Assembly: GCA_965116795.1 (NCBI GenBank) | Contig: OZ220716.1 | Location: forward strand, 1,226,503 to 1,290,502 | Length of the DNA: 64,000 nucleotides | Source of the DNA: Gammaproteobacteria bacterium | Lineage (GTDB): Bacteria > Pseudomonadota > Gammaproteobacteria > JAJFKG01 | Direction of reading: 5' to 3' | Part shown: in pieces, positions 1 through 64,000 of the stretch | Position numbering within the stretch: the stretch's first letter is position 1 | Layout: the number at the start of each line of letters is the position of its first letter | Notes under the pieces: model-generated | Told to the model about the DNA's origin: nothing | Seen by the model: the letters and a program-made list of their open reading frames with translations, nothing else | The model's database searches: none | Position numbers and translations under genes: made by a program

Positions 1-787
1 GGATGTCGCCTCCGGTGCGTATTGGATAGCAAGCAGCTGTGACAGCATCCTTGTTTCTAAGACCAGTAGCGTTGGCTCTATAGGGGTTGTCGGTGTGTAC
101 CGTGATAACAAAGACAACAACACCGTTGAGATTGTCTCATCGCAAAGTCCGCATAAGCGCCTTGATATACAGACCGACGATGGCAAAGCTCGCTTACAGC
201 AACGCATTGATGCGATGGCTAACGTCTTTATCAAAGCAGTGGCTACTTATCGCAATGTTTCACCGGAATCCGTGCAGCAACGTTACGGGGGTGGCGATGT
301 GTTTATTGGTGAGGAGGCTATTAAGCATGGCTTAGCCGATGGCACTAACACACTCGATAACCTTATCGCCGGGCGTCAACGTAATTGTGCACAAACGATT
401 TATTCACACTCACAGGAGATAACCACTATGTCTGATAACGTTTCTGAAAATATGGCATCAACTGATGCAGCAAATTCATTGGAAGCTGGTAAGGTGCAAG
501 AGCGTGCTCGCATTCAAGCTATCTTAACCTGCAAAGCCGCTGAGCACCGACAAAAGTTAGCACAGCACTTAGCCTTTGCTACCGACATGGAGGTAGAGCT
601 GGCTAAACAAACGTTAATGTCTGCACCTGAGTCTGCATCATCACCAGCAAAGCAAACAAACGATACCACTGGCTTTCAAGCGGCAATGAATTCACTTGAG
701 AACCCTGACATTGTACCAAGCAGCGCATCAGATAACGATGAGCGTGAAGAGATTGACAGCGTTGTTAAACGCATTGCGAGTTACTGA
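1..787 (+). CDS. S49 head maturation protease/scaffold, 5'-truncated by the window edge
   Basis: Colinear with full-length 54088..55269 (ASGAYWIAS, VGSIGVV). In-frame AGGAG-N-ATG at 428 suggests a nested scaffold start. Confidence 0.9.
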   Translation, partial: DVASGAYWIASSCDSILVSKTSSVGSIGVVGVYRDNKDNNTVEIVSSQSPHKRLDIQTDDGKARLQQRIDAMANVFIKAVATYRNVSPESVQQRYGGGDVFIGEEAIKHGLADGTNTLDNLIAGRQRNCAQTIYSHSQEITTMSDNVSENMASTDAANSLEAGKVQERARIQAILTCKAAEHRQKLAQHLAFATDMEVELAKQTLMSAPESASSPAKQTNDTTGFQAAMNSLENPDIVPSSASDNDEREEIDSVVKRIASY

Positions 788-836
788 TGGCACTTTGGCT
801 AATCGGATATCTATTAATTAAGCGGAGGAAACCAAC

Positions 837-1220
837 ATGAGCGCACGAGGCTTTACTGACCAGGGTTCAATTACACCCGATAATTTATTTGCAGGGGAAT
901 TCCCCTGTGTACAACGTACAGAGACTATCACCGGTGGCATGAAGTTACCCCGAGGTGCGGTATTAGGCCGCATCAATGACTCAGGCCATTTTACCTTAAG
1001 TAAATTACGTGCCGGTGATGGCTCTCAAGTCCCCGTCGCCATCTTAGCGGAAGACTGTGATGCCACTACCGATACCCAAGCGGTGGTCTATCACGCCGGA
1101 GAATTCAATGCCAAGGCGTTAACCTATGGTGAAGGTCATACGGCTAAGTCGGTGTGGGAGGCTCGACGCGCGGCAGCGGGTAACAACACCTTATTCTTAC
1201 GTAACAACCAAGGAGCATAA
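837..1220 (+). CDS. Head decoration protein (lambda gpD-like)
   Basis: 127 aa between protease and capsid; GAVLGRI and AILAED..GEFN motifs; GGAGG RBS. Confidence 0.85.
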   Translation: MSARGFTDQGSITPDNLFAGEFPCVQRTETITGGMKLPRGAVLGRINDSGHFTLSKLRAGDGSQVPVAILAEDCDATTDTQAVVYHAGEFNAKALTYGEGHTAKSVWEARRAAAGNNTLFLRNNQGA

Positions 1221-1222
1221 TC

Positions 1223-2260
1223 ATGGTCGACATTTTTTCAACGTTTGTTTTAAATCGCACAATTGAATGCTTAGAGCGTTCATCCTCATTTTTGTTAGAT
1301 ACCTTCTTCACCTCGGTACAAATGGAAGAGAGCGAAGAAATCCACTTTGACATTAATGAATCTAAACCTCGACTAGCGCCCTTTGTCTCACCCTTAGTAG
1401 CCGGTAAAGTGGTGGATGCGCAAGGCTACAGCACTCAAAGCTTTAGACCGGCGTATGTGAAAGACAAACGCCGCTTTGATGCCAATACGCCCATAAAGCG
1501 CGTCATTGGAGAAACCATTGGGGGCAGCTTGCCTGCTAATCGACGATTAGAAGCGGCAGTGAGCAAAGCCCTCAAAGACCAATTAGAGAATCTCACCCGT
1601 CGTGAGGAAGTGATGGCCGCTGAAGCGTTAACCAAAGGTACCGTCACCGTCTCTGGCGACAATTACCCAACGCAAGTAGTCAACTTTAAACGTGACCCCA
1701 AACTCACGGTGAAGTTAACCAAGAACGAAGAGAAATGGAGCCACCCAGAATCCCCTGCCCTTGACCAACTCGAAGATTGGGCTGGGTTAATTCAGGAAAA
1801 ATCCGGTGCGGTGGCACGGCGTGTTATCTTAGACCCCAAAGCCTGGCGCTTGCTACGCAAGAACAAGCAAGTTATCGGTCAACTGGAAATTCGTCGTGGG
1901 ACGACCATCAACATCGATACTGACCCGATGGTGCGGGGTCAAGGTAATGAAAAAGCACGGTACGTTGGCTCCATCGGGGATTTTGACCTTCATGTTTACA
2001 ACGATGTCTATGTGGATGATGATGACACGGTGCAACCGTTACTCCCTGATAATACATTGCTACTTATCAGTCAGCAAAACTTAGAAGGTACACGGTGTTA
2101 TGGCATGATACGAGATGAAAAGGCAGACTTTCGCGCGATGCGTTACTTCAGCAAAAGTTGGATGGAAGAAGACCCAGCGGTCAGATGGTTGTTATTACAA
2201 TCAGCGCCATTGATTGTGCCCTATCGTCCGAATGCATCACTCTGCGTAACGGTGGCCTAA
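1223..2260 (+). CDS. Major capsid protein (lambda gpE family)
   Basis: 345 aa; LAPFVSP, F.PAYVKDK and LLQSAPL motifs. Confidence 0.93.
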   Translation: MVDIFSTFVLNRTIECLERSSSFLLDTFFTSVQMEESEEIHFDINESKPRLAPFVSPLVAGKVVDAQGYSTQSFRPAYVKDKRRFDANTPIKRVIGETIGGSLPANRRLEAAVSKALKDQLENLTRREEVMAAEALTKGTVTVSGDNYPTQVVNFKRDPKLTVKLTKNEEKWSHPESPALDQLEDWAGLIQEKSGAVARRVILDPKAWRLLRKNKQVIGQLEIRRGTTINIDTDPMVRGQGNEKARYVGSIGDFDLHVYNDVYVDDDDTVQPLLPDNTLLLISQQNLEGTRCYGMIRDEKADFRAMRYFSKSWMEEDPAVRWLLLQSAPLIVPYRPNASLCVTVA

Positions 2261-2262
2261 TT

Positions 2263-2580
2263 ATGTTACCTGCATTTTCACAAGCCACCGATAGATTGTT
2301 TGCACGCTTAGGGGTACAAGCGAAGTATCATCCACAAGGCAGTAGTAACAACATTACTTTGCCAGTCATTTTAAAAATCCCAGACCACATTGTGGATTTC
2401 GGTGAAGCACACTTGCATACAGCTACACAAGTGATTGATGTGAAATGCAATGATGTGAAAGAGCCGCAAATAGGTGATGTGATTACCATTGATACATCAT
2501 CTTATCGCATCCAAAGCGAACCGGCACGTGACTTACATGGATTAATCTGGAAAATAGACGTGATTAAAGTATGCAATTAA
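2263..2580 (+). CDS. Head-tail joining protein
   Basis: ATG 2263 just after the capsid stop; ~105 aa; conserved in copy 2. Confidence 0.7.
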   Translation: MLPAFSQATDRLFARLGVQAKYHPQGSSNNITLPVILKIPDHIVDFGEAHLHTATQVIDVKCNDVKEPQIGDVITIDTSSYRIQSEPARDLHGLIWKIDVIKVCN

Positions 2581-3218
2581 AAGCGGCATTGAGTGGTCGT
2601 CTCGATAAATATCTTAAAGCCAACCTAAAAGAAGCAGAGCATGCCGTTACCACTGGCATTAAAACAGCCACCAATAACTTAAAGTTGCAAATGCGTAGCC
2701 AAGTGATAGCGGCCAACTTGGGTAAACGCTTAGCCAACAGTTGGCGCGGAGATGTATACCCGAAACAAAAGACAAGCTTGAATGCCGCGGGTCATGTGTA
2801 TGCACGTGCACATAAGATTCTGACTAACTTTGAACAAGGCACGCTAATACGAGGACGTAAAGGGTTATGGCTGGCTATTCCAACTCCTAATGTGCCTAAA
2901 CGACTTGGCGGTAAACGCCCTATGCCGGGTGACATTGAACGTGCCTGGAATGTAAAACTACGCTTTGTATATCGTTCTAATGGTGCATCACTGCTGGTAT
3001 TAGATAACCGTCGTGCCTCTTACAGTCGCAAGACCGGTAAATTACGTGGCTTTCGTAAAGCCAGTCAATCAGCCCTAAAAACAGGCCGTGGATTAACCAC
3101 CGTTGTGATGTTTTGGTTAGTGCCGCAGGTGAAAATGCCAAAGCGACTTCATTTCAAAACGGCAAGTGAACGTCAGCAACGACAATTACCGAAGCTCATT
3201 ACCGATAACTGGAAATAA
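2571..3218 (+). CDS. Neck/tail-completion protein (DUF6441-like)
   Basis: Basic 215 aa with LGKRLANS and WLAIPT; conserved in copy 2. Confidence 0.65.
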   Translation: MQLKAALSGRLDKYLKANLKEAEHAVTTGIKTATNNLKLQMRSQVIAANLGKRLANSWRGDVYPKQKTSLNAAGHVYARAHKILTNFEQGTLIRGRKGLWLAIPTPNVPKRLGGKRPMPGDIERAWNVKLRFVYRSNGASLLVLDNRRASYSRKTGKLRGFRKASQSALKTGRGLTTVVMFWLVPQVKMPKRLHFKTASERQQRQLPKLITDNWK

Positions 3219-3223
3219 TCCCC

Positions 3224-3658
3224 ATGACCAGCACCCGTGAATATGCCATTGTGATGCTCTTTGGCCAGCTTCGCTGTGCGCTTCCGGATATCATGATATT
3301 GCGCAATGTGGTCGTACCAACAACTATTCCAAGTGAAGGATTAATCATCTTGCGTGATGGCGATATGGGAGAGCCAAGTATGATTTTATCACCACCGCGC
3401 TATGCGTATTATCACCATGTGGCGTTAGAAGTCATTGTGCAACAAGCCGATGATGACAAACGCGAGGCACAGTTAGATGACTTGCTAATAAAAGTGGGAG
3501 AAGCCCTGCAGCAGCCTTTTCCTGCAGATGATGGCATTGATTGTTGTAGAGTGGGGGAACTTGAATTAACCACCGAGCCCATTGAAGGGGCGGCGACACT
3601 CAAAATTGCCCATGTCCCCATTATTGTGGAATATGTCACGACCAATCCATTGTTCTAG
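3224..3658 (+). CDS. Tail terminator-like protein
   Basis: Directly before the tail tube gene; LRDGD.GEP motif; conserved in copy 2. Confidence 0.6.
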   Translation: MTSTREYAIVMLFGQLRCALPDIMILRNVVVPTTIPSEGLIILRDGDMGEPSMILSPPRYAYYHHVALEVIVQQADDDKREAQLDDLLIKVGEALQQPFPADDGIDCCRVGELELTTEPIEGAATLKIAHVPIIVEYVTTNPLF

Positions 3659-3700
3659 CAGTCACTAACGCAATCAAACATTATGTAGAGGAGCAAACGC

Positions 3701-4771
3701 ATGGCAAGAGCGTATGGCTGGAACGCCAGCCTATTATTTGGGTTTGAGCAAAGTTACGGTATCCCACCGAACAACGGATACCATCAAGTCCCCTTTATTT
3801 CATCAAGTTTGGACTCTGAGCAAGGTTTGATTGAATCCAATGTCTTGGGGCTAGGTCGTGACCCCACAGCCCCATTTCAAGACATAATCAATGTGGATGG
3901 CGATGTCGTTATCCCAGCAGAGCTTCGTAGTATCGGTTTATGGTTAACCGGATTATTCGGTGAGCCAGAAACAACAAACAATAAAAAAGTTTATCAACAT
4001 ACATTTGCCTCTGGCAAAACACGCCTACCCAGCATCAGTTTAGAAATTGGTTTGCCCGACGTGCCTGATTACCCACTGTATACCGGTACACGAGTTAATT
4101 CGATGGCGTTTAACTTTGAGCGCAGCGGTGAAGCACAAGTGACGGTGAATATGTTAGGGCAAGGTGAAACAGCGAGCCATACAACCCGTGACTCAGCGCC
4201 ATCACAATTTTCCTACACACGGTTTTCCCAATTTCAAGGTTCGATTAAACATGCCGGAGAATTTCTAGCGGATGTCACCTCAGCCTCCATTACCTACAGC
4301 AATAACTTTGAGAAAATCCAAACGATACGTGATGATGGCAAGGTTGATGGCATTGACCCAGGGATTGCCGCACTCTCAGGTAATATTTCCGTGCGTTACA
4401 GTAATTCAAAGTTGATGGACTTAGCTAGAGAAGGAAACCCCATTGATATTGAGCTAGCTTACACTATCGATGAGCACCGTAAATTAGTACTAACCGCACA
4501 CTCAGTGTATTTGCCCAAAGCCAAACGCAGTATTAATGGTGCCGGTGGTATTGAAGCGGCATACGATTTTCAAGGTGCTAAATCTGAAGAATTTAATCGG
4601 ATGTTAACGGTAACACTGGTGAATGATGTCAGTGGTTATCATTTACAAGCATTACCACCCAAACCACCCAAAACATTGCCACCGAAAAAACCACCGCAAG
4701 AGACCGAGCAACAACAGGAGGAACCTAACGATGTTGAAACTGTCACTCTCTACAAACCCCCACTGGATTGA
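3701..4771 (+). CDS. Tail tube (major tail) protein
   Basis: MARAYG start, FE..YG motif, GAGGAG RBS; Pro/Lys-rich C-terminal extension. Confidence 0.85.
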   Translation: MARAYGWNASLLFGFEQSYGIPPNNGYHQVPFISSSLDSEQGLIESNVLGLGRDPTAPFQDIINVDGDVVIPAELRSIGLWLTGLFGEPETTNNKKVYQHTFASGKTRLPSISLEIGLPDVPDYPLYTGTRVNSMAFNFERSGEAQVTVNMLGQGETASHTTRDSAPSQFSYTRFSQFQGSIKHAGEFLADVTSASITYSNNFEKIQTIRDDGKVDGIDPGIAALSGNISVRYSNSKLMDLAREGNPIDIELAYTIDEHRKLVLTAHSVYLPKAKRSINGAGGIEAAYDFQGAKSEEFNRMLTVTLVNDVSGYHLQALPPKPPKTLPPKKPPQETEQQQEEPNDVETVTLYKPPLD

Positions 4772-5297
4772 TTTAGGCATGCAGGTGCGCGTTAAAGTGC
4801 GCCCATGCAATAGTGCTATCTTCTATCAAGCCAAAGCCTTTATGCAACATCGTTTGCAACAATTGGGTGAAGACTACCGCATTCAGAAAGACAGGGGTGC
4901 TGACATGAGCCACTTACCTAACGTAGAAGATGAAACGACCCGTGAAGCTTTAGCTGAGCAGTACCTAACACTGGGTTTAGCCTTGGTGAGCATCATCGAA
5001 TGGGAAGGCGTACTGGACAATGATGATAAAGATGAAGATGTGATTGCACCGGTCACAGAGAACAACATCACACAGTTATTTGAAAACTACTGGGTGATTG
5101 CTGAAACGTTCCGCCAACAATACACCGGTATGCGAGAGTTGTTAGAATCTGAAAAAAACGAATCACGGCTCGCTTGCAATGGCACTGCAACGGCGGGTCG
5201 GAGTACTGCGCCAACTGTGCCAGACAACAGCTCTCCTGTGCGCAAGGAGAAAAAGGTGAAGACGGAAAGAAATGCCCGTACCTCGAAAATACATTAA
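4731..5297 (+). CDS. Tail assembly chaperone (gpG-like)
   Basis: GGAGG RBS and ATG 4731; lies between tube and tape measure; A AAA AAC slippery site at 5153-5159. Confidence 0.8.
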   Translation: MLKLSLSTNPHWIDLGMQVRVKVRPCNSAIFYQAKAFMQHRLQQLGEDYRIQKDRGADMSHLPNVEDETTREALAEQYLTLGLALVSIIEWEGVLDNDDKDEDVIAPVTENNITQLFENYWVIAETFRQQYTGMRELLESEKNESRLACNGTATAGRSTAPTVPDNSSPVRKEKKVKTERNARTSKIH

Positions 5298-5497
5298 AGA
5301 CGATAGAGGGTTGGCAAGCGTGGGATGTGGCTAACAAGGTGCTAACTCAATGTCAGGAGAGCTTCCCGTTAGATATAGCATTGCAGTTGAGTGAAAGCTT
5401 GGGTTACCATCAAGCGGCTATGGCGGAGTTATTGCCATCGGCGGCTATTGGGATCGCTCTGGCGATGAAAGAGATGCAGAAAAATAAGGAAGGTTAA
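5159..5497 (+). CDS. gpGT-like -1 frameshift extension
   Basis: Open -1 frame after the slippery heptamer; same arrangement in copy 2. Confidence 0.75.
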   Translation, partial: RITARLQWHCNGGSEYCANCARQQLSCAQGEKGEDGKKCPYLENTLKTIEGWQAWDVANKVLTQCQESFPLDIALQLSESLGYHQAAMAELLPSAAIGIALAMKEMQKNKEG

Positions 5498-5614
5498 TCA
5501 CAACTAAAGGGCTTATATTAGCCAATTTATGTTTTAGCATTGGTAAATACTGCTATTTTGTTTAAAGATAGCTTACAGTATTTTTCAAGGACAGATGTGC
5601 AAGAGGAATTGCAA

Positions 5615-6007
5615 ATGAAAAAGCTCATTTACATGGCATTAGTGATGATCATGATTTCAGCATGTTCGGATCAAACACAAACAAATGTTGATGATACGTT
5701 GCCAACGTATGATGTTGCTCCCTATTGCCAAGAAATTGCTGGTTATTTCAAACACCATGATACGGACGAAAATCACAGTTATTCTGACAATATATTTAAT
5801 AGCTGTCTTAAAGAAGAAAAAGTCGATTATGAATGGTTGAAAGTTCATTGGAACTTGCTGTCCTCAAAATCGAAAATATATTGCAAACAAGCCATTGGCA
5901 ATCCCAATAAAAATTATAACTCATTAAAAATGTGTACCTTAGCAGGAACATGTTTAGATGATCATAAAAACTTAAAAATCTGTGCAGAGCGCGAAAGACA
6001 AGAATAG
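5615..6007 (+). CDS. Predicted lipoprotein moron (possible superinfection exclusion)
   Basis: MKKLIYMALVMIMISA-C lipobox; GAGGA RBS; Cys-rich mature region. Confidence 0.7.
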   Translation: MKKLIYMALVMIMISACSDQTQTNVDDTLPTYDVAPYCQEIAGYFKHHDTDENHSYSDNIFNSCLKEEKVDYEWLKVHWNLLSSKSKIYCKQAIGNPNKNYNSLKMCTLAGTCLDDHKNLKICAERERQE

Positions 6008-6146
6008 AAATAGATTGCTAACACAGCACATTTATTTTAAGACTAACTAATCAAGCATAGTGACATTTCACTCTTAAATTTTCCGCAAAAATTACCACTA
6101 TGGCAATATAAATACACTCATATTACCTATAAGGTAGGAATCTATT

Positions 6147-9029
6147 ATGAATACAAATAGCAAAACATTATCGATTCGCTTAGCCGCGACAGGCGGTGAT
6201 CAGTTACGCCGCGAGTTTGACAAACTTGGCATACGTGGCCAACGTGCTTTTAATAATATTAAAGAGGCGACAAAGCCTGCCTCTAAAGGGATCAAATCTG
6301 TTGATATTGCTGCAAAGACATTAAATAGAACACTGAAACAAGCAACTGGTGTTGTAGGAACGTATGTTAGTGTTCTTGGATTAACTCGGTTGTCCAAATC
6401 GCTTATCTCGACCAACAGTGAATTTGAGCAATTACACGCGAGCTTAGAAACAGTCACCGGCTCTTTAAAAGGCGCAGATGAGGCCTTTGCCATGATAGAA
6501 CGATTTGCTGCCAGCACGCCCTTTAGTGTAGAGCAGTTAACCGAAGCCTTCATTAAGTTAAAAGCGATGGGGCTTGATCCATCGGCTGATGCACTACGCG
6601 CTTACGGTAATACGGCTTCTGCCATGGGCAAAGATTTGTTGCAATTTGTTGATGCGGTGACCAATGCCACCACCGGTCGTTTCATGAACTTAAAGTCCTT
6701 TGGCATTAATGCCGAAGTGCAAGGTGACAAAGTCGCCTTTACGTTTAACAAGATAAAGACGGTTGTTCGTAAAAATGCCACTGAGATTGAAACGTACCTG
6801 CGCCACATTGGTAAAACAGAGTTTGCTGGTGATATGGCCAAGAAGATGGACATCATCAAAGGCATTTACAGTAACATCAAAGACAACTTAGCCCACATTG
6901 AACGTGAAATCGGTGCCGGTGGATTTAGAAAAGCGATCCATGATGTGGGAGTGAGCATCCGGGATGCCACCGGTGATGCAGATGAGGCGGCTCATGCCAT
7001 TGGTGAAACCTTGGGTAATGCCATTCACCTCAGTGCAGCGGCATTTGGGTTTTTATACCAACATGCCGGTTTAGCCGCTGAGGGGTTAGAGTATCTTTTG
7101 GTGGCACACAGTGTCGCTAAAGCGTTTGTGCTGCTAAGAAGGGTGACTGTTGGTAATGCGGGGTTAATAGTCGGATTACGATTAGTCACCAGTCTATCTG
7201 CTGGTACTGCTTCTAAAATTATCCTGCTTGAAAGTGCTACGAAGCTTGCAACGGTCGCTACCCTCGGCTTAAAGCGCGCGCTGGCGTTAGTGGGTGGTCC
7301 GGCGGGCTTAGCGGGTATAGCAGGGTTTGCATTGTATAAATTGGCAGAAGGTCATGAGGCTGCCACTGTTGCGGCTAAGCGACATACGACTGAACTTAGC
7401 AAGTTGCTGAAAACATTAAAACAAGCGGCCAACGGCACGGGGCAACCGATGTTGGCTAATGAAGCGATCGCGCGTGTGACAGAGCAACTAAACCAATCAA
7501 AACAGGATGCCGCCAATTTGATGCAAGAAATCCGATCTGTTTATCCCGGCAGTTTCTTAGATCACATCAAAGAATTGCTTCATTTTGGGTTAATGAAAGA
7601 TTTGCAAGAGATTCGTCAAGCATTCCAATCTGGTGAAAGGAGTATTGAGGAGCATCGCAAAGCAATATGGGATTTAGCTTTAAAACATCCCGAGTTCGCT
7701 AAACAAGCTGACGAAATTAACAAATATATAGAAGCCTTAAAAAAAGCACAACAGCAAATCAAAGAGGCCGAAGCTGAGCTGATTAAATTAAAAAGTGGCA
7801 CACTGAACACGAACCCAAGTAAAAAGGATGGCATCAAGCAAATTATCCCTGCGTTAGATGAGAAACAAATACAACACATCAAAGAGACCATTCAATCTTT
7901 AGAAGCCCAGACAGTTGCCATGCAACGCTTGGTTGCTGCACGCAAAGAAGGCAATGAAGCCGTACAACGTGCATTGATATTAAACGAGCAAGAAAATACA
8001 TTTGCCAAGTTTGGCATTGATATGAATCAACAACAAACTGAAGAAGCATCCAAGCTTATCAAACAGACTAAAGATTTAATTCAACAAAAGTATAACTTGC
8101 AACAAGCTGACAAAGACGCCATTGAAATGGCGAAGCGTCATAAACAAACCATACAAACTATTACACGCGCATTGAATGCCACCAAATCTGAAAGCGAGCA
8201 AGCGCGCATTGAAGCCGATACCTGGCGTCAGAGTGCATTAGCAGGATTGGATAGCATGAGCCAAGGCTATGTTACCTTTGCCAGTGACATTGAAACCGTT
8301 TATCAGCACATGTTAAAGCAAGCGCGCGAGAAAGATTTGGCTAATTCTAAACGTTGGCAAGATGGAGTAACCCGCGGGCTTCGTGATGTGGTGGATGAAG
8401 CCAATGACATGGCATCGCAAGTTGAAAATGCCATTACCAATGCTTTTTCTAACATGGAAGATGCCTTAGTTGAATTTGTGATGAAAGGCAAGCTTGATTT
8501 TAAATCACTGGCAGACTCTATCATTGCTGATATTCTTCGCATTCAAATTAAGCAGAATATTACTGCACCTTTAGCCAATGCAGTTGGGTCAATCAACTTT
8601 AGTCAATTATTTGGTGCGGCGCATACCGGTGGTGTGATTGGTCATGATGCGTTAACAAAACGTGCTGTTAATTCCTCTGTGTTTGATGGTGCTCCGAAAT
8701 TCCATGGGGGCGGTGTCGTTGGCAATGAAGTGCCGATTATTGCCAAAAAAGGTGAGACAGTTTTTACTAAAGGGCAAATGCAATTATTAGGAGCGGGCTT
8801 AGCATCACGCAATGTGGCTCCCACTGTTACGGTACATGTGCATAACAACGCTCAAGGTGTACAAGCTAAAACGCATACAACCAAAACACCTGATGGCAAT
8901 GTGCAGCTGGATATTATTGTTGAACATGTTGAACAAAAGCTTGCGCGCAATATCACGCGTGGTGATGGGCTAGCACCGGTGATGGAACGACGTTACGGTT
9001 TGAATCCAGCTAATGGCAGTTATCGATAA
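6147..9029 (+). CDS. Tail tape measure protein
   Basis: 960 aa helical protein; TPF motif near the N-terminus; C-terminal HTGG/FHGGG..EVPII motif. Confidence 0.93.
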   Translation: MNTNSKTLSIRLAATGGDQLRREFDKLGIRGQRAFNNIKEATKPASKGIKSVDIAAKTLNRTLKQATGVVGTYVSVLGLTRLSKSLISTNSEFEQLHASLETVTGSLKGADEAFAMIERFAASTPFSVEQLTEAFIKLKAMGLDPSADALRAYGNTASAMGKDLLQFVDAVTNATTGRFMNLKSFGINAEVQGDKVAFTFNKIKTVVRKNATEIETYLRHIGKTEFAGDMAKKMDIIKGIYSNIKDNLAHIEREIGAGGFRKAIHDVGVSIRDATGDADEAAHAIGETLGNAIHLSAAAFGFLYQHAGLAAEGLEYLLVAHSVAKAFVLLRRVTVGNAGLIVGLRLVTSLSAGTASKIILLESATKLATVATLGLKRALALVGGPAGLAGIAGFALYKLAEGHEAATVAAKRHTTELSKLLKTLKQAANGTGQPMLANEAIARVTEQLNQSKQDAANLMQEIRSVYPGSFLDHIKELLHFGLMKDLQEIRQAFQSGERSIEEHRKAIWDLALKHPEFAKQADEINKYIEALKKAQQQIKEAEAELIKLKSGTLNTNPSKKDGIKQIIPALDEKQIQHIKETIQSLEAQTVAMQRLVAARKEGNEAVQRALILNEQENTFAKFGIDMNQQQTEEASKLIKQTKDLIQQKYNLQQADKDAIEMAKRHKQTIQTITRALNATKSESEQARIEADTWRQSALAGLDSMSQGYVTFASDIETVYQHMLKQAREKDLANSKRWQDGVTRGLRDVVDEANDMASQVENAITNAFSNMEDALVEFVMKGKLDFKSLADSIIADILRIQIKQNITAPLANAVGSINFSQLFGAAHTGGVIGHDALTKRAVNSSVFDGAPKFHGGGVVGNEVPIIAKKGETVFTKGQMQLLGAGLASRNVAPTVTVHVHNNAQGVQAKTHTTKTPDGNVQLDIIVEHVEQKLARNITRGDGLAPVMERRYGLNPANGSYR

Positions 9030-9207
9030 CAAAACAAAACCGAGCAAATCAAATTACTTGCTACTCCTTGACCTACTCGGTGCTTTAAGAAAAGCTATCA
9101 ACTAATTATTTGAATTTTTAATTGATGGTATGGATCTCCCACTTGACAAAGGCTTCATAATGAGCCGGAATTGAAATGTTTCAATTACAGTAAAGAGGAG
9201 ATCCACT

Positions 9208-10245
9208 GTGAATATTACAACATTAGGAATCGATTTGGCAAAAAATGTATTTCAACTCCACGGAGTTGATAATGAAGGAAATGTCGTGTTGAAGAAGCGT
9301 ATAAGACGATCAAAATTTGTAGAATTTATGCAACAACTACCCAGTTGTGCTGTGGCAACGGAATCCTGTGGTAGCGCAAATTACTGGGGTAGACATCTAC
9401 AAGCGATGGGACACGAGGTCAAACTTATCGCACCGCAATTCGTAAAACCTTTTGTGATGGGTGATAAGAATGATAGCAATGATGCCAGAGCTATCTGTCA
9501 AGCACGCTTATGTAAAGATATGCGTTATGTCCCCATCAAGAGTGAAGGACAACAAGATATTCAATCTATTCATCGTCACCGAGAATTACTTGTTAAACAA
9601 CGCACACAGTTAGCCAATCAAATCCGCGGATTATTAGCTGAATATGGTGAAATCATTCCTAAAGAAATCCGTAATTTGCGAAGCCAATTACCGGCTGTTA
9701 TTGATGATCAAGCTAACGGATTAACATCACGAGCTCGTACATTATTTTCAGATTTATACCAAGAATTGCGTGGTTATGATGAAAAGATAAAACGCTATGA
9801 TAAAGAGATTGATACGATAGCAGAGCAAAATCCAGCTTGTAAAAACATCATGAGTATTCCTGGAGTTGGTGCTAAAACGGCGACAGCCGTATATGCGGCA
9901 ATTGGTAGTGGGTATGCATTCAAAAATGGTAGACAGTTTGCAGCCTGGTGTGGATTAGTCCCCAGGCAATCATCCAGTGGCGATAAAGTTCGACTCGGTG
10001 GTATTACTAAACGGGGAAATATGTATTTGCGTAAACTGTTAGTGCATGGAGCACGTGCAAGCTTTAATCAAGCTAGTAAGAAAGATACACCGGTAGCCCG
10101 TTGGGCATGTCGGAAACAGGCACGTAGCTCGACAAATCGAACAGTAGTTGCTTTAGCCAATAAGAATGCACGAGTTATTTGGGTCATGCTAACACAGGGT
10201 GTGTGTTATGAAGCTAACTTAGTGTGTGCTAATGGCAATGCGTAA
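9208..10245 (+). CDS. IS110-family DEDD transposase/recombinase
   Basis: GIDLAK, KNDSNDA, SIPGVG, GLVPRQSSSG and ALANKNAR motifs. Confidence 0.95.
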   Translation: MNITTLGIDLAKNVFQLHGVDNEGNVVLKKRIRRSKFVEFMQQLPSCAVATESCGSANYWGRHLQAMGHEVKLIAPQFVKPFVMGDKNDSNDARAICQARLCKDMRYVPIKSEGQQDIQSIHRHRELLVKQRTQLANQIRGLLAEYGEIIPKEIRNLRSQLPAVIDDQANGLTSRARTLFSDLYQELRGYDEKIKRYDKEIDTIAEQNPACKNIMSIPGVGAKTATAVYAAIGSGYAFKNGRQFAAWCGLVPRQSSSGDKVRLGGITKRGNMYLRKLLVHGARASFNQASKKDTPVARWACRKQARSSTNRTVVALANKNARVIWVMLTQGVCYEANLVCANGNA

Positions 10246-10528
10246 TCAATGCGATAGTGAGCTAAGTTGCACTATTAATTAAACAAGTTTTAACGGAGTA
10301 ATCGCAAGCGTAATTGAATAAAAAGTAATGGACAAGATAGGTAAGACTGCCTTTCTCAAAACCTAAGTTATGCAACGGCTCTTTCTTTAAGAAGCCACTT
10401 AATTGATGAGGAGGGAAAGGTGCAACTCACCATTAGGGCTCGGGTATTTAGATACTCATTGACGAAGCCAAATATATGGAAGCGACCTACACCGTTCATT
10501 ATAAATGCAAAGAACGCTTGTATTGCAC
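10246..10528 (+). ncRNA. Bridge/seek RNA of the IS1111-type element (exact ends unknown)
   Basis: Target-matching segments GTTATGCAA (10367-10375) and TTAATTG (10399-10405); donor-matching segments ACCATTA (10429-10435) and ATATATG (10472-10478); each pair flanks a hairpin. Confidence 0.8.
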
Positions 10529-10688
10529 GGGAGATCCATATATGCATAACGAACACCTTGATAAGAGTGCCTTCTTGTTTTGTCGGTAAAACCGATACTA
10601 AAGCGTATCGCATTATCGGTGACGATGCACGCGCAACAATTACTTATTGTATCGACAAATAAAACGTCCACAGAGTCTTAATATTACA

Positions 10689-11162
10689 ATGATTACATGG
10701 CCCGATAAACTCCCTTTCCCCACGGTTGAGGGATATAGCATCCAACCAGGGGATGCGATTGTGCGCACCGACATGGAGGCAGGCTCTGCACGCCAACGCC
10801 GCCGCTTTACTCAAGTTCCCAGTCGTATTCAAGTACGCTGGCTGATGTCACAAACCCAGTTTGCGATATTCGAAGCGTGGTATAGGTGGGAGGCGCGCGA
10901 GGGTGGTGCGTGGTTTGATATTACTTTGTTAGGTGGCTTAGGGTTGTTATCGCAACAAGCCCGTTTTACTCAACCTTTTCAAACACAATTGGTGACTGGC
11001 ACGTTATGGGAAATCTGCACGGAGCTTGAAGTGCGCGAACGCCCTGTGCTTAATCATGACACGTTACATCTGTTGTTAACCGAAGACTTGCAAGGATTGA
11101 TGAATGCCATCGATAGCTTGCACCAATTGGTACATCGCACGTTGCCCGTGAACTTTCATTAA
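10689..11162 (+). CDS. Distal/minor tail protein
   Basis: RTDMEAG.ARQRRRFT motif; follows the tape measure; conserved in copy 2 from 63772. Confidence 0.75.
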   Translation: MITWPDKLPFPTVEGYSIQPGDAIVRTDMEAGSARQRRRFTQVPSRIQVRWLMSQTQFAIFEAWYRWEAREGGAWFDITLLGGLGLLSQQARFTQPFQTQLVTGTLWEICTELEVRERPVLNHDTLHLLLTEDLQGLMNAIDSLHQLVHRTLPVNFH

Positions 11163-11172
11163 GGTTTATCTA

Positions 11173-11703
11173 ATGACATTACAAAAAGACTTAGAGCAAG
11201 CGGTTACGCGGGTGACCGAAGACAGTCAGACATTGCATGAGATTGTGCATGGCGATGAACAGACTGTAGTGATAACCGAAGGTGGCGATGTTAGCTCGCC
11301 TGCCAAAGTCATCTTTGACATTGAACAACAGCTTCAGCAGCAGTTAACCGATTTAAACGTGACCCTCAATGCACTGAATGATGCGGTAGCACAAGCACAA
11401 CATTACGCTGATAACGCTGAACATCAAGCACAAGTTGCTACTACTGCAGCAAACAGCACCCACTTCCCTGCTGATTTAACTGATGGCGCGGGTAAATTAT
11501 TAGCGGTTAATGATAAAGAGACTGGTTATGTCTTAACGCAATCCAGTAGCACCGTATATGGTTTTTCTAAAGAAGGTGCCAAGTTACGAGTGCATATCAA
11601 TGAAGAGTATTGTGATGCCAATAGTTTTTTAACCTACTGCATTGCGCCGGTAGGTATTGCAGTTGAAATAGATACACGCGGACACTTATTAGTAACCGTT
11701 TAA
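11173..11703 (+). CDS. Tail fibre-associated coiled-coil protein
   Basis: Position in the tail operon; LHEIVHG..V.TEGG motif. Confidence 0.55.
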   Translation: MTLQKDLEQAVTRVTEDSQTLHEIVHGDEQTVVITEGGDVSSPAKVIFDIEQQLQQQLTDLNVTLNALNDAVAQAQHYADNAEHQAQVATTAANSTHFPADLTDGAGKLLAVNDKETGYVLTQSSSTVYGFSKEGAKLRVHINEEYCDANSFLTYCIAPVGIAVEIDTRGHLLVTV

Positions 11704-11755
11704 TTTTGGTAACCGTCTAATTGAGTAGTAACGGTTTAATTGATACGAGGTGAGT

Positions 11756-13420
11756 ATGACAATTTTAGATTTAGGTAACATCCGCATGAATTGGTGCGGT
11801 GCGTATAACAATGACATTGCTTACGTGCGCGATGATGTCGTTTCTTATCATGGCTCAAGCTTTATTGCTAAGCGCGATGTCATTGGTATTACCCCAGTCG
11901 TTGGCAATGACTGGGATATGTTAGCCGCTGGCACGCATCAATTGATTGAGCAAGGCGACTTGTTAACGCATGATGGCAGTTCAACAATACGGCTACCGTG
12001 TGGTAACCCAGGGCAAGTGCTACACACCGGTGATAACCAACAACCGCAATGGCGTGATGTGGGATTGCCTCCTTCACAAGCGGTGTGGAAATTATCCGAG
12101 ATTAATGGCTTAGGCGGCTGGTATACGCGTGTCTATCTCATGCGTGATGGCACGATTAAAGCGTGTGGTTTGGGGAGTAATCATGCAAATGGTGACCCTG
12201 TTGCGAAACACACCTACTTACCCAGTCGAGTCACCACCTTAAATAATGATGTACGTTTTGTCGCGGTGTATTCAGGCGGTCAGCAACACTATGCCTTAAC
12301 GGCTGAAGGCGATGTGTGGTCATGGGGGTTTAACAATTATGGCCAGTTGGGTCACGGGGATACCGCCAGTCGCGCGATTGCACAGCGCATTGATTTTTTC
12401 TTTAACAACAATATTAAAATTAAACACATTGTCACCGGTCGGCCTAATCACTATGACTATGGTTGTGCCTTCTTCTTAACCACGAAAGGCGAAGTCTATG
12501 CCTGTGGCTATAACAGTAACGGCAGTTTAGGCAATGGCACCACGGCGCATCAATACACGCCGGTGCGCTGCGGGGCACTCACTAACATTGTGAGTTTAGC
12601 AGTATCGGGTCAACCTTACAGTGTCTATGCAATTGATGAAGACAAACAATTGTGGGTGTGGGGATGGAATCACAATGGTCAACTGGGATTAGGTGATACC
12701 ACGCAGCGCAACAGTCCGATATTGCATCCCACGTTACAGAATGTTGCTAAAGCCGTTATTAGTTGTGGGTATCGAACAGATGGGCAAGACCCTACAGGCA
12801 ATGGGTTAGTGTTATTAGACGATGGCACAGTGTGGTCAACGGGTTATAACGGTTATGGTCAGTTGGGGCATGGGGATACGACAAATCGCACCAGTTTTTC
12901 TCAAATTCAATTTGCGGGTACGTTCACTGATGTTATCTGTGGTGATGGGCGTTATGCGAGCACAGCGGCTATCACCGACAACAAAGAGCTTTATGTGTGG
13001 GGATATAATAACTACGGACAATTAGGCACAGGCAATGCTACGCATCAACATGCACCCACCAAACCCAGTGCCGATTTCCAGGGCAACGTTGATAAAGTCT
13101 GTTTTGGCGGTGGTGCCAGTTATGAAGGTTGCATTGTACAAAGTGGCAATGCGTTATTTGCTGCGGGGTACAGTAGCCGTGGCAACTTAGGGATTAGTTC
13201 TGTATCCAATGTCAACCATCGATTTGCTCAGGTGCTGGGGCAATCCGGTGAGATTGAAGACTGGGGATGCTTCGGACAAGGTCAAAGTGATTGGGGCCTC
13301 AGTGTACTGTATACCGATGGGCGAATCGATGCGTGTGGTCATAATGTAGATTACGGTGAAACCGGCACTCAAAGTGGCAACTTGCACAATGTGATTGTCC
13401 TCAAGAATGTTATTTTTTAG
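11756..13420 (+). CDS. RCC1-repeat tail/receptor-binding protein
   Basis: N-terminal Y..DDVVSY.GSSFIA tail-fibre motif, then repeated WG.N.YGQLG.G units. Confidence 0.8.
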   Translation: MTILDLGNIRMNWCGAYNNDIAYVRDDVVSYHGSSFIAKRDVIGITPVVGNDWDMLAAGTHQLIEQGDLLTHDGSSTIRLPCGNPGQVLHTGDNQQPQWRDVGLPPSQAVWKLSEINGLGGWYTRVYLMRDGTIKACGLGSNHANGDPVAKHTYLPSRVTTLNNDVRFVAVYSGGQQHYALTAEGDVWSWGFNNYGQLGHGDTASRAIAQRIDFFFNNNIKIKHIVTGRPNHYDYGCAFFLTTKGEVYACGYNSNGSLGNGTTAHQYTPVRCGALTNIVSLAVSGQPYSVYAIDEDKQLWVWGWNHNGQLGLGDTTQRNSPILHPTLQNVAKAVISCGYRTDGQDPTGNGLVLLDDGTVWSTGYNGYGQLGHGDTTNRTSFSQIQFAGTFTDVICGDGRYASTAAITDNKELYVWGYNNYGQLGTGNATHQHAPTKPSADFQGNVDKVCFGGGASYEGCIVQSGNALFAAGYSSRGNLGISSVSNVNHRFAQVLGQSGEIEDWGCFGQGQSDWGLSVLYTDGRIDACGHNVDYGETGTQSGNLHNVIVLKNVIF

Positions 13421-13782
13421 AGGGAATGAATGATGAAATTAAAGTCCTACCCAACGAGACACCCACCCCTTTTCAAAGAAAGCAGCAGAGTACCGATTCA
13501 TTTAGCTGAGTACAATGGCAACCATTACTATGCGTTTTTTGATGATGTGAAACCACCGCGTGGTGGCAAAGCGGTAAGTGATGAAGAGCAACAGCAAGTG
13601 ATTGCAAATAGCCTGTTGTTCCGGCAAGTTAAGGAGGAAGCCAGGCGTCGTATTGAAGCCATTGCGCCGCCATGGAAACAGCGAAATGCATTAATGGACT
13701 GTATGCTTCCCGCAAAAGTGCGTGCATAGTGTTTTTTGATGGTTTAGCCTGAAGTTGCTAACAGTATCAAGAGGACATTTTA

Positions 13783-14220
13783 ATGAGAACAAGGAAATCA
13801 AAAACGCACAGCACAACTTTACGTAGTAAAAAACAGATTGCAAATTCGTCATCATTCGATCAATTGCAACAACAGTTTGAACAATGGCGGGCTAACAAAT
13901 CTAGCAATGCGCCTGTGCCACTAGCGTTACGCCAAGCAACTGTTCGCGCCTTTAATAACGGCATACCATTCTCAAAACTGAAGTCATTAAGAATAAATCA
14001 TTCTCAACTAAAACGCTGGCGTGAGCAAAAAGCCGTATCAAGTAAAACAACACCACACTTTGTCACCGTCAAACCAATTAAGAACAAAGCACCTCAAACC
14101 AACATCGCAATACAAACGGCCGCGTGTGAGTTGACTATCCATTACCCACATGGTCTGCATGTGGCTATTCGTCTAGCGGATGTCACATCAACAGCCCAAC
14201 TATTGAAAACACTGTGCTGA
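13783..14220 (+). CDS. tnpA: IS66 accessory protein TnpA
   Basis: First ORF of the element; FEQWR..P..L HTH-like region and F.TV motif. Confidence 0.75.
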   Translation: MRTRKSKTHSTTLRSKKQIANSSSFDQLQQQFEQWRANKSSNAPVPLALRQATVRAFNNGIPFSKLKSLRINHSQLKRWREQKAVSSKTTPHFVTVKPIKNKAPQTNIAIQTAACELTIHYPHGLHVAIRLADVTSTAQLLKTLC

Positions 14221-14230
14221 GGATAAACGG

Positions 14231-14593
14231 ATGTTGCAAATAACGCCTCAACACCGCATTTTATTAGCCAAAGAACCGGTGGACTTCAGAGCCGGTATCG
14301 AAGGTTTGTGTCGAGTCTGCCAAGCTAACATGTACAATGACCCCTTTAATGGCACGGTATTTGTCTTTACCAATCGTCGTCGTAACGCCATCAAACTGCT
14401 GACCTACGATGGCCAAGGTTTCTGGCTATGTCATAAACGACTGTCCAGAGGACGACTTCAGTGGTGGCCACAAGATAATTGCACGACGATTGAATTAACT
14501 GCCAGCACACTGAATATCTTACTGTATAACGGCAATCCCATTACCGCTAATTGTCAACAAAACTGGAAGTCTCTACCTGCCAAAGCGGCTTAG
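14231..14593 (+). CDS. tnpB: IS66 accessory protein TnpB
   Basis: PVDFRAGIEGL, VFVFTNRRR and YDGQGFWL.KRL motifs. Confidence 0.92.
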   Translation: MLQITPQHRILLAKEPVDFRAGIEGLCRVCQANMYNDPFNGTVFVFTNRRRNAIKLLTYDGQGFWLCHKRLSRGRLQWWPQDNCTTIELTASTLNILLYNGNPITANCQQNWKSLPAKAA

Positions 14594-16223
14594 GCCGCTT
14601 TGGCTAATGCCTTGGTGTTGAGTGTGTCCTTATAATGCCAAGGTAACCAATCGTTAGCACGCTGTTGTAACTCATCTTTATGCAACAATAAACTTTGTAA
14701 ATAATCCACTGGGTCAACACCAGCATATTGCGCCGTGAATAATACACTCATCAACACGTCGCCAACCATAGCACCATAAGTGGTACGATATTGTTGTGAA
14801 TTCTTACGATACATCACGGGTGCAATCTTAATTAAACGCTCAGAATCATTGTTATCTAGCACTGCACCAAGAACAGATAAAAATAACGTTAACTCTCGAA
14901 AATGGTTGCGCATATAATTGATAGCTTTGCCAGCACTACTGTTAGGCTCCGCCCAGCGTTTTCGAACACATTGTTCTAAAAATCGCCGTAGCTGTTTCAT
15001 TATCGGTTTCGAATGACGACGATGATAATGCAGGCGTTGCTCTGGTGTATAGCCGTATGTTTTACAATGACGCTCGTGTCGATACACTTGCCCAATCCAG
15101 TTTAGTACTGGCTGACATACCTTCGGATAAACGTCTTTGCACTCGAAAAAATAGCGTCTGGCATGGGTTAAACAATAGCTAACTTGCGTCTGTTCGGCAA
15201 TCGACTCGTCTTTGATGCGGTTTCGACTCAGCGCATCTGACATTAAAATAACAGACCCTAACTCAGTATCACGTTTGCGCAATAACGCTGTGATATTCTC
15301 ACCACCATGTGAGCGACCTGTAAAGACTAATACCACTTCGTTGTCACCGATTTTTGATAGTGCCGCTGTTGTAAATATGCCACGACGTGCTTTTTCTTCT
15401 AGCGCCTGGTTTTCTAACACGAGGCTTTGGACCTTCGCTGTGGTGTCATCGTATTGGACCAACTCGCCGTTGGCCGCAGTACGTTGCAATGCTTGATAAA
15501 CAGGAAGTACGTGATTAAACACCGTCTCCATGCACGCAAATTGATTCGATGTCGGTAATGGAATGCCTTGCGCTTCGTGATACTTCGCTATCCGATAAAA
15601 TGGCAAACCAAATACATAGTGATTCACCGCCAATACCGCTTTGAAACTATCGCTATAGACATCTTTGCCGCTTTCTTTTGGTAACGGCACTGTAAATAAC
15701 GTTAAACACAATCCGCAACGATAGACCTCTCTGTCATAACGTACAACCCGCGCCATTGGTTGGCCTAACAAACGGATCACTTTTGATGGTTTATTCCATA
15801 AATATAAACGGCCTTTACAATCAACATGTAAGCAATGTGCACCTGGGTAGTAACGTTCATCACTCACTTTGTGAACTTCTGCTGCAACATAATCATCTGC
15901 GCTATAGCGTCCATGCCCTTTGTTTGATTGCTCAGATACATCATCTTCCTTAACGTTGTCAGTGTCTTTTGGCACTTTGTCAGAAGAACTTGCCGACGTT
16001 GATGTACCTTTTACCCCTGTTTTTCGCTGCAGATCCCAAATATTCTCTTCAATCGACGGATACTGAGTTTGGCTTCGGTTAATTGACCTTGCAACCAAAA
16101 TACCATGCGTAGTGCACTGCTGCATAGCTTGCGATCGGTGTCTGATAGATTACCTGTTTCAAGTCGTGACAGTAATGACTCTGCTTCTGCGTGACTTATA
16201 TCGATCGTTTCTGGTTTCTTCAT
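14590..16223 (-). CDS. tnpC: IS66 transposase TnpC, split across two frames near 16020
   Basis: N-terminal RLKRIFG..SEK in 16223-16011; Zn finger, DDTT, CLTHARRYF and LDNNDSER in the second frame. Confidence 0.88.
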
Positions 16224-16674
16224 AATTTAATCCCTGTTTCAGCCTTCGGTTAGTCAGAATAACTAACATGCAAACAAGTCTGATCCCATTAAAATTAAAT
16301 TGCAACAGCAAACAGATCAGAAAAAGATCACGCTAGCAAAATGATAAAAATAAATTGCCCCAAACAGAATAATTGGCTGATTAACAGTTGTCACGCAATG
16401 TTGCTGGAAGCATACAATGGACTGGATACTATTAATAGACCAAAAAGAATTGACGGATGCAGAGGAAGCCGCGCTTAATAAAGCGGCGGACTTATTTGGG
16501 CAGATTCAACGGTTGCGAGATATTTCTAATGATATTGAAGTTTTGCTCTTACATGGGATTAACGTTAATTACCTAACCGATGAAGTGTGGGGAGTTGATG
16601 TAGATGAAGAAACCATTGCAGAAACCGATGAAGAAGCGAAAATGAAAGAGACAACAGCAGAGAGTGATGATTAA

Positions 16675-17217
16675 ATGCCAGACCCAACCTTAAGCCAAGC
16701 GATTCAAGAAGCTTATGCGTCATCACCCAGTGATGTAGTGATATTACATACATTAGAGCTACGCCATCCCAAGTTTGTGGATGAAGAAGGAAATGTCATG
16801 GCAGTGCGATTGGTAAGAGATTATCAGAACTTAACTGCAACGCTTGAAGAGACGGCGCCACTTAATGCCAATGAAACGGTGACATTCATTGCGATGAGCT
16901 TTGATTTGAGCTTGCCGACGGTGGATACGGCACCAGTGCCCGAAATTACGGTGACCATTGACAACGTGAGTGGAGAACTAATGAAGCACCTGGATGCTGC
17001 CGTTGATAGTGGCGATAAAATTGAGGTGACGTATCGCCCGTATTTAAGCAACGATACCTCGACTCCACACATGGTGCCACCGATTACATTGGTATTAAGT
17101 GATGTTGAAGCCGATGTCATGCGTATCGTAGGGCGTGCCAGAATGTTAGACATTGGCAACAAGCGCTTTCCAGCAGCGTGCTATACGTTAAGGCAGTTTT
17201 CTGGCTTAGCGCGTTAA
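16675..17217 (+). CDS. Tail tip protein (DUF1833-like)
   Basis: EAYAS..V.LHTLELRHP and YRPYLS motifs. Confidence 0.8.
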   Translation: MPDPTLSQAIQEAYASSPSDVVILHTLELRHPKFVDEEGNVMAVRLVRDYQNLTATLEETAPLNANETVTFIAMSFDLSLPTVDTAPVPEITVTIDNVSGELMKHLDAAVDSGDKIEVTYRPYLSNDTSTPHMVPPITLVLSDVEADVMRIVGRARMLDIGNKRFPAACYTLRQFSGLAR

Positions 17218-17278
17218 CGTAACAGTCAATACTTTCTTTGATCTTTTATTCTTTAATCAAAAAAACAGAGTAATTCTT

Positions 17279-17695
17279 ATGACCCATTGGGCGTGTCAGT
17301 ATATTGGTTTGCCGTGGCAATCAGGTGGCAGAGATAAAGCTGGTTTTGATTGTTGGGGATTGATGAAGTATGTACAGCAACATCACTTCAATCGCACATT
17401 ACCTGACATTCCAGTCGATGCGGTTAACTTAACACACGTTGCCAAAGCCTTTAAACAACACCCTGAGAAGCAACGCTGGCAATTAACTGCAAATCCTGCT
17501 GAAGGCGATGCCGTATTATTACGTCAATCACGTTACCCTATTCACGTTGGGATATGGATTGCCATTAATGCCACTGAACAAGGTGTACTGCATTGCGTGC
17601 AAAAGAGTGGCGTCGTCTTTCAAACCATTAACAGTTTACACGTATCGGGTTGGCAAATTGAAGGCTTTTATCAATTCCAAGGTGATTTATTGTAA
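17279..17695 (+). CDS. NlpC/P60 tail-tip peptidase
   Basis: YIGLPW..GGR..GFDCWGL and HVGI motifs. Confidence 0.88.
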   Translation: MTHWACQYIGLPWQSGGRDKAGFDCWGLMKYVQQHHFNRTLPDIPVDAVNLTHVAKAFKQHPEKQRWQLTANPAEGDAVLLRQSRYPIHVGIWIAINATEQGVLHCVQKSGVVFQTINSLHVSGWQIEGFYQFQGDLL

Positions 17696-19956
17696 TGGCG
17701 CATGTTGTTATTTTGCATAACCCGTTTTTGTGTGAGCGTGGACGCGATGTGATTACTGTTGATCATCCCACTACCATTGCAACATGGCTAACGCAGACTA
17801 ATGTAGTGACGTTTGAATTACCGACAATTTGTTTGATCAATGGCCATGCCGTGCTGCGCCAAGATTGGCAAACGACAATTATAAATAGCAATGATGTTGT
17901 TACCTTCATCATGCTGCCGCAAGGGGGTAGCGGTGGTGGCAGTAAAATCTTACGTTCTGTATTAATGATCGCGGTGATGGTGGCCGCCCCTGCGATTGGG
18001 GGCGCCGTTGCGGCAGGGCTTGGCATTACCAGTAGCATTGGTGTTGGCTTAGTCACTGCCGGTGTGGCTTTAGCCGGTACCGCGTTAGTGAATGTATTAG
18101 TACCACCGCCGATGGCTTCTATCCATGGATTTGATAATACACCGGCACCCAGTCCGACGTATTCACTGCAAGCCAGGGGCAATCAAGCCAGACTCAGTCA
18201 ACCCATACCTGTCATTTACGGCAGGCACATTGTGTATCCTGATTTAGCCAGCACACCGTATTCTCATTATGCCAATAATGAACAATACCTGTATCAGCTA
18301 CATTGTATTGGTCAAGGCGAATATGAGATTGAGTCCATTCGTATTGAAGATACCCCGATTAGCTCCTTTCAGGAAATCACTTATGAAGTAGTGCCGCCTG
18401 GCAATCACGTTACCTTATTTTCAGCCAATGTCATCACCGCACCAGAAGTCGCGGGCCAAGAATTGTTATCAATCAGTGATGGGGGCGGTTACGTTGGTGG
18501 TTTTGTGGTGAATCCAGCGGACACTATTGCAACACAATTGAGTATCGATATCATCATGCCGCGAGGGTTGTACTATGCGAACAACAGTGGTGGTTTAGAT
18601 GCACGCACCATAACGTGGATAGTTGAAGCAAGACAAATTAATGATGAAGGTAACCCACTACATGATTGGCAACGCTTAGGCAGTGAAACGATGACAGCCG
18701 CTACCAATACGCCACAACGATTAACGTATCATTACACGGTTGCACCAGGGCGCTATGAAGTCAGAGCGCTTAGAACGAATAATAAAGATACATCCGCGCG
18801 TAGCGGTAATGAATTACGTTGGGCAGGATTGAAAGCAACGCTTAATCAACGTGCTGATATGGGTAACGTGACATTGCTGGCGATTAAAATGCGTGCCACC
18901 GATAACTTATCACAGCGTGCATCGCGATTAGTGAATTGCATTGTTACGCGCAAACTACCAACGTGGAATAGAGAAACGGGTTGGAGTACACCCAAGGCAA
19001 CACGCTCGATTGCTTGGAGCTTAGCTGACATTGCTAAGAATGAATACGGCGGTAACTTGCCAGACAGTCGGATTGATTTACAAGCATTAGCAAATTTAGA
19101 TGCCACTTGGCAACAGCGTAACGATACTGTTGATGTAGTATTTGACCAACCGATTACAGTATGGGAGGCCATGAAACGGGTTGCCCGTTGTGGTCGTGCA
19201 GTATGTTTTATGCAAACGGGGATTGTGCGATTCGTTAGAGACGAGCCAAGGGAAATTCCGGTAGCCTTGTTCTCACCACGCAATATTGTTAAACACAGCT
19301 TAAAGCTGCACTACTTGCTTGCCAGTGATGATACCGCTGACAGTGTCATTGTTGAATACTTCTGCAGTCAAACTTGGCGACCCGATGAAGCGGAAGTCAG
19401 TTTGCCTAACAGTACCAGTGAACAACCCGCAAGAGTGAGATTATTAGGTTGCACCGATAAGAGCCAAGCGATACGTGAAGGCAAATACATGGCAGCTACT
19501 AATCACTATCGCAGAAGACTAGTAACCTTTCAAACAGAATTAGAAGGGTTAATACCTACGTACGGCGATTTAATTGCGATTACGCATGATATGCCGAGCT
19601 GGGGGCAAGGTGCTGAAGTCGTTAGCGTTGAGGGTAACACGCTAATGTTATCGGAGCCATTAACCTGGGATGAAAATAAATTGAATGAACACGTCATTGG
19701 TCTTCGCAGACAAGATGGCAGTGTTAGTGGCACGTATCAAGTCAAGCCAGGCAACAATACTAATCAAGTCATCATTCAAGGTGAATTTGATTTCAAACCC
19801 TACACTGGTGAATCACAAGAGCGCACCCATGTCGCTTTTGGTGTTGGCAATGCGTGGAGTACGTTGGCTCGCGTTACCGCTGTACGTCCTAGAGGCGATG
19901 TCGTTGAAATCAGTGCCGTTACCGAACATCCTGCCGTGCATACGGCTGACGCATAA
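17695..19956 (+). CDS. Central tail fibre/host-specificity protein (gpI-gpJ-like)
   Basis: PQGG ubiquitin-like N-terminus, N.ARL.QPIPVIYGRH motif; 753 aa. Confidence 0.85.
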   Translation: MAHVVILHNPFLCERGRDVITVDHPTTIATWLTQTNVVTFELPTICLINGHAVLRQDWQTTIINSNDVVTFIMLPQGGSGGGSKILRSVLMIAVMVAAPAIGGAVAAGLGITSSIGVGLVTAGVALAGTALVNVLVPPPMASIHGFDNTPAPSPTYSLQARGNQARLSQPIPVIYGRHIVYPDLASTPYSHYANNEQYLYQLHCIGQGEYEIESIRIEDTPISSFQEITYEVVPPGNHVTLFSANVITAPEVAGQELLSISDGGGYVGGFVVNPADTIATQLSIDIIMPRGLYYANNSGGLDARTITWIVEARQINDEGNPLHDWQRLGSETMTAATNTPQRLTYHYTVAPGRYEVRALRTNNKDTSARSGNELRWAGLKATLNQRADMGNVTLLAIKMRATDNLSQRASRLVNCIVTRKLPTWNRETGWSTPKATRSIAWSLADIAKNEYGGNLPDSRIDLQALANLDATWQQRNDTVDVVFDQPITVWEAMKRVARCGRAVCFMQTGIVRFVRDEPREIPVALFSPRNIVKHSLKLHYLLASDDTADSVIVEYFCSQTWRPDEAEVSLPNSTSEQPARVRLLGCTDKSQAIREGKYMAATNHYRRRLVTFQTELEGLIPTYGDLIAITHDMPSWGQGAEVVSVEGNTLMLSEPLTWDENKLNEHVIGLRRQDGSVSGTYQVKPGNNTNQVIIQGEFDFKPYTGESQERTHVAFGVGNAWSTLARVTAVRPRGDVVEISAVTEHPAVHTADA

Positions 19957-20020
19957 CATTTAATTCATTTATTTTTTTCAATCCGATTTTATTTAACTTT
20001 GTAACAGAGAGGAAATCACT

Positions 20021-20323
20021 ATGGAAATCAAAAAAACTAAATCATCTCAAGATGGCATTACATTATCACAAGTTGAACTTGACGAGCTAATTGAAAAGGC
20101 TTCTGCACGCGGCGCACGCAAGGCACTCATTGAAATGGGCTTGATGGATGATACGGTTAATGACTTGCGTACGTTAAGAGGATTAGCGAAAACTCTTAAA
20201 ACCATGCAACACACCTTTGTGCAAACGATGGTGCGTTGGTTAACCATCGGCATGTTGGTGCTCTTCTTTGCAGGGATTTCGGGGAAGTTAGATTCGCTTT
20301 TTCATTTAAACAATGGCAAATAA
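20021..20323 (+). CDS. Membrane protein, putative holin/antiholin
   Basis: RGARKAL..GL motif and one C-terminal TM segment; start of the lysis region. Confidence 0.55.
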   Translation: MEIKKTKSSQDGITLSQVELDELIEKASARGARKALIEMGLMDDTVNDLRTLRGLAKTLKTMQHTFVQTMVRWLTIGMLVLFFAGISGKLDSLFHLNNGK

Positions 20324-20335
20324 ACAAGGAAGAAA

Positions 20336-20803
20336 ATGATGATAACCTTACTGGCTACGTTAGCGGGTTTTATTTCTTCAGCTTTCCCAGATGTTTTAAA
20401 ACTGGTGAGAGACAGAGCCGATAGAAAACACGAACTTGCGATTCTTGACAGGCAGCTTGAAGCGCAACGCGAAGGTCACACTCAACGCTTAGAGGAAATC
20501 CAAATTCAAGCAGACATGACTGAAAGCAAAGCGTTGTATCAACATGCCAGTCTGCCCAGTCACGTAAAATGGGTCGAAGCGCTGCGTGCATCGGTCAGGC
20601 CAATAATAACGTATGCATTCTTTGCCTTGTTTGTGTTTGTTAAAGTAATGACGTTAATCACATTAATGCAACAAGGCTTCACAGTAATAAATAGCGTGCT
20701 TACCATTTGGGACGATGAAACGCAAGCGTTATTTGCTGCCGTAATGGCCTTCTGGTTCGGGCAACGCAGCGTGACAAAATCTCGTCAATTGCATCAGCGA
20801 TAA
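20336..20803 (+). CDS. Putative holin
   Basis: TM segments; ASVRPIITY and FWFGQR motifs. Confidence 0.65.
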   Translation: MMITLLATLAGFISSAFPDVLKLVRDRADRKHELAILDRQLEAQREGHTQRLEEIQIQADMTESKALYQHASLPSHVKWVEALRASVRPIITYAFFALFVFVKVMTLITLMQQGFTVINSVLTIWDDETQALFAAVMAFWFGQRSVTKSRQLHQR

Positions 20804-20828
20804 CTGCTCGAATAAATAGGCATAATTG

Positions 20829-20859
20829 ACTGGCTATACCTTCGATAGTGAGCGTTAAT
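20829..20859 (+). promoter_or_regulatory. Repeated promoter-like motif, copy 1
   Basis: ACTGGCTATA-N11-GAGCGTTAAT upstream of paralog 1. Confidence 0.65.
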
Positions 20860-20894
20860 TACAACGTAACGTTAACTTAATTGGAGAAAAAATC

Positions 20895-21206
20895 ATGAGC
20901 ACATTAATCGAAAGACTGTTTTACAAACCCCTTATCTGGGATGTGAAAAATACCCACTGCACTAAACAAGAAGAAAGCGCATTGCTAGATATTTTTGAAA
21001 AAGCCATGCAACGCGCCGCACTGGTGCCTGCCAGTCAACTGCGCTTTGAATTAACGCGCATTGCACCTGGGCAAACAGCATTGCACCCTTTTGTTCTAAC
21101 GATGCACTTCGACAGGGTCTGCGGGCAAATGCAATGGCGGGGGGTATTTGAGAATGCAGATAACAGCAAAACATTGGAAGTGCTAGGCGCTTTAGAAAAA
21201 GAGTAA
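20895..21206 (+). CDS. Unknown small protein, paralog 1 of 3
   Basis: GGAG RBS; shares FE.A/T, F...M and Q(W/Y).G.F pattern with 21460 and 22025. Confidence 0.8.
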   Translation: MSTLIERLFYKPLIWDVKNTHCTKQEESALLDIFEKAMQRAALVPASQLRFELTRIAPGQTALHPFVLTMHFDRVCGQMQWRGVFENADNSKTLEVLGALEKE

Positions 21207-21223
21207 CCTGCCCTTTACATACA

Positions 21224-21261
21224 GCCGCATGCATCAATGTTTGGTGTCTGTGGCCTTTTTT
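21224..21261 (+). terminator. Probable intrinsic terminator
   Basis: GCCGCA...TGTGGC stem followed by a T-run. Confidence 0.55.
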
Positions 21262-21397
21262 CAGAGCGCAACGTCTTTACCCCTATCTTTTCAATTGGCA
21301 TGACAGCGCCCAAATTTATTTGTTATTCGACAAAATTTCTCATCAGCAAACACTGCATCGATTCATAGCAAAAATAGTGGCCATTTAGCGAAATATA

Positions 21398-21429
21398 ACT
21401 TGCTATAACCTGCAGGTAGAGTGATTAAT
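21398..21429 (+). promoter_or_regulatory. Repeated promoter-like motif, copy 2
   Basis: ACTTGCTATA-N11-GAGTGATTAAT upstream of paralog 2. Confidence 0.65.
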
Positions 21430-21459
21430 GTAATTGTTAAAACAAAACTGGAGGTTAAC

Positions 21460-21792
21460 ATGAACACAGAAATTAACAACGAATATCACACCGAATATTA
21501 TGAAAAATATTACACTAACATTGTGGACAATGAAGGCTTGACGATTGCTGAAGTTAATGCTGCATTAGAAGCTTTCGAAAAAGCGTTAGATATTGCCTTT
21601 GAGAGTTCGGAAGATGCGCTGGGCTTTGATTTGAAAGGCTTTACACCGCAATGCACGCACATTGAAAATTTTGAATTTTCGATGGAGCGACAAATTGTTG
21701 ACGGACAAATTCAGTATTGGGGAATTTTTACCGGCGAAGATGACAAAGCCTTTTACCTTCAAGGGTGGGTCAGAACCGAGAACGACGATTAG
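21460..21792 (+). CDS. Unknown small acidic protein, paralog 2 of 3
   Basis: GGAGG RBS before ATG 21460; shared motif pattern. Confidence 0.8.
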   Translation: MNTEINNEYHTEYYEKYYTNIVDNEGLTIAEVNAALEAFEKALDIAFESSEDALGFDLKGFTPQCTHIENFEFSMERQIVDGQIQYWGIFTGEDDKAFYLQGWVRTENDD

Positions 21793-21805
21793 CTCTCCAG
21801 GTTTG

Positions 21806-21841
21806 GTCACGCGCGCAACGTTGGCGTGTGTGGCTTTTTTT
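21806..21841 (+). terminator. Probable intrinsic terminator
   Basis: GTCACGCGCGC/GCGTGTGTGGC stem followed by T7. Confidence 0.65.
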
Positions 21842-21958
21842 GGTTGCGCCCCACAACTAACTCCTACCTGTTTTTTATTCCCCACAAACGTTACTGTGTT
21901 GGCTGTGTTAAATAACCAACACATCAGTTAAAACTGCTGCAATTTATAGTGTTTTTTT

Positions 21959-21989
21959 ACTGGCTATAACTCGTATACCGAGCCTTAAT
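21959..21989 (+). promoter_or_regulatory. Repeated promoter-like motif, copy 3
   Basis: ACTGGCTATA-N11-GAGCCTTAAT upstream of paralog 3. Confidence 0.65.
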
Positions 21990-22024
21990 CATCACACCTT
22001 GAAAAATATAGAAGGACTATTACC

Positions 22025-22324
22025 ATGTTAACCAATATTGAAAATCGCACGCCAGTTATTTTCTATGCGCATAACACCCGCTGTAATGATGACGAACTGC
22101 GCCTCTTGCTGACGAACTTTGAAATGACTTTGCAATACGTGGCTAATTTCAACAACACAGTGTTTCGATTTAACTTCAAAAATTCGATGCCACCACACAA
22201 TTTATTATTTCCGTTTAGTTTAGTAATGAAGCGTCATCGTGTTGATAGTCAATTTCAATGGCATGGTACGTTTAAACACCACAGTGGTTTGAAGCAATTG
22301 CAACTTATGGGGATTTTATTATGA
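22025..22324 (+). CDS. Unknown small protein, paralog 3 of 3
   Basis: AAGGA RBS; shared motif pattern; ATGA overlap with the lysozyme start. Confidence 0.8.
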   Translation: MLTNIENRTPVIFYAHNTRCNDDELRLLLTNFEMTLQYVANFNNTVFRFNFKNSMPPHNLLFPFSLVMKRHRVDSQFQWHGTFKHHSGLKQLQLMGILL

Positions 22325-22767
22325 TACGGCATATTAGCGAAAACGGATTGTCATTGATAAAACAGTTTGAAGGTTTTTCATCGACAATATACCGTTGTCC
22401 TGCCGGTTACCATACGATTGGGTATGGTCATGTGCTCAAACCAGGTGAGTATTTTGATGAGGGTATTGATAAACAACAAGCAGAAATATTATTGCATCGT
22501 GATGTGCAAGTGGCAGAACGTGCTGTGTTACGTTTGATTAATGTGCCGCTGACGGATGGGAAATTCGCAGCGTTGGTGTCGTTTGTCTTTAATCTGGGCG
22601 CAGGGGCTCTGCAACGTTCAACACTGCGGCGCAAGGTTAATCGGCAAGAGCACGATGAGGTGCCAGCGGAATTTGTGAAGTGGGTTTATGCAGGTGGGCG
22701 TAAGTTGCCAGGCTTGGTGAGGCGTAGACGATGTGAGGCGATGCTGTACCGCGGCACATTTTCGTGA
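22321..22767 (+). CDS. Phage lysozyme (GH24 endolysin)
   Basis: IKQFEG..Y.CPAG..TIGYGH, ALVSFVFNLG and LPGLVRRR motifs. Confidence 0.95.
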   Translation: MIRHISENGLSLIKQFEGFSSTIYRCPAGYHTIGYGHVLKPGEYFDEGIDKQQAEILLHRDVQVAERAVLRLINVPLTDGKFAALVSFVFNLGAGALQRSTLRRKVNRQEHDEVPAEFVKWVYAGGRKLPGLVRRRRCEAMLYRGTFS

Positions 22768-23505
22768 TGAGCGCCATTGCACCCGTGGTCGTGGCTGATG
22801 ACGATGCATCGACATTCTGTTTTAGGCTTATCTTGTATTGGAAAAGGCTCGTTATTGCATGAGTGTAAGGTAATCTCTATAATCTCGTGCAGCTTATCTC
22901 ATTTGCCAAACAAGTGGCCGAGGATACGTTAAGGCAGGTAGTCTTTGCGAGATACAGCAAAGCGTGATAGGTCGATAGGGTTATGTCATTATCCTATCCA
23001 GTAACGTAACGCTTTAAAGCCCAATCAAGTACAATCTAATCACATAACAAGATAACAATACAAGTATAATAAATAACGCTAATAACAAATGTAGTGTTGC
23101 TGCGCTAAGGAAAGATAAGGTAGTCGAACAAGGAGATGTCTGTGTTGATAATATGTTGGTTATGCGCTGCAAACAGAATTATTCCTGGCTTTTCTCAACG
23201 TGGCAACGTAAGGTGTGTGATTAATCCTTGCTGCTATTCGTCGTTACCTATTCTTCAATTGTTTCATCGCCTGATTTTGTTAATACCGCTTGTCTGTGTC
23301 ACAGTGGTTTTTCGTGTGTTATGTGGCGGCGTTTTTCCAAGCGAAATGGCTTTGAAGGTCGTTGGAGTGGCTAGGTGGTGTAGTTAAATATTGCGTGTGT
23401 GATTTTAGTTGGCGCTTGTCTAACCCGCTGTCCTTTGTTAATCACAGGTACAGGTTTTAAGGTTGATTTTTTTGTTTTGGTTTGGTTAAGGGAGTTAGAA
23501 AGAAA

Positions 23506-26500
23506 ATGTTTAAGGGAAGTAAGAAAGGGGTAGGTGATAGAGAATTGGCTGAGAAAGCAGAGAAGTGGTTAGATACCTGCGAGGGGGGGCATTCGGGTGA
23601 GATTCATGCTTTGGCGGTGCTTCCTAATGGGTTAGTGGTCAGTGGGGGTGTAGATGCCACGATTCAGTGTTGGCAGGTAGCTGAGGGGGAGAAGGTGAAG
23701 TACTTAATGCACTTAGCTGCCTGGGAAACGCATTGTTCGGTTTATGCCTTGGCGGTGCTTCCTAATGGGTTGGTGGTTAGTGGGGGTGCTGGTAAAACGA
23801 TTCAGTGTTGGCAGGTGGGGGGTGATGGGAAGGCACAGTACTTAGCTACCTGGGAGGGGCATTCGTGGCGTGTTTATGCCTTGGCGGTGCTTCCTAATAG
23901 GTTGGTGGTTAGTGGGAGTGGTGATAAAACGATTAAGTGTTGGCAGGTAGGAGAGGAGGGCAAGGCGAGATGCTTAGCTACCTGGGAGGGGCATTTGGGT
24001 GAGATTCGTGCTTTGGCGGTGCTTCCTAATGGGTTGGTGGTCAGTGTGGGTTTTGGAGAGATTAAGTGTTGGCAGGTGGGGGATGATGGGAAGGCACAGT
24101 GCTTAGCTACCTCGAAAACGCATTCGAATAAGATTTATGCTTTGGCGGTGCTTCCTAATGGGTTAGTGGTCAGTGGGGGTTTTGGAGAGACTAAGTGTTG
24201 GCAGGTGGGGGATGATGGGAAGGCGCAGTGCTTAGCTACCTGGGAAGGGCATAGGGATAGGGTTACAGCCTTGGCGGTGCTTCCTAATGGGCTAGTGGTC
24301 AGTGGTGGATATATGGATGACCTAATTGAGTGTTGGCAGGTAGGGGATGATGGGAAGGCACAGCAGTTAGACTCTTGGTTCGGCGGTTATTTTTCTTATA
24401 CTGTTGATGCCTTGGCGGCGCTTCCTAATGGGTTAGTGGTCAGTGGGAGTAGTAGAAGTTATAGTTCAGCAGGAGAGCTTAGGTGTTGGCAGGGGGTGTT
24501 TGCGCCGGTGGTGGAATTACAACAACGAGCGGAAGACAGAGAGGCGTTTGCTCAGTACCAATTAGGGTTAGCGTATTACACGGGGCGGCCGGGCGAAGGG
24601 GTTGAGCAAGATATGGGCAAAGCCGTTGATTGGTGGCAGTTAGCGGCAGGGCAAGGGTTTGCTAAAGCCCAACAGCGATTGCAAGAAGCGCAGGAGAGTA
24701 TGTCTCAGCTAGCACCTGCTTCACCACAAGATAACGTCTGGCAATGCTTAAAAATACAACGACAGGCGAGGAAACAAGACAGCGTAATTGAGAAAGGTAA
24801 GATGATTGAAGAGGATACAGCAGCGGTTGATTTGCCTGCGTCAAGCTTTCTTTCAGTCTCAGACAGTGACGGAGCTGTGATTGAATCTGGGATGATGTGC
24901 GAAGTCAACGGCCACGTTGATGAGGGTATCAGTGCGCCTGGTGGTGTGGGTGTCGGTAGTGCTGAATTGATGATTGAGGCAGATTTGAAATTAGTGCCTT
25001 CTTCTGATGTGAGCCAATGGCAAATGACGTTAACCGCCTATCAGTTAACCTGTTTGTTAGGAGCTTGGCATAGTGAGCTCGTCGCGTGTGTCAACGCGTT
25101 AGGGGTGTTCAGTGCGGATACCGATACTCTGTTGCAAGTGGATAAGCACAGTAGAGCGCTCGCTGAGCTGTATGCCTTAATGAAACAGTCTGCTACTGTA
25201 GATGTCCATGTCTACAGCGTATTGATGAAGGTATTAGGGCGGTGCGTGCCGGTGTATCAGTTGGTGGGTAGTGATGATGGTGTTGAGGCAGTGTTGCTGC
25301 GTTTAGAGCAGGTCGCCTTATTAGTGCACCAAGCCATCGACGTTGTTGGGCAGGCCCATTGGTTGCTACGCCATCAGGTGTTGAGGCGGCTGCAGGTGAT
25401 AGCCAGTGAGTATGCGGTTGTCAGCAAGCTAATAGCTGAGAGTGGTGACGTTGCCCTGCGCCGTTACCAAGGCCGTGCCAGTATCGCGGTATTGGGAGAG
25501 GGGTATTATCACGCCCCGGTTGCAGTGGCACGTCAGTTGTTATGTGTCGATGAAATGGGCAAGGAAGTCAAAGCTAATCAAGCAGGTTCGCATGCGGTGG
25601 TGGCGTTAAATGGGGTGCATTATAAACCCAACAGTAAAGCGGAGTTTCCGATTAACCCGGGGAAAGAGCATGCGGTCAGCAGCCTGATGCAGTTAATCGC
25701 GGGACAATCCTTAGCAGCGGCTCCGAGTACGTTGCTGAGTGTGAGTAACGTACCGATTCAAGCTCAAGGCAAAGAGAAACAGATGACGATGACCGGTAAC
25801 CTAGTGCAAGGGGGGTTAACGGTTACCGGGATGTGCTTTAAGGACTTCATTGAATGTCGTGAGGCGCTGGCCAGTTGGCAAGCGCGGTTATCAACAAAGA
25901 CCATTATTGCTTTGCTTGAAGATGCACAATGCGGGTTTCAGAAAGCATTGATGGTGGCTAAGCAAGCATACCCGTCCGTATTTGGCGCAGTAGATATGAG
26001 TGTCGAGTCTGAGCGTGCTGCGTTGAGTGAGCGTTTGCGCGAAGCCTTTGAATCAGTGTGTGCCGGTAAAGCGGTTGAGGCACAGTTACGCGACATAGCC
26101 GAATCAGCAGGCAGGCCTGAGGCTAATCGAGGCAGGATATTTCGTGGGTTGTTTGAAAGTTTCTTGAGTGCCGGTGGCACAGTGGATGCGTTACGTGCGC
26201 TGTTAGGGGTGATAGGTCAAACGCCTGAGCTAATGGCAGGCAATGATATTGCAGGACTGTTGCAGCAGTTCAAGCAGGCTAAGCGGATTGTTAAGTTGCT
26301 GCCCAATACGCCATTAGCCAACGCCTTAGCGATAGTGCCACAGTTATTAACCGAACGTTACCTGGATACCGAAGCGATGAGTGCGCTATGGATTGGATTG
26401 TTGTTAACGATACCGTGTGATGGCAAGTTTGATAACTTCATGTTGCAGTTAGACTATGGGGCTGATAAGCAATTACAACGCTGTCGGATTGTGGCAATTG

Positions 26501-29500
26501 ACAATGATTTAAGTTTAAAGATGCCCTTTAGTGTCAATGAAGAAGGGCAGTTATCGCTCGAGTTAAAGAACCTGCTTATTGTGTTACCGGAGCTGATGAA
26601 CTTGCCCATTCACCCAGCCGTGCGTAGACATTGTTTATCATTATCGCCAGAAGGATGGTACTTAACTTGGTTAAGTGTGTTGGCTAAAGGTGACAGTGAT
26701 TATCAGCAGTGGTTAGCGCAAGGCACCGTGAGTGAGACAGCGCTGAAAGCCATTGATATCCCAGTGCAGTTAAAGAGCCAAGTGTGGCAGTTTATCAAAA
26801 CTCGCTGGCAAGAGTTGCATACGCTGTTGCAAAGTGATGCCAAGGTCACCTTGGGGCAGTGTTTTACCAAGCTCTATCCGTTAGTGGATAAGGCCTATCA
26901 GGGATTAACCCAGTTAGACAGTCCACTGCCTGGCCCGTTAGCGGCAGAGGCTAATCTGTATCAATTCTTCAAGATAGGCGGCAGTTGTCCGGTCGAGCGG
27001 TTATTGCCAAAGGGGTGGCCAGATGAGTTAGCGCAAACTCAGTGTGCGGATAAAGCAAGTCCTGTCATCAGTGCTAACCAGCAAGTGATGCAGGAAGTCG
27101 TGCAACTAGATTGGGCGAAGATAGCACCGTCTGAGCAGTGGCCGAGGGTCGAAGCGTTATCGTTGTTGCCGGGGTTAACGCTACAAGACTGGCAAGGGAT
27201 GACTGAAGAGCACATCACATCCCGATTACAAGGGTGGTTTCGCGACGCGGTAGGTCGAGGACGTCCGTTTGTGGCGCAGCGGTTGTTGGACTTAGGCGCC
27301 AGTGTGAGTTTGCCCGATGAGAGTGAAAATACGGCGCTGCATCAATTCTGTGCCAGTTACTTAAATTACGAAGACAGTGAGACGGTACGATTGATGAGTC
27401 ACGTATTATTGTCTCATCACAGCTGTCAGCCGAATCAATACAATGCGTCGGGGTATACGCCGTTATTGCAATGGGTGAATGTAACACCCGAGCCTGAACA
27501 GTTAACCCCAGCCCAATTGAACAGTGCGTCGGTATTGCTAGAGGTGCTACTCATCCATGGCGCCAACCTTGAAGCCAAGGATGCATTCAAACATGAGACG
27601 GCCTTGGATAAGACGATGAAACAGGGCCGAGAGAAGTGGCATTGGTTTGAGGTGTTAGTGAATAAAGGGGCTGGGGTGCACGCCAATGGCGAGGTGATAG
27701 TCAAACGCCTGCATGAATCTGGGATACTGGCAAAGCGTCCTGCACTGCAAGCGGCTTTGAAGCAATTAACCGAGCTTAATCTAAGCGTAGCGTGGACACT
27801 GAGTCAACAAGTCTGGCAGTCATCCAGTGGCAAGCAGAGCAAGTCTGCCATCGTGGTAAACGGCAGTCGTTGCGGGGAAGTAGTGTTACCACAAGCAATA
27901 GCTAAGGGATTACTCACTGACAAACAGGTGTTTAACGTCAAAGGGGAGACTACCGACTATGGGCGACGAGTGGTTAAAGCCATTGAGCACGATAACGCCA
28001 AGTGGCATGTTAAAGAGAACCCGGAGATGCCTGGGATTGAAATGGCAGTGGGAGCGCTGAGTCGGTTATTGTTTGGCGAACACACCGCTCCCAATGAAGT
28101 GTTTTCGTTTTTCGATGTTAAGGGGGTTGGCTATCCGGTGCTCATCTCCCAGACGGTGCAGGGAGCTAACTTACAAACGGTGTTAAATGACCCTAAGAAA
28201 GCACATACCCATGAGGTGTTACAACAACTCCACCCTCAATACACATCCGAGCAAATTATCTTAGCGATGTTGGTGCATCCAGAAGATGGTAAGCCGGATA
28301 ACTACCAGTTGTTGGAGATGAAAACGACCCGGCCCGATGGCAAGGACAGCACGCAGTATCGACTCATTGGGATTGACAATGACCATGCGTTTGTCAAGCC
28401 GGTGATGATAGAAAAAGGGCATCGCAAATTGCAAGTCAAATGTGTGTTGTTTTGCTTAGATACGATGCGCCGACCAGTACACCTGGCAGTGAGGCAACGT
28501 TTATTGCATTTAAATCCTGTCACGTTCTTAGAGAGTTGGTTAGACCAGTTGATTGCATACCATGAAGGCTCGATGAAGTTGTTTGATAAGAAAGCCCGTC
28601 AGCGGTTGTTTAAAGTGAAGACCGACTTAAAACAGTTAGCCCGCAAAGTCGCCTTGCGTGAAGTGCGAGAACGCTTGCCGGTGGTGGTAACAGTGCCGTT
28701 TCGCGATGGCGCGATAACCGAACTCTGGGACAGGTTGGTGCGGATGCAAGACGCCTTACGGGATAACCCCATGATAACGCATTTACAATTGTTAAAAGCC
28801 ATCACGCCAAGTTTAGGGATGATATATGACGAAGCCTTTGAAGTGCATGAAGAGCCATTTGAAGTGGCTGAGCGGTTTCATGAAGTGGCCAATACCCATT
28901 ACTCGACAGCGATTGCAGGTCGTTATGCGACGTTAACCACTAGCCGTCAAGCACTGGAAGCCGCCGGGTTTTCGGATAAAGAGCAAAAAGCGTTATTAGA
29001 AGAAGGAGATAAGAGCGCGAGCTTCACCCCACGCCATGCGTTATTTCAATTACGTCAAGGGGTAGAGCAAAAGGCGAAGATAGCGACAACCATCGACAGG
29101 TTAGCGAAGGGGGATATGTCTGTGTTTGAACAAATCCTCTCTGAGCAAGTCAAAGAGGATGTGGTTAATCGGTTAGACTTTAGTAAGATGCTAATCGCAG
29201 GCGGTAAGCAACCAGACATAGCTAAGCAGAAGGCGATATTGAAATTGATTATCAATGAGCAAATCGCATTTCATACGTTATCCATTCGTCACTGCGGCGC
29301 ATTAACCGACGATATGTTGATATCGCTGTTAAAGAATGCACCGGAGCTTAGTCGGTTGACGTTAATAGATTGTCCGCAGCTCACAGATAAGTTGGGTAAG
29401 ACCATCGAAAAACTCACCCCGAACGTAACAACGTTGACCTTAAGGCAATTGCCAAACCTTGAAGGATTAGGTAACAAAGTCGTGGCAAGAGGAGCCAATC

Positions 29501-30705
29501 AAGATAATAGTTATGACCCAATTAATCTGCCACACTTACGCCGAGTAAACATCAGTGACAATCTTCAATTATGTGCGATTGCGGTTCAATCACGCGCATT
29601 AACATTGGCAACAACCAAGCATAACCCGCTACTTGCGGAGTTAACGTTGTTCTGTGAAGGGCTCAAGGCATTGGATGTGAGTGGTTGTGCACAATTGACT
29701 GATAAGGGCTTACAAAACACGTTACAGTCATATCAAGCCTTACCAAGATTGAACGTAGATAACTGTGCGGCGATAAATACTGAGTTATGGCATTGTGTGG
29801 CATATGTTAGTCAACAGGCGGTATCGGTGTTCCCACAATGGAACTTGAAAACCTGGAAGCAAGCTGGGTTGTTATTGTTGCCGTATGCCTCTGATAGGGT
29901 GGTGCAGATTGATAGCGGTGCGATTGAACCTAATCAACTGACTGTGGTGATGGGGTTAGTGGCCTCTAATCCGGGTGCACACACGGTGCTAGTGACTGTC
30001 TCACCAAAGTCCGTAGCTACTGTATTGAATCCACTGCTCGCATTATTAAAAAACAACACCGCTATAGCGGCACTGTGTATCACCGGCGCTTCGCTCGATA
30101 ACATGATGGCAGAACACATGATACTGGCTGTTGCCACATGTGGAAATCTTCATACCGTAGCGCTGACGGTGGATAACAGCCAAGCGGCCATTGCTCAATT
30201 GCAACAGGTGACGCAGTTAACCCAAGTGATGGTCAATGGAGTGAATGTGACATCGCTATTGCAAGCAGACAAAGCTACAAATGGAGTGGCGATTGTTAAT
30301 GATGCAAGTGGGCAACAGGCGATGAGTGTGGATGTGTTGGCATTAGCGATGCAGCATGAATCATCAGCAATACGTCAATCAGCGGCCAATACGTTAGCGT
30401 TGCTCAGTGCGGCTGGGAAATTGCCGGAATGCAAACAACGTATCGCTGAATTATTATCTGGCGAAAATCCAACGCTATTAACGGTACAACACGCTGAATC
30501 AGTGAACTCATCTTCTTCTGTTTCCATAGTGGCTAGCAGTTCATCATCGGCAGCGTTAATTAGTCAGTTCAGTGGTATTGCTCAACAGCAGGCAGGTGAG
30601 GTTATCAAAGAGAAAGAGCGGGAAAAAGAAGAGGCGAGCGATAGTGATGATGAACATACTAATGTGGCTAAATCTTCGCAGCAAATAGCTATGAGGCTTG
30701 GGTAA
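23506..30705 (+). CDS. Giant eukaryote-like multidomain protein (WD40 x7, SEL1, two atypical kinase-like domains, ankyrin, LRR); candidate effector
   Basis: Seven ALAVLPNGLVVSG repeats; AQYQLGLAY..GVEQDM..A..W SEL1; two DGK.DN...IDND segments; NTALH/GYTPL/ETALD ankyrins; LDVSGCAQLTDKGL LRRs; acidic C-terminus. Confidence 0.85.
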   Translation: MFKGSKKGVGDRELAEKAEKWLDTCEGGHSGEIHALAVLPNGLVVSGGVDATIQCWQVAEGEKVKYLMHLAAWETHCSVYALAVLPNGLVVSGGAGKTIQCWQVGGDGKAQYLATWEGHSWRVYALAVLPNRLVVSGSGDKTIKCWQVGEEGKARCLATWEGHLGEIRALAVLPNGLVVSVGFGEIKCWQVGDDGKAQCLATSKTHSNKIYALAVLPNGLVVSGGFGETKCWQVGDDGKAQCLATWEGHRDRVTALAVLPNGLVVSGGYMDDLIECWQVGDDGKAQQLDSWFGGYFSYTVDALAALPNGLVVSGSSRSYSSAGELRCWQGVFAPVVELQQRAEDREAFAQYQLGLAYYTGRPGEGVEQDMGKAVDWWQLAAGQGFAKAQQRLQEAQESMSQLAPASPQDNVWQCLKIQRQARKQDSVIEKGKMIEEDTAAVDLPASSFLSVSDSDGAVIESGMMCEVNGHVDEGISAPGGVGVGSAELMIEADLKLVPSSDVSQWQMTLTAYQLTCLLGAWHSELVACVNALGVFSADTDTLLQVDKHSRALAELYALMKQSATVDVHVYSVLMKVLGRCVPVYQLVGSDDGVEAVLLRLEQVALLVHQAIDVVGQAHWLLRHQVLRRLQVIASEYAVVSKLIAESGDVALRRYQGRASIAVLGEGYYHAPVAVARQLLCVDEMGKEVKANQAGSHAVVALNGVHYKPNSKAEFPINPGKEHAVSSLMQLIAGQSLAAAPSTLLSVSNVPIQAQGKEKQMTMTGNLVQGGLTVTGMCFKDFIECREALASWQARLSTKTIIALLEDAQCGFQKALMVAKQAYPSVFGAVDMSVESERAALSERLREAFESVCAGKAVEAQLRDIAESAGRPEANRGRIFRGLFESFLSAGGTVDALRALLGVIGQTPELMAGNDIAGLLQQFKQAKRIVKLLPNTPLANALAIVPQLLTERYLDTEAMSALWIGLLLTIPCDGKFDNFMLQLDYGADKQLQRCRIVAIDNDLSLKMPFSVNEEGQLSLELKNLLIVLPELMNLPIHPAVRRHCLSLSPEGWYLTWLSVLAKGDSDYQQWLAQGTVSETALKAIDIPVQLKSQVWQFIKTRWQELHTLLQSDAKVTLGQCFTKLYPLVDKAYQGLTQLDSPLPGPLAAEANLYQFFKIGGSCPVERLLPKGWPDELAQTQCADKASPVISANQQVMQEVVQLDWAKIAPSEQWPRVEALSLLPGLTLQDWQGMTEEHITSRLQGWFRDAVGRGRPFVAQRLLDLGASVSLPDESENTALHQFCASYLNYEDSETVRLMSHVLLSHHSCQPNQYNASGYTPLLQWVNVTPEPEQLTPAQLNSASVLLEVLLIHGANLEAKDAFKHETALDKTMKQGREKWHWFEVLVNKGAGVHANGEVIVKRLHESGILAKRPALQAALKQLTELNLSVAWTLSQQVWQSSSGKQSKSAIVVNGSRCGEVVLPQAIAKGLLTDKQVFNVKGETTDYGRRVVKAIEHDNAKWHVKENPEMPGIEMAVGALSRLLFGEHTAPNEVFSFFDVKGVGYPVLISQTVQGANLQTVLNDPKKAHTHEVLQQLHPQYTSEQIILAMLVHPEDGKPDNYQLLEMKTTRPDGKDSTQYRLIGIDNDHAFVKPVMIEKGHRKLQVKCVLFCLDTMRRPVHLAVRQRLLHLNPVTFLESWLDQLIAYHEGSMKLFDKKARQRLFKVKTDLKQLARKVALREVRERLPVVVTVPFRDGAITELWDRLVRMQDALRDNPMITHLQLLKAITPSLGMIYDEAFEVHEEPFEVAERFHEVANTHYSTAIAGRYATLTTSRQALEAAGFSDKEQKALLEEGDKSASFTPRHALFQLRQGVEQKAKIATTIDRLAKGDMSVFEQILSEQVKEDVVNRLDFSKMLIAGGKQPDIAKQKAILKLIINEQIAFHTLSIRHCGALTDDMLISLLKNAPELSRLTLIDCPQLTDKLGKTIEKLTPNVTTLTLRQLPNLEGLGNKVVARGANQDNSYDPINLPHLRRVNISDNLQLCAIAVQSRALTLATTKHNPLLAELTLFCEGLKALDVSGCAQLTDKGLQNTLQSYQALPRLNVDNCAAINTELWHCVAYVSQQAVSVFPQWNLKTWKQAGLLLLPYASDRVVQIDSGAIEPNQLTVVMGLVASNPGAHTVLVTVSPKSVATVLNPLLALLKNNTAIAALCITGASLDNMMAEHMILAVATCGNLHTVALTVDNSQAAIAQLQQVTQLTQVMVNGVNVTSLLQADKATNGVAIVNDASGQQAMSVDVLALAMQHESSAIRQSAANTLALLSAAGKLPECKQRIAELLSGENPTLLTVQHAESVNSSSSVSIVASSSSSAALISQFSGIAQQQAGEVIKEKEREKEEASDSDDEHTNVAKSSQQIAMRLG
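23581..24492 (+). repeat. Seven near-identical ~129-141 bp WD40-coding repeats
   Basis: TTGGCGG(T/C)GCTTCCTAAT(G/A)GG and TGTTGGCAGG each recur seven times. Confidence 0.93.
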
Positions 30706-30838
30706 AAGTGTTTGAAATGCCAGCGTGCTGCCGAGTGCTTTCTGTTGCGTCACTATAGAATATGCCTCACAAGCTCTGTATCTGAGATTTAGTGAGCTTT
30801 GTTCTCGCATTATGGCGATAGATTGAGTATAATTGGGT

Positions 30839-31713
30839 GTGCGCCACGAGGCGCTGTGTTAGCTAGTGGTTGAAAGTACCGCCGGTGAAGTGGAGCCCAC
30901 CACACACCGTACTGAGTCTTGGGCGAGCTGTGGTAACACAGTTGGTTAAGCGTAGATAGGGAGATATTAGGCCGTAGGCATAAGCCGAAGTGATTGAGCC
31001 TCGTAATATACTTCTTTGGAGTGGTCGATGGTGTACTCAAGCCAGAAGACAACATTGTACATGACGAAAATGGGAAGCCATGTGCAATACTCCCGGGGTC
31101 GGAGAGCATGGCATGATATTAAAGCAATACAGTGAACGTGGGAGATCCTGATTATTCGCAAAGGAAAGCGTATTAGGCAACAAGCGTAAAAGCAAGGCGT
31201 CTGAAAAGATAACCAGGAAGTCAGAGGAGGCATACTATTGAAGAAGATGGGTAATGCCATTGGAGAGAAGGCCTCCAGGCAAGCAACACCTTGAGAGGGA
31301 AACGTGATGAGAACAGCAGATTCTCAATTAACAACGGCAACGCAACTTGAGAGGATAGCTTGGTTGTCCGCGCAAGATAAGATGAAGATATTTAGCAATT
31401 AATGCGGGATGTCAAAGTCGATTACTTGCGGGCATGTTACCCCCTGTTGGATGGAAGACAGCAACAGGAGTAAGTGGGATGACAAAGGAGCAATATGATA
31501 AACGAGTTTATCATCGGCTTTTTTTGAGTTCACAATCGGTGAAACGGAGTTTGTCGTGAGCCCATTGCCTTAATAGGGCACGATGTGGATCTAACGAGGG
31601 GCTGGGGTACAAGTGAACTATGAGCAAGATAATTTGACACCATCGTAGGAAACGAGATGGAAACAGTGAAAACGAACTTTGCTCTAAGGTGTACGAGGAA
31701 CCAGTCTACTCAC
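30839..31713 (+). ncRNA. ORF-less group II intron (IIB-like, 875 nt)
   Basis: 5' GTGCG; EBS1 ACTCAA (31035-31040) pairs with IBS1 TTGGGT; EBS2 TATACT (31007-31012) pairs with IBS2 AGTATA; domain V with AGC triad at ~31558-31591; 3' end CTACTCAC; no RT ORF. Confidence 0.9.
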
Positions 31714-31737
31714 TCAATTGTGAGAGAAGGGGTTTCA

Positions 31738-31824
31738 ATGACAACGCGGTATCTGAATCCGAAAAACGACTTGATTTTCGTGCAGTGGGAGGTTGGCCTA
31801 AAGCCTCAGATTTCGACAAGTTGA
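31738..31824 (+). pseudogene. N-terminal remnant of an Rpn-family (PD-(D/E)XK) nuclease
   Basis: MTTRYLNPKNDLIF resembles the family start motif (L)DPKND..F; purine-rich RBS; stops after 28 aa. Confidence 0.55.
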
Positions 31825-31882
31825 TGTAGAAGTGTTACGCTTTAAACTTTAGCACTGATTAATGATGCGGAGGTAAATCGCT

Positions 31883-32104
31883 ATGACAGCCAAGAATCCA
31901 CGAGTGAATGTGACATTTGATGAGAAAGCAGCAGGATTACTGGCTGAGCTTGCTGAGCAAGAGGATAAGTCGCTGTCGAGTTTGGTTCGAGAATTGGCTT
32001 TAGAGGCACTCGAAATGCGGGAAGATTTCTACTTGGCTAAAATAGCCAGCCAGTTGGATAAAAAAGGTGCTAAAATATGTGGGCATGCTAAGGCATGGAA
32101 ATAA
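31883..32104 (+). CDS. RHH/CopG-type antitoxin
   Basis: RVNVTF..L..LAE.EDKSLSSLVRE ribbon-helix-helix; overlaps the toxin start. Confidence 0.85.
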   Translation: MTAKNPRVNVTFDEKAAGLLAELAEQEDKSLSSLVRELALEALEMREDFYLAKIASQLDKKGAKICGHAKAWK

Positions 32105-32364
32105 CCTATGAAATAAAATACCTAGAAGAGGTAGTCAAAAAACATATTCCTAAACTGTCCTCACCAGCGAAGATACTCATTAAACGAACCATTGAAGAAC
32201 GGTTGATGGCGGATCCGATTCGTTTTGGAAAGCCGCTGCGCTATAGTCTCAAGGGACACAGGCGCTTGCGAGTGGGTAACTACCGTGTAGTTTATCGTGC
32301 TGATCCGCTAACAGCTATCGTGACGGTTGTTGCAATTAAGCATAGGAAAGAAATCTATGAATAA
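32095..32364 (+). CDS. relE: RelE/ParE-family toxin
   Basis: GKPLRYSLKGHRRLRVGNYRVVY and HRKEIY motifs. Confidence 0.9.
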   Translation: MEITYEIKYLEEVVKKHIPKLSSPAKILIKRTIEERLMADPIRFGKPLRYSLKGHRRLRVGNYRVVYRADPLTAIVTVVAIKHRKEIYE

Positions 32365-32461
32365 GTGTCGTGTGCGCAGTGAGGAGGGCTTAGACCCCGA
32401 TATGGTCACAAAAGCAACAGGCCTGCCTGTGGATAAGTTTGATGAACCTACTGAAGAGTAG
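32357..32461 (+). CDS. 34-aa ORF resembling an Rpn C-terminal tail
   Basis: EGLDPDMVTKATGLPVDK resembles the Rpn C-terminal G.D.E.I.K.TGLS motif; overlaps the toxin stop. Confidence 0.45.
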   Translation: MNKCRVRSEEGLDPDMVTKATGLPVDKFDEPTEE

Positions 32462-32995
32462 GTAAAAACATCATTAAAATCATGATGTTATGAAAAAGGC
32501 ATTTTTAGCAATTTTATGGTGCACTACTTTCTATGGCACGCCACTAACCATTTTCTAACCTTTCTGTAACCAAATCCGCCATCCAGAAAAGCCTTAGTAA
32601 TACAAAGGTTTTTTGGCATAACGCCATGACTTCGAAACACCTAATTTTGGCGATTTTTCGTGATTTTTCCTCCTAATATCGCCAATCCTCTGAAAAGTCC
32701 GTACTTTAGCAAACGAAGTACGGAGACATTAAGTCATGATGTTGTAGGGATTTGTCGCCGTACTAGTTCGAACTTGAAAGTGGGGGCGCATGGACAGTAA
32801 TGCGCTACTTTTGTGTGTACGGCAATTAAAAGCGTAGGTTCACTAATGTGCTTGAATTTCTAGAATAGTCCCTTGTTCTTGGACAGCACATCTATACGTG
32901 GGCGTTATCTTGTTGTTACAACTTACCGTTATTTGGCTGAAGCAGCGGCTAGAGGGTTGCAAGATAATTGAACATGACAAAAATTTTAAGAAGAA

Positions 32996-33790
32996 TTATG
33001 TTTGTGGGACAAGGGATGAATCTCCATCAAGGGACTCTGCATCGCCATTTTCATTAAGAGATTCTACTTTTTCTACTCCATTTTCTGGAGTCACATTGTC
33101 ACCTTTATCAAAAAAACGAAAACGAATATATTTATATTTTTTGTCAGAATTCGTAGATTTAGATTGATTGACAGAATGATGCTCCTTATTTTCTTTATCT
33201 TTATTTTCTTCATTTTCTAAATCAGGAGGCCATTGCCACTCTTCATTTGCTTCTTTAAGTCTCTTTAATCTTGCCAACTTAATTGGTGTTGATTGATTAG
33301 GGCAAATATTATATTCTTTTTCAATTTTATCTGGTACTCTTTCCGACAAATTTGATTGCAATTTCTGCATTGTTATTGCATCTTTCTTAAATTCTTCTAC
33401 ACAAATCTCAATACAATCTAACGCTATCTCTGATAAAATTTCAGCATATCGAATATGTTTTTCCTTAGGTGGAAGTGGTTTCACTTTATATTTAAGCGCA
33501 CTAATGTTAGAGGGATCTTTTCTAAGAAATACACGTACTCTTTCGTATAAAAAATCTTTCTTTTTATCTTTTTTCTGACTTTTGCCAGCAAGACTATTTT
33601 CCATAAAAATAGCTACTGTAACCCATTTGTCTATCTTATCTATATATTGAGCTTTATATCTGTCAATTATTACATTTAAGTTACCTAATATATCTCTTAA
33701 AGGTACGTGTATTTGATCTTCAGTAAACCCTTCATCTTGATAAGATTTAAGTGTAGCTTTCTTTGACTCTACGTAATCCTTAAATTCCAT
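32996..33790 (-). CDS. AT-rich orphan protein (264 aa)
   Basis: Long ORF with AAGGA RBS; strongly charged; no family recognised. Confidence 0.75.
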   Translation of the reverse strand: MEFKDYVESKKATLKSYQDEGFTEDQIHVPLRDILGNLNVIIDRYKAQYIDKIDKWVTVAIFMENSLAGKSQKKDKKKDFLYERVRVFLRKDPSNISALKYKVKPLPPKEKHIRYAEILSEIALDCIEICVEEFKKDAITMQKLQSNLSERVPDKIEKEYNICPNQSTPIKLARLKRLKEANEEWQWPPDLENEENKDKENKEHHSVNQSKSTNSDKKYKYIRFRFFDKGDNVTPENGVEKVESLNENGDAESLDGDSSLVPQT

Positions 33791-33825
33791 AAGTTATCCT
33801 TTAGATCTTAAAAATTAAATAAAAA

Positions 33826-35640
33826 CTAAAAATTCCCACTAGGACCACCCAAATTACTTTCTTCAGATAAGAAGTCATCCTCCTCATCCGTATCATCTTG
33901 ACTTAACTCATCTTTCATTGCAAACTTGCCTTCAATGTAATTTAAATTAGCAAACCGCTCAATACCATCTTTAAGTTTTTGCTTTTTCTCAATTTCTTCC
34001 TCTTCTAACCAATCTGAATGATTACTCCATCCTTGCCCACGATTTTTGTTCTCATTCACTGCTAAAATGTAGCCTAAAAATTGATCGACAATCTCTTCTT
34101 GTATATTCTCAGGAAGATAAACCAATCCTTTATAGCAGTTAAATATAAGTACAATATGCCTAGCGGCTACTTGATATAGTATTTCTAATTTATTCGTTCT
34201 GAACTGAGCATTTTTACTATAGTTATATTGTTTTGCTTTTTCTTTCCAATTTTCTGGTTTTATTAATTTTTCTTCGGGTATCATTGGATACCAAAATAAA
34301 AGGTTCATTTTGTCAGCAATTTGATTGATAAACTTTTGCTCATCACTAATGATTTCTGTTATGACTTCTTTTGATATTTTCTTACATTCACTCTCTTCCG
34401 ACTTTTCTTCTTCTTTACTTAACTTACCTGATGATTTTTTATCTATAACTGCAAAACTGTATCCAGCATACCCAAAGCCTCCTTTTATTTCACGATGTGA
34501 TAAGCTGCTTGCATGTTGCTCCAGAACAGCTCTTGCTTCATCAAAACGCCCTGCCAATTCAAGCAAAAAATCATTTAATACTCTAAGATCATTTTTTGCT
34601 GTTCTTTCTCCTCTTGATGGAGTTTCTTCTCCTCCTTGGCGTGGGAAAGAAACATACCGCATAATATTAGTATTTTCCAAGACAACTAATATTATTTTTT
34701 CTATCACTGCTACCAAATTGGCTCTATTAGAATGACGTATTGCATTTATATTTCTATCTAGCACTTTCTCACATTTTTCACGTTCAGTATCATCTTCTTG
34801 ACAATTTTTAAGATGCCTTTCAAAAATATTTATTATATATTGCCTCTCATCTTTCGAAATATTTTCTTCTTTTACAGCTTGAAGTTCTTCTATTAGTCCT
34901 TGCAATTTCTCTCCTTTTCCTTGTTTTTCTTTTTTCTCTTTCTTTTCATCTAAAAACTCACCTATACCTATACACTTCAAACCTGGGATTAAATTTTTGC
35001 TAAAATGTTTAGCATTGGTACTTTCTAAAATAGATAATACTAATTCCACATAGAGTGAATAAGCAGATACATGCTCCCCTTGAGCACCCATTGCAGTAAC
35101 AGGCCTATTCCTACCTTGACTTTTTGATGCAATTGAAGTTGCTACACCTCTACTATGCTCTTGGGATTCCGAGCTATCATAATTTCTTCCTTTAGCTGAA
35201 AGCGATGAAGATGAAGACACGCTTGCTGGCTGTTCTTGTACCAATGTATGATCAGAAGCTATTAAAGCTTGAACAGCGTCTTTTTTTCTTTCAGGAGATA
35301 TAAATCCATTCTCTACAAGATGCGCAATTACTGATTCAATAGGAACAGGCCTCATCACGCCGTCTAGAGAAGTTTTTGGAGTATTAGGAGAAGATTTATT
35401 AAAAAAACTTGAAGTGGCGGCAGCAAGACCCACTTTTTCTTTTTCCTTCTTTAGCTCTTTTAGTGATAAGCTTTTTAGTTCTTCTGACAAACCTCCTAAT
35501 TCTTTTTTTTCTCCCTTTTTTTCCTCTTCTTTTCCTTTCTTTTCCTTCTCTTTGAGAGATTTATCCGCTTGCTCTTCTGCTTTTTTTTTTGCTTGCTGAT
35601 ATCCTAATTTATCAAGAACTGATTTCCTAGGCATTTTCAA
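33826..35640 (-). CDS. AT-rich orphan protein (604 aa), effector-like composition
   Basis: Long ORF with GGAG RBS; K/E-rich N-terminus, Ser runs, acidic C-terminus. Confidence 0.8.
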   Translation of the reverse strand: MKMPRKSVLDKLGYQQAKKKAEEQADKSLKEKEKKGKEEEKKGEKKELGGLSEELKSLSLKELKKEKEKVGLAAATSSFFNKSSPNTPKTSLDGVMRPVPIESVIAHLVENGFISPERKKDAVQALIASDHTLVQEQPASVSSSSSLSAKGRNYDSSESQEHSRGVATSIASKSQGRNRPVTAMGAQGEHVSAYSLYVELVLSILESTNAKHFSKNLIPGLKCIGIGEFLDEKKEKKEKQGKGEKLQGLIEELQAVKEENISKDERQYIINIFERHLKNCQEDDTEREKCEKVLDRNINAIRHSNRANLVAVIEKIILVVLENTNIMRYVSFPRQGGEETPSRGERTAKNDLRVLNDFLLELAGRFDEARAVLEQHASSLSHREIKGGFGYAGYSFAVIDKKSSGKLSKEEEKSEESECKKISKEVITEIISDEQKFINQIADKMNLLFWYPMIPEEKLIKPENWKEKAKQYNYSKNAQFRTNKLEILYQVAARHIVLIFNCYKGLVYLPENIQEEIVDQFLGYILAVNENKNRGQGWSNHSDWLEEEEIEKKQKLKDGIERFANLNYIEGKFAMKDELSQDDTDEEDDFLSEESNLGGPSGNF

Positions 35641-35833
35641 ATACTCCTATTTCTAATAATAACTTTAAAAAAGTATAGCATTGATTATTTTTTTGATCTT
35701 AATTGTTTTGAACTAACAATTAAGCTAACTGAAGCCAAATGATAAATAAATATTGGCAAGCAATCAAGATAACCCCATTAGTCTCAATAATATAAACTTA
35801 AGTTTGCTCGATTTTTACATGGAGGTTAGGTCA

Positions 35834-36226
35834 TTATTCCTGCCAAATAGTCAGCCGGATAATCAATTTTCTAATAGCCGCTTTCCACTTGCGCCAAGCT
35901 GTGATTTTATCACAACCCATTTCACGTGCGATAGCTTTCCAGTGGATATGGTCAGCACGTCGCCATAGCAGTTTACGCTCATCAACCGTTAACCAGTGCA
36001 TCCAATCAAACACTCGCTCAAGGGAGGCTAACATTTCCGGTGTCGGTGGTAAGCGTAATCGCTTTGGCTCTGTATTAGCAATTTCGGTAGGCGAGCGTAC
36101 TATCTCAGGCCACGTGTGAACATACCCATTACTTTGCAACGGCGGTAATCGTCGTATTGTGATTACCGCACGCTCCAACTCATTAATAATCGCTTCTTCT
36201 GTCCATTTACGTTGTGTCATCATCAT
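35834..36226 (-). CDS. Phage HTH protein (DUF6362-like, possible late regulator)
   Basis: WPEIVR, W..WL...ERKLLW.RA and C-terminal HTH. Confidence 0.65.
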   Translation of the reverse strand: MMMTQRKWTEEAIINELERAVITIRRLPPLQSNGYVHTWPEIVRSPTEIANTEPKRLRLPPTPEMLASLERVFDWMHWLTVDERKLLWRRADHIHWKAIAREMGCDKITAWRKWKAAIRKLIIRLTIWQE

Positions 36227-36747
36227 GTTAATTGCTTTGCTTTTTTCAAATCAAATTGCGCATGTGCATAATGTAACAAGGCAATGGCATCAGCTTGATT
36301 ATCATCTTCTGGGTTATGTCCCAATGCATGTACTGCGGCTATAACAGCGGCTTTGTTTGCATTGCCTTTACCGGTAATGAATTTTTTAATTGTGCCAACG
36401 GGCACACCTTGATACGCAATGTTTTCTCGTTCACACCAACTGGTTAGCGTACTTAAGAAACCCCCGTAAACATGTGCGGCATCAACACCTAAGTGACGCC
36501 TCACTTCTTCGAAATACACTGCATCGATATGTTCCATGACAGCATGTGTTTCTTCTAGCCACTGACAAAAACGCAAGTAACGCATGCCACCACCTTCAAA
36601 ACGCCGTGGTTGAAAAGACAGGGTACCGCTGATGATGTGTGCATTGTGATTGGTAACTGCCCAGCCCGTTGTTGTGCCTAAGTCTAGACACAACAGGGCA
36701 GGAGATTTATTCTCAACATTAGTTTTGTTTGATTTCATCTTCATCAT
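36223..36747 (-). CDS. RuvC-like Holliday junction resolvase
   Basis: LDLGTTTGWA, FEEVRRH, VGTIKK..TGKGNA.K and DNQADA motifs. Confidence 0.85.
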   Translation of the reverse strand: MMKMKSNKTNVENKSPALLCLDLGTTTGWAVTNHNAHIISGTLSFQPRRFEGGGMRYLRFCQWLEETHAVMEHIDAVYFEEVRRHLGVDAAHVYGGFLSTLTSWCERENIAYQGVPVGTIKKFITGKGNANKAAVIAAVHALGHNPEDDNQADAIALLHYAHAQFDLKKAKQLT

Positions 36748-36758
36748 ATTTCCTTCCT

Positions 36759-38936
36759 CTAATTAGCATCCCAGATAAACTTATCTTTAACAGGCAGCGC
36801 AGCGGCTGTTTGCTTGCATTTGTAATGCGTTGGATAAACTGGTTGCAGTGTGACTGTGGTTTCACCGGTAGTGGAGTTAACCTGTGATTTACCATTAGGA
36901 ACGTGCATGCCTTCCACACACAAGAATCCAAACTTGGTGCGCAGTGGCGTGTTTCCTCTATACAACGTGGTATCTTTGGAGAACTTGATATCGCCGCGTG
37001 TGGCTAACACATTTAAGCGATTGCGAATGGTCTCTGTACTCCCTAACCCCGATTTATTTTCAAATGCTTCACTGAACTGATTAATCGTATACAATTTTCC
37101 TAAGCGTGCTTCTTCATGAATGAGCTGCAAAATGATATTCTGCTTACGCTTTCGTTCAGCATCTAACTTGCGTGCGTATTTGTCTTTGACAATCCGTTGT
37201 GTACTGGTATCTACTTCATGCCACTGCTCGTTGGCTTTGTCGATGCATTTGGGTTTAATTTCTTTACCATTACGCAATTCAAACACGAGTTTTCTAGGTG
37301 AGAGTTGCTCATCTTCTTTAAACAACACCAACCCAGTGCTGTAATACCCACGCAAACTGCTGGCACCCGATAGCGCTTGAAACGGGTCTTCGGTCAATTC
37401 TCTTTTTCGAAGCTTGCGGGTATGATGTGCTAGAATAATACCTGCATCAGGATTCAATGCTGCACGTAAGGTATCTAATCGTTTGGTTAAGAAAAACAAC
37501 ATACCATTGTTTCTATTCTCATCATTTTCATCATCACCCCCATCAAACACATTACGCAGTGGGTCAATGACAATAATATCTACCTTCTCATCAGGAAAAT
37601 AATGGCGTATGGTTCGTTGTGCTTGATATGTCCCTTGTTTGTTTAGTAGGACATTTAGTTGAGGCGTAATAACTAAGTTTTTGCTGATAAGCTGTCGTGC
37701 CGTGTCATCAAAACTCAGTCGATGTGAACGTTCACGTAAGTAGTGATAGCCAACTTCTGTTTGCAAATAGAAAATTCTCAAAGGACGTGGGGGCGTTAAC
37801 CCAAGAAACGGAATGCCCGCTGCCATGTGAGAGAGCAGTGATAACAAGAAATCACTTTTCCCCACTTTCGGCGCCCCCGCTAACACCATTAACCCCCCTG
37901 GCGTTAATACCCGTGGTGCAATGAGGTCAATTGGCATTGGAGAGGTATCGTCAAGTAATTGCCTCATGGTGTAGGCTGGTAGTAATGGTATAATGGACTC
38001 GGGTGGCTGCATGTTGTTGTCAATAAAGGCATGTACATCGGCTCCTTGTGCAACCGCATCCGCCGCATCCCACTTGTCGGGTTTATCTTCTGGAATGGTT
38101 AAAATACTTAAGGATGATAACAACCCTGATGTTGCCAAATGCTCACTGACCGCTTTAGCATAGCGACGCCCTGCTTCATCATTATCTGGCCAGATAACAA
38201 CGTGTTTGCCTGTTAGTGGTGACCAATCCGTTTTACTGATAGTGGTTTTAGCACCAAACATGGCGGTAGTGGCAGTAATCCCTTGCTTGATGAGAGCATC
38301 AGCGGCTTTTTCTCCTTCAACCAATACCACTTGGCCAGCGTTTTTAATACCAGGTTGATTGTAGAGTGGGCGAGGATTGGGTGCGCAATGTTTACGGTTT
38401 ACCACATCCCACGGACGGTATTGCTTGCCATCTTCAGTGTCATAACGATACACACACGCAATTAACTGTCCATTATCATCTATATAATCCCACTTTGCAG
38501 TCGGTATGCCTAATGTATCATAGCCACACGAAGGTGATAGGGTATTAGCAGAATCAGTTGGCGTTAGCCCCAACCAATCACTTGCAGATTGCAGCACTTG
38601 TTTAAATTGGGTTTTAGTGTCTAACCCATGACGTGCTGCCCACAACTCAAAGATGTCGCCACCTTCGTTTGTTGCAAAGTCGTGCCAGAGTCCGGCTTTA
38701 CTGCCGGTAATCTCAATCTTTAAACTGTCACCTGGGCTACCATGAATATCCCCAACTTCATACGTGTTATTGTGTAGATGTCCATTAGGTAGCAAATATA
38801 CTAATACCGTTTCCAGTTGTGATAACAATCCACTACGCACTCTATCAGTTGAAAGGGCATGATGATGTGGTTGTTGTGATGTTGCGTTGTTTGCATTTAA
38901 ATATGTAATTGACATGCGTGTTTCTCCTATTTCCAT
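36759..38936 (-). CDS. Primase-helicase (Toprim + AAA_25/RepA-like)
   Basis: VEGEKAAD and WPDND Toprim motifs; GAPKVGKS Walker A; IVIDP; HHTRK. Confidence 0.88.
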   Translation of the reverse strand: MEIGETRMSITYLNANNATSQQPHHHALSTDRVRSGLLSQLETVLVYLLPNGHLHNNTYEVGDIHGSPGDSLKIEITGSKAGLWHDFATNEGGDIFELWAARHGLDTKTQFKQVLQSASDWLGLTPTDSANTLSPSCGYDTLGIPTAKWDYIDDNGQLIACVYRYDTEDGKQYRPWDVVNRKHCAPNPRPLYNQPGIKNAGQVVLVEGEKAADALIKQGITATTAMFGAKTTISKTDWSPLTGKHVVIWPDNDEAGRRYAKAVSEHLATSGLLSSLSILTIPEDKPDKWDAADAVAQGADVHAFIDNNMQPPESIIPLLPAYTMRQLLDDTSPMPIDLIAPRVLTPGGLMVLAGAPKVGKSDFLLSLLSHMAAGIPFLGLTPPRPLRIFYLQTEVGYHYLRERSHRLSFDDTARQLISKNLVITPQLNVLLNKQGTYQAQRTIRHYFPDEKVDIIVIDPLRNVFDGGDDENDENRNNGMLFFLTKRLDTLRAALNPDAGIILAHHTRKLRKRELTEDPFQALSGASSLRGYYSTGLVLFKEDEQLSPRKLVFELRNGKEIKPKCIDKANEQWHEVDTSTQRIVKDKYARKLDAERKRKQNIILQLIHEEARLGKLYTINQFSEAFENKSGLGSTETIRNRLNVLATRGDIKFSKDTTLYRGNTPLRTKFGFLCVEGMHVPNGKSQVNSTTGETTVTLQPVYPTHYKCKQTAAALPVKDKFIWDAN

Positions 38937-39547
38937 GAAGGTGTGTTGATGTGTGTGTTAGCCGATAAGGTTGTGTTTTGGTAAACACTCGGCTCGGCCG
39001 ATGACGTTGCTGTTCCCTTGTAAATGGCATATTGTTTATTTTCAGGGGTAATCGCGACTTTAATCACGTTTCTAAGACACCCTCGATTATCTTTTTCCGT
39101 ATCAATGCGTGCGACAAACTCAATGCCATTTAACTCGCTAAAGTCAGCAATCTGACGTGCTTTTTGTGCGGCTGATGAGTTATCGTCATTGGCAATGCCA
39201 CGCGCTGAACTTAAAATCGCTTTAATAAAGCTGCGACCACTGTTACCCCAGTAATCACTTTTAGCGCTGTGTAATCCAATCAAGCTCCACACTTTGCGTT
39301 TAGCATGAAAACCTGCTAAGACCACAAACTCGCAATCTAAATAAATGGCGCCGGTGTTTTTGCTACAGGTTGCCCAGCCACCGGTTAAGCCTTGCGATGC
39401 ATCATCATAACCACCCGGTTTAATCTTCATACATACTTTCGCTAACGTGCCTTTTGGGATAAGCTCCAACGAGGTTTGATCATCAGCGTTATTAAAATCA
39501 CACCAATTGTTATTGATACTGTGTTGCGAGTTGAATTGATCGTTCAT
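38927..39547 (-). CDS. ssDNA-binding-like replication protein
   Basis: DFN.AD...LIPKGT and YLDCEFVV motifs; position in the replication module. Confidence 0.6.
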   Translation of the reverse strand: MNDQFNSQHSINNNWCDFNNADDQTSLELIPKGTLAKVCMKIKPGGYDDASQGLTGGWATCSKNTGAIYLDCEFVVLAGFHAKRKVWSLIGLHSAKSDYWGNSGRSFIKAILSSARGIANDDNSSAAQKARQIADFSELNGIEFVARIDTEKDNRGCLRNVIKVAITPENKQYAIYKGTATSSAEPSVYQNTTLSANTHINTPSWK

Positions 39548-40449
39548 GATGACTCTCCAATGGTTTCAGGTTGTTGGGAATGGGTGTCAGGGTTATTAGG
39601 CAGTGCATGCGTTAACCGTTCATTGATGGGTTTGGCATTGCCAGCAATTTTCTGCATGAGCTTGCCAAGGTGGGGCTCTTCAATGACATTGAGTCGACCC
39701 GAGCGGTCTTTGGCAGGATACCCGTGCTCATTTAACGTTTGACAGACAAACGCACGATAGGCTTGGTTATCACTGCCCACCATCTCTGCCATGGTGATGA
39801 CTTCATCGACAATGCCCGGTAACTCTAATCCGGTTTTGCTGCCTTCAATTTGCGGTTGATAGAAACGGCGATTAAAGTCATCGGTTTTTTCATCGAGGAT
39901 CCCGACAAACCAAATGTTTTTATGACGGGTATGTTGCAAGTGGGTGAGCCACGCAATCATCTCTTGGCCGTGTAGCCCATAGGCAGAGCGCATATCCGGT
40001 TTACCGGTACGTTCGCTAAACGCTTGGGGTTGGTCTTTGCACCAGTTAAGACACAAACGACCTGCAACGGTAATCGAGTCGATAAAGATAGTGTCGTATT
40101 TATCGAGTTTGCTCGGTTCCCCCAATTGCTGACACACAGCCTGATAATGGGCTGTGCTATAGCATTGTTCATCTCGCAGTGCCGGTTTAGCGCCTCCAAT
40201 AAAGCAAGCAATGTCACGACAATGTTGCCAGGTGCGAGGGCGAATAATATCACCTTGCCAGCCTTCAATGGCTAAGTCTCCGGCTTCTAAGTCAAAGAAC
40301 AATGTCTTCTCTGGCGGCAATGTCCATAACAAAGATGTTTTGCCAATACCACTTTTACCAAAAATACAGCCTTTAATGCCTTTGGTTTCGTTGACGCGTT
40401 GGCTCATCGATAAAATGGCCAGCTCGCTAGTTGGTTGTGTTGTCTTCAT
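39544..40449 (-). CDS. AAA_24/Sak4-like ATPase
   Basis: GKSGIGKT Walker A, DLEAG, FIDSIT and AKDRSG motifs. Confidence 0.85.
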   Translation of the reverse strand: MKTTQPTSELAILSMSQRVNETKGIKGCIFGKSGIGKTSLLWTLPPEKTLFFDLEAGDLAIEGWQGDIIRPRTWQHCRDIACFIGGAKPALRDEQCYSTAHYQAVCQQLGEPSKLDKYDTIFIDSITVAGRLCLNWCKDQPQAFSERTGKPDMRSAYGLHGQEMIAWLTHLQHTRHKNIWFVGILDEKTDDFNRRFYQPQIEGSKTGLELPGIVDEVITMAEMVGSDNQAYRAFVCQTLNEHGYPAKDRSGRLNVIEEPHLGKLMQKIAGNAKPINERLTHALPNNPDTHSQQPETIGESS

Positions 40450-40589
40450 CAGTCTTTCTCCTATATCCGTTACTGGTTAAGTGAGAGGTACCCGCGTTTG
40501 GCATGGCGATGACAAAAACACGATCCCCCTATAACTGTTAACTATCCCGTTGCTCCAAATTTTTGAGTATCGTCATTTTCATGGTTCAA

Positions 40590-41192
40590 TTACTCTCCAC
40601 AATGCCAATAAATGTGCAATCCATGTTCTATTAATGCACTGCGTAAGCGTTTGAGTTGCTGGCGAACGGTGAAGTAAGGGGTGTTTGTCCGTCGCGCGAT
40701 GTCGATAGGGGTTGAAGATTGCAATCCAAGGAGCAAAGCGGCCAGATCATCGGGTAATTTGTCTTGGAGACGACTCAGATCACAGGCTAAGTCAGATGCG
40801 GAGCTCTCCTGGATAAGGTGGGTCGGCCATGCGGAGTGAGTGCCTTCTTCATCTATCGCTAACAAGGTTTCAAGGGAATCGTGTGGTATGCCGACTCCGC
40901 GTCTTTCTCTACCCGTATCACGAATGAGTCGTTTGTGGACACAATTGAGTACCATATCGACGAACGTTGACCACTTGGCTTTATCCGGATCGTAGGTGTG
41001 CTGGCGCAGGAAAAAATGCAACAGCAACGTTTGTTTGAGATCGACCAATGGGGTGTGTTGCAGGAGTGGATGGTGTTGTAAGGTCTTGGCATGGTAGTCG
41101 ACTTGGCTGACCAAATACGGATCTAATCCGTTATCGCGGTGGTAAGGCATAACGCTTCTCCTAATGCTGGCCGCCACACACGGGCGGTACAC
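40590..41192 (-). CDS. Sigma-70-like/ECF-like phage regulator (start may be ~41150)
   Basis: Region-2-like DLKQ.LL...YDPDKAKWSTF and region-4-like LP......DIARR...TV...LKRLR. Confidence 0.6.
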   Translation of the reverse strand: MYRPCVAASIRRSVMPYHRDNGLDPYLVSQVDYHAKTLQHHPLLQHTPLVDLKQTLLLHFFLRQHTYDPDKAKWSTFVDMVLNCVHKRLIRDTGRERRGVGIPHDSLETLLAIDEEGTHSAWPTHLIQESSASDLACDLSRLQDKLPDDLAALLLGLQSSTPIDIARRTNTPYFTVRQQLKRLRSALIEHGLHIYWHCGE

Positions 41193-41454
41193 TAGGACGT
41201 GGTCAGATCTGACTGAGAGGGGGCGATAAATGACCGGTTATTTAGCTAACTGATTCATTGTGAAGTTATTTATTCATAAAATTTTTTTTAAGATAGTGAA
41301 TTGAGCTCAGTCAGATCTGACTGAGAAAGTGCATTAATCTGCCTTTAGGTAATTTACTTATCAGCGAGCAAGTGGATCTTCTGACAGATGAACCGTGGAT
41401 CGGTTGGTTAGCAAATGGATAATTTAGTTGAAAAATTGGTCGACGGTAGTGGTG

Positions 41455-41865
41455 TCAGTTCGCAAATCCAAAGTGAGTCAATTGCTCCTCCCACAATGAT
41501 GGAAAAGGCAGCAATAAGGCTTGTAGGCTCAACTCAGGCGGCCCAGTGCCGTCTAATATCGCCTTTTTGATTTGCGGGGATAACAGATTTAACCGCAGTA
41601 TGCGCGAAACGTAAGAGGGGTTGACCCGTTTGTGTTTGGCCAACGTGTCTATCGAGGTGAATTCCTGGGTATCGAGTGCCTTTTGCCAGAGGTAGGCTTT
41701 ACTGAGGGCTTTGATCAGCGGAATATTGGGCTTGGCAGTGACAGCAGTGGGTTGATGTTCGCCTTCTGGCAATACCAATACGGTTTGTCCGCGGTAGCGT
41801 TTAAGGGTGATGGGAATTCTAATAGAAATAAAGTCATCAAAAGCGGTTACGGTTGTGGTTGACAT
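41455..41865 (-). CDS. Conserved recombinase-associated HTH protein
   Basis: ALSKAYLW, SYVSRILRL.LL.P.I..AILDG and W.EQ motifs typical of the gene after large serine recombinases. Confidence 0.75.
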   Translation of the reverse strand: MSTTTVTAFDDFISIRIPITLKRYRGQTVLVLPEGEHQPTAVTAKPNIPLIKALSKAYLWQKALDTQEFTSIDTLAKHKRVNPSYVSRILRLNLLSPQIKKAILDGTGPPELSLQALLLPFPSLWEEQLTHFGFAN

Positions 41866-43235
41866 GTTGCCTCCGTTGAGTGGGTGTTAGCGTGTAATAA
41901 ATCGAGTAAGCCATTCATGCCATTGATGTTGACTTGGATATCGACATAATTTGAATGCAGAATGACACGGTTGATTAACAGTGCTAACAAACGTTGTTGT
42001 TCAGCAGGAAAGAGCTCTTGCCAAATCGGTGCGATGGTTTGTAAGGCGTTGCGTACCTCTGAGGGTGTTATCAATTTATCGAATGTCTTTGCCGCTTTAA
42101 TCGTATCTAAGAGAATATCCGGTGAGGTAATGACACGTTGAACCTGATGCAGGACATGGGTTTCAATTTCATTGGCAGCGATTTGTTTAATCGGGCAATC
42201 AGGACAGCGTCCTTTCTTGTAACCGGTAGCAATGTAATAACGATAAAGTTTGCGGCGTTGTTTGCTGGTATGGGTGGGTGTCATCGCACGTTGACAGCCG
42301 CCGCAGTGAATGAGGCCGGTTAACACAGCACGCTCGCGTCGTTTGCTATTGGTATCCCGACGTTTAACCCCTTCACGCAAGATGGCTTGTACTTTGTCCC
42401 AGGTGTCTTGTGAAATAATGGCGTCGTGTCGACCTTCATATAGATTGTCATGGTGTTTAATCTTACCGATGTAAAGGGGGTTTTTGAGGAGTTTGTAAAT
42501 GCTACCGATATCCAGTGGTTTTCCACCGATAATCTGCCCTTTTTTGGTCGTGCGTTGTTTACTGCAAATGCCCATGGCGGCCAGTTGCTTGACCATCATT
42601 GTCGGTGATTTGGTTTTAAGAAATAAATCAAACACCGCGCGAATGGCACGCGCTTCATCCTCGACAATGTGTAAGTGGCGGTCTTTGACCGCATACCCCA
42701 AAGGGAGTCCACCACCCATCCATATGCCTTTTTGTTTGGAAGCGGCGACCTTATCGCGCACCCGCTCGCCAATGACCTCACGCTCATATTGGGCATAGGA
42801 CAATAAGTTGTTGAGGTTTAAGCGTCCCATGGAGGTGGTGGTATTAAACTGCTGAGTGGTTGAGACAAAAAAGATAGTGTGATCATCAAATAAATCGATG
42901 AGCTTGACACAATCAGATAATGAGCGTGATAGGCGGTCAAGCTTGTAGACGACAACGACATCAATTTTCCCCTGTTGGATGTCATTGATTAGTTGCTTGA
43001 GGGCAGGGCGCTCCATGTTGCCACCACTGAAACCGCCATCATCGTAATGGTCATCGATGCGTTCCCAGCCTTCGTGTTTTTGCGAGGCGATATAATGCTC
43101 ACAGGCTTCGCGTTGCGCATGCAGGCTGTTGAACTGCTGCTCTAAGCCTTTTTCAGTCGACTTTCGTGTGTAAATGGCACAGCGTTTTTTGATGACAGTC
43201 GTCGATGCTGTTTGTTTGGCTGTTGTTGTTTTCAT
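41847..43235 (-). CDS. Large serine recombinase (integrase)
   Basis: YTRKST catalytic Ser, DGGFSG, YKLDRLSRS, recombinase domain and CGGC Zn ribbon. Confidence 0.95.
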   Translation of the reverse strand: MKTTTAKQTASTTVIKKRCAIYTRKSTEKGLEQQFNSLHAQREACEHYIASQKHEGWERIDDHYDDGGFSGGNMERPALKQLINDIQQGKIDVVVVYKLDRLSRSLSDCVKLIDLFDDHTIFFVSTTQQFNTTTSMGRLNLNNLLSYAQYEREVIGERVRDKVAASKQKGIWMGGGLPLGYAVKDRHLHIVEDEARAIRAVFDLFLKTKSPTMMVKQLAAMGICSKQRTTKKGQIIGGKPLDIGSIYKLLKNPLYIGKIKHHDNLYEGRHDAIISQDTWDKVQAILREGVKRRDTNSKRRERAVLTGLIHCGGCQRAMTPTHTSKQRRKLYRYYIATGYKKGRCPDCPIKQIAANEIETHVLHQVQRVITSPDILLDTIKAAKTFDKLITPSEVRNALQTIAPIWQELFPAEQQRLLALLINRVILHSNYVDIQVNINGMNGLLDLLHANTHSTEATCQPQP

Positions 43236-43699
43236 CCGCGCATTCCTCTTGTTCTGTTTAATCCAAAAAAGGCAATGCCTGACCAATGATTGCCGGTGAT
43301 GCGTTTGGCAATTTTAGATAAGCTTTTATAAACGCAGCCGTCATATTCATAGCCTTTATCTAAGACGGTGACGCAATATTCATGTCCTTTGTATTGGCGC
43401 ACCAATCGTGAGCCTGGCATCGGGCGAATGTAACGCGGTCGTTTGGGGGGTGCGCCGTTGCGCGTAAAAAACTGTTTAGCGTATTTTTCCAAGCGTTGAT
43501 TGAGTGTGTCATCTTCACCATAGGCTAAGGCTTGCAGGCGGTAACTGAGTTTTTTAATGAGTGCGGGCTTTTGAGCTGCACGTGGTGGCTTGGTGTCACA
43601 CAGGGTTTGCCAGAGGGCTTTTAACTCGTTTAGTGACAATGTTTGTAAGCCAGCAATTTGACTGAGTAGTTTGGGGTTGGTGTTACTTTGGGTAGGCAT
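43232..43699 (-). CDS. DUF2924-family protein
   Basis: YRLQ.LAYG, PG..LVR.Y.G and YKSLS.IA..ITG.HWSG..FFGL motifs. Confidence 0.9.
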   Translation of the reverse strand: MPTQSNTNPKLLSQIAGLQTLSLNELKALWQTLCDTKPPRAAQKPALIKKLSYRLQALAYGEDDTLNQRLEKYAKQFFTRNGAPPKRPRYIRPMPGSRLVRQYKGHEYCVTVLDKGYEYDGCVYKSLSKIAKRITGNHWSGIAFFGLNRTRGMRG

Positions 43700-43715
43700 G
43701 GTTTTTCTCCTATCG

Positions 43716-43895
43716 TCATGCGGTTGTGTCAGTTGTATCAGTCCATAGCGTCGTGTCTAAGTCCAGTGCTTTAGTGCTACCAGGCGATTTAGTGCGCTGC
43801 TCAATGCGTTTTTTCGCACGCACAATGCCCAAGGCCAATAACGTGGCTATTTCACGGCGACGAGATTGGGTCGTGTTAGTTGTTTCATTTGGCAT
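43716..43895 (-). CDS. Small protein upstream of DUF2924
   Basis: RRREIATLLALGIVR motif; GAGGA RBS. Confidence 0.55.
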   Translation of the reverse strand: MPNETTNTTQSRRREIATLLALGIVRAKKRIEQRTKSPGSTKALDLDTTLWTDTTDTTA

Positions 43896-44193
43896 GGGAC
43901 GTTCCTCAGTAATAACGTTGATGATGAGAGTGTGTGATAAAACTACCCCCTCATTACTATTAACTATCCCGTTTGAACAAAAAAATGAGTGTGTGCGCAT
44001 TTACTGACATGATGATTGGCGTTTACGCCTTTGCGATTTTTCAAAGTGTGCTCTACAGTGGCTCGTCTACAACAAACAAATTTCGACATAGCTACACGCT
44101 AGCAACACACAACAACGTATCATTCAAAACAATCGGGGTTACACAGGATGGCAATTTGGCATTAACCCGTGTCATTGGCTGTTATGAAACTCA

Positions 44194-45706
44194 ATGACAT
44201 TCCGCATGTATTTGCCCAGGAGAACGCCATTGAACATTCACCTTACTGCCTCTGAGTTATCATCACATCCAATCTCATCGAATCAAATTAACCGCTTATC
44301 ACTGGATGCGTTACGCAACATAACCCATCCAGCTCATGGGTTTGCAATAACAGAAGGTATCGATGATGTGATCTTGATTAAGTTGCAGTACAATTGTGGC
44401 GGTCAGCTTGAAACGTATCAATACGGTAACGTGTTGGTAACATTGATTAAGAAAAATCAGCAACGGTGTATGCGCTACGCTGACATTATGCAAGGAACAT
44501 TTGTGATACAGCGCACAGGGTATTCAACGCCGATAACAGTGACTATTTCCCCGGATATAGGAGAAGTCATCATAGAGGATAATCAACTAAATACGCTGCC
44601 TAATCAAGCGGATGTGATTGCCGAATTAAAGAAAGTCGTGTGGTCGTGGGTGCATCAAGCAGGCTTTGTTATTACGCTTCCAGCAACTTCATTGCATGAT
44701 GAAGGGAACGAAAAAAAAACCAGATATCTATTTTTATTATTGGGAAGCTTTAGCCAGTCTGCCGCGTTATCAACACAGTTATATCTTTTTAATGCAGCAT
44801 TTCAATCAGAACGTTGCCATTATTCAGTATTGGTTTGAGTCAACACGCTGGTTTGATAACTATCATGCTAAAGGAACAGAAGCAACGCGTTTGTATAATG
44901 TGAGCGTGTTAAAGTTAGCCAACTTCATTCTCGCAACACTGAATACTATGCCATTGTTTCGGCGTGCCATTGAACTTGTTAAGTCGGTGCCTCATTGTGT
45001 ACGCTTAGGTTTTTATAATACGAATCGTCGTTGCTCCCATTGTGTTTTGTTAGGCTTGGCGATTGATGAAGGTGAATTAGAGAAGATGATTAACTATGTG
45101 CTGACTCAAGCGACCCCCAGTGTGTTGTTATTGCCATCACTCGATGATGTTTCCTCGGATAACTTGCAAGCATTGCGCATGAGGGGCAGTTACGTTATGG
45201 CATTGCAACAATGGCAAACGCAAGCGATGTTGATTGACTCAAAGCAAGTGCGCGATACATTGAATGATATTCGCAGAACAACAGCACCGGTTAAATTACG
45301 TCGCAACACTTCTGGCCAATCATATCGTTTTCCAACACCCCCTGGTGCTAACTGGGAGGATTTCACGTTTGAATTCCTTGATGGCGAAACGATAGAGGTA
45401 ACCTGTGATTGTCCAGGTGGCTTCATCAGTAGGCCTGTTACCTTTGCGCAACTTGAGCTGATGGACAAGCGCAATGGCAAGCCTGGTAAGCTGTGGTGGT
45501 TATGCGAGGCATTTGCACAGCGACGGGGCAGGTTGAGTTGGTGTAAGCAAGGTGTCACTAGCCGACAAAGGACATTGAAATATGAATTGGCAAATTCGTT
45601 GCAAGCAAGCTTTGAACTTTATGACGACCCATTTGATTGTGAGAGTGAAGAGAGAGGGCGTGTCACATATCGTGCTAAAATGACGATGCGGATTAAAGGT
45701 GAGTAG
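44194..45706 (+). CDS. Unknown gene(s): two overlapping frames joined at an A9 tract (44711-44719)
   Basis: ORFs 44194..44838 and 44666..45706; losing one A gives a single 503-aa ORF. Confidence 0.5.
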
Positions 45707-45743
45707 TGCCATTTACCTTGCCATGCATTGATGAGGTGACTCT

Positions 45744-46007
45744 CTAAACGATTCTGGTTTTTTGGTAAGCCGGCACGTCCTGTGGACGCAGATTATCACA
45801 CAAATGAGAGGCTTCTGTGAGCATATCAATGACGCCACACAATACATCAAATAGTTCTTTTTGTTTTATTTGTTGACACTTAACGGCGATGTTAGCGATG
45901 CTTTTGATTTGGTGTAATTTATTACAGAGTGCTTCGTAGGAGTTGCGATAATCATCATCATTGCGCTTTTCGGACTGGTTGGAATTTGGTAGAGTTGATT
46001 GGGTCAT
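45744..46007 (-). CDS. Small hypothetical protein
   Basis: GGAG RBS before MTQSTLPN; helical 87 aa. Confidence 0.5.
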   Translation of the reverse strand: MTQSTLPNSNQSEKRNDDDYRNSYEALCNKLHQIKSIANIAVKCQQIKQKELFDVLCGVIDMLTEASHLCDNLRPQDVPAYQKTRIV

Positions 46008-47909
46008 GATGTTAGTATCTCCGTATTGATGTTGTGATAAGCTGCGGTCAGGCGCGTTCAACAACTGGCTGCAGCGCATTTGTGACAACGTTGGCCTTGT
46101 TTACTTTTGCTCAGGCTCGTATTTCAATCAACGTCAATTGCGCTGTCACGTCACGGATGATTGCGTATCGTTACCACACTAGCAAGTCTCTTTTTTTGAT
46201 AAGCGCGATGATTGTGCTCCTTCGCTCTATTACTAGGCTGCTAAGCCCATTTAGCTTGCAAAGCAGGCATAGTATTGCGCTGGATCATTCATGCGTGTGG
46301 GCAATCAGCACAATGAGAGCCACCTTGTCATCAACGATCGATCCACTTTCTTGCTATAAAAAACCATCTTGTGATTTGATCAAAAAAGCGATCTTAATTC
46401 TTGATTAACGTGGCTTACTAGGTTTGAAAATTACATAAAAACGTTTAGCATTACAAAACTGCCATAATGGCTCTGTATGCAATGAAAACAAATACAGGTG
46501 CGTCTTTCTCTAGTACGGCTGAATAAACTTTAATAACAGCTTGTATATTGCTTCTAGCAATAAGAATAATACCGAGCTTAATATACCCTTTAAAAAATAC
46601 ACGAAAAACCCCTAAAAAAACTGCAGAAAACATCTTGTCTATTCATAACAGCTTTTCCTAAAAAAACACTGCTAACACAATTAATTAGCGCTGTATTTTT
46701 CTCTAAACTCAGTTTGTAAAGAGCTGTTTTTTAATTATGTTGACGAAATTGCACTTAACTCTTTGTTATTTGGGGTGTTTTGTTTGTGATTGAAGTTTAT
46801 AGAGGAAACATATTATTTATATAATAATAAATGTATATTTAGAAATAATAGTAATAAACAAATAATAATAAATAAAACGATTATTAGCTTATTATGTAAC
46901 AAAGTTAGACTAGAATAATCGATGAGAATGAATTAGATCTCGATCACAAATAACAGATGAATTATCAGGTTAACTAGCATTGGGATATTATTTTCGCAAT
47001 TGTAATCAAAAAATTATGACAGAGAGTGTTACGCTGCACTGCACATGTAAACGCAAAGCCGTGATGATAGAAATTCAATGCGTGCTTGATTTTAAATGTC
47101 GCGCACAACAGCCGTACAAGATCGCTACGCGCATTTCTACGCATAAGACATGGGGTATGGCTCTTCAAGCAAGAACGTCGCTTAAAACGCTTTATTTTCA
47201 ATTATGATGAAGTGGTGTTGTTGAGTGTGTGGTTTACACTCACTTCGTTAAGCAAAACGTTCACGCCAATGTACATGCAAGACGTTAACAAGCTGTTGTG
47301 TATTTCGCTAAGACGAGTTGCAAGTTAATGCATGATGAATAACAAGCAAGTGAGCCACTGATTTCGATGACGTTTAACTTAAGTTTTACCGTTATTTTTA
47401 TGCTTATGCCAGGGCATAGGGGAGTCTAACTTTTTCTATTTTTGGTAAATGATCAGTTTAAATACACCGTGTTATTTACAAAATGATAATGTTATCGTGC
47501 AATGTTTTAATTGCAACAAAAAAGCGATTTTGTGTTAGACTTTTTGTTAACGTCGGAAGTGGTTTACATAACGCAAGTGCAAGTAACACGACTGACAGAG
47601 TTGTTAACATCAACGACGGTTAATTAAAAACAATCAGCAATGTGTTAGCGATGTAATGGTTGTAAACGTATTAGCGTTATGTATGGACTTGAACACAAGC
47701 GTTTACTCGTTTCGTTAACAGCGGTGATAAACACACAGCAGTTACCAACAAACTTAAACGACGTTAGCGTTCAACAACTTTCTCGTAGTTGCAGTAACAA
47801 CACCAGGCGGTAGAACAGATGCAGCTGTTAGGAATTTCAAGACACAGAGAAATGGCAGACGGTCAAATACGAATTGACGACGAAACATTCTAGAGAATCA
47901 AACAGCTAC

Positions 47910-48110
47910 GGGTCCTTCCTCGGGCTGAAACGCATTCGGGGCTCCAGCGCGCAATATTTCGCTAGCGTCAGAGCAAAAAAAATGGTTCGCAGTTCGCACT
48001 TAAGTAACACAACAGCTTCACTAACTCACTGAATCTAAAAAATATTTTCACACTCTATTCAACAAAATTGGTTCGCATTTGGTTCGCACCTAACCTAGAA
48101 AGGTTCGCAC
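47910..48110 (+). other. Lambda-like cos packaging site (cosQ, cosN, cosB)
   Basis: GGGTCCT at 47910-47916; GC-rich GGGGCTCCAGCGC at ~47938-47950; five GTTCGCA repeats (47985-48109); upstream of methylase and terminase. Confidence 0.75.
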
Positions 48111-48146
48111 TCAACAACCACACAACTTCACCCAGGATAAAACACA

Positions 48147-49430
48147 ATGGATTTAACGGTTCAACAGACACCGCTGGAACAAGTGATCCCGTATGCCCGT
48201 AATGCACGCACCCACAGTGATGCACAGGTGGCACAAATCGCCGCCTCGATTGCCGAGTTTGGTTTTGTGAATCCGGTATTAATTGGCAGTGACAATGTCA
48301 TCATTGCAGGTCATGGTCGTGTGCTCGCTGCACAACAACTGAAACTTGAAACCGTCCCAACGATTGCTCTTGTGCACTTAAATGAAAACCAACGCCGTGC
48401 TTTGATGATTGCTGATAACAAGCTCGCTGAGAATGCAGGATGGGATCAAGAACTGTTACGTTTAGAGTTGCAAAGCCTGGTAGATGAAGATTTCAACATT
48501 GACTTACTTGGCTTTGATGACGTTGATTTAGATGCACTATTATCAGATATAAACGACGACAATGCTAATATTGTTGACGAGGATATTCCTGAGCCACAAG
48601 CCAATCCGGTTAGTCAACTGGGTGATGTATGGGTCTTAGGTGAGCACCGTTTACTGTGTGGTGATGCCACTGTTCCTAGCATACTCCAGACGCTGATGAA
48701 TGATGAATTGGCTGACATGGTCTTTACCGATCCACCGTATAACGTCAATTACGATGATAAAGACAAATATCCTACTGGGCGTACTGGCAAGACCAAGCGC
48801 ACAATCTTAAACGATAATCTTGGCAATGACTTTGAAACATTCCTCATGGCTGCTTGCAACAACATGCTTATCTACACCAAAGGGGCTGTGTATATTTGCA
48901 TGAGCTCCAGTGAACTCGATACCTTACGACGTGCTTTCTGCAATGCGGGTGGCAAGTGGTCAACCTTTATCATTTGGGCGAAGAATACCTTTACGTTAGG
49001 TCGCTCTGATTATCAACGTCAATATGAACCGATGTTGTATGGTTGGAAAAGTGGAAACGATCACTACTGGTGTGGTGCACGTGATCAGGGCGATGTGTGG
49101 TTTTGTAATAAACCACGTAAGAATGACTTGCATCCAACCATGAAGCCAATAGAACTGGTGGTTCGCGCGATTAAGAATTCCAGTAAAAGCCGTGATATTA
49201 TTTTAGATCCGTTTGCAGGCTCTGGATCAACATTAATTGCCGCTGAGCAAACCGGACGACGAGCACGGTTAATGGAATTAGATCCACGTTATGTGGATGT
49301 CATACTTCAACGTTGGCAAACATTAACGGGTCAACAAGCCACCCTTCAAGAGACAGAGCAACCCTATGATGTGCTGTTACAACAACGTGAGCAGCAAGTA
49401 GCACCCCCTTCTTCTGATACAACAGACTAA
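48147..49430 (+). CDS. ParB-domain DNA N4/N6-methyltransferase
   Basis: PYARNARTH..IIAGHGR ParB domain; DPPY, HPTMKP and DPFAGSGST motifs. Confidence 0.93.
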   Translation: MDLTVQQTPLEQVIPYARNARTHSDAQVAQIAASIAEFGFVNPVLIGSDNVIIAGHGRVLAAQQLKLETVPTIALVHLNENQRRALMIADNKLAENAGWDQELLRLELQSLVDEDFNIDLLGFDDVDLDALLSDINDDNANIVDEDIPEPQANPVSQLGDVWVLGEHRLLCGDATVPSILQTLMNDELADMVFTDPPYNVNYDDKDKYPTGRTGKTKRTILNDNLGNDFETFLMAACNNMLIYTKGAVYICMSSSELDTLRRAFCNAGGKWSTFIIWAKNTFTLGRSDYQRQYEPMLYGWKSGNDHYWCGARDQGDVWFCNKPRKNDLHPTMKPIELVVRAIKNSSKSRDIILDPFAGSGSTLIAAEQTGRRARLMELDPRYVDVILQRWQTLTGQQATLQETEQPYDVLLQQREQQVAPPSSDTTD

Positions 49431-49449
49431 TAAATAGGATAATATTATT

Positions 49450-49980
49450 ATGGGAATATCGATACGTGAGTATGCCAGACGTCGTGGCGTTAGTGATATG
49501 GCCGTTCGTAAAGCGATTAAACAAGGACGTATTACCAAAGAGTCCGATGGCACGATTGATCCAAACCATGCTGATAAAGCATGGGTAACCAATACGGCTC
49601 GCCCGCAATTAAAATTAACCCCTAACGTGACGGTATTAAAAGATATTACGACAACGTTGCAAGACAATGACCAGGGGGTATCCAGTGGCAATACCTTTAT
49701 AAAAGCCAAGACCACCAACGAAATCATCAAAGCGCAAACCAACAAGCTACGATTTAAACAATTGAATGGAGAGTTAGTTAACAAGGAAGAAGTCTGTCGA
49801 CTCGTTTTTCAATTATCACGTCAAGAGCGTGATGCGTGGCAAGCTTGGCCAGCACGCATTGCCAGTCAAATGGCTGCCCAATTACAAATCGATACGCATA
49901 CATTGCAAATTACCCTAGAACAATACATCTATGAACATCTGCTTGAGCTAGGCAATGTCAAACTCGACTTTAAAGAGTGA
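49450..49980 (+). CDS. Terminase small subunit
   Basis: N-terminal HTH SIREYARRRGVS..AVRKAI..GRI; directly before TerL. Confidence 0.75.
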   Translation: MGISIREYARRRGVSDMAVRKAIKQGRITKESDGTIDPNHADKAWVTNTARPQLKLTPNVTVLKDITTTLQDNDQGVSSGNTFIKAKTTNEIIKAQTNKLRFKQLNGELVNKEEVCRLVFQLSRQERDAWQAWPARIASQMAAQLQIDTHTLQITLEQYIYEHLLELGNVKLDFKE

Positions 49981-52003
49981 TCTCTCTATGGAAGACGCTC
50001 TAACAGCCTGGAATACGGGAAAGCTCCCTGCACCCAATTTAACGATTTCCGAGTGGGCAGATGAGTATCGCACCTTATCCCCCAAAGCCGCTGCAGAACC
50101 TGGGCGTTGGCGCACAGAACGTACACCGTACTTGCGTGAAATCATGGATGCACTATCACCGCATACATCAACCCAACGCATTATTTTTATGAAAGGCGCT
50201 CAAATTGGTGGCACCGAAGCGGGAAATAATTGGATTGGCTACGTTATTCATTTCTCCCCTGCACCGATGATGGCGGTGGCTCCCACAACGGAGTTAGCTA
50301 AACGTAATTCTAAGCAGCGTATTGATCCACTTATTGAAGATTGTGCCGCATTAAAAGAGCGGGTGAAACCCGCACGTTCGCGTGATTCAGGCAATACGGT
50401 GTTATCTAAAGACTTCCCAGGGGGCGTGTTAGTAATGACAGGTGCCAACTCGGCAGTTGGATTGCGCTCGATGCCAGCACGTTATTTGTTTATGGATGAA
50501 GTCGATGGTTATCCAGGGGACATTGAAGGGGAAGGCGATCCGATTGTATTAGCCGAAAGACGCAGTGCCACCTTTCAAACCAGGCGCAAAATATTTTTAG
50601 TCAGCACACCAACGCTCAAAGGCTTATCACGAATTAATCGTGAATTTGAACAAACAGACCAACGTTATTATCAGGTACCGTGTCCACATTGTCAGCATTT
50701 CCAAGCATTACGTTTTGGTCAATTACGTTGGCAGGAAGGTACGCCCGTTGATGTTACTTACCAATGTGAATCATGCGATGAATTGATTGCAGAGCACCAT
50801 AAAACAGAGCTATTAGCCAACGGTAAATGGGTAGCAACGAATGATAACCCGCAACAACGTCACACGGTTGGTTATCACTTATCCAGTCTTTACAGCCCGA
50901 TTGGTTGGTTTAGTTGGTCGGATGCAGCGAGTCTTTATGAACAAGCTAAAGCGCATCCAGAACTGATGAAAAGTTTTGTCAATACTGTATTAGGAGAGCC
51001 GTATGAAGAAGAACACGATGCACCGGACTGGGAAGCAATTTACTGCAGACGCGAAACGTATCCACAAGGTATTGTCCCGCATGGTGGATTGTTTCTTACA
51101 GCTGGTGTTGATATTCAAAAGGATCGTATTGAATGTGAAGTCACTGCTTGGTCTCGTGATAAGCAAAGCTGGTCGGTTGATTATAAAGTGTTGGCAGGCG
51201 ATACAGCGCGCTTGGAAGTCTGGCAAGCATTAGAAAAAGTTTTACAAAAAGATTGGCCACATGCTTCAGGTCATACGTTACCTATCAGAGTGATGGCGGT
51301 AGATAGCGGTTATGCTACTCAAGAAGTGTATAACTGGGTACGTCAACACTCACAAGCGATTTGGGGTGGCGGCGGTGCCAGAGCCAATCAACCACGTACG
51401 GTTGTGGCGGTCAAAGGCAGTGACAGAGATACGGCATTAATATTAAGTGCCTCTAAAACAGAACTCAGCGGTAAACGTCGTGGATTGCGTGTATGGAATG
51501 TCTCCAGCTCCATTGCCAAGGTAGAATTGTACCGCTGGTTAAAGTTGGAATGTCTCATTAGCGATGATGAGTCTCAACCTACTGGCGCTCCGGCAGGTTA
51601 TTGTCATTTCCCGCAATATGAGCCGGAATATTTCAAACAACTGACAGCCGAGAAGCGTATTATTCGCGTACACCGTGGTTATCCAAAAGCGGTCTGGGAG
51701 AAAGACCCGACACGGCGTAACGAAGCGTTAGATTGTCGCGTGTATGCCAGAGCGGCGGCGAGCATTTATGGATTAGACCGGTTTAATGAACATCACTGGC
51801 AACAGTTTGAAGCGGCATTAGGTAAACCGGTGCCAGAAAAAAGTGATGCAGCCACATCAACGTTAACATCAACAACCATTGTCACAACGCCACCATCGGG
51901 TAGAAGTGCCTTCTTGCGGGCGATGATACAACAACGCCCCATGCAATTATCGGATGACCCGTATTTACAAGGGGACGATGATTTTGATACGTCTGATTTT
52001 TAA
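49955..52003 (+). CDS. Terminase large subunit (lambda GpA family)
   Basis: KGAQIGGTE, DEVDGY, STPT, GVDIQ and NEALDCRVYA motifs. Confidence 0.95.
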   Translation: MSNSTLKSDLSMEDALTAWNTGKLPAPNLTISEWADEYRTLSPKAAAEPGRWRTERTPYLREIMDALSPHTSTQRIIFMKGAQIGGTEAGNNWIGYVIHFSPAPMMAVAPTTELAKRNSKQRIDPLIEDCAALKERVKPARSRDSGNTVLSKDFPGGVLVMTGANSAVGLRSMPARYLFMDEVDGYPGDIEGEGDPIVLAERRSATFQTRRKIFLVSTPTLKGLSRINREFEQTDQRYYQVPCPHCQHFQALRFGQLRWQEGTPVDVTYQCESCDELIAEHHKTELLANGKWVATNDNPQQRHTVGYHLSSLYSPIGWFSWSDAASLYEQAKAHPELMKSFVNTVLGEPYEEEHDAPDWEAIYCRRETYPQGIVPHGGLFLTAGVDIQKDRIECEVTAWSRDKQSWSVDYKVLAGDTARLEVWQALEKVLQKDWPHASGHTLPIRVMAVDSGYATQEVYNWVRQHSQAIWGGGGARANQPRTVVAVKGSDRDTALILSASKTELSGKRRGLRVWNVSSSIAKVELYRWLKLECLISDDESQPTGAPAGYCHFPQYEPEYFKQLTAEKRIIRVHRGYPKAVWEKDPTRRNEALDCRVYARAAASIYGLDRFNEHHWQQFEAALGKPVPEKSDAATSTLTSTTIVTTPPSGRSAFLRAMIQQRPMQLSDDPYLQGDDDFDTSDF

Positions 52004-52046
52004 TATCACACAGTATGTTAATAAAGAAATTGTAGAGTAAGTAACA

Positions 52047-52280
52047 ATGCCAACAACAGACTTAACCACATTACAAACCCGATTACAGGAAGCAGAGAAT
52101 GCTTATCATTTATTAATGACAGGTCAACAAGAGGTAAGTGTGCACATCGATGGCTATGGTGCTGTCACCTACACTTCCGCCAACATGACACAGTTAGAGC
52201 GCTACATTACCAATTTAAAGATGATGCTCTCTCAGCAATCCGGTCGTGGTGGGCGTAAAGCCATTTTTGTCGAGTTTTAA
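52047..52280 (+). CDS. gpW-like head completion protein
   Basis: 77 aa between TerL and portal; AYHLLMTG...V.Y motif. Confidence 0.75.
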   Translation: MPTTDLTTLQTRLQEAENAYHLLMTGQQEVSVHIDGYGAVTYTSANMTQLERYITNLKMMLSQQSGRGGRKAIFVEF

Positions 52281-52281
52281 T

Positions 52282-53808
52282 ATGCGCATGCATCCAAGCA
52301 AACACGCTGACACCGCGCACCGCGGTGCATCGCATACCGCTAGCGAATTACGCTCCTGGCAACCACCTAAAGGGTCAGCCGACAGTGATTTGTTACCTGA
52401 ATTAGATACCTTAGTATCGCGCTCACGTGACTTAGTTCGCAATCATGGTGTTGCCAGTGGTGCCATTCAAACGTTAACAGACAACATTGTTGGCTCAGGG
52501 TTACGTTTAGCGGCACGGCCTGATTATGTTCTACTCGGTAAAACAAAAGAATGGGCCGATGACTGGGCACGGCAAGTGGAATCTCACTTTCGCACCTGGG
52601 CCGAGTCAACAACGTGTGATGCCGCTAATTCACTGACCTTTGCAGGACTCACGATACAGATATTTCGTTCATCCCTATTAAATGGTGAAGCGTTAGCATT
52701 GCCACTGTGGTTACCCAACAGAGGTGAGTTTGCCACAACACTACAATTAATTGAGCCAGATAGATTAAGCAATCCTAACGGTAAACAAGATAACCAAACA
52801 CTACGTGGCGGCATTGAGATTGATAAATACGGCGCACCGATAGCCTATTGGATTAAACGCACCCATCCTGGTGATGCATTTATGTTGGCAGAAGATGATG
52901 ATTGGCAACGCATGCCAGCAACAACCCAGTTTGGTCGCCAACGTGTGATACATATTCATGATAAAGAGCGCACCGGACAAACACGTGGTAAGCCGTTATT
53001 AACCAGTGTATTGCCACTATTTAAAACATTAGATCATTACGAGCGCAGTGAATTACAAGCCGCTGTTGTTAATGCGATGATTGCCGCCTTCGTTGAAACC
53101 CCACTGGATAACGATGCCATTAGCGATTTATTTGGGGGTGACGTTAATGATTACATGAAAGCGCGCAATGAATGGCGATTACGCTTGCAAAGTGGTGCCA
53201 TTATTCCAGTCTTTCCTGGCGATAAGGTGTCGGCGTTTACACCAAGTCGGCCTAACAGTGGTTATGGCCAGTTCGTTGAGAATGTATTACGGCATATTGG
53301 CGCCGGACTTAACTTGCCCTTTGAACTGTTAATGAAGGATTTTTCTAAGACGAACTACTCCAGTGCTCGCGCTGCGCTAATGGAAGCGTGGCGCTTTTTT
53401 TCAGGGCGTCGGCAATGGTTAGCCACGTACTGGGCAAGACCCGTGTATGCACTGTGGTTAGAAGAAGCGATTAACAAAGGATTAATTGAAGCCCCACACT
53501 TCTATCAACAAAAACAAGCCTGGACACGCTCCAAATGGATTGGTTCAGGACGTGGGTGGATTGACCCTGTTAAAGAAGCGACAGCCTCGCAAATTCGAAT
53601 GGACATAGGGTTATCGACTTTAGAAGAAGAATGTGCGGCACAAGGATTAGATTGGGAAGAAGTATTAGAACAAAGAGCCCGTGAGCAAGCCAAGCAACGG
53701 GAACTTGGACTGGCACCAAACAATACCGTCACGCAAACGGGTGAGCCGTCACATCATGAGGATGACAATGAAAGCAATGAAAGTGGAAACGACAATGGAA
53801 AGGACTAA
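52282..53808 (+). CDS. Lambda-family portal protein
   Basis: RSRDLVRN, GQTRG, NYSSARA and GWIDP.KE motifs. Confidence 0.95.
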   Translation: MRMHPSKHADTAHRGASHTASELRSWQPPKGSADSDLLPELDTLVSRSRDLVRNHGVASGAIQTLTDNIVGSGLRLAARPDYVLLGKTKEWADDWARQVESHFRTWAESTTCDAANSLTFAGLTIQIFRSSLLNGEALALPLWLPNRGEFATTLQLIEPDRLSNPNGKQDNQTLRGGIEIDKYGAPIAYWIKRTHPGDAFMLAEDDDWQRMPATTQFGRQRVIHIHDKERTGQTRGKPLLTSVLPLFKTLDHYERSELQAAVVNAMIAAFVETPLDNDAISDLFGGDVNDYMKARNEWRLRLQSGAIIPVFPGDKVSAFTPSRPNSGYGQFVENVLRHIGAGLNLPFELLMKDFSKTNYSSARAALMEAWRFFSGRRQWLATYWARPVYALWLEEAINKGLIEAPHFYQQKQAWTRSKWIGSGRGWIDPVKEATASQIRMDIGLSTLEEECAAQGLDWEEVLEQRAREQAKQRELGLAPNNTVTQTGEPSHHEDDNESNESGNDNGKD

Positions 53809-54013
53809 GCGGTGGTTGTATTGGGTGGATATAGCGTTAATTTTTTCAGGGTTAGCCGCCGTTGTTCTTTTAATGTTGACGTACTTGTGGCATTTAATCA
53901 CGCCGCTTGCCTATTTGTCATTACACCAACTGCAAGAAATCAGACACATTCTGTTGAGTGCCGTGCTAACCGGCATTTTGTCGTCAAGGTTCAGAAAACT
54001 TCAAAAATCTTGA
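53795..54013 (+). CDS. Small two-TM membrane protein
   Basis: 72 aa, two hydrophobic stretches, basic C-terminus; overlaps the portal stop. Confidence 0.5.
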   Translation: MERTKRWLYWVDIALIFSGLAAVVLLMLTYLWHLITPLAYLSLHQLQEIRHILLSAVLTGILSSRFRKLQKS

Positions 54014-54087
54014 TAATAGGTGAAGGTGTTTCCGTGTGTCGGGAACCCTGCAAACAATCCCTGCATTAACTCAAAAAGGAATATACT

Positions 54088-55269
54088 ATGCGCGCTTGGA
54101 ACAAAGCCACTGGTGAGCCGTGGGCAATTACCCATAATGCTTTAAGCAACATACTCGATATTGCGGCAAGACAAAACCAGTCACCAGAAGTCGTCGCTGC
54201 CAAGTTAGGACGTGAGTTACAGAACACGCGCCAGATGACAATACAAAATGGCATTGCCATCATTCCTGTTGTGGGTGCGCTCTTTCGTTACGCCAACGTA
54301 TTTACCCAAGTCAGTGGTGCCTCCTCGTATGAGTTAATTGCCACCGATTTTAGAGATGCCTTTGCGGATAAGGATGTGCAGTCCATTATATTAAACATTG
54401 ATTCCCCAGGTGGTGAAGTCAATGGCTGCTGTGATTTAGCGCAAACCATTTATGAAGCTAGAGGCAAGAAGCCCATCATTGCATATGCATCAGGTGATGT
54501 GGCATCAGGCGCGTATTGGATAGCAAGCGCTTGTGACAATATCTTTGTTTCTAAAACCAGCAGTGTCGGTTCCATTGGCGTTGTCGGTGTGTATCGTGAT
54601 AACAAAGATGACAATAGCATTGAAATTGTGTCATCACAAAGTCCGCATAAGCGTGTTGACATACAAACTGATGATGGCCGCGCACGATTGCAACAACGCA
54701 TTGATGCGATGGCCACTGTGTTTATCAACGCGGTGGCAACATATCGCAACACTTCACCTGAATCAGTACAGCAACGTTACGGGGGTGGTGATGTATTTAT
54801 TGGAGAAGATGCCGTTAAGCACGGCTTAGCCGATAACATCAACACATTTGATAACTTGCTTGCTGGGCTGCAACAGCAAATTTCTCAACCCATTTATTCA
54901 CACTCACAGGAGACATCCACTATGACTGATAAAATAACTGATATCACTGCATCAACCGATGCAGCAAATTTACTAGAAAAAGGCAAAGTGCAAGAACGTG
55001 CTCGCATTCAAGCTATCTTAACGTGTGACGTTGCCAAACATCGGCAACGATTAGCACAGCACTTGGCGTTTGCTACCAACATGGATGTGGAACTAGCCAA
55101 ACAAACGTTAACGTCTGCACCGACAGCATCACCCCAAACAAATGATACCACTGGCTTTCAAGCGGCGATGAACAAACTTGAAAACCCTGAGATTGTGCCA
55201 AGCAGTGCAGCAGATAATGATGAGCGCGATGAAATTGACAGCGTTGTTAAACGCATCGCGAGTTACTGA
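54088..55269 (+). CDS. S49 head maturation protease with nested scaffold (internal ATG 54922)
   Basis: IDSPGG, ASGAYWIASA and GSIGVV motifs; internal AGGAG RBS conserved in both copies. Confidence 0.93.
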   Translation: MRAWNKATGEPWAITHNALSNILDIAARQNQSPEVVAAKLGRELQNTRQMTIQNGIAIIPVVGALFRYANVFTQVSGASSYELIATDFRDAFADKDVQSIILNIDSPGGEVNGCCDLAQTIYEARGKKPIIAYASGDVASGAYWIASACDNIFVSKTSSVGSIGVVGVYRDNKDDNSIEIVSSQSPHKRVDIQTDDGRARLQQRIDAMATVFINAVATYRNTSPESVQQRYGGGDVFIGEDAVKHGLADNINTFDNLLAGLQQQISQPIYSHSQETSTMTDKITDITASTDAANLLEKGKVQERARIQAILTCDVAKHRQRLAQHLAFATNMDVELAKQTLTSAPTASPQTNDTTGFQAAMNKLENPEIVPSSAADNDERDEIDSVVKRIASY

Positions 55270-55318
55270 TGGCACTTTGGCTAATCGGATATCTATTAAT
55301 TAAGCGGAGGAAACCAAC

Positions 55319-55702
55319 ATGAGCGCACAAGGCTTTACTGAGCAGGGGTCAATTACCCCCGATAATTTATTTGCAGGGGAATTCCCTTGCGTGCAGCGTA
55401 CGGAGACTATCACTGGCGGGATGAAGTTACCCCGAGGTGCCGTGTTAGGCCGCATCAATGACTCAGGCCATTTTACATTAAGTAAATTACGTGCCGGTGA
55501 TGGCTCCCAACTCCCCGTTGCCATACTGGCTGAAGACTGTGATGCGACCAGCGATACCCAAGCGGTGGTCTATCACGCGGGGGAATTCAATGCCAAGGCG
55601 CTGACCTATGGCGAGGGCCACACGGCTAAGTCGGTGTGGGAGTCTCGGCGTGCTGCGGCAGGTAACAACACTTTATTCTTACGTAACAACTTGGAGGCAT
55701 AA
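55319..55702 (+). CDS. Head decoration protein
   Basis: Paralog of 837..1220. Confidence 0.85.
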   Translation: MSAQGFTEQGSITPDNLFAGEFPCVQRTETITGGMKLPRGAVLGRINDSGHFTLSKLRAGDGSQLPVAILAEDCDATSDTQAVVYHAGEFNAKALTYGEGHTAKSVWESRRAAAGNNTLFLRNNLEA

Positions 55703-55704
55703 TC

Positions 55705-56742
55705 ATGGTCGACATTTTTTCTACCTTTGTTTTAAATCGGACAATTGAATGCTTAGAGCGTTCATCCTCATTTCTGTTAGATACTTTCTTTACCTCAGTA
55801 CAGATGGAAGAAAGTGCGGAAATCCACTTTGACATTAATGAGTCTAAACCACGACTAGCGCCATTTGTCTCTCCACTGGTCGCCGGTAAAGTGGTGGATG
55901 CACAAGGTTACAGCACGCAAAGCTTCAGACCGGCATACGTCAAAGATAAACGCCGCTTTGATGCCAATACCCCACTAAAACGTGTCATTGGTGAAACCAT
56001 TGGTGGTAGCTTACCCGCTAACCGACGTTTAGAGGCGGCGGTGAGTAAAGCATTACGCGACCAATTAGAAAACTTAACCCGTCGTGAGGAAGTGATGGCA
56101 GCCGAAGTGTTAACCAAAGGTACCGTTACCGTCTCTGGCGACAATTACCCAACGCAAGTGGTTGACTTTAAGCGTGACCCCAAACTCACGATTAAACTCT
56201 CAGGTAATAATGATAAGTGGAGTAATCCAGAATCACCTGCCCTTGACCAACTCGAAGATTGGGCGAGCTTGATTCAAGAGAAATCCGGTGCCGTGGCACG
56301 GCGCGTTATCTTAGACCCTAAAGCTTGGCGATTGCTACGCAAGAATAAGCAAGTGATGACCCAGTTAGATATTCGTCGTGGCACCAACATCACCTTTGAC
56401 ACTGACCCGATGAGTCGCGGCCAAGGTAACGAGAAAGCACGTTATGTTGGCTCTATTGGCGATTTTGACTTTCATGTTTACAATGATGTCTATGTTGACG
56501 ATGAGAATACCGTACAACATTTGTTACCTGACCATACCGTATTACTGGTCAGCCAACAAAACTTAGAAGGCACACGGTGTTATGGCATGATACGTGATGA
56601 AAAGGCGGACTTTCGCGCGATGCGTTATTTCAGCAAAAGTTGGATGGAAGAAGACCCCGCTGTTAGGTGGTTGTTATTGCAATCAGCCCCATTGATTGTG
56701 CCCTATCGTCCGAATGCATCACTTTGCGTAACGGTGGCCTAA
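55705..56742 (+). CDS. Major capsid protein (gpE family)
   Basis: Paralog of 1223..2260. Confidence 0.93.
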   Translation: MVDIFSTFVLNRTIECLERSSSFLLDTFFTSVQMEESAEIHFDINESKPRLAPFVSPLVAGKVVDAQGYSTQSFRPAYVKDKRRFDANTPLKRVIGETIGGSLPANRRLEAAVSKALRDQLENLTRREEVMAAEVLTKGTVTVSGDNYPTQVVDFKRDPKLTIKLSGNNDKWSNPESPALDQLEDWASLIQEKSGAVARRVILDPKAWRLLRKNKQVMTQLDIRRGTNITFDTDPMSRGQGNEKARYVGSIGDFDFHVYNDVYVDDENTVQHLLPDHTVLLVSQQNLEGTRCYGMIRDEKADFRAMRYFSKSWMEEDPAVRWLLLQSAPLIVPYRPNASLCVTVA

Positions 56743-56744
56743 TC

Positions 56745-57062
56745 ATGTTGCCTGCGTTTTCACAAGCTACCGATAGATTGTTTGCCCGCTTAGGGGTACA
56801 AGCCACCTATCATCCACAAGGCAGTAGTAACAACATTACTTTGCCAGTCATTTTGAAAATCCCAGACCACATTGTGGATTTCGGTGAAGCGCATTTGCAT
56901 ACGTCAACACAAGTGATTGATGTGAAATGCAATGATGTGAAAGAACCGAAAATAGGGGATGTCATTACCATTGATAAATCATCTTATCGCATCCAAAGCG
57001 AACCAGTACGTGATTTACATGGATTAATTTGGAAAATAGACGTGATTAAAGTATGCAATTAA
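56745..57062 (+). CDS. Head-tail joining protein
   Basis: Paralog of 2263..2580. Confidence 0.7.
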   Translation: MLPAFSQATDRLFARLGVQATYHPQGSSNNITLPVILKIPDHIVDFGEAHLHTSTQVIDVKCNDVKEPKIGDVITIDKSSYRIQSEPVRDLHGLIWKIDVIKVCN

Positions 57063-57700
57063 AAGCGGCATTGAGTGGTCGTTTAGATAAGTATCTCAAA
57101 GACAATTTAAAAGAAGCCGAGCATGCGGTCACAACTGGCATTAAAACCGCAACCAATAACTTAAAGTTGCAAATGCGTAGCCAAGTGATAGCGGCTAACT
57201 TAGGCAAACGCTTAGCCAACAGTTGGCGCGGCGATGTATACCCAAAGCAAAAGACAAGCTTGAATGCAGCAGGTCATGTGTATGCACGTGCGTATAAGAT
57301 TCTTGCTAACTTTGAACAAGGCAGCCTTATTCGAGGACGCAAAGGCTTGTGGCTCGCCATTCCCACACCCAATGTGCCTAAACGACTTGGAGGCAAACGC
57401 CCTATGCCGGGTGACATTGAACGTGCCTGGAATGTAAAACTACGCTTTGTATATCGCTCTAATGGTGCATCACTGCTGGTGTTAGATAATCGGCGTGCAT
57501 CCTACAGTCGCAAGACAGGTAAATTACGTGGCTTTCGTAAAGCGAGCCAATCAGCATTACGTACCGGTCGTGGATTAGCCACCGTTGTGATGTTCTGGTT
57601 AGTGCCGCAAGTTAAAATGCCAAAGCGACTTCATTTCAAAACGGCAAGTGAACATCAGCAACGACAATTACCGAAGCTCATTACCGATAACTGGAAATAA
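57053..57700 (+). CDS. Neck/tail-completion protein
   Basis: Paralog of 2571..3218. Confidence 0.65.
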   Translation: MQLKAALSGRLDKYLKDNLKEAEHAVTTGIKTATNNLKLQMRSQVIAANLGKRLANSWRGDVYPKQKTSLNAAGHVYARAYKILANFEQGSLIRGRKGLWLAIPTPNVPKRLGGKRPMPGDIERAWNVKLRFVYRSNGASLLVLDNRRASYSRKTGKLRGFRKASQSALRTGRGLATVVMFWLVPQVKMPKRLHFKTASEHQQRQLPKLITDNWK

Positions 57701-57705
57701 TCCCC

Positions 57706-58140
57706 ATGACCAGTACCCGTGAATATGCCATTGTGACGCTCTTTGGCCAGCTTCGCTGTGCGCTTCCGGCTATCACGGTATTGCGCAATGCAGTCGTACC
57801 AACAACTATTCCAAGTGAAGGATTAATCATCTTGCGTGATGGCGATATGGGAGAGCCAAGTATGATTTTATCACCACCGCGCTATGCGTATTATCACCAT
57901 GCGGCGTTAGAAGTCATTGTGCAACAAGCCGATGATGACAAACGCGAGGCACAGTTAGATGACTTGCTAATAAAAGTGGGAGAAGCCTTGCAGCAGCCTT
58001 TTCCTGCAGATGATGGCATTGATTGTTGTAGAGTGGGGGAACTTGAATTAACCACCGAGCCCATTGAAGGGGCGGCGACACTCAAAATTGCCCATGTCCC
58101 CATTATTGTGGAATATGTCACGACCAATCCATTGTTTTAG
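57706..58140 (+). CDS. Tail terminator-like protein
   Basis: Paralog of 3224..3658. Confidence 0.6.
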   Translation: MTSTREYAIVTLFGQLRCALPAITVLRNAVVPTTIPSEGLIILRDGDMGEPSMILSPPRYAYYHHAALEVIVQQADDDKREAQLDDLLIKVGEALQQPFPADDGIDCCRVGELELTTEPIEGAATLKIAHVPIIVEYVTTNPLF

Positions 58141-58182
58141 CAGTCACTAACGCAATCAAACATTATGTAGAGGAGCAAACGC

Positions 58183-59253
58183 ATGGCAAGAGCGTATGGC
58201 TGGAACGCCAGCCTATTATTTGGGTTTGAGCAAAGTTACAGTATCCCACCGAACAACGGATACCATCAAGTCCCGTTTATCTCATCAAGTTTGGACTCTG
58301 AGCAAGGCTTGATTGAGTCCAATGTATTAGGATTAGGTCGTGACCCCACTGCTCCATTCCAAGATGTTATCAACGTTGATGGCGATGTGGTTATTCCAGC
58401 GGAGCTTCGCAGTATTGGTTTGTGGTTAACCGGATTATTAGGCGAGCCAGAAACAACAAACAATAAAAAAGTTTATCAACATACATTTGCCTCTGGCAAA
58501 ACACGTCTACCCAGCATCAGCTTAGAAATTGGGTTGCCGGATGTGCCTGATTATCCGCTGTATACCGGTGCACGAGTTAATTCGATGGCGTTTAACTTTG
58601 AGCGTAGCGGTGAAGCACAAGTCACGGTAAACCTGTTAGGTCAAGGTGAAACAGCAAGTCATACAACACGTGACTCAGAGCCATCACAATTTTCTTACAC
58701 ACGGTTTTCACAATTTCAAGGTTCAATTAAACACGCCGGAGAATTTCTAGCGGATGTCACTTCTGCATCAATTACCTACAGCAACAACTTTGAGAAAATC
58801 CAAACGATACGTGATGATGGTAAGGTTGATGGCATTGATCCAGGCATTGCCGCACTCTCGGGTAATATCTCCGTGCGCTACAGTAATTCAAAGCTGATGG
58901 ACTTAGCTAGGGATGGCAATCCCATTGATATTGAACTGGCTTACACCATCGATGAACACCGCAAGCTTGTGTTAACTGCACACTCAGTGTATTTACCCAA
59001 AGCCAAACGCAGTATTAACGGTGCTGGTGGTATTGAAGCGGCATACGATTTTCAAGGAGCTAAATCTGAAGAATTCAATCGGATGTTGACGGTGACATTG
59101 GTTAATGATGTCAGTGGTTATCACTTACAAGCATTACCACCCAAACCACCCAAAACATTGCCACCGAAAAAACCACCGCAAGAGACCGAGCAACAACAGG
59201 AGGAACCGAACGATGCTGAAACTGTCACTCTCTACAAACCCCCACTGGATTGA
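58183..59253 (+). CDS. Tail tube protein
   Basis: Paralog of 3701..4771. Confidence 0.85.
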   Translation: MARAYGWNASLLFGFEQSYSIPPNNGYHQVPFISSSLDSEQGLIESNVLGLGRDPTAPFQDVINVDGDVVIPAELRSIGLWLTGLLGEPETTNNKKVYQHTFASGKTRLPSISLEIGLPDVPDYPLYTGARVNSMAFNFERSGEAQVTVNLLGQGETASHTTRDSEPSQFSYTRFSQFQGSIKHAGEFLADVTSASITYSNNFEKIQTIRDDGKVDGIDPGIAALSGNISVRYSNSKLMDLARDGNPIDIELAYTIDEHRKLVLTAHSVYLPKAKRSINGAGGIEAAYDFQGAKSEEFNRMLTVTLVNDVSGYHLQALPPKPPKTLPPKKPPQETEQQQEEPNDAETVTLYKPPLD

Positions 59254-59979
59254 TTTGGGGATGCAAGTGCGCGTTAAAGTGCGCCCGTGCAATAGCGCCA
59301 TCTTCTATCAAGCCAAAGCCTTTATGCAACATCGTTTGCAACAACTAGGCGAAGACTACCGTATTCACAAAGACAGTGGTGCTGATATGAGCCACTTACC
59401 TAACGTAGAAGATAGCACCACACGTGAAGCCTTAGCCGAGCAGTACCTAACGCTCGGTTTAGCCTTGGTGGGTATTATCGAATGGGAAGGCGTGTTAGAC
59501 AATGATGATAAAGATGAAGATGTGATTGCACCCGTTACTGAAAATAATATCACACAGTTATTTGAAAACTACTGGGTGATTGCTGAGACGTTCCGTCAAC
59601 AATACACCGGCATGCGAGAGTTGTTAGAATCTGAAAAAAACGAATCACGGCTCGCTTGCAATGGCACTGCAACGGCGGGTCGGAGTACTGCGCCAACTGT
59701 GCCAGACAACAGCTCCCCTGCGCACAAGGACGAGCCAGCGAAGACGGGGAAAAGTGCCCGTACCTCGAAAATACATTAAAGACGATAGAAGGTTGGCAAG
59801 CGTGGGATGTGGCTAACAAAGTGTTAACCCAATGTCAGGAGTGCTTCCCATTAAATATAGCATTGCAGTTGAGTGAAAGCTTGGGTTACCATCAAGCTGC
59901 AATGGCAGAGTTATTGCCAGCGGCGGCCATTGGGATCGCACTTGCTCTCAAAGAGATGCAGAAAAATAAGGAACATTAA
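59213..59979 (+). CDS. Tail assembly chaperone G (to 59779) and GT (-1 frameshift, to 59979)
   Basis: A AAA AAC at 59635-59641; paralog of copy 1. Confidence 0.8.
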
Positions 59980-60097
59980 TTACAGTTAAAGGACGTATAT
60001 TAGCCATTCTATGGTTGAATATGACCAAATGCTGCCATTTTGTTTAAAGATGGCTTACAGTATTTCTTCAAGGGTAAGGCTGCAGGAGGGATTTCAA

Positions 60098-60493
60098 GTG
60101 AAAAAATTTATTTACATTGTGTTAGTGATGACTGTGATCACCTCATGCTCACAAGAAAAACAAGCCCAAACAAATGTTGATGATACGTTTCCAGAGTATG
60201 ATGTTACTCCCTATTGCCAGAAAATTGCGAGTCGTTTCAAACATAATGATACTGATAAAGATCACAGTTATTCCGATAGCATGTTTAATATTTGTCTTGA
60301 CAGGGAAAAAGTTGATTATGCATGGCTAAAAGACAATTGGAATTTGCTGTCCTCAAAATCGAAGATATATTGCAAACAAGCCGTCGGCAATCCTAATAAA
60401 AATTATAACTCATTAAAAATGTGCGCCTTAGCTGGAACATGTTATGGCCATGAAAACTTAGAAATCTGTGCAGAGCGCGAAAAACAAGAATAG
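60098..60493 (+). CDS. Predicted lipoprotein moron
   Basis: GTG start with GGAGG RBS; KKFIYIVLVMTVITS-C lipobox; paralog of 5615..6007. Confidence 0.7.
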   Translation: MKKFIYIVLVMTVITSCSQEKQAQTNVDDTFPEYDVTPYCQKIASRFKHNDTDKDHSYSDSMFNICLDREKVDYAWLKDNWNLLSSKSKIYCKQAVGNPNKNYNSLKMCALAGTCYGHENLEICAEREKQE

Positions 60494-60628
60494 AAATAGG
60501 CTGCTAACACAGCGTATTTTAAGACTAACCAGTCAAGCATAGTGACGTTTCACTCTAAATTTTCTACAAGAAATTATCATTATCACAATATAAATACACT
60601 TATATCACCTATAAGATAGGAATCTATT

Positions 60629-63511
60629 ATGAATACGAATAGCAAGACATTATCAATTCGGCTAGCCGCGACTGGTGGCGATCAATTACGCCGAGAGTTT
60701 GACAAACTTGGCACACGTGGCCAACGTGCTTTTGATAATATTAAAGAAGCCACAAAGCCCGCATCTAAAGGTATCAAAGCCGTTGATATTGCCGCAAAGT
60801 CCTTAAACCGTACTCTCAAACAAGCCGCAGGCTTGCTGGGAGCTTACACCGGCATTCGAGGACTTACACGCTCCTTTGGTTTTTTAGTGTCAACCAATCG
60901 GGAGTTTGAACGCTTACATGCGAGCCTTAAAACTGTCACCGGCTCTTTAAAAGGTGCCGATGATGCCTTTAAGTTGATTGAAGACTTTGCTTCAAAGACT
61001 CCATTTAGCGTTGAACAGTTAACAGAAGCCTTCATCAAATTAAAGGCACTTGGTTTAGACCCGTCAGCCGATGCGCTACGCTCTTATGGCAATACCGCCT
61101 CTGCGATGGGCAAAGACTTGTTGCAATTTGTTGATGCCGTTGCCAATGCGACAACAGGTCGCTTCATGAACTTAAAAACCTTTGGTATTAATGCGGAAGT
61201 GCAAGGGGATAAGGTTGCTTTTACCTTTAACAAAGTCACCACAGTTGTTAAAAAGAATGTGACTGCAATTGAAGCATACTTACGCCAGATTGGTAAAACC
61301 CAGTTTGCCGGTGCCATGGTGGCACAAATGGATATCTTAGAAGGGATTTTCAGTAACATCACAGATAATGTATCCCACATTGCACGTGAAATTGGTAAGG
61401 GTGGATTTACTCTCGCGATTCACGATGTAGGAGTAAGCATAAGAGAGGCTACCGGCGATGTCGATGAGGCGGCTCATGCTGTGGGTGAAACATTGGGTAA
61501 TGCGATTCGCATCAGTGCAGATGCATTCGGGTTTTTATTCCAGCATGCCAGTTTGGCAGCTAAAGGGTTAGAGTATCTCTTAATTGCTCGTACTGCCGCT
61601 AAAGCCGTTAGCTTATTAAGGGCCGCTATTGTTGGTCATGCGGGGTTGGTAATAGGGTTACGGTCATTAGCCGGTCTGTCAGCCGGCACGGCTGCCAAGG
61701 TGGTCATACTCGAAGGCTCTACAAAATTAGCGACCGTTGCCATGCTCGGCTTGAAGCGCGCACTGGGATTTGTCGGTGGCCCGTTTGGTTTGGCGACCAT
61801 GGCAGGGTTTGCACTGTATAAATTGGCAGAAGGCCATGAAGCAGCAAGTGTTGCGGCTAAACGACATACCACTGAACTCAGTAAGTTGATGGAGACACTA
61901 AAGCAAGCGGCTAATGGCACTGGGCAACCGATGTTGGCCAATGAAGCGATCGCGCGTGTGACAGAGCAATTAAACAAATCGAAACAGGATGTCGCTAATT
62001 TGATGCAAGAAATCCGCTCTGTTTATCCTGGCAGACTCTGGGATCACATCAAAGAGTTGCCTCATTTTGAGTTAATGAAAGACTTGCAACAAGTCCGTCA
62101 AGCATTTCAGTCGGGTAAAAATGGTATCGATGAACATCGCAAAGCAATATGGGATTTAACTTTACAACATCCAGAATTCACCAAGCAAGCTGATGAAATT
62201 AACAAACAGATAGATGCACTAAAGAGTGCACAATCAAAAATCAAAAAAGCCGAGGCTGACCTAGCTAAATTACAAAACGGCACACTTAATCCGAATCCAA
62301 GCAAACTTGACAGTGCCAAACAAATTACCCCTGAGTTAGATGAAAAACAAATTCAACATATCAACGAGACGATTCAATCGCTACAAGCACAGACTGTGGC
62401 AATGCAACGACTAGTTGACGCCCGTAAACAAGGAAACGATGCGGTACAACATGCTTTGATATTAAACGAACAAGAAAATACATTATCCAAGCTGGGTATT
62501 GATACCAGTCAACAACAAACTGAAGAAGCTTCTAAGCTCATCAACAGGACTAAAGCGTTAATCCAACAAAAATATGAATTGCAACAAGCTGACAAAGACG
62601 CTATTGAAACGGCTAAGCGTCATGCGCAAACGGTACAAACCATCACGCGCGCATTGAATGCAACCAAATCTGAAAGTGAACAAGCCCGCATTGAAGCCGA
62701 TACCTGGCGTCAAAGTGCTTTAGCAGGATTAGATAGCACTCAGCAAGGCTATGCTACCTTTGCCAGTGACATTGAAACCGTTTATCAGCACATGTTAAAG
62801 CAAGCGCGTGAGAAAGATTTAGCGAGTTCCAAACGTTGGCAAGATGGAGTAACTCGTGGACTTCGCGATGTAGTGGATGAAGCCAATGACATGGCATCTC
62901 AAGTAGAAAATGCTATTACCAATGCTTTTTCAAATATGGAAGATGCCTTGGTTGAGTTTGTGATGAAAGGCAAGCTTGATTTTAAATCACTGGCCGACTC
63001 TATCATTTCCGATATTCTTCGCATCCAAATCAAACAAAACATCACTGCACCCTTGGCGAGCGCATTAGGCTCAGTTAACTTTAGTGGTTTATTTAGTGCT
63101 GCGCATACGGGCGGTGTGATTGGTCATGATGTATTAACAAAACGGGCTGTTAATTCATCTGTCTTTGATGGTGCTCCGAAATTCCATGGGGGCGGTGTTG
63201 TTGGCAATGAAGTGCCGATTATTGCTAAACGTGGTGAAACCGTCTTTACTAAAGGACAAATGCAATTGTTAGGCGTAGGCTTAGCCTCACGTAATGCGGC
63301 TCCCACTGTTACGGTACATGTGCATAACAACGTCTCTGGTGTGCAAGCTAAAACGCATACAACCAAAACACCCGATGGCAATGTGCAGCTGGATATTATT
63401 GTTGAACATGTTGAACAAAAGCTTGCGCGCAATATCACGCGTGGTGATGGTTTAGCACCGGTGATGGAACGACGTTATGGTTTGAATCCAGCGAATGGCA
63501 GTTACCGTTAA
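60629..63511 (+). CDS. Tail tape measure protein
   Basis: Paralog of 6147..9029 with the same 960-aa length. Confidence 0.93.
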   Translation: MNTNSKTLSIRLAATGGDQLRREFDKLGTRGQRAFDNIKEATKPASKGIKAVDIAAKSLNRTLKQAAGLLGAYTGIRGLTRSFGFLVSTNREFERLHASLKTVTGSLKGADDAFKLIEDFASKTPFSVEQLTEAFIKLKALGLDPSADALRSYGNTASAMGKDLLQFVDAVANATTGRFMNLKTFGINAEVQGDKVAFTFNKVTTVVKKNVTAIEAYLRQIGKTQFAGAMVAQMDILEGIFSNITDNVSHIAREIGKGGFTLAIHDVGVSIREATGDVDEAAHAVGETLGNAIRISADAFGFLFQHASLAAKGLEYLLIARTAAKAVSLLRAAIVGHAGLVIGLRSLAGLSAGTAAKVVILEGSTKLATVAMLGLKRALGFVGGPFGLATMAGFALYKLAEGHEAASVAAKRHTTELSKLMETLKQAANGTGQPMLANEAIARVTEQLNKSKQDVANLMQEIRSVYPGRLWDHIKELPHFELMKDLQQVRQAFQSGKNGIDEHRKAIWDLTLQHPEFTKQADEINKQIDALKSAQSKIKKAEADLAKLQNGTLNPNPSKLDSAKQITPELDEKQIQHINETIQSLQAQTVAMQRLVDARKQGNDAVQHALILNEQENTLSKLGIDTSQQQTEEASKLINRTKALIQQKYELQQADKDAIETAKRHAQTVQTITRALNATKSESEQARIEADTWRQSALAGLDSTQQGYATFASDIETVYQHMLKQAREKDLASSKRWQDGVTRGLRDVVDEANDMASQVENAITNAFSNMEDALVEFVMKGKLDFKSLADSIISDILRIQIKQNITAPLASALGSVNFSGLFSAAHTGGVIGHDVLTKRAVNSSVFDGAPKFHGGGVVGNEVPIIAKRGETVFTKGQMQLLGVGLASRNAAPTVTVHVHNNVSGVQAKTHTTKTPDGNVQLDIIVEHVEQKLARNITRGDGLAPVMERRYGLNPANGSYR

Positions 63512-63771
63512 CAAAACAAAACCGAGCAAACCAAATTACTTGCCACTCCTTGACCTGCTCGGTGCTTTAAGAAAAGCTATCAACTAATTATTTTAGTTTT
63601 TAATTGCATAACATCCGCTTATATTGACGCTTTCTTTTTGTTATCGGAACTTGAGTTGTTAACAAAAACCGATACGGATGCGAAGCACCGTATCGCGTTA
63701 GTATGACGAGGCAAGTGTAACATCAGCAATAACGCTATACGCACAAAAATATCACAGAGTCATTCAGTATT

Positions 63772-64000
63772 ATGATTACATGGCCAGATAAACTCCCTTT
63801 TCCCACGGTTGAGGGATATAGTATTCAACCTGGTGATGCGATTGTACGCACCGATATGGAAGCGGGTAGTGCCAGACAACGCCGCCGCTTTACCCAAGTC
63901 CCCAGTCGCATTCAGGTGCGCTGGTTGATGTCACAAACCCAGTTTGCGATATTCGAAGCGTGGTATCGCTGGGAGGCTCGCGAAGGCGGCGCCTGGTTTG
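63772..64000 (+). CDS. Distal/minor tail protein, 3'-truncated by the window edge
   Basis: MITWPDKLPFPTVEGY, paralog of 10689..11162. Confidence 0.8.
   Translation, partial: MITWPDKLPFPTVEGYSIQPGDAIVRTDMEAGSARQRRRFTQVPSRIQVRWLMSQTQFAIFEAWYRWEAREGGAWF

What the first reader, a model, noticed from the sequence alone, without database searches (positions are those of the whole stretch)
30826..31713. ORF-less group II intron whose guide sequences read a -10 promoter box
The 5' flank is AGTATA-A-TTGGGT|GTGCG. EBS2 TATACT and EBS1 ACTCAA pair fully with it (one G-U), so the recognised target contains a perfect TATAAT (30828-30833). The intron starts 6 nt later, about where a sigma-70 transcript would start, and ends 24 nt before the Rpn-remnant ATG. 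Domain IV is short, with only an RBS/ATG vestige and no RT. Inference: a non-autonomous intron that homes to promoter/TSS positions, sparing coding sequence and capturing a promoter. Transcripts from that promoter would have essentially no 5' exon, implying unusual (linear or read-through-dependent) splicing and a trans-acting maturase.
Basis: partly seen in the sequence, partly recalled or inferred. Interest (0 to 1): 0.75.

Follow-up and report, generated by a model that had tools for sequence, protein, structure and literature searches.

The report
Enzyme-less intron lodged at a promoter
A self-splicing-type intron that lost its enzyme gene sits right behind a conserved, likely real promoter box, but its five sister copies and its close relatives sit at unrelated sites, so this is likely a one-off landing by a family that keeps changing its guide sequences, not an element that homes to promoters.

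Summary
The intron is real: class-E-like group II, 30839-31714 (876 nt, one base longer than reported; ligated junction TTGGGT|CAATTG). EBS2 and EBS1 pair 12 of 12 with a flank holding TATAAT. That box is probably a true promoter: four intron-free Rpn paralogues keep it with C-A at the predicted -1/+1, so the intron sits at about -2/-1. It became ORF-less by an internal RT deletion. The genome holds four identical ORF-less sisters and an RT-encoding parent, the likely trans maturase. These carry other EBS sets and sit in an IS110 gene, repeats and a prophage-like unit. Promoter homing is not supported: TATAAT lies at 1 of 47 flanks of this clade (the window itself), and only 5 of 1498 genomic TATAAT sites fully match EBS1. 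This parallels the known Thermosynechococcus pattern of EBS divergence among ORF-less introns. A distant Bacillota clade (RT 36-39% identical) does insert 10-11 nt behind extended -10 boxes (9 of 15 flanks); earlier scan notes describe similar lineages. No RNA data were available, so TSS and splicing are untested.

The parts
23482..30705 (+). 2407-aa WD40-repeat ORF ending 133 nt upstream; likely source of read-through transcripts that carry a full 5' exon
   Evidence: no + strand terminator found in 30600-32500
30804..30809 (+). weak -35 candidate CTCGCA (3 of 6, 18-nt spacer); similarity to two Rpn paralogues begins here
   Evidence: hits start at 30803 and 30804
30823..30828 (+). second perfect EBS1 complement TTGAGT, a possible cryptic 5' splice site on read-through RNA
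   Evidence: sequence; use inferred
30826..30831 (+). IBS2 AGTATA
30828..30833 (+). -10 box TATAAT of the Rpn-family promoter, kept in 4 of 4 intron-free paralogues
30833..30838 (+). IBS1 TTGGGT
30839..31714 (+). ORF-less class-E-like group II intron, 876 nt, GUGCG...ACUCACU
30896..30899 (+). alpha (CCCA), complementary to alpha' TGGG at 31071-31074 in a terminal stem-loop
   Evidence: sequence
31007..31012 (+). EBS2 TATACT (differs from the sisters TTTGCT and TTTTTG)
31035..31040 (+). EBS1 ACTCAA (sisters GCCTTA and GTTCGG)
31223..31223 (+). gamma A in J2/3, partner of the terminal U at 31714
31307..31527 (+). RT ORF remnant: frameshifted N-terminus joined near 31497-31500 to the last codons; same deletion as in the four sisters
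31558..31591 (+). domain V: AGC triad, CG bulge, 5-nt UAAUA loop; private change at 31589 turns the G-U wobble into G-A
   Evidence: same variant in ORF-bearing relatives L009 and L011
31596..31714 (+). unusually long domain VI (about 120 nt) with bulged branch A at 31708; holds an SD-like element and ATG (31657) in frame with the Rpn start
   Evidence: z -2.4
31715..31779 (+). 3' exon: Rpn leader and 14-codon Rpn (PF12784) remnant, ATG at 31738
31883..32364 (+). RelB-like antitoxin and ParE/RelE-like toxin pair, standing where the rest of Rpn would be

Best explanation
This is an ORF-less copy of a class-E-like group II intron family whose copies carry three different guide (EBS) sets, and this copy likely landed by ordinary base-pair-guided retrohoming, probably helped in trans by the RT-encoding parent, at a 13-nt site that happens to be the likely promoter/leader of a repeated Rpn gene. 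Shown: boundaries, the RT deletion shared with four sisters, three EBS sets that each match their own flanks, the intact parent RT, and the conserved Rpn promoter sequence. Inferred: trans mobilisation; reverse splicing into single-stranded DNA at the replication fork, since the RT has no endonuclease domain; insertion at about -2/-1 of the Rpn TSS. Inferred consequence: RNA from the Rpn promoter would start at intron nt 1-3, lack IBS1 and not cis-splice, so any splicing of this copy would depend on read-through from the upstream 7.2-kb gene. The Rpn copy is now a 14-codon remnant, so the insertion likely costs the host little.
For: Six copies fall into three EBS/IBS sets that co-vary with their flanks. 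The four identical sisters (0 differences in 877 nt) sit in an IS110 transposase gene, antisense in another coding sequence, and in two copies of a dispersed repeat; the parent follows a tape-measure gene; none has TATAAT. The parent RT is 433 aa, TIGR04416 314.5 bits over the 300 cut-off, Pfam RVT_1 only. In this clade a perfect TATAAT 4-7 nt upstream occurs at 1 of 47 non-redundant flanks (the window), and a 5-of-6 match within 4-12 nt at 3 of 47 (background 3.7%, p 0.25). Of 10 genomic sites that pair fully with this EBS set, 2 contain TATAAT (this site and one Rpn paralogue, which is empty); 5 of 1498 TATAAT sites give 6 of 6 IBS1 pairs. Private changes keep or improve helices (31603/31703, 31059/31083), so the lineage was long functional. 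The same pattern of one ORF deletion, EBS divergence into families and trans-acting IEPs is reported for T. elongatus (PMC2882425). ORF-less bacterial introns nearly always co-occur with a related IEP (PMC4424553).
Against: Only one copy of this EBS variant exists, so its site preference cannot be measured directly. Its only occupied site is a promoter, one of 2 such among 10 full matches, which fits a mild bias to promoter DNA. A sister class-E clade is promoter-associated, so the tendency exists in the class. Trans mobilisation and read-through splicing are untested.
Confidence: 0.72

Rival explanations
1. One reading: this EBS variant is specialised to home to sigma-70 -10/TSS positions and so captures promoters.
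For: 12 of 12 pairing over a site that includes TATA of the -10 box; insertion at about -2/-1 of a conserved promoter. A sister clade shows promoter-proximal insertion at 9 of 15 flanks, and in the L301-type intron the EBS2 loop UUAUGUUG is complementary to the whole box plus 2 nt. Host RpoD regions 2.2-2.4 match a solved RpoD nearly letter for letter.
Against: No second copy. EBS1, the element that matters for class E splicing in vitro (PMC3753933), reads TTGGGT, which is not promoter consensus; only 5 of 1498 TATAAT sites fit it fully. The equally good Rpn paralogue site is empty. The other 46 flanks of its clade lack a perfect TATAAT within 4-12 nt. The geometry (5-nt gap, no exon) differs from the sister clade (10-11 nt, 4-5-nt exon).
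Confidence: 0.1
2. EBS-guided as in the best explanation, but with a physical bias: endonuclease-less RNPs reverse-splice more easily into AT-rich or RNA-polymerase-opened promoter DNA, so among matching sites a promoter is favoured.
For: The occupied site is 1 of 2 TATAAT-containing sites among 10 full matches. The paired region spans the stretch that an open complex melts (established knowledge, recalled). The sister clade keeps a fixed -10 distance even where EBS2 pairing is weak (S-clade EBS2 mean 5.27 against a permuted maximum of 5.27).
Against: No excess of -10-like hexamers in the 47 flanks of the own clade. 5 of 6 copies are co-oriented with the replication fork, which fits the known fork route, though not significant and their targets share that orientation. 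No paper on this was found.
Confidence: 0.12
3. The TATAAT is not a functional promoter, and the intron simply sits in a non-coding repeat.
For: The -35 is poor and the consensus scan does not call it. TATAAT is not enriched over its permutations in 799 upstream regions (81 sense, 70 antisense, rank 15 of 20). The divergent Rpn of G002 lacks it.
Against: 4 of 4 paralogues keep TATAAT and C-A at the canonical -1/+1 while three of the bases between vary, and their similarity starts at the -35 position or up to 31 nt upstream of it. 42 of 81 upstream TATAAT lie 15-59 nt before an ATG. Paralogues share ancestry, so this is not independent proof.
Confidence: 0.15

Closest known systems
ORF-less TeI3 introns of Thermosynechococcus elongatus (Mohr, Ghanem, Lambowitz 2010, PMC2882425; passages and section 10 read)
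   Same: One shared ORF deletion leaving N- and C-terminal remnants; families defined by diverged EBS sets; good EBS/IBS pairing at the sites; insertion in IS elements and intergenic DNA; a related IEP available in trans.
   Different: Those are CL/IIB1 introns with an En domain and 28 copies; here a class-E-like, En-minus family of 6. Trans activity was shown there and is only inferred here. One copy here sits at a predicted TSS.
Bacterial class E (IIE) group II introns, e.g. Cl.be.I2 (Nagy et al. 2013, PMC3753933; parts 1, 2 and 4 of 7 read)
   Same: 5-nt domain V loop, alpha' in a terminal stem-loop, EBS1 plus EBS2, En-minus RT. The IIE introns tested spliced only by hydrolysis in vitro, so a linear intron would not be special to this copy.
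   Different: Domain VI of about 120 nt, a CU rather than AY terminus, and no ORF. RT not compared with named class E references.
Context-specialised lineages: IIC (terminators, attC) and the IIB1 clade at start/stop codons (as described in PMC12584367 introduction and PMC4424553 passages; Michel et al. 2007 not read)
   Same: The idea of a lineage tied to a gene-expression signal; the distant Bacillota clade found here looks like such a lineage for promoter-proximal positions.
   Different: The window intron's own clade shows no such specialisation (1 of 47 flanks).

Membership tests
Group II intron | Domain I structure, GUGYG 5' end | tested here: met
   RF02005 139 bits; GTGCG at 30839
Group II intron | Domain V with catalytic triad and 2-nt bulge; domain VI with bulged A 7-8 nt from the 3' end | tested here: met
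   RF00029 itself did not reach its cut-off here; G3-U32 wobble changed to G-A
Group II intron | EBS-IBS and gamma-gamma' pairings | tested here: met
Group II intron | Self-splicing activity | not testable with these tools
   needs RNA data or an in vitro assay
Class E (IIE) | 5-nt loop in domain V | tested here: met
   UAAUA loop read from the sequence; feature from PMC3753933
Class E (IIE) | alpha' at the end of a stem-loop in DId | tested here: met
   TGGG 31071-31074 in a terminal loop, complementary to CCCA 30896-30899
Class E (IIE) | IEP without En domain | tested here: met
   parent RT 433 aa, Pfam RVT_1 only
Class E (IIE) | RT groups with named class E references, not F or g1-g4 | not tested
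   no reference sequences obtained; the class E look of the N-terminus is recalled
Class E (IIE) | Additional bulge loop in DId3; EBS3-IBS3 pair | tested here: inconclusive
   no invariant candidate pairs with the differing first 3'-exon bases C, T, G, G, A; bulge not assessed
T. elongatus-type ORF-less families | Shared ORF deletion with remnants; related ORF-bearing intron in the genome; EBS-defined families | tested here: met
T. elongatus-type ORF-less families | Mobilisation by the related IEP in trans | not testable with these tools
   four identical ORF-less copies at distinct sites imply it
Promoter-proximal Bacillota clade (seen here) | RT in that clade; extended -10 box 10-11 nt upstream | tested here: not met
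   own RT in a separate clade (SH-aLRT 99 and 98), 36-39% identity; gap is 5 nt and there is no TGn extension

The most novel reading that the evidence does not exclude
The copy has captured its own promoter: transcription starts at intron nt 1-3 and yields directly the linear intron-3'-exon intermediate that class E introns otherwise reach by hydrolysis. A free 5' exon released from read-through RNA completes the second step in trans, and the parent RT mobilises the product, so step 1 is bypassed. It would be a young, independent instance of the promoter-proximal habit that looks fixed in the distant Bacillota clade (that clade's habit itself is about 0.7 likely on 9 of 15 flanks).
Probability: 0.1. 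Interest if true: 0.78.

Novelty: new member of a known kind. Interest (0 to 1): 0.4.

Why it matters
As it most likely stands, this is a compact natural example of EBS retargeting and ORF loss in a class-E-like family: three guide sets and one driver RT in one genome, useful but of a known kind. It also gives a natural test of what a group II intron does when its promoter leaves it no 5' exon. The stronger lead is outside the window: a Bacillota class-E-like clade at a fixed distance behind extended -10 boxes would be a promoter counterpart to terminator-targeting IIC introns, with 4-5-nt 5' exons. I found no paper on it in six searches, but this scan's earlier notes already describe such lineages.

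Tried and rejected
RNA evidence: no RNA holder listed; the one guessed-RNA run gave 0 laid contigs; neither says anything about expression. Empty allele of this exact locus: none seen in the 8 runs laid; the joints that skip the intron have short sides and fit the paralogous Rpn sites. Low-depth contigs in X6 and X9 carry the same 5' junction with under 31 nt of flank, and one X6 contig shows a close copy with a different, TATAAT-free flank; these are hints only. Relatives: the intron was not found in the 2 other genomes of the family and order. Boundary at 31713, or an intron starting one base earlier: rejected. Dead copy because of the domain V and domain III changes: not supported, since the same variants occur in ORF-bearing relatives and other private changes are compensatory. 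More members of the sister clade: the 14-nt scan of viral contigs gave 1 true hit among 120 loci; searches gave none; the plasmid and phage hits were under 54% identical or belonged to other branches. One search used the wrong strand of L086, so its blank means nothing. Control for the sister clade: 0 of 29 other SD-preceded ORF starts in those loci had an extended -10 box 8-13 nt before the SD end; that set includes intron RT starts and mis-called starts, and two rows show TATAAT without TGn nearby. The careful IQ-TREE run did not finish, so the quick tree is used, and the L015 row was mis-extracted. Supplements of PMC3552965 were listed but not read; one .doc of PMC4028801 could not be read; class E boundary or target notes there could bear on the class label.

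Full report
Observation. The element is a group II intron (Rfam RF02005 at 30873-31108, 139 bits). It begins GTGCG at 30839. TATAAT lies at 30828-30833, and EBS2 (31007-31012) and EBS1 (31035-31040) pair 12 of 12 with AGTATA-A-TTGGGT. The 3' end is one base later than reported. All six copies in the genome end CTCACT. With that end the joined flanks align to intron-free paralogues with no gap at the junction, and the frame of an interrupted IS110 gene is continuous only with it. Contig joints skip a net 876 nt. The branch A falls 7 nt from the end, and gamma pairs with the last base in 16 of 17 introns where both were read (A-U, G-C and C-G; L107 is the miss). The intron is therefore 30839-31714 and ends in CU, not AY.

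Anatomy. Domain IV carries about 64 frameshifted N-terminal RT codons joined to the last RT codons, a deletion of about 1.08 kb shared with the four sisters. Domain V has the AGC triad, a CG bulge and a 5-nt loop; alpha' sits in a terminal loop. The loop and the alpha' position are listed as class E/F traits in PMC3753933. Domain VI is about 120 nt (fold z -2.4), against roughly 35-40 nt in close relatives; the parent shares this. The window copy has 40 private changes against both sister lineages. Several are compensatory (31603/31703, 31059/31083), and two in conserved motifs (31589, 31235) recur in ORF-bearing relatives. The lineage thus looks long functional rather than decayed. The RT was not compared with named class E references, so I call it class-E-like.

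Family in the genome. G000 holds four more ORF-less copies, identical to each other over 877 nt and about 90.6% identical to the window copy, and one 1960-nt copy with a 433-aa RT (TIGR04416 above cut-off, no endonuclease domain found). The three lineages have three EBS sets, each matching its own flanks. The sisters lie in an IS110 gene, antisense in another coding sequence, and in two copies of a dispersed repeat; the parent follows a tape-measure gene. None has TATAAT. Five of six are co-oriented with the replication fork, a weak fit to fork-dependent mobility of En-minus introns (mechanism in PMC4424553).

Is the box a promoter? Probably. The site is the leader of a repeated Rpn gene (PF12784, four other copies). 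All four keep TATAAT, vary in three of the bases that follow, and keep C-A at the canonical -1/+1; for two of them similarity starts at the weak -35 candidate. The host RpoD matches a solved RpoD across the -10-reading region. Against: the -35 is 3 of 6 at best and the scan did not call it; TATAAT is not enriched over its permutations upstream of 799 genes, though 42 of 81 lie 15-59 nt before the ATG; a divergent Rpn in G002 lacks it. If real, the intron sits between -2 and -1, and RNA from this promoter would start at intron nt 1-3 without IBS1 (inference). Read-through from the 2407-aa gene 133 nt upstream is possible, as no + strand terminator was found. The Rpn copy itself stops after 14 codons and is followed by a toxin-antitoxin pair.

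Does it home to promoters? Not on this evidence. Ten genomic sites pair fully with this EBS set; two contain TATAAT, and the second, an Rpn paralogue, is empty. Of 1498 TATAAT sites, five give 6 of 6 IBS1 pairs. I gathered relatives from genome, metagenome and viral contigs. Of 138 oriented loci, 70 had a 5' hit and 43 a readable start with flank. I dropped three from other branches (L018, L022, L025), two with non-canonical 5' ends (L163, L165) and duplicates, and added nine class-search loci and the six own copies. That left 47 non-redundant flanks for the window's clade, assigned by RT tree or 5' similarity. A perfect TATAAT within 4-12 nt occurs in 1 of 47, the window itself, which was picked for it. 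A 5-of-6 match occurs in 3 of 47 (background 3.7%, p 0.25). EBS1 and EBS2 match their own flanks far better than permuted ones across these introns, so targeting is guide-driven and the guides vary freely.

Introns starting GTGCGCCAGTTCGG form a separate RT clade (SH-aLRT 98, quick tree; 36-39% identity to the parent RT); named homologues are from Izemoplasmatales, Lachnospiraceae and other Bacillota. Nine of 15 non-redundant flanks have TGn-TAnnnT ending exactly 10-11 nt upstream, against 0.8% background and 0 of 47 in the window's clade (Fisher p 2.5e-7). The rule was set after seeing five of them. Among the eight found later it held in four, three of which are one intron at different promoters, so the p-value overstates. 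Several insert between the SD and the start codon, others after an ATG. In the L301-type intron the EBS2 loop is complementary to the whole -10 box plus two bases, but EBS2 pairing is not beyond chance for the clade as a whole. Predicted 5' exons are 4-5 nt, unlike the zero-exon case in the window. Six paper searches found no description; the library lacks most subscription journals, and Michel et al. 2007 is known to me only through PMC12584367 (abstract and introduction read). Earlier scan notes describe RBS-, leaderless-start- and promoter-targeting lineages; these are AI notes, and I did not test whether they are this clade.

Comparison with what is known. PMC2882425 (passages and section 10) reports a single ORF deletion with remnants, EBS-defined families and trans-acting driver IEPs in T. 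elongatus, which matches this family point by point except for class. PMC3753933 (parts 1, 2, 4 of 7) reports that the IIE introns tested spliced only by hydrolysis in vitro and did not need EBS2, so linear products would not be special here and EBS1 matters most. PMC3552965 was read in part 2 of 4; of PMC4028801 only one supplement was searched.

Verdict. A real intron with a correctly spotted pairing, a one-base boundary error, and a probable position at a TSS. It is best read as one landing of a retargeted, non-autonomous member of a known kind of family. Promoter homing is not supported for it. No RNA data were available, so the TSS, splicing and trans mobilisation remain untested.

Noticed in passing
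L067, L078, L086, L098, L105, L111 (metagenome); L301-L312 (viral contigs): Distant class-E-like clade inserting 10-11 nt behind extended -10 boxes, often between SD and start codon; domain VI often carries an SD-like element and start codon near the 3' end.
   Followed up: partly
window 31645-31714: The long domain VI holds an SD-like AGGA and an ATG (31657) in frame with the Rpn start; it is out of frame at the IS110 site of a sister, so it may be chance.
   Followed up: partly
window 32490-32550; about 27 sites in G000: Dispersed repeat TTTTAGCA-N8-GTGCAC...TATGGCACGC, often downstream of Rpn copies and near a DnaA-box-like TGTGGATAA; two copies hold sister introns. Possibly a recombination site (guess).
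   Followed up: partly
G000:C1 1320290-1322866, 148562, 1445607 (L001-L005): A second, unrelated group II family: a 532-aa RT and four RF00029 hits, three with the same score, perhaps another set of ORF-less or truncated copies.
   Followed up: no
G000:C1 1804122-1804685 (L007): A third RT-domain ORF (377-aa open frame, weak RVT_1 score), type not examined.
   Followed up: no
L069, L081, L083, L087, L054: Short relatives (about 550-900 nt from start to domain V) suggest ORF-less derivatives recur in this clade.
   Followed up: no
window 35834-38936 (- strand): Prophage-like genes (primase-like, RuvC-like) downstream; similar units seem repeated in the genome.
   Followed up: no
Piscirickettsia salmonis plasmids: 44 plasmid records hold 70%-identical relatives, often several per plasmid; flanks not examined.
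   Followed up: no
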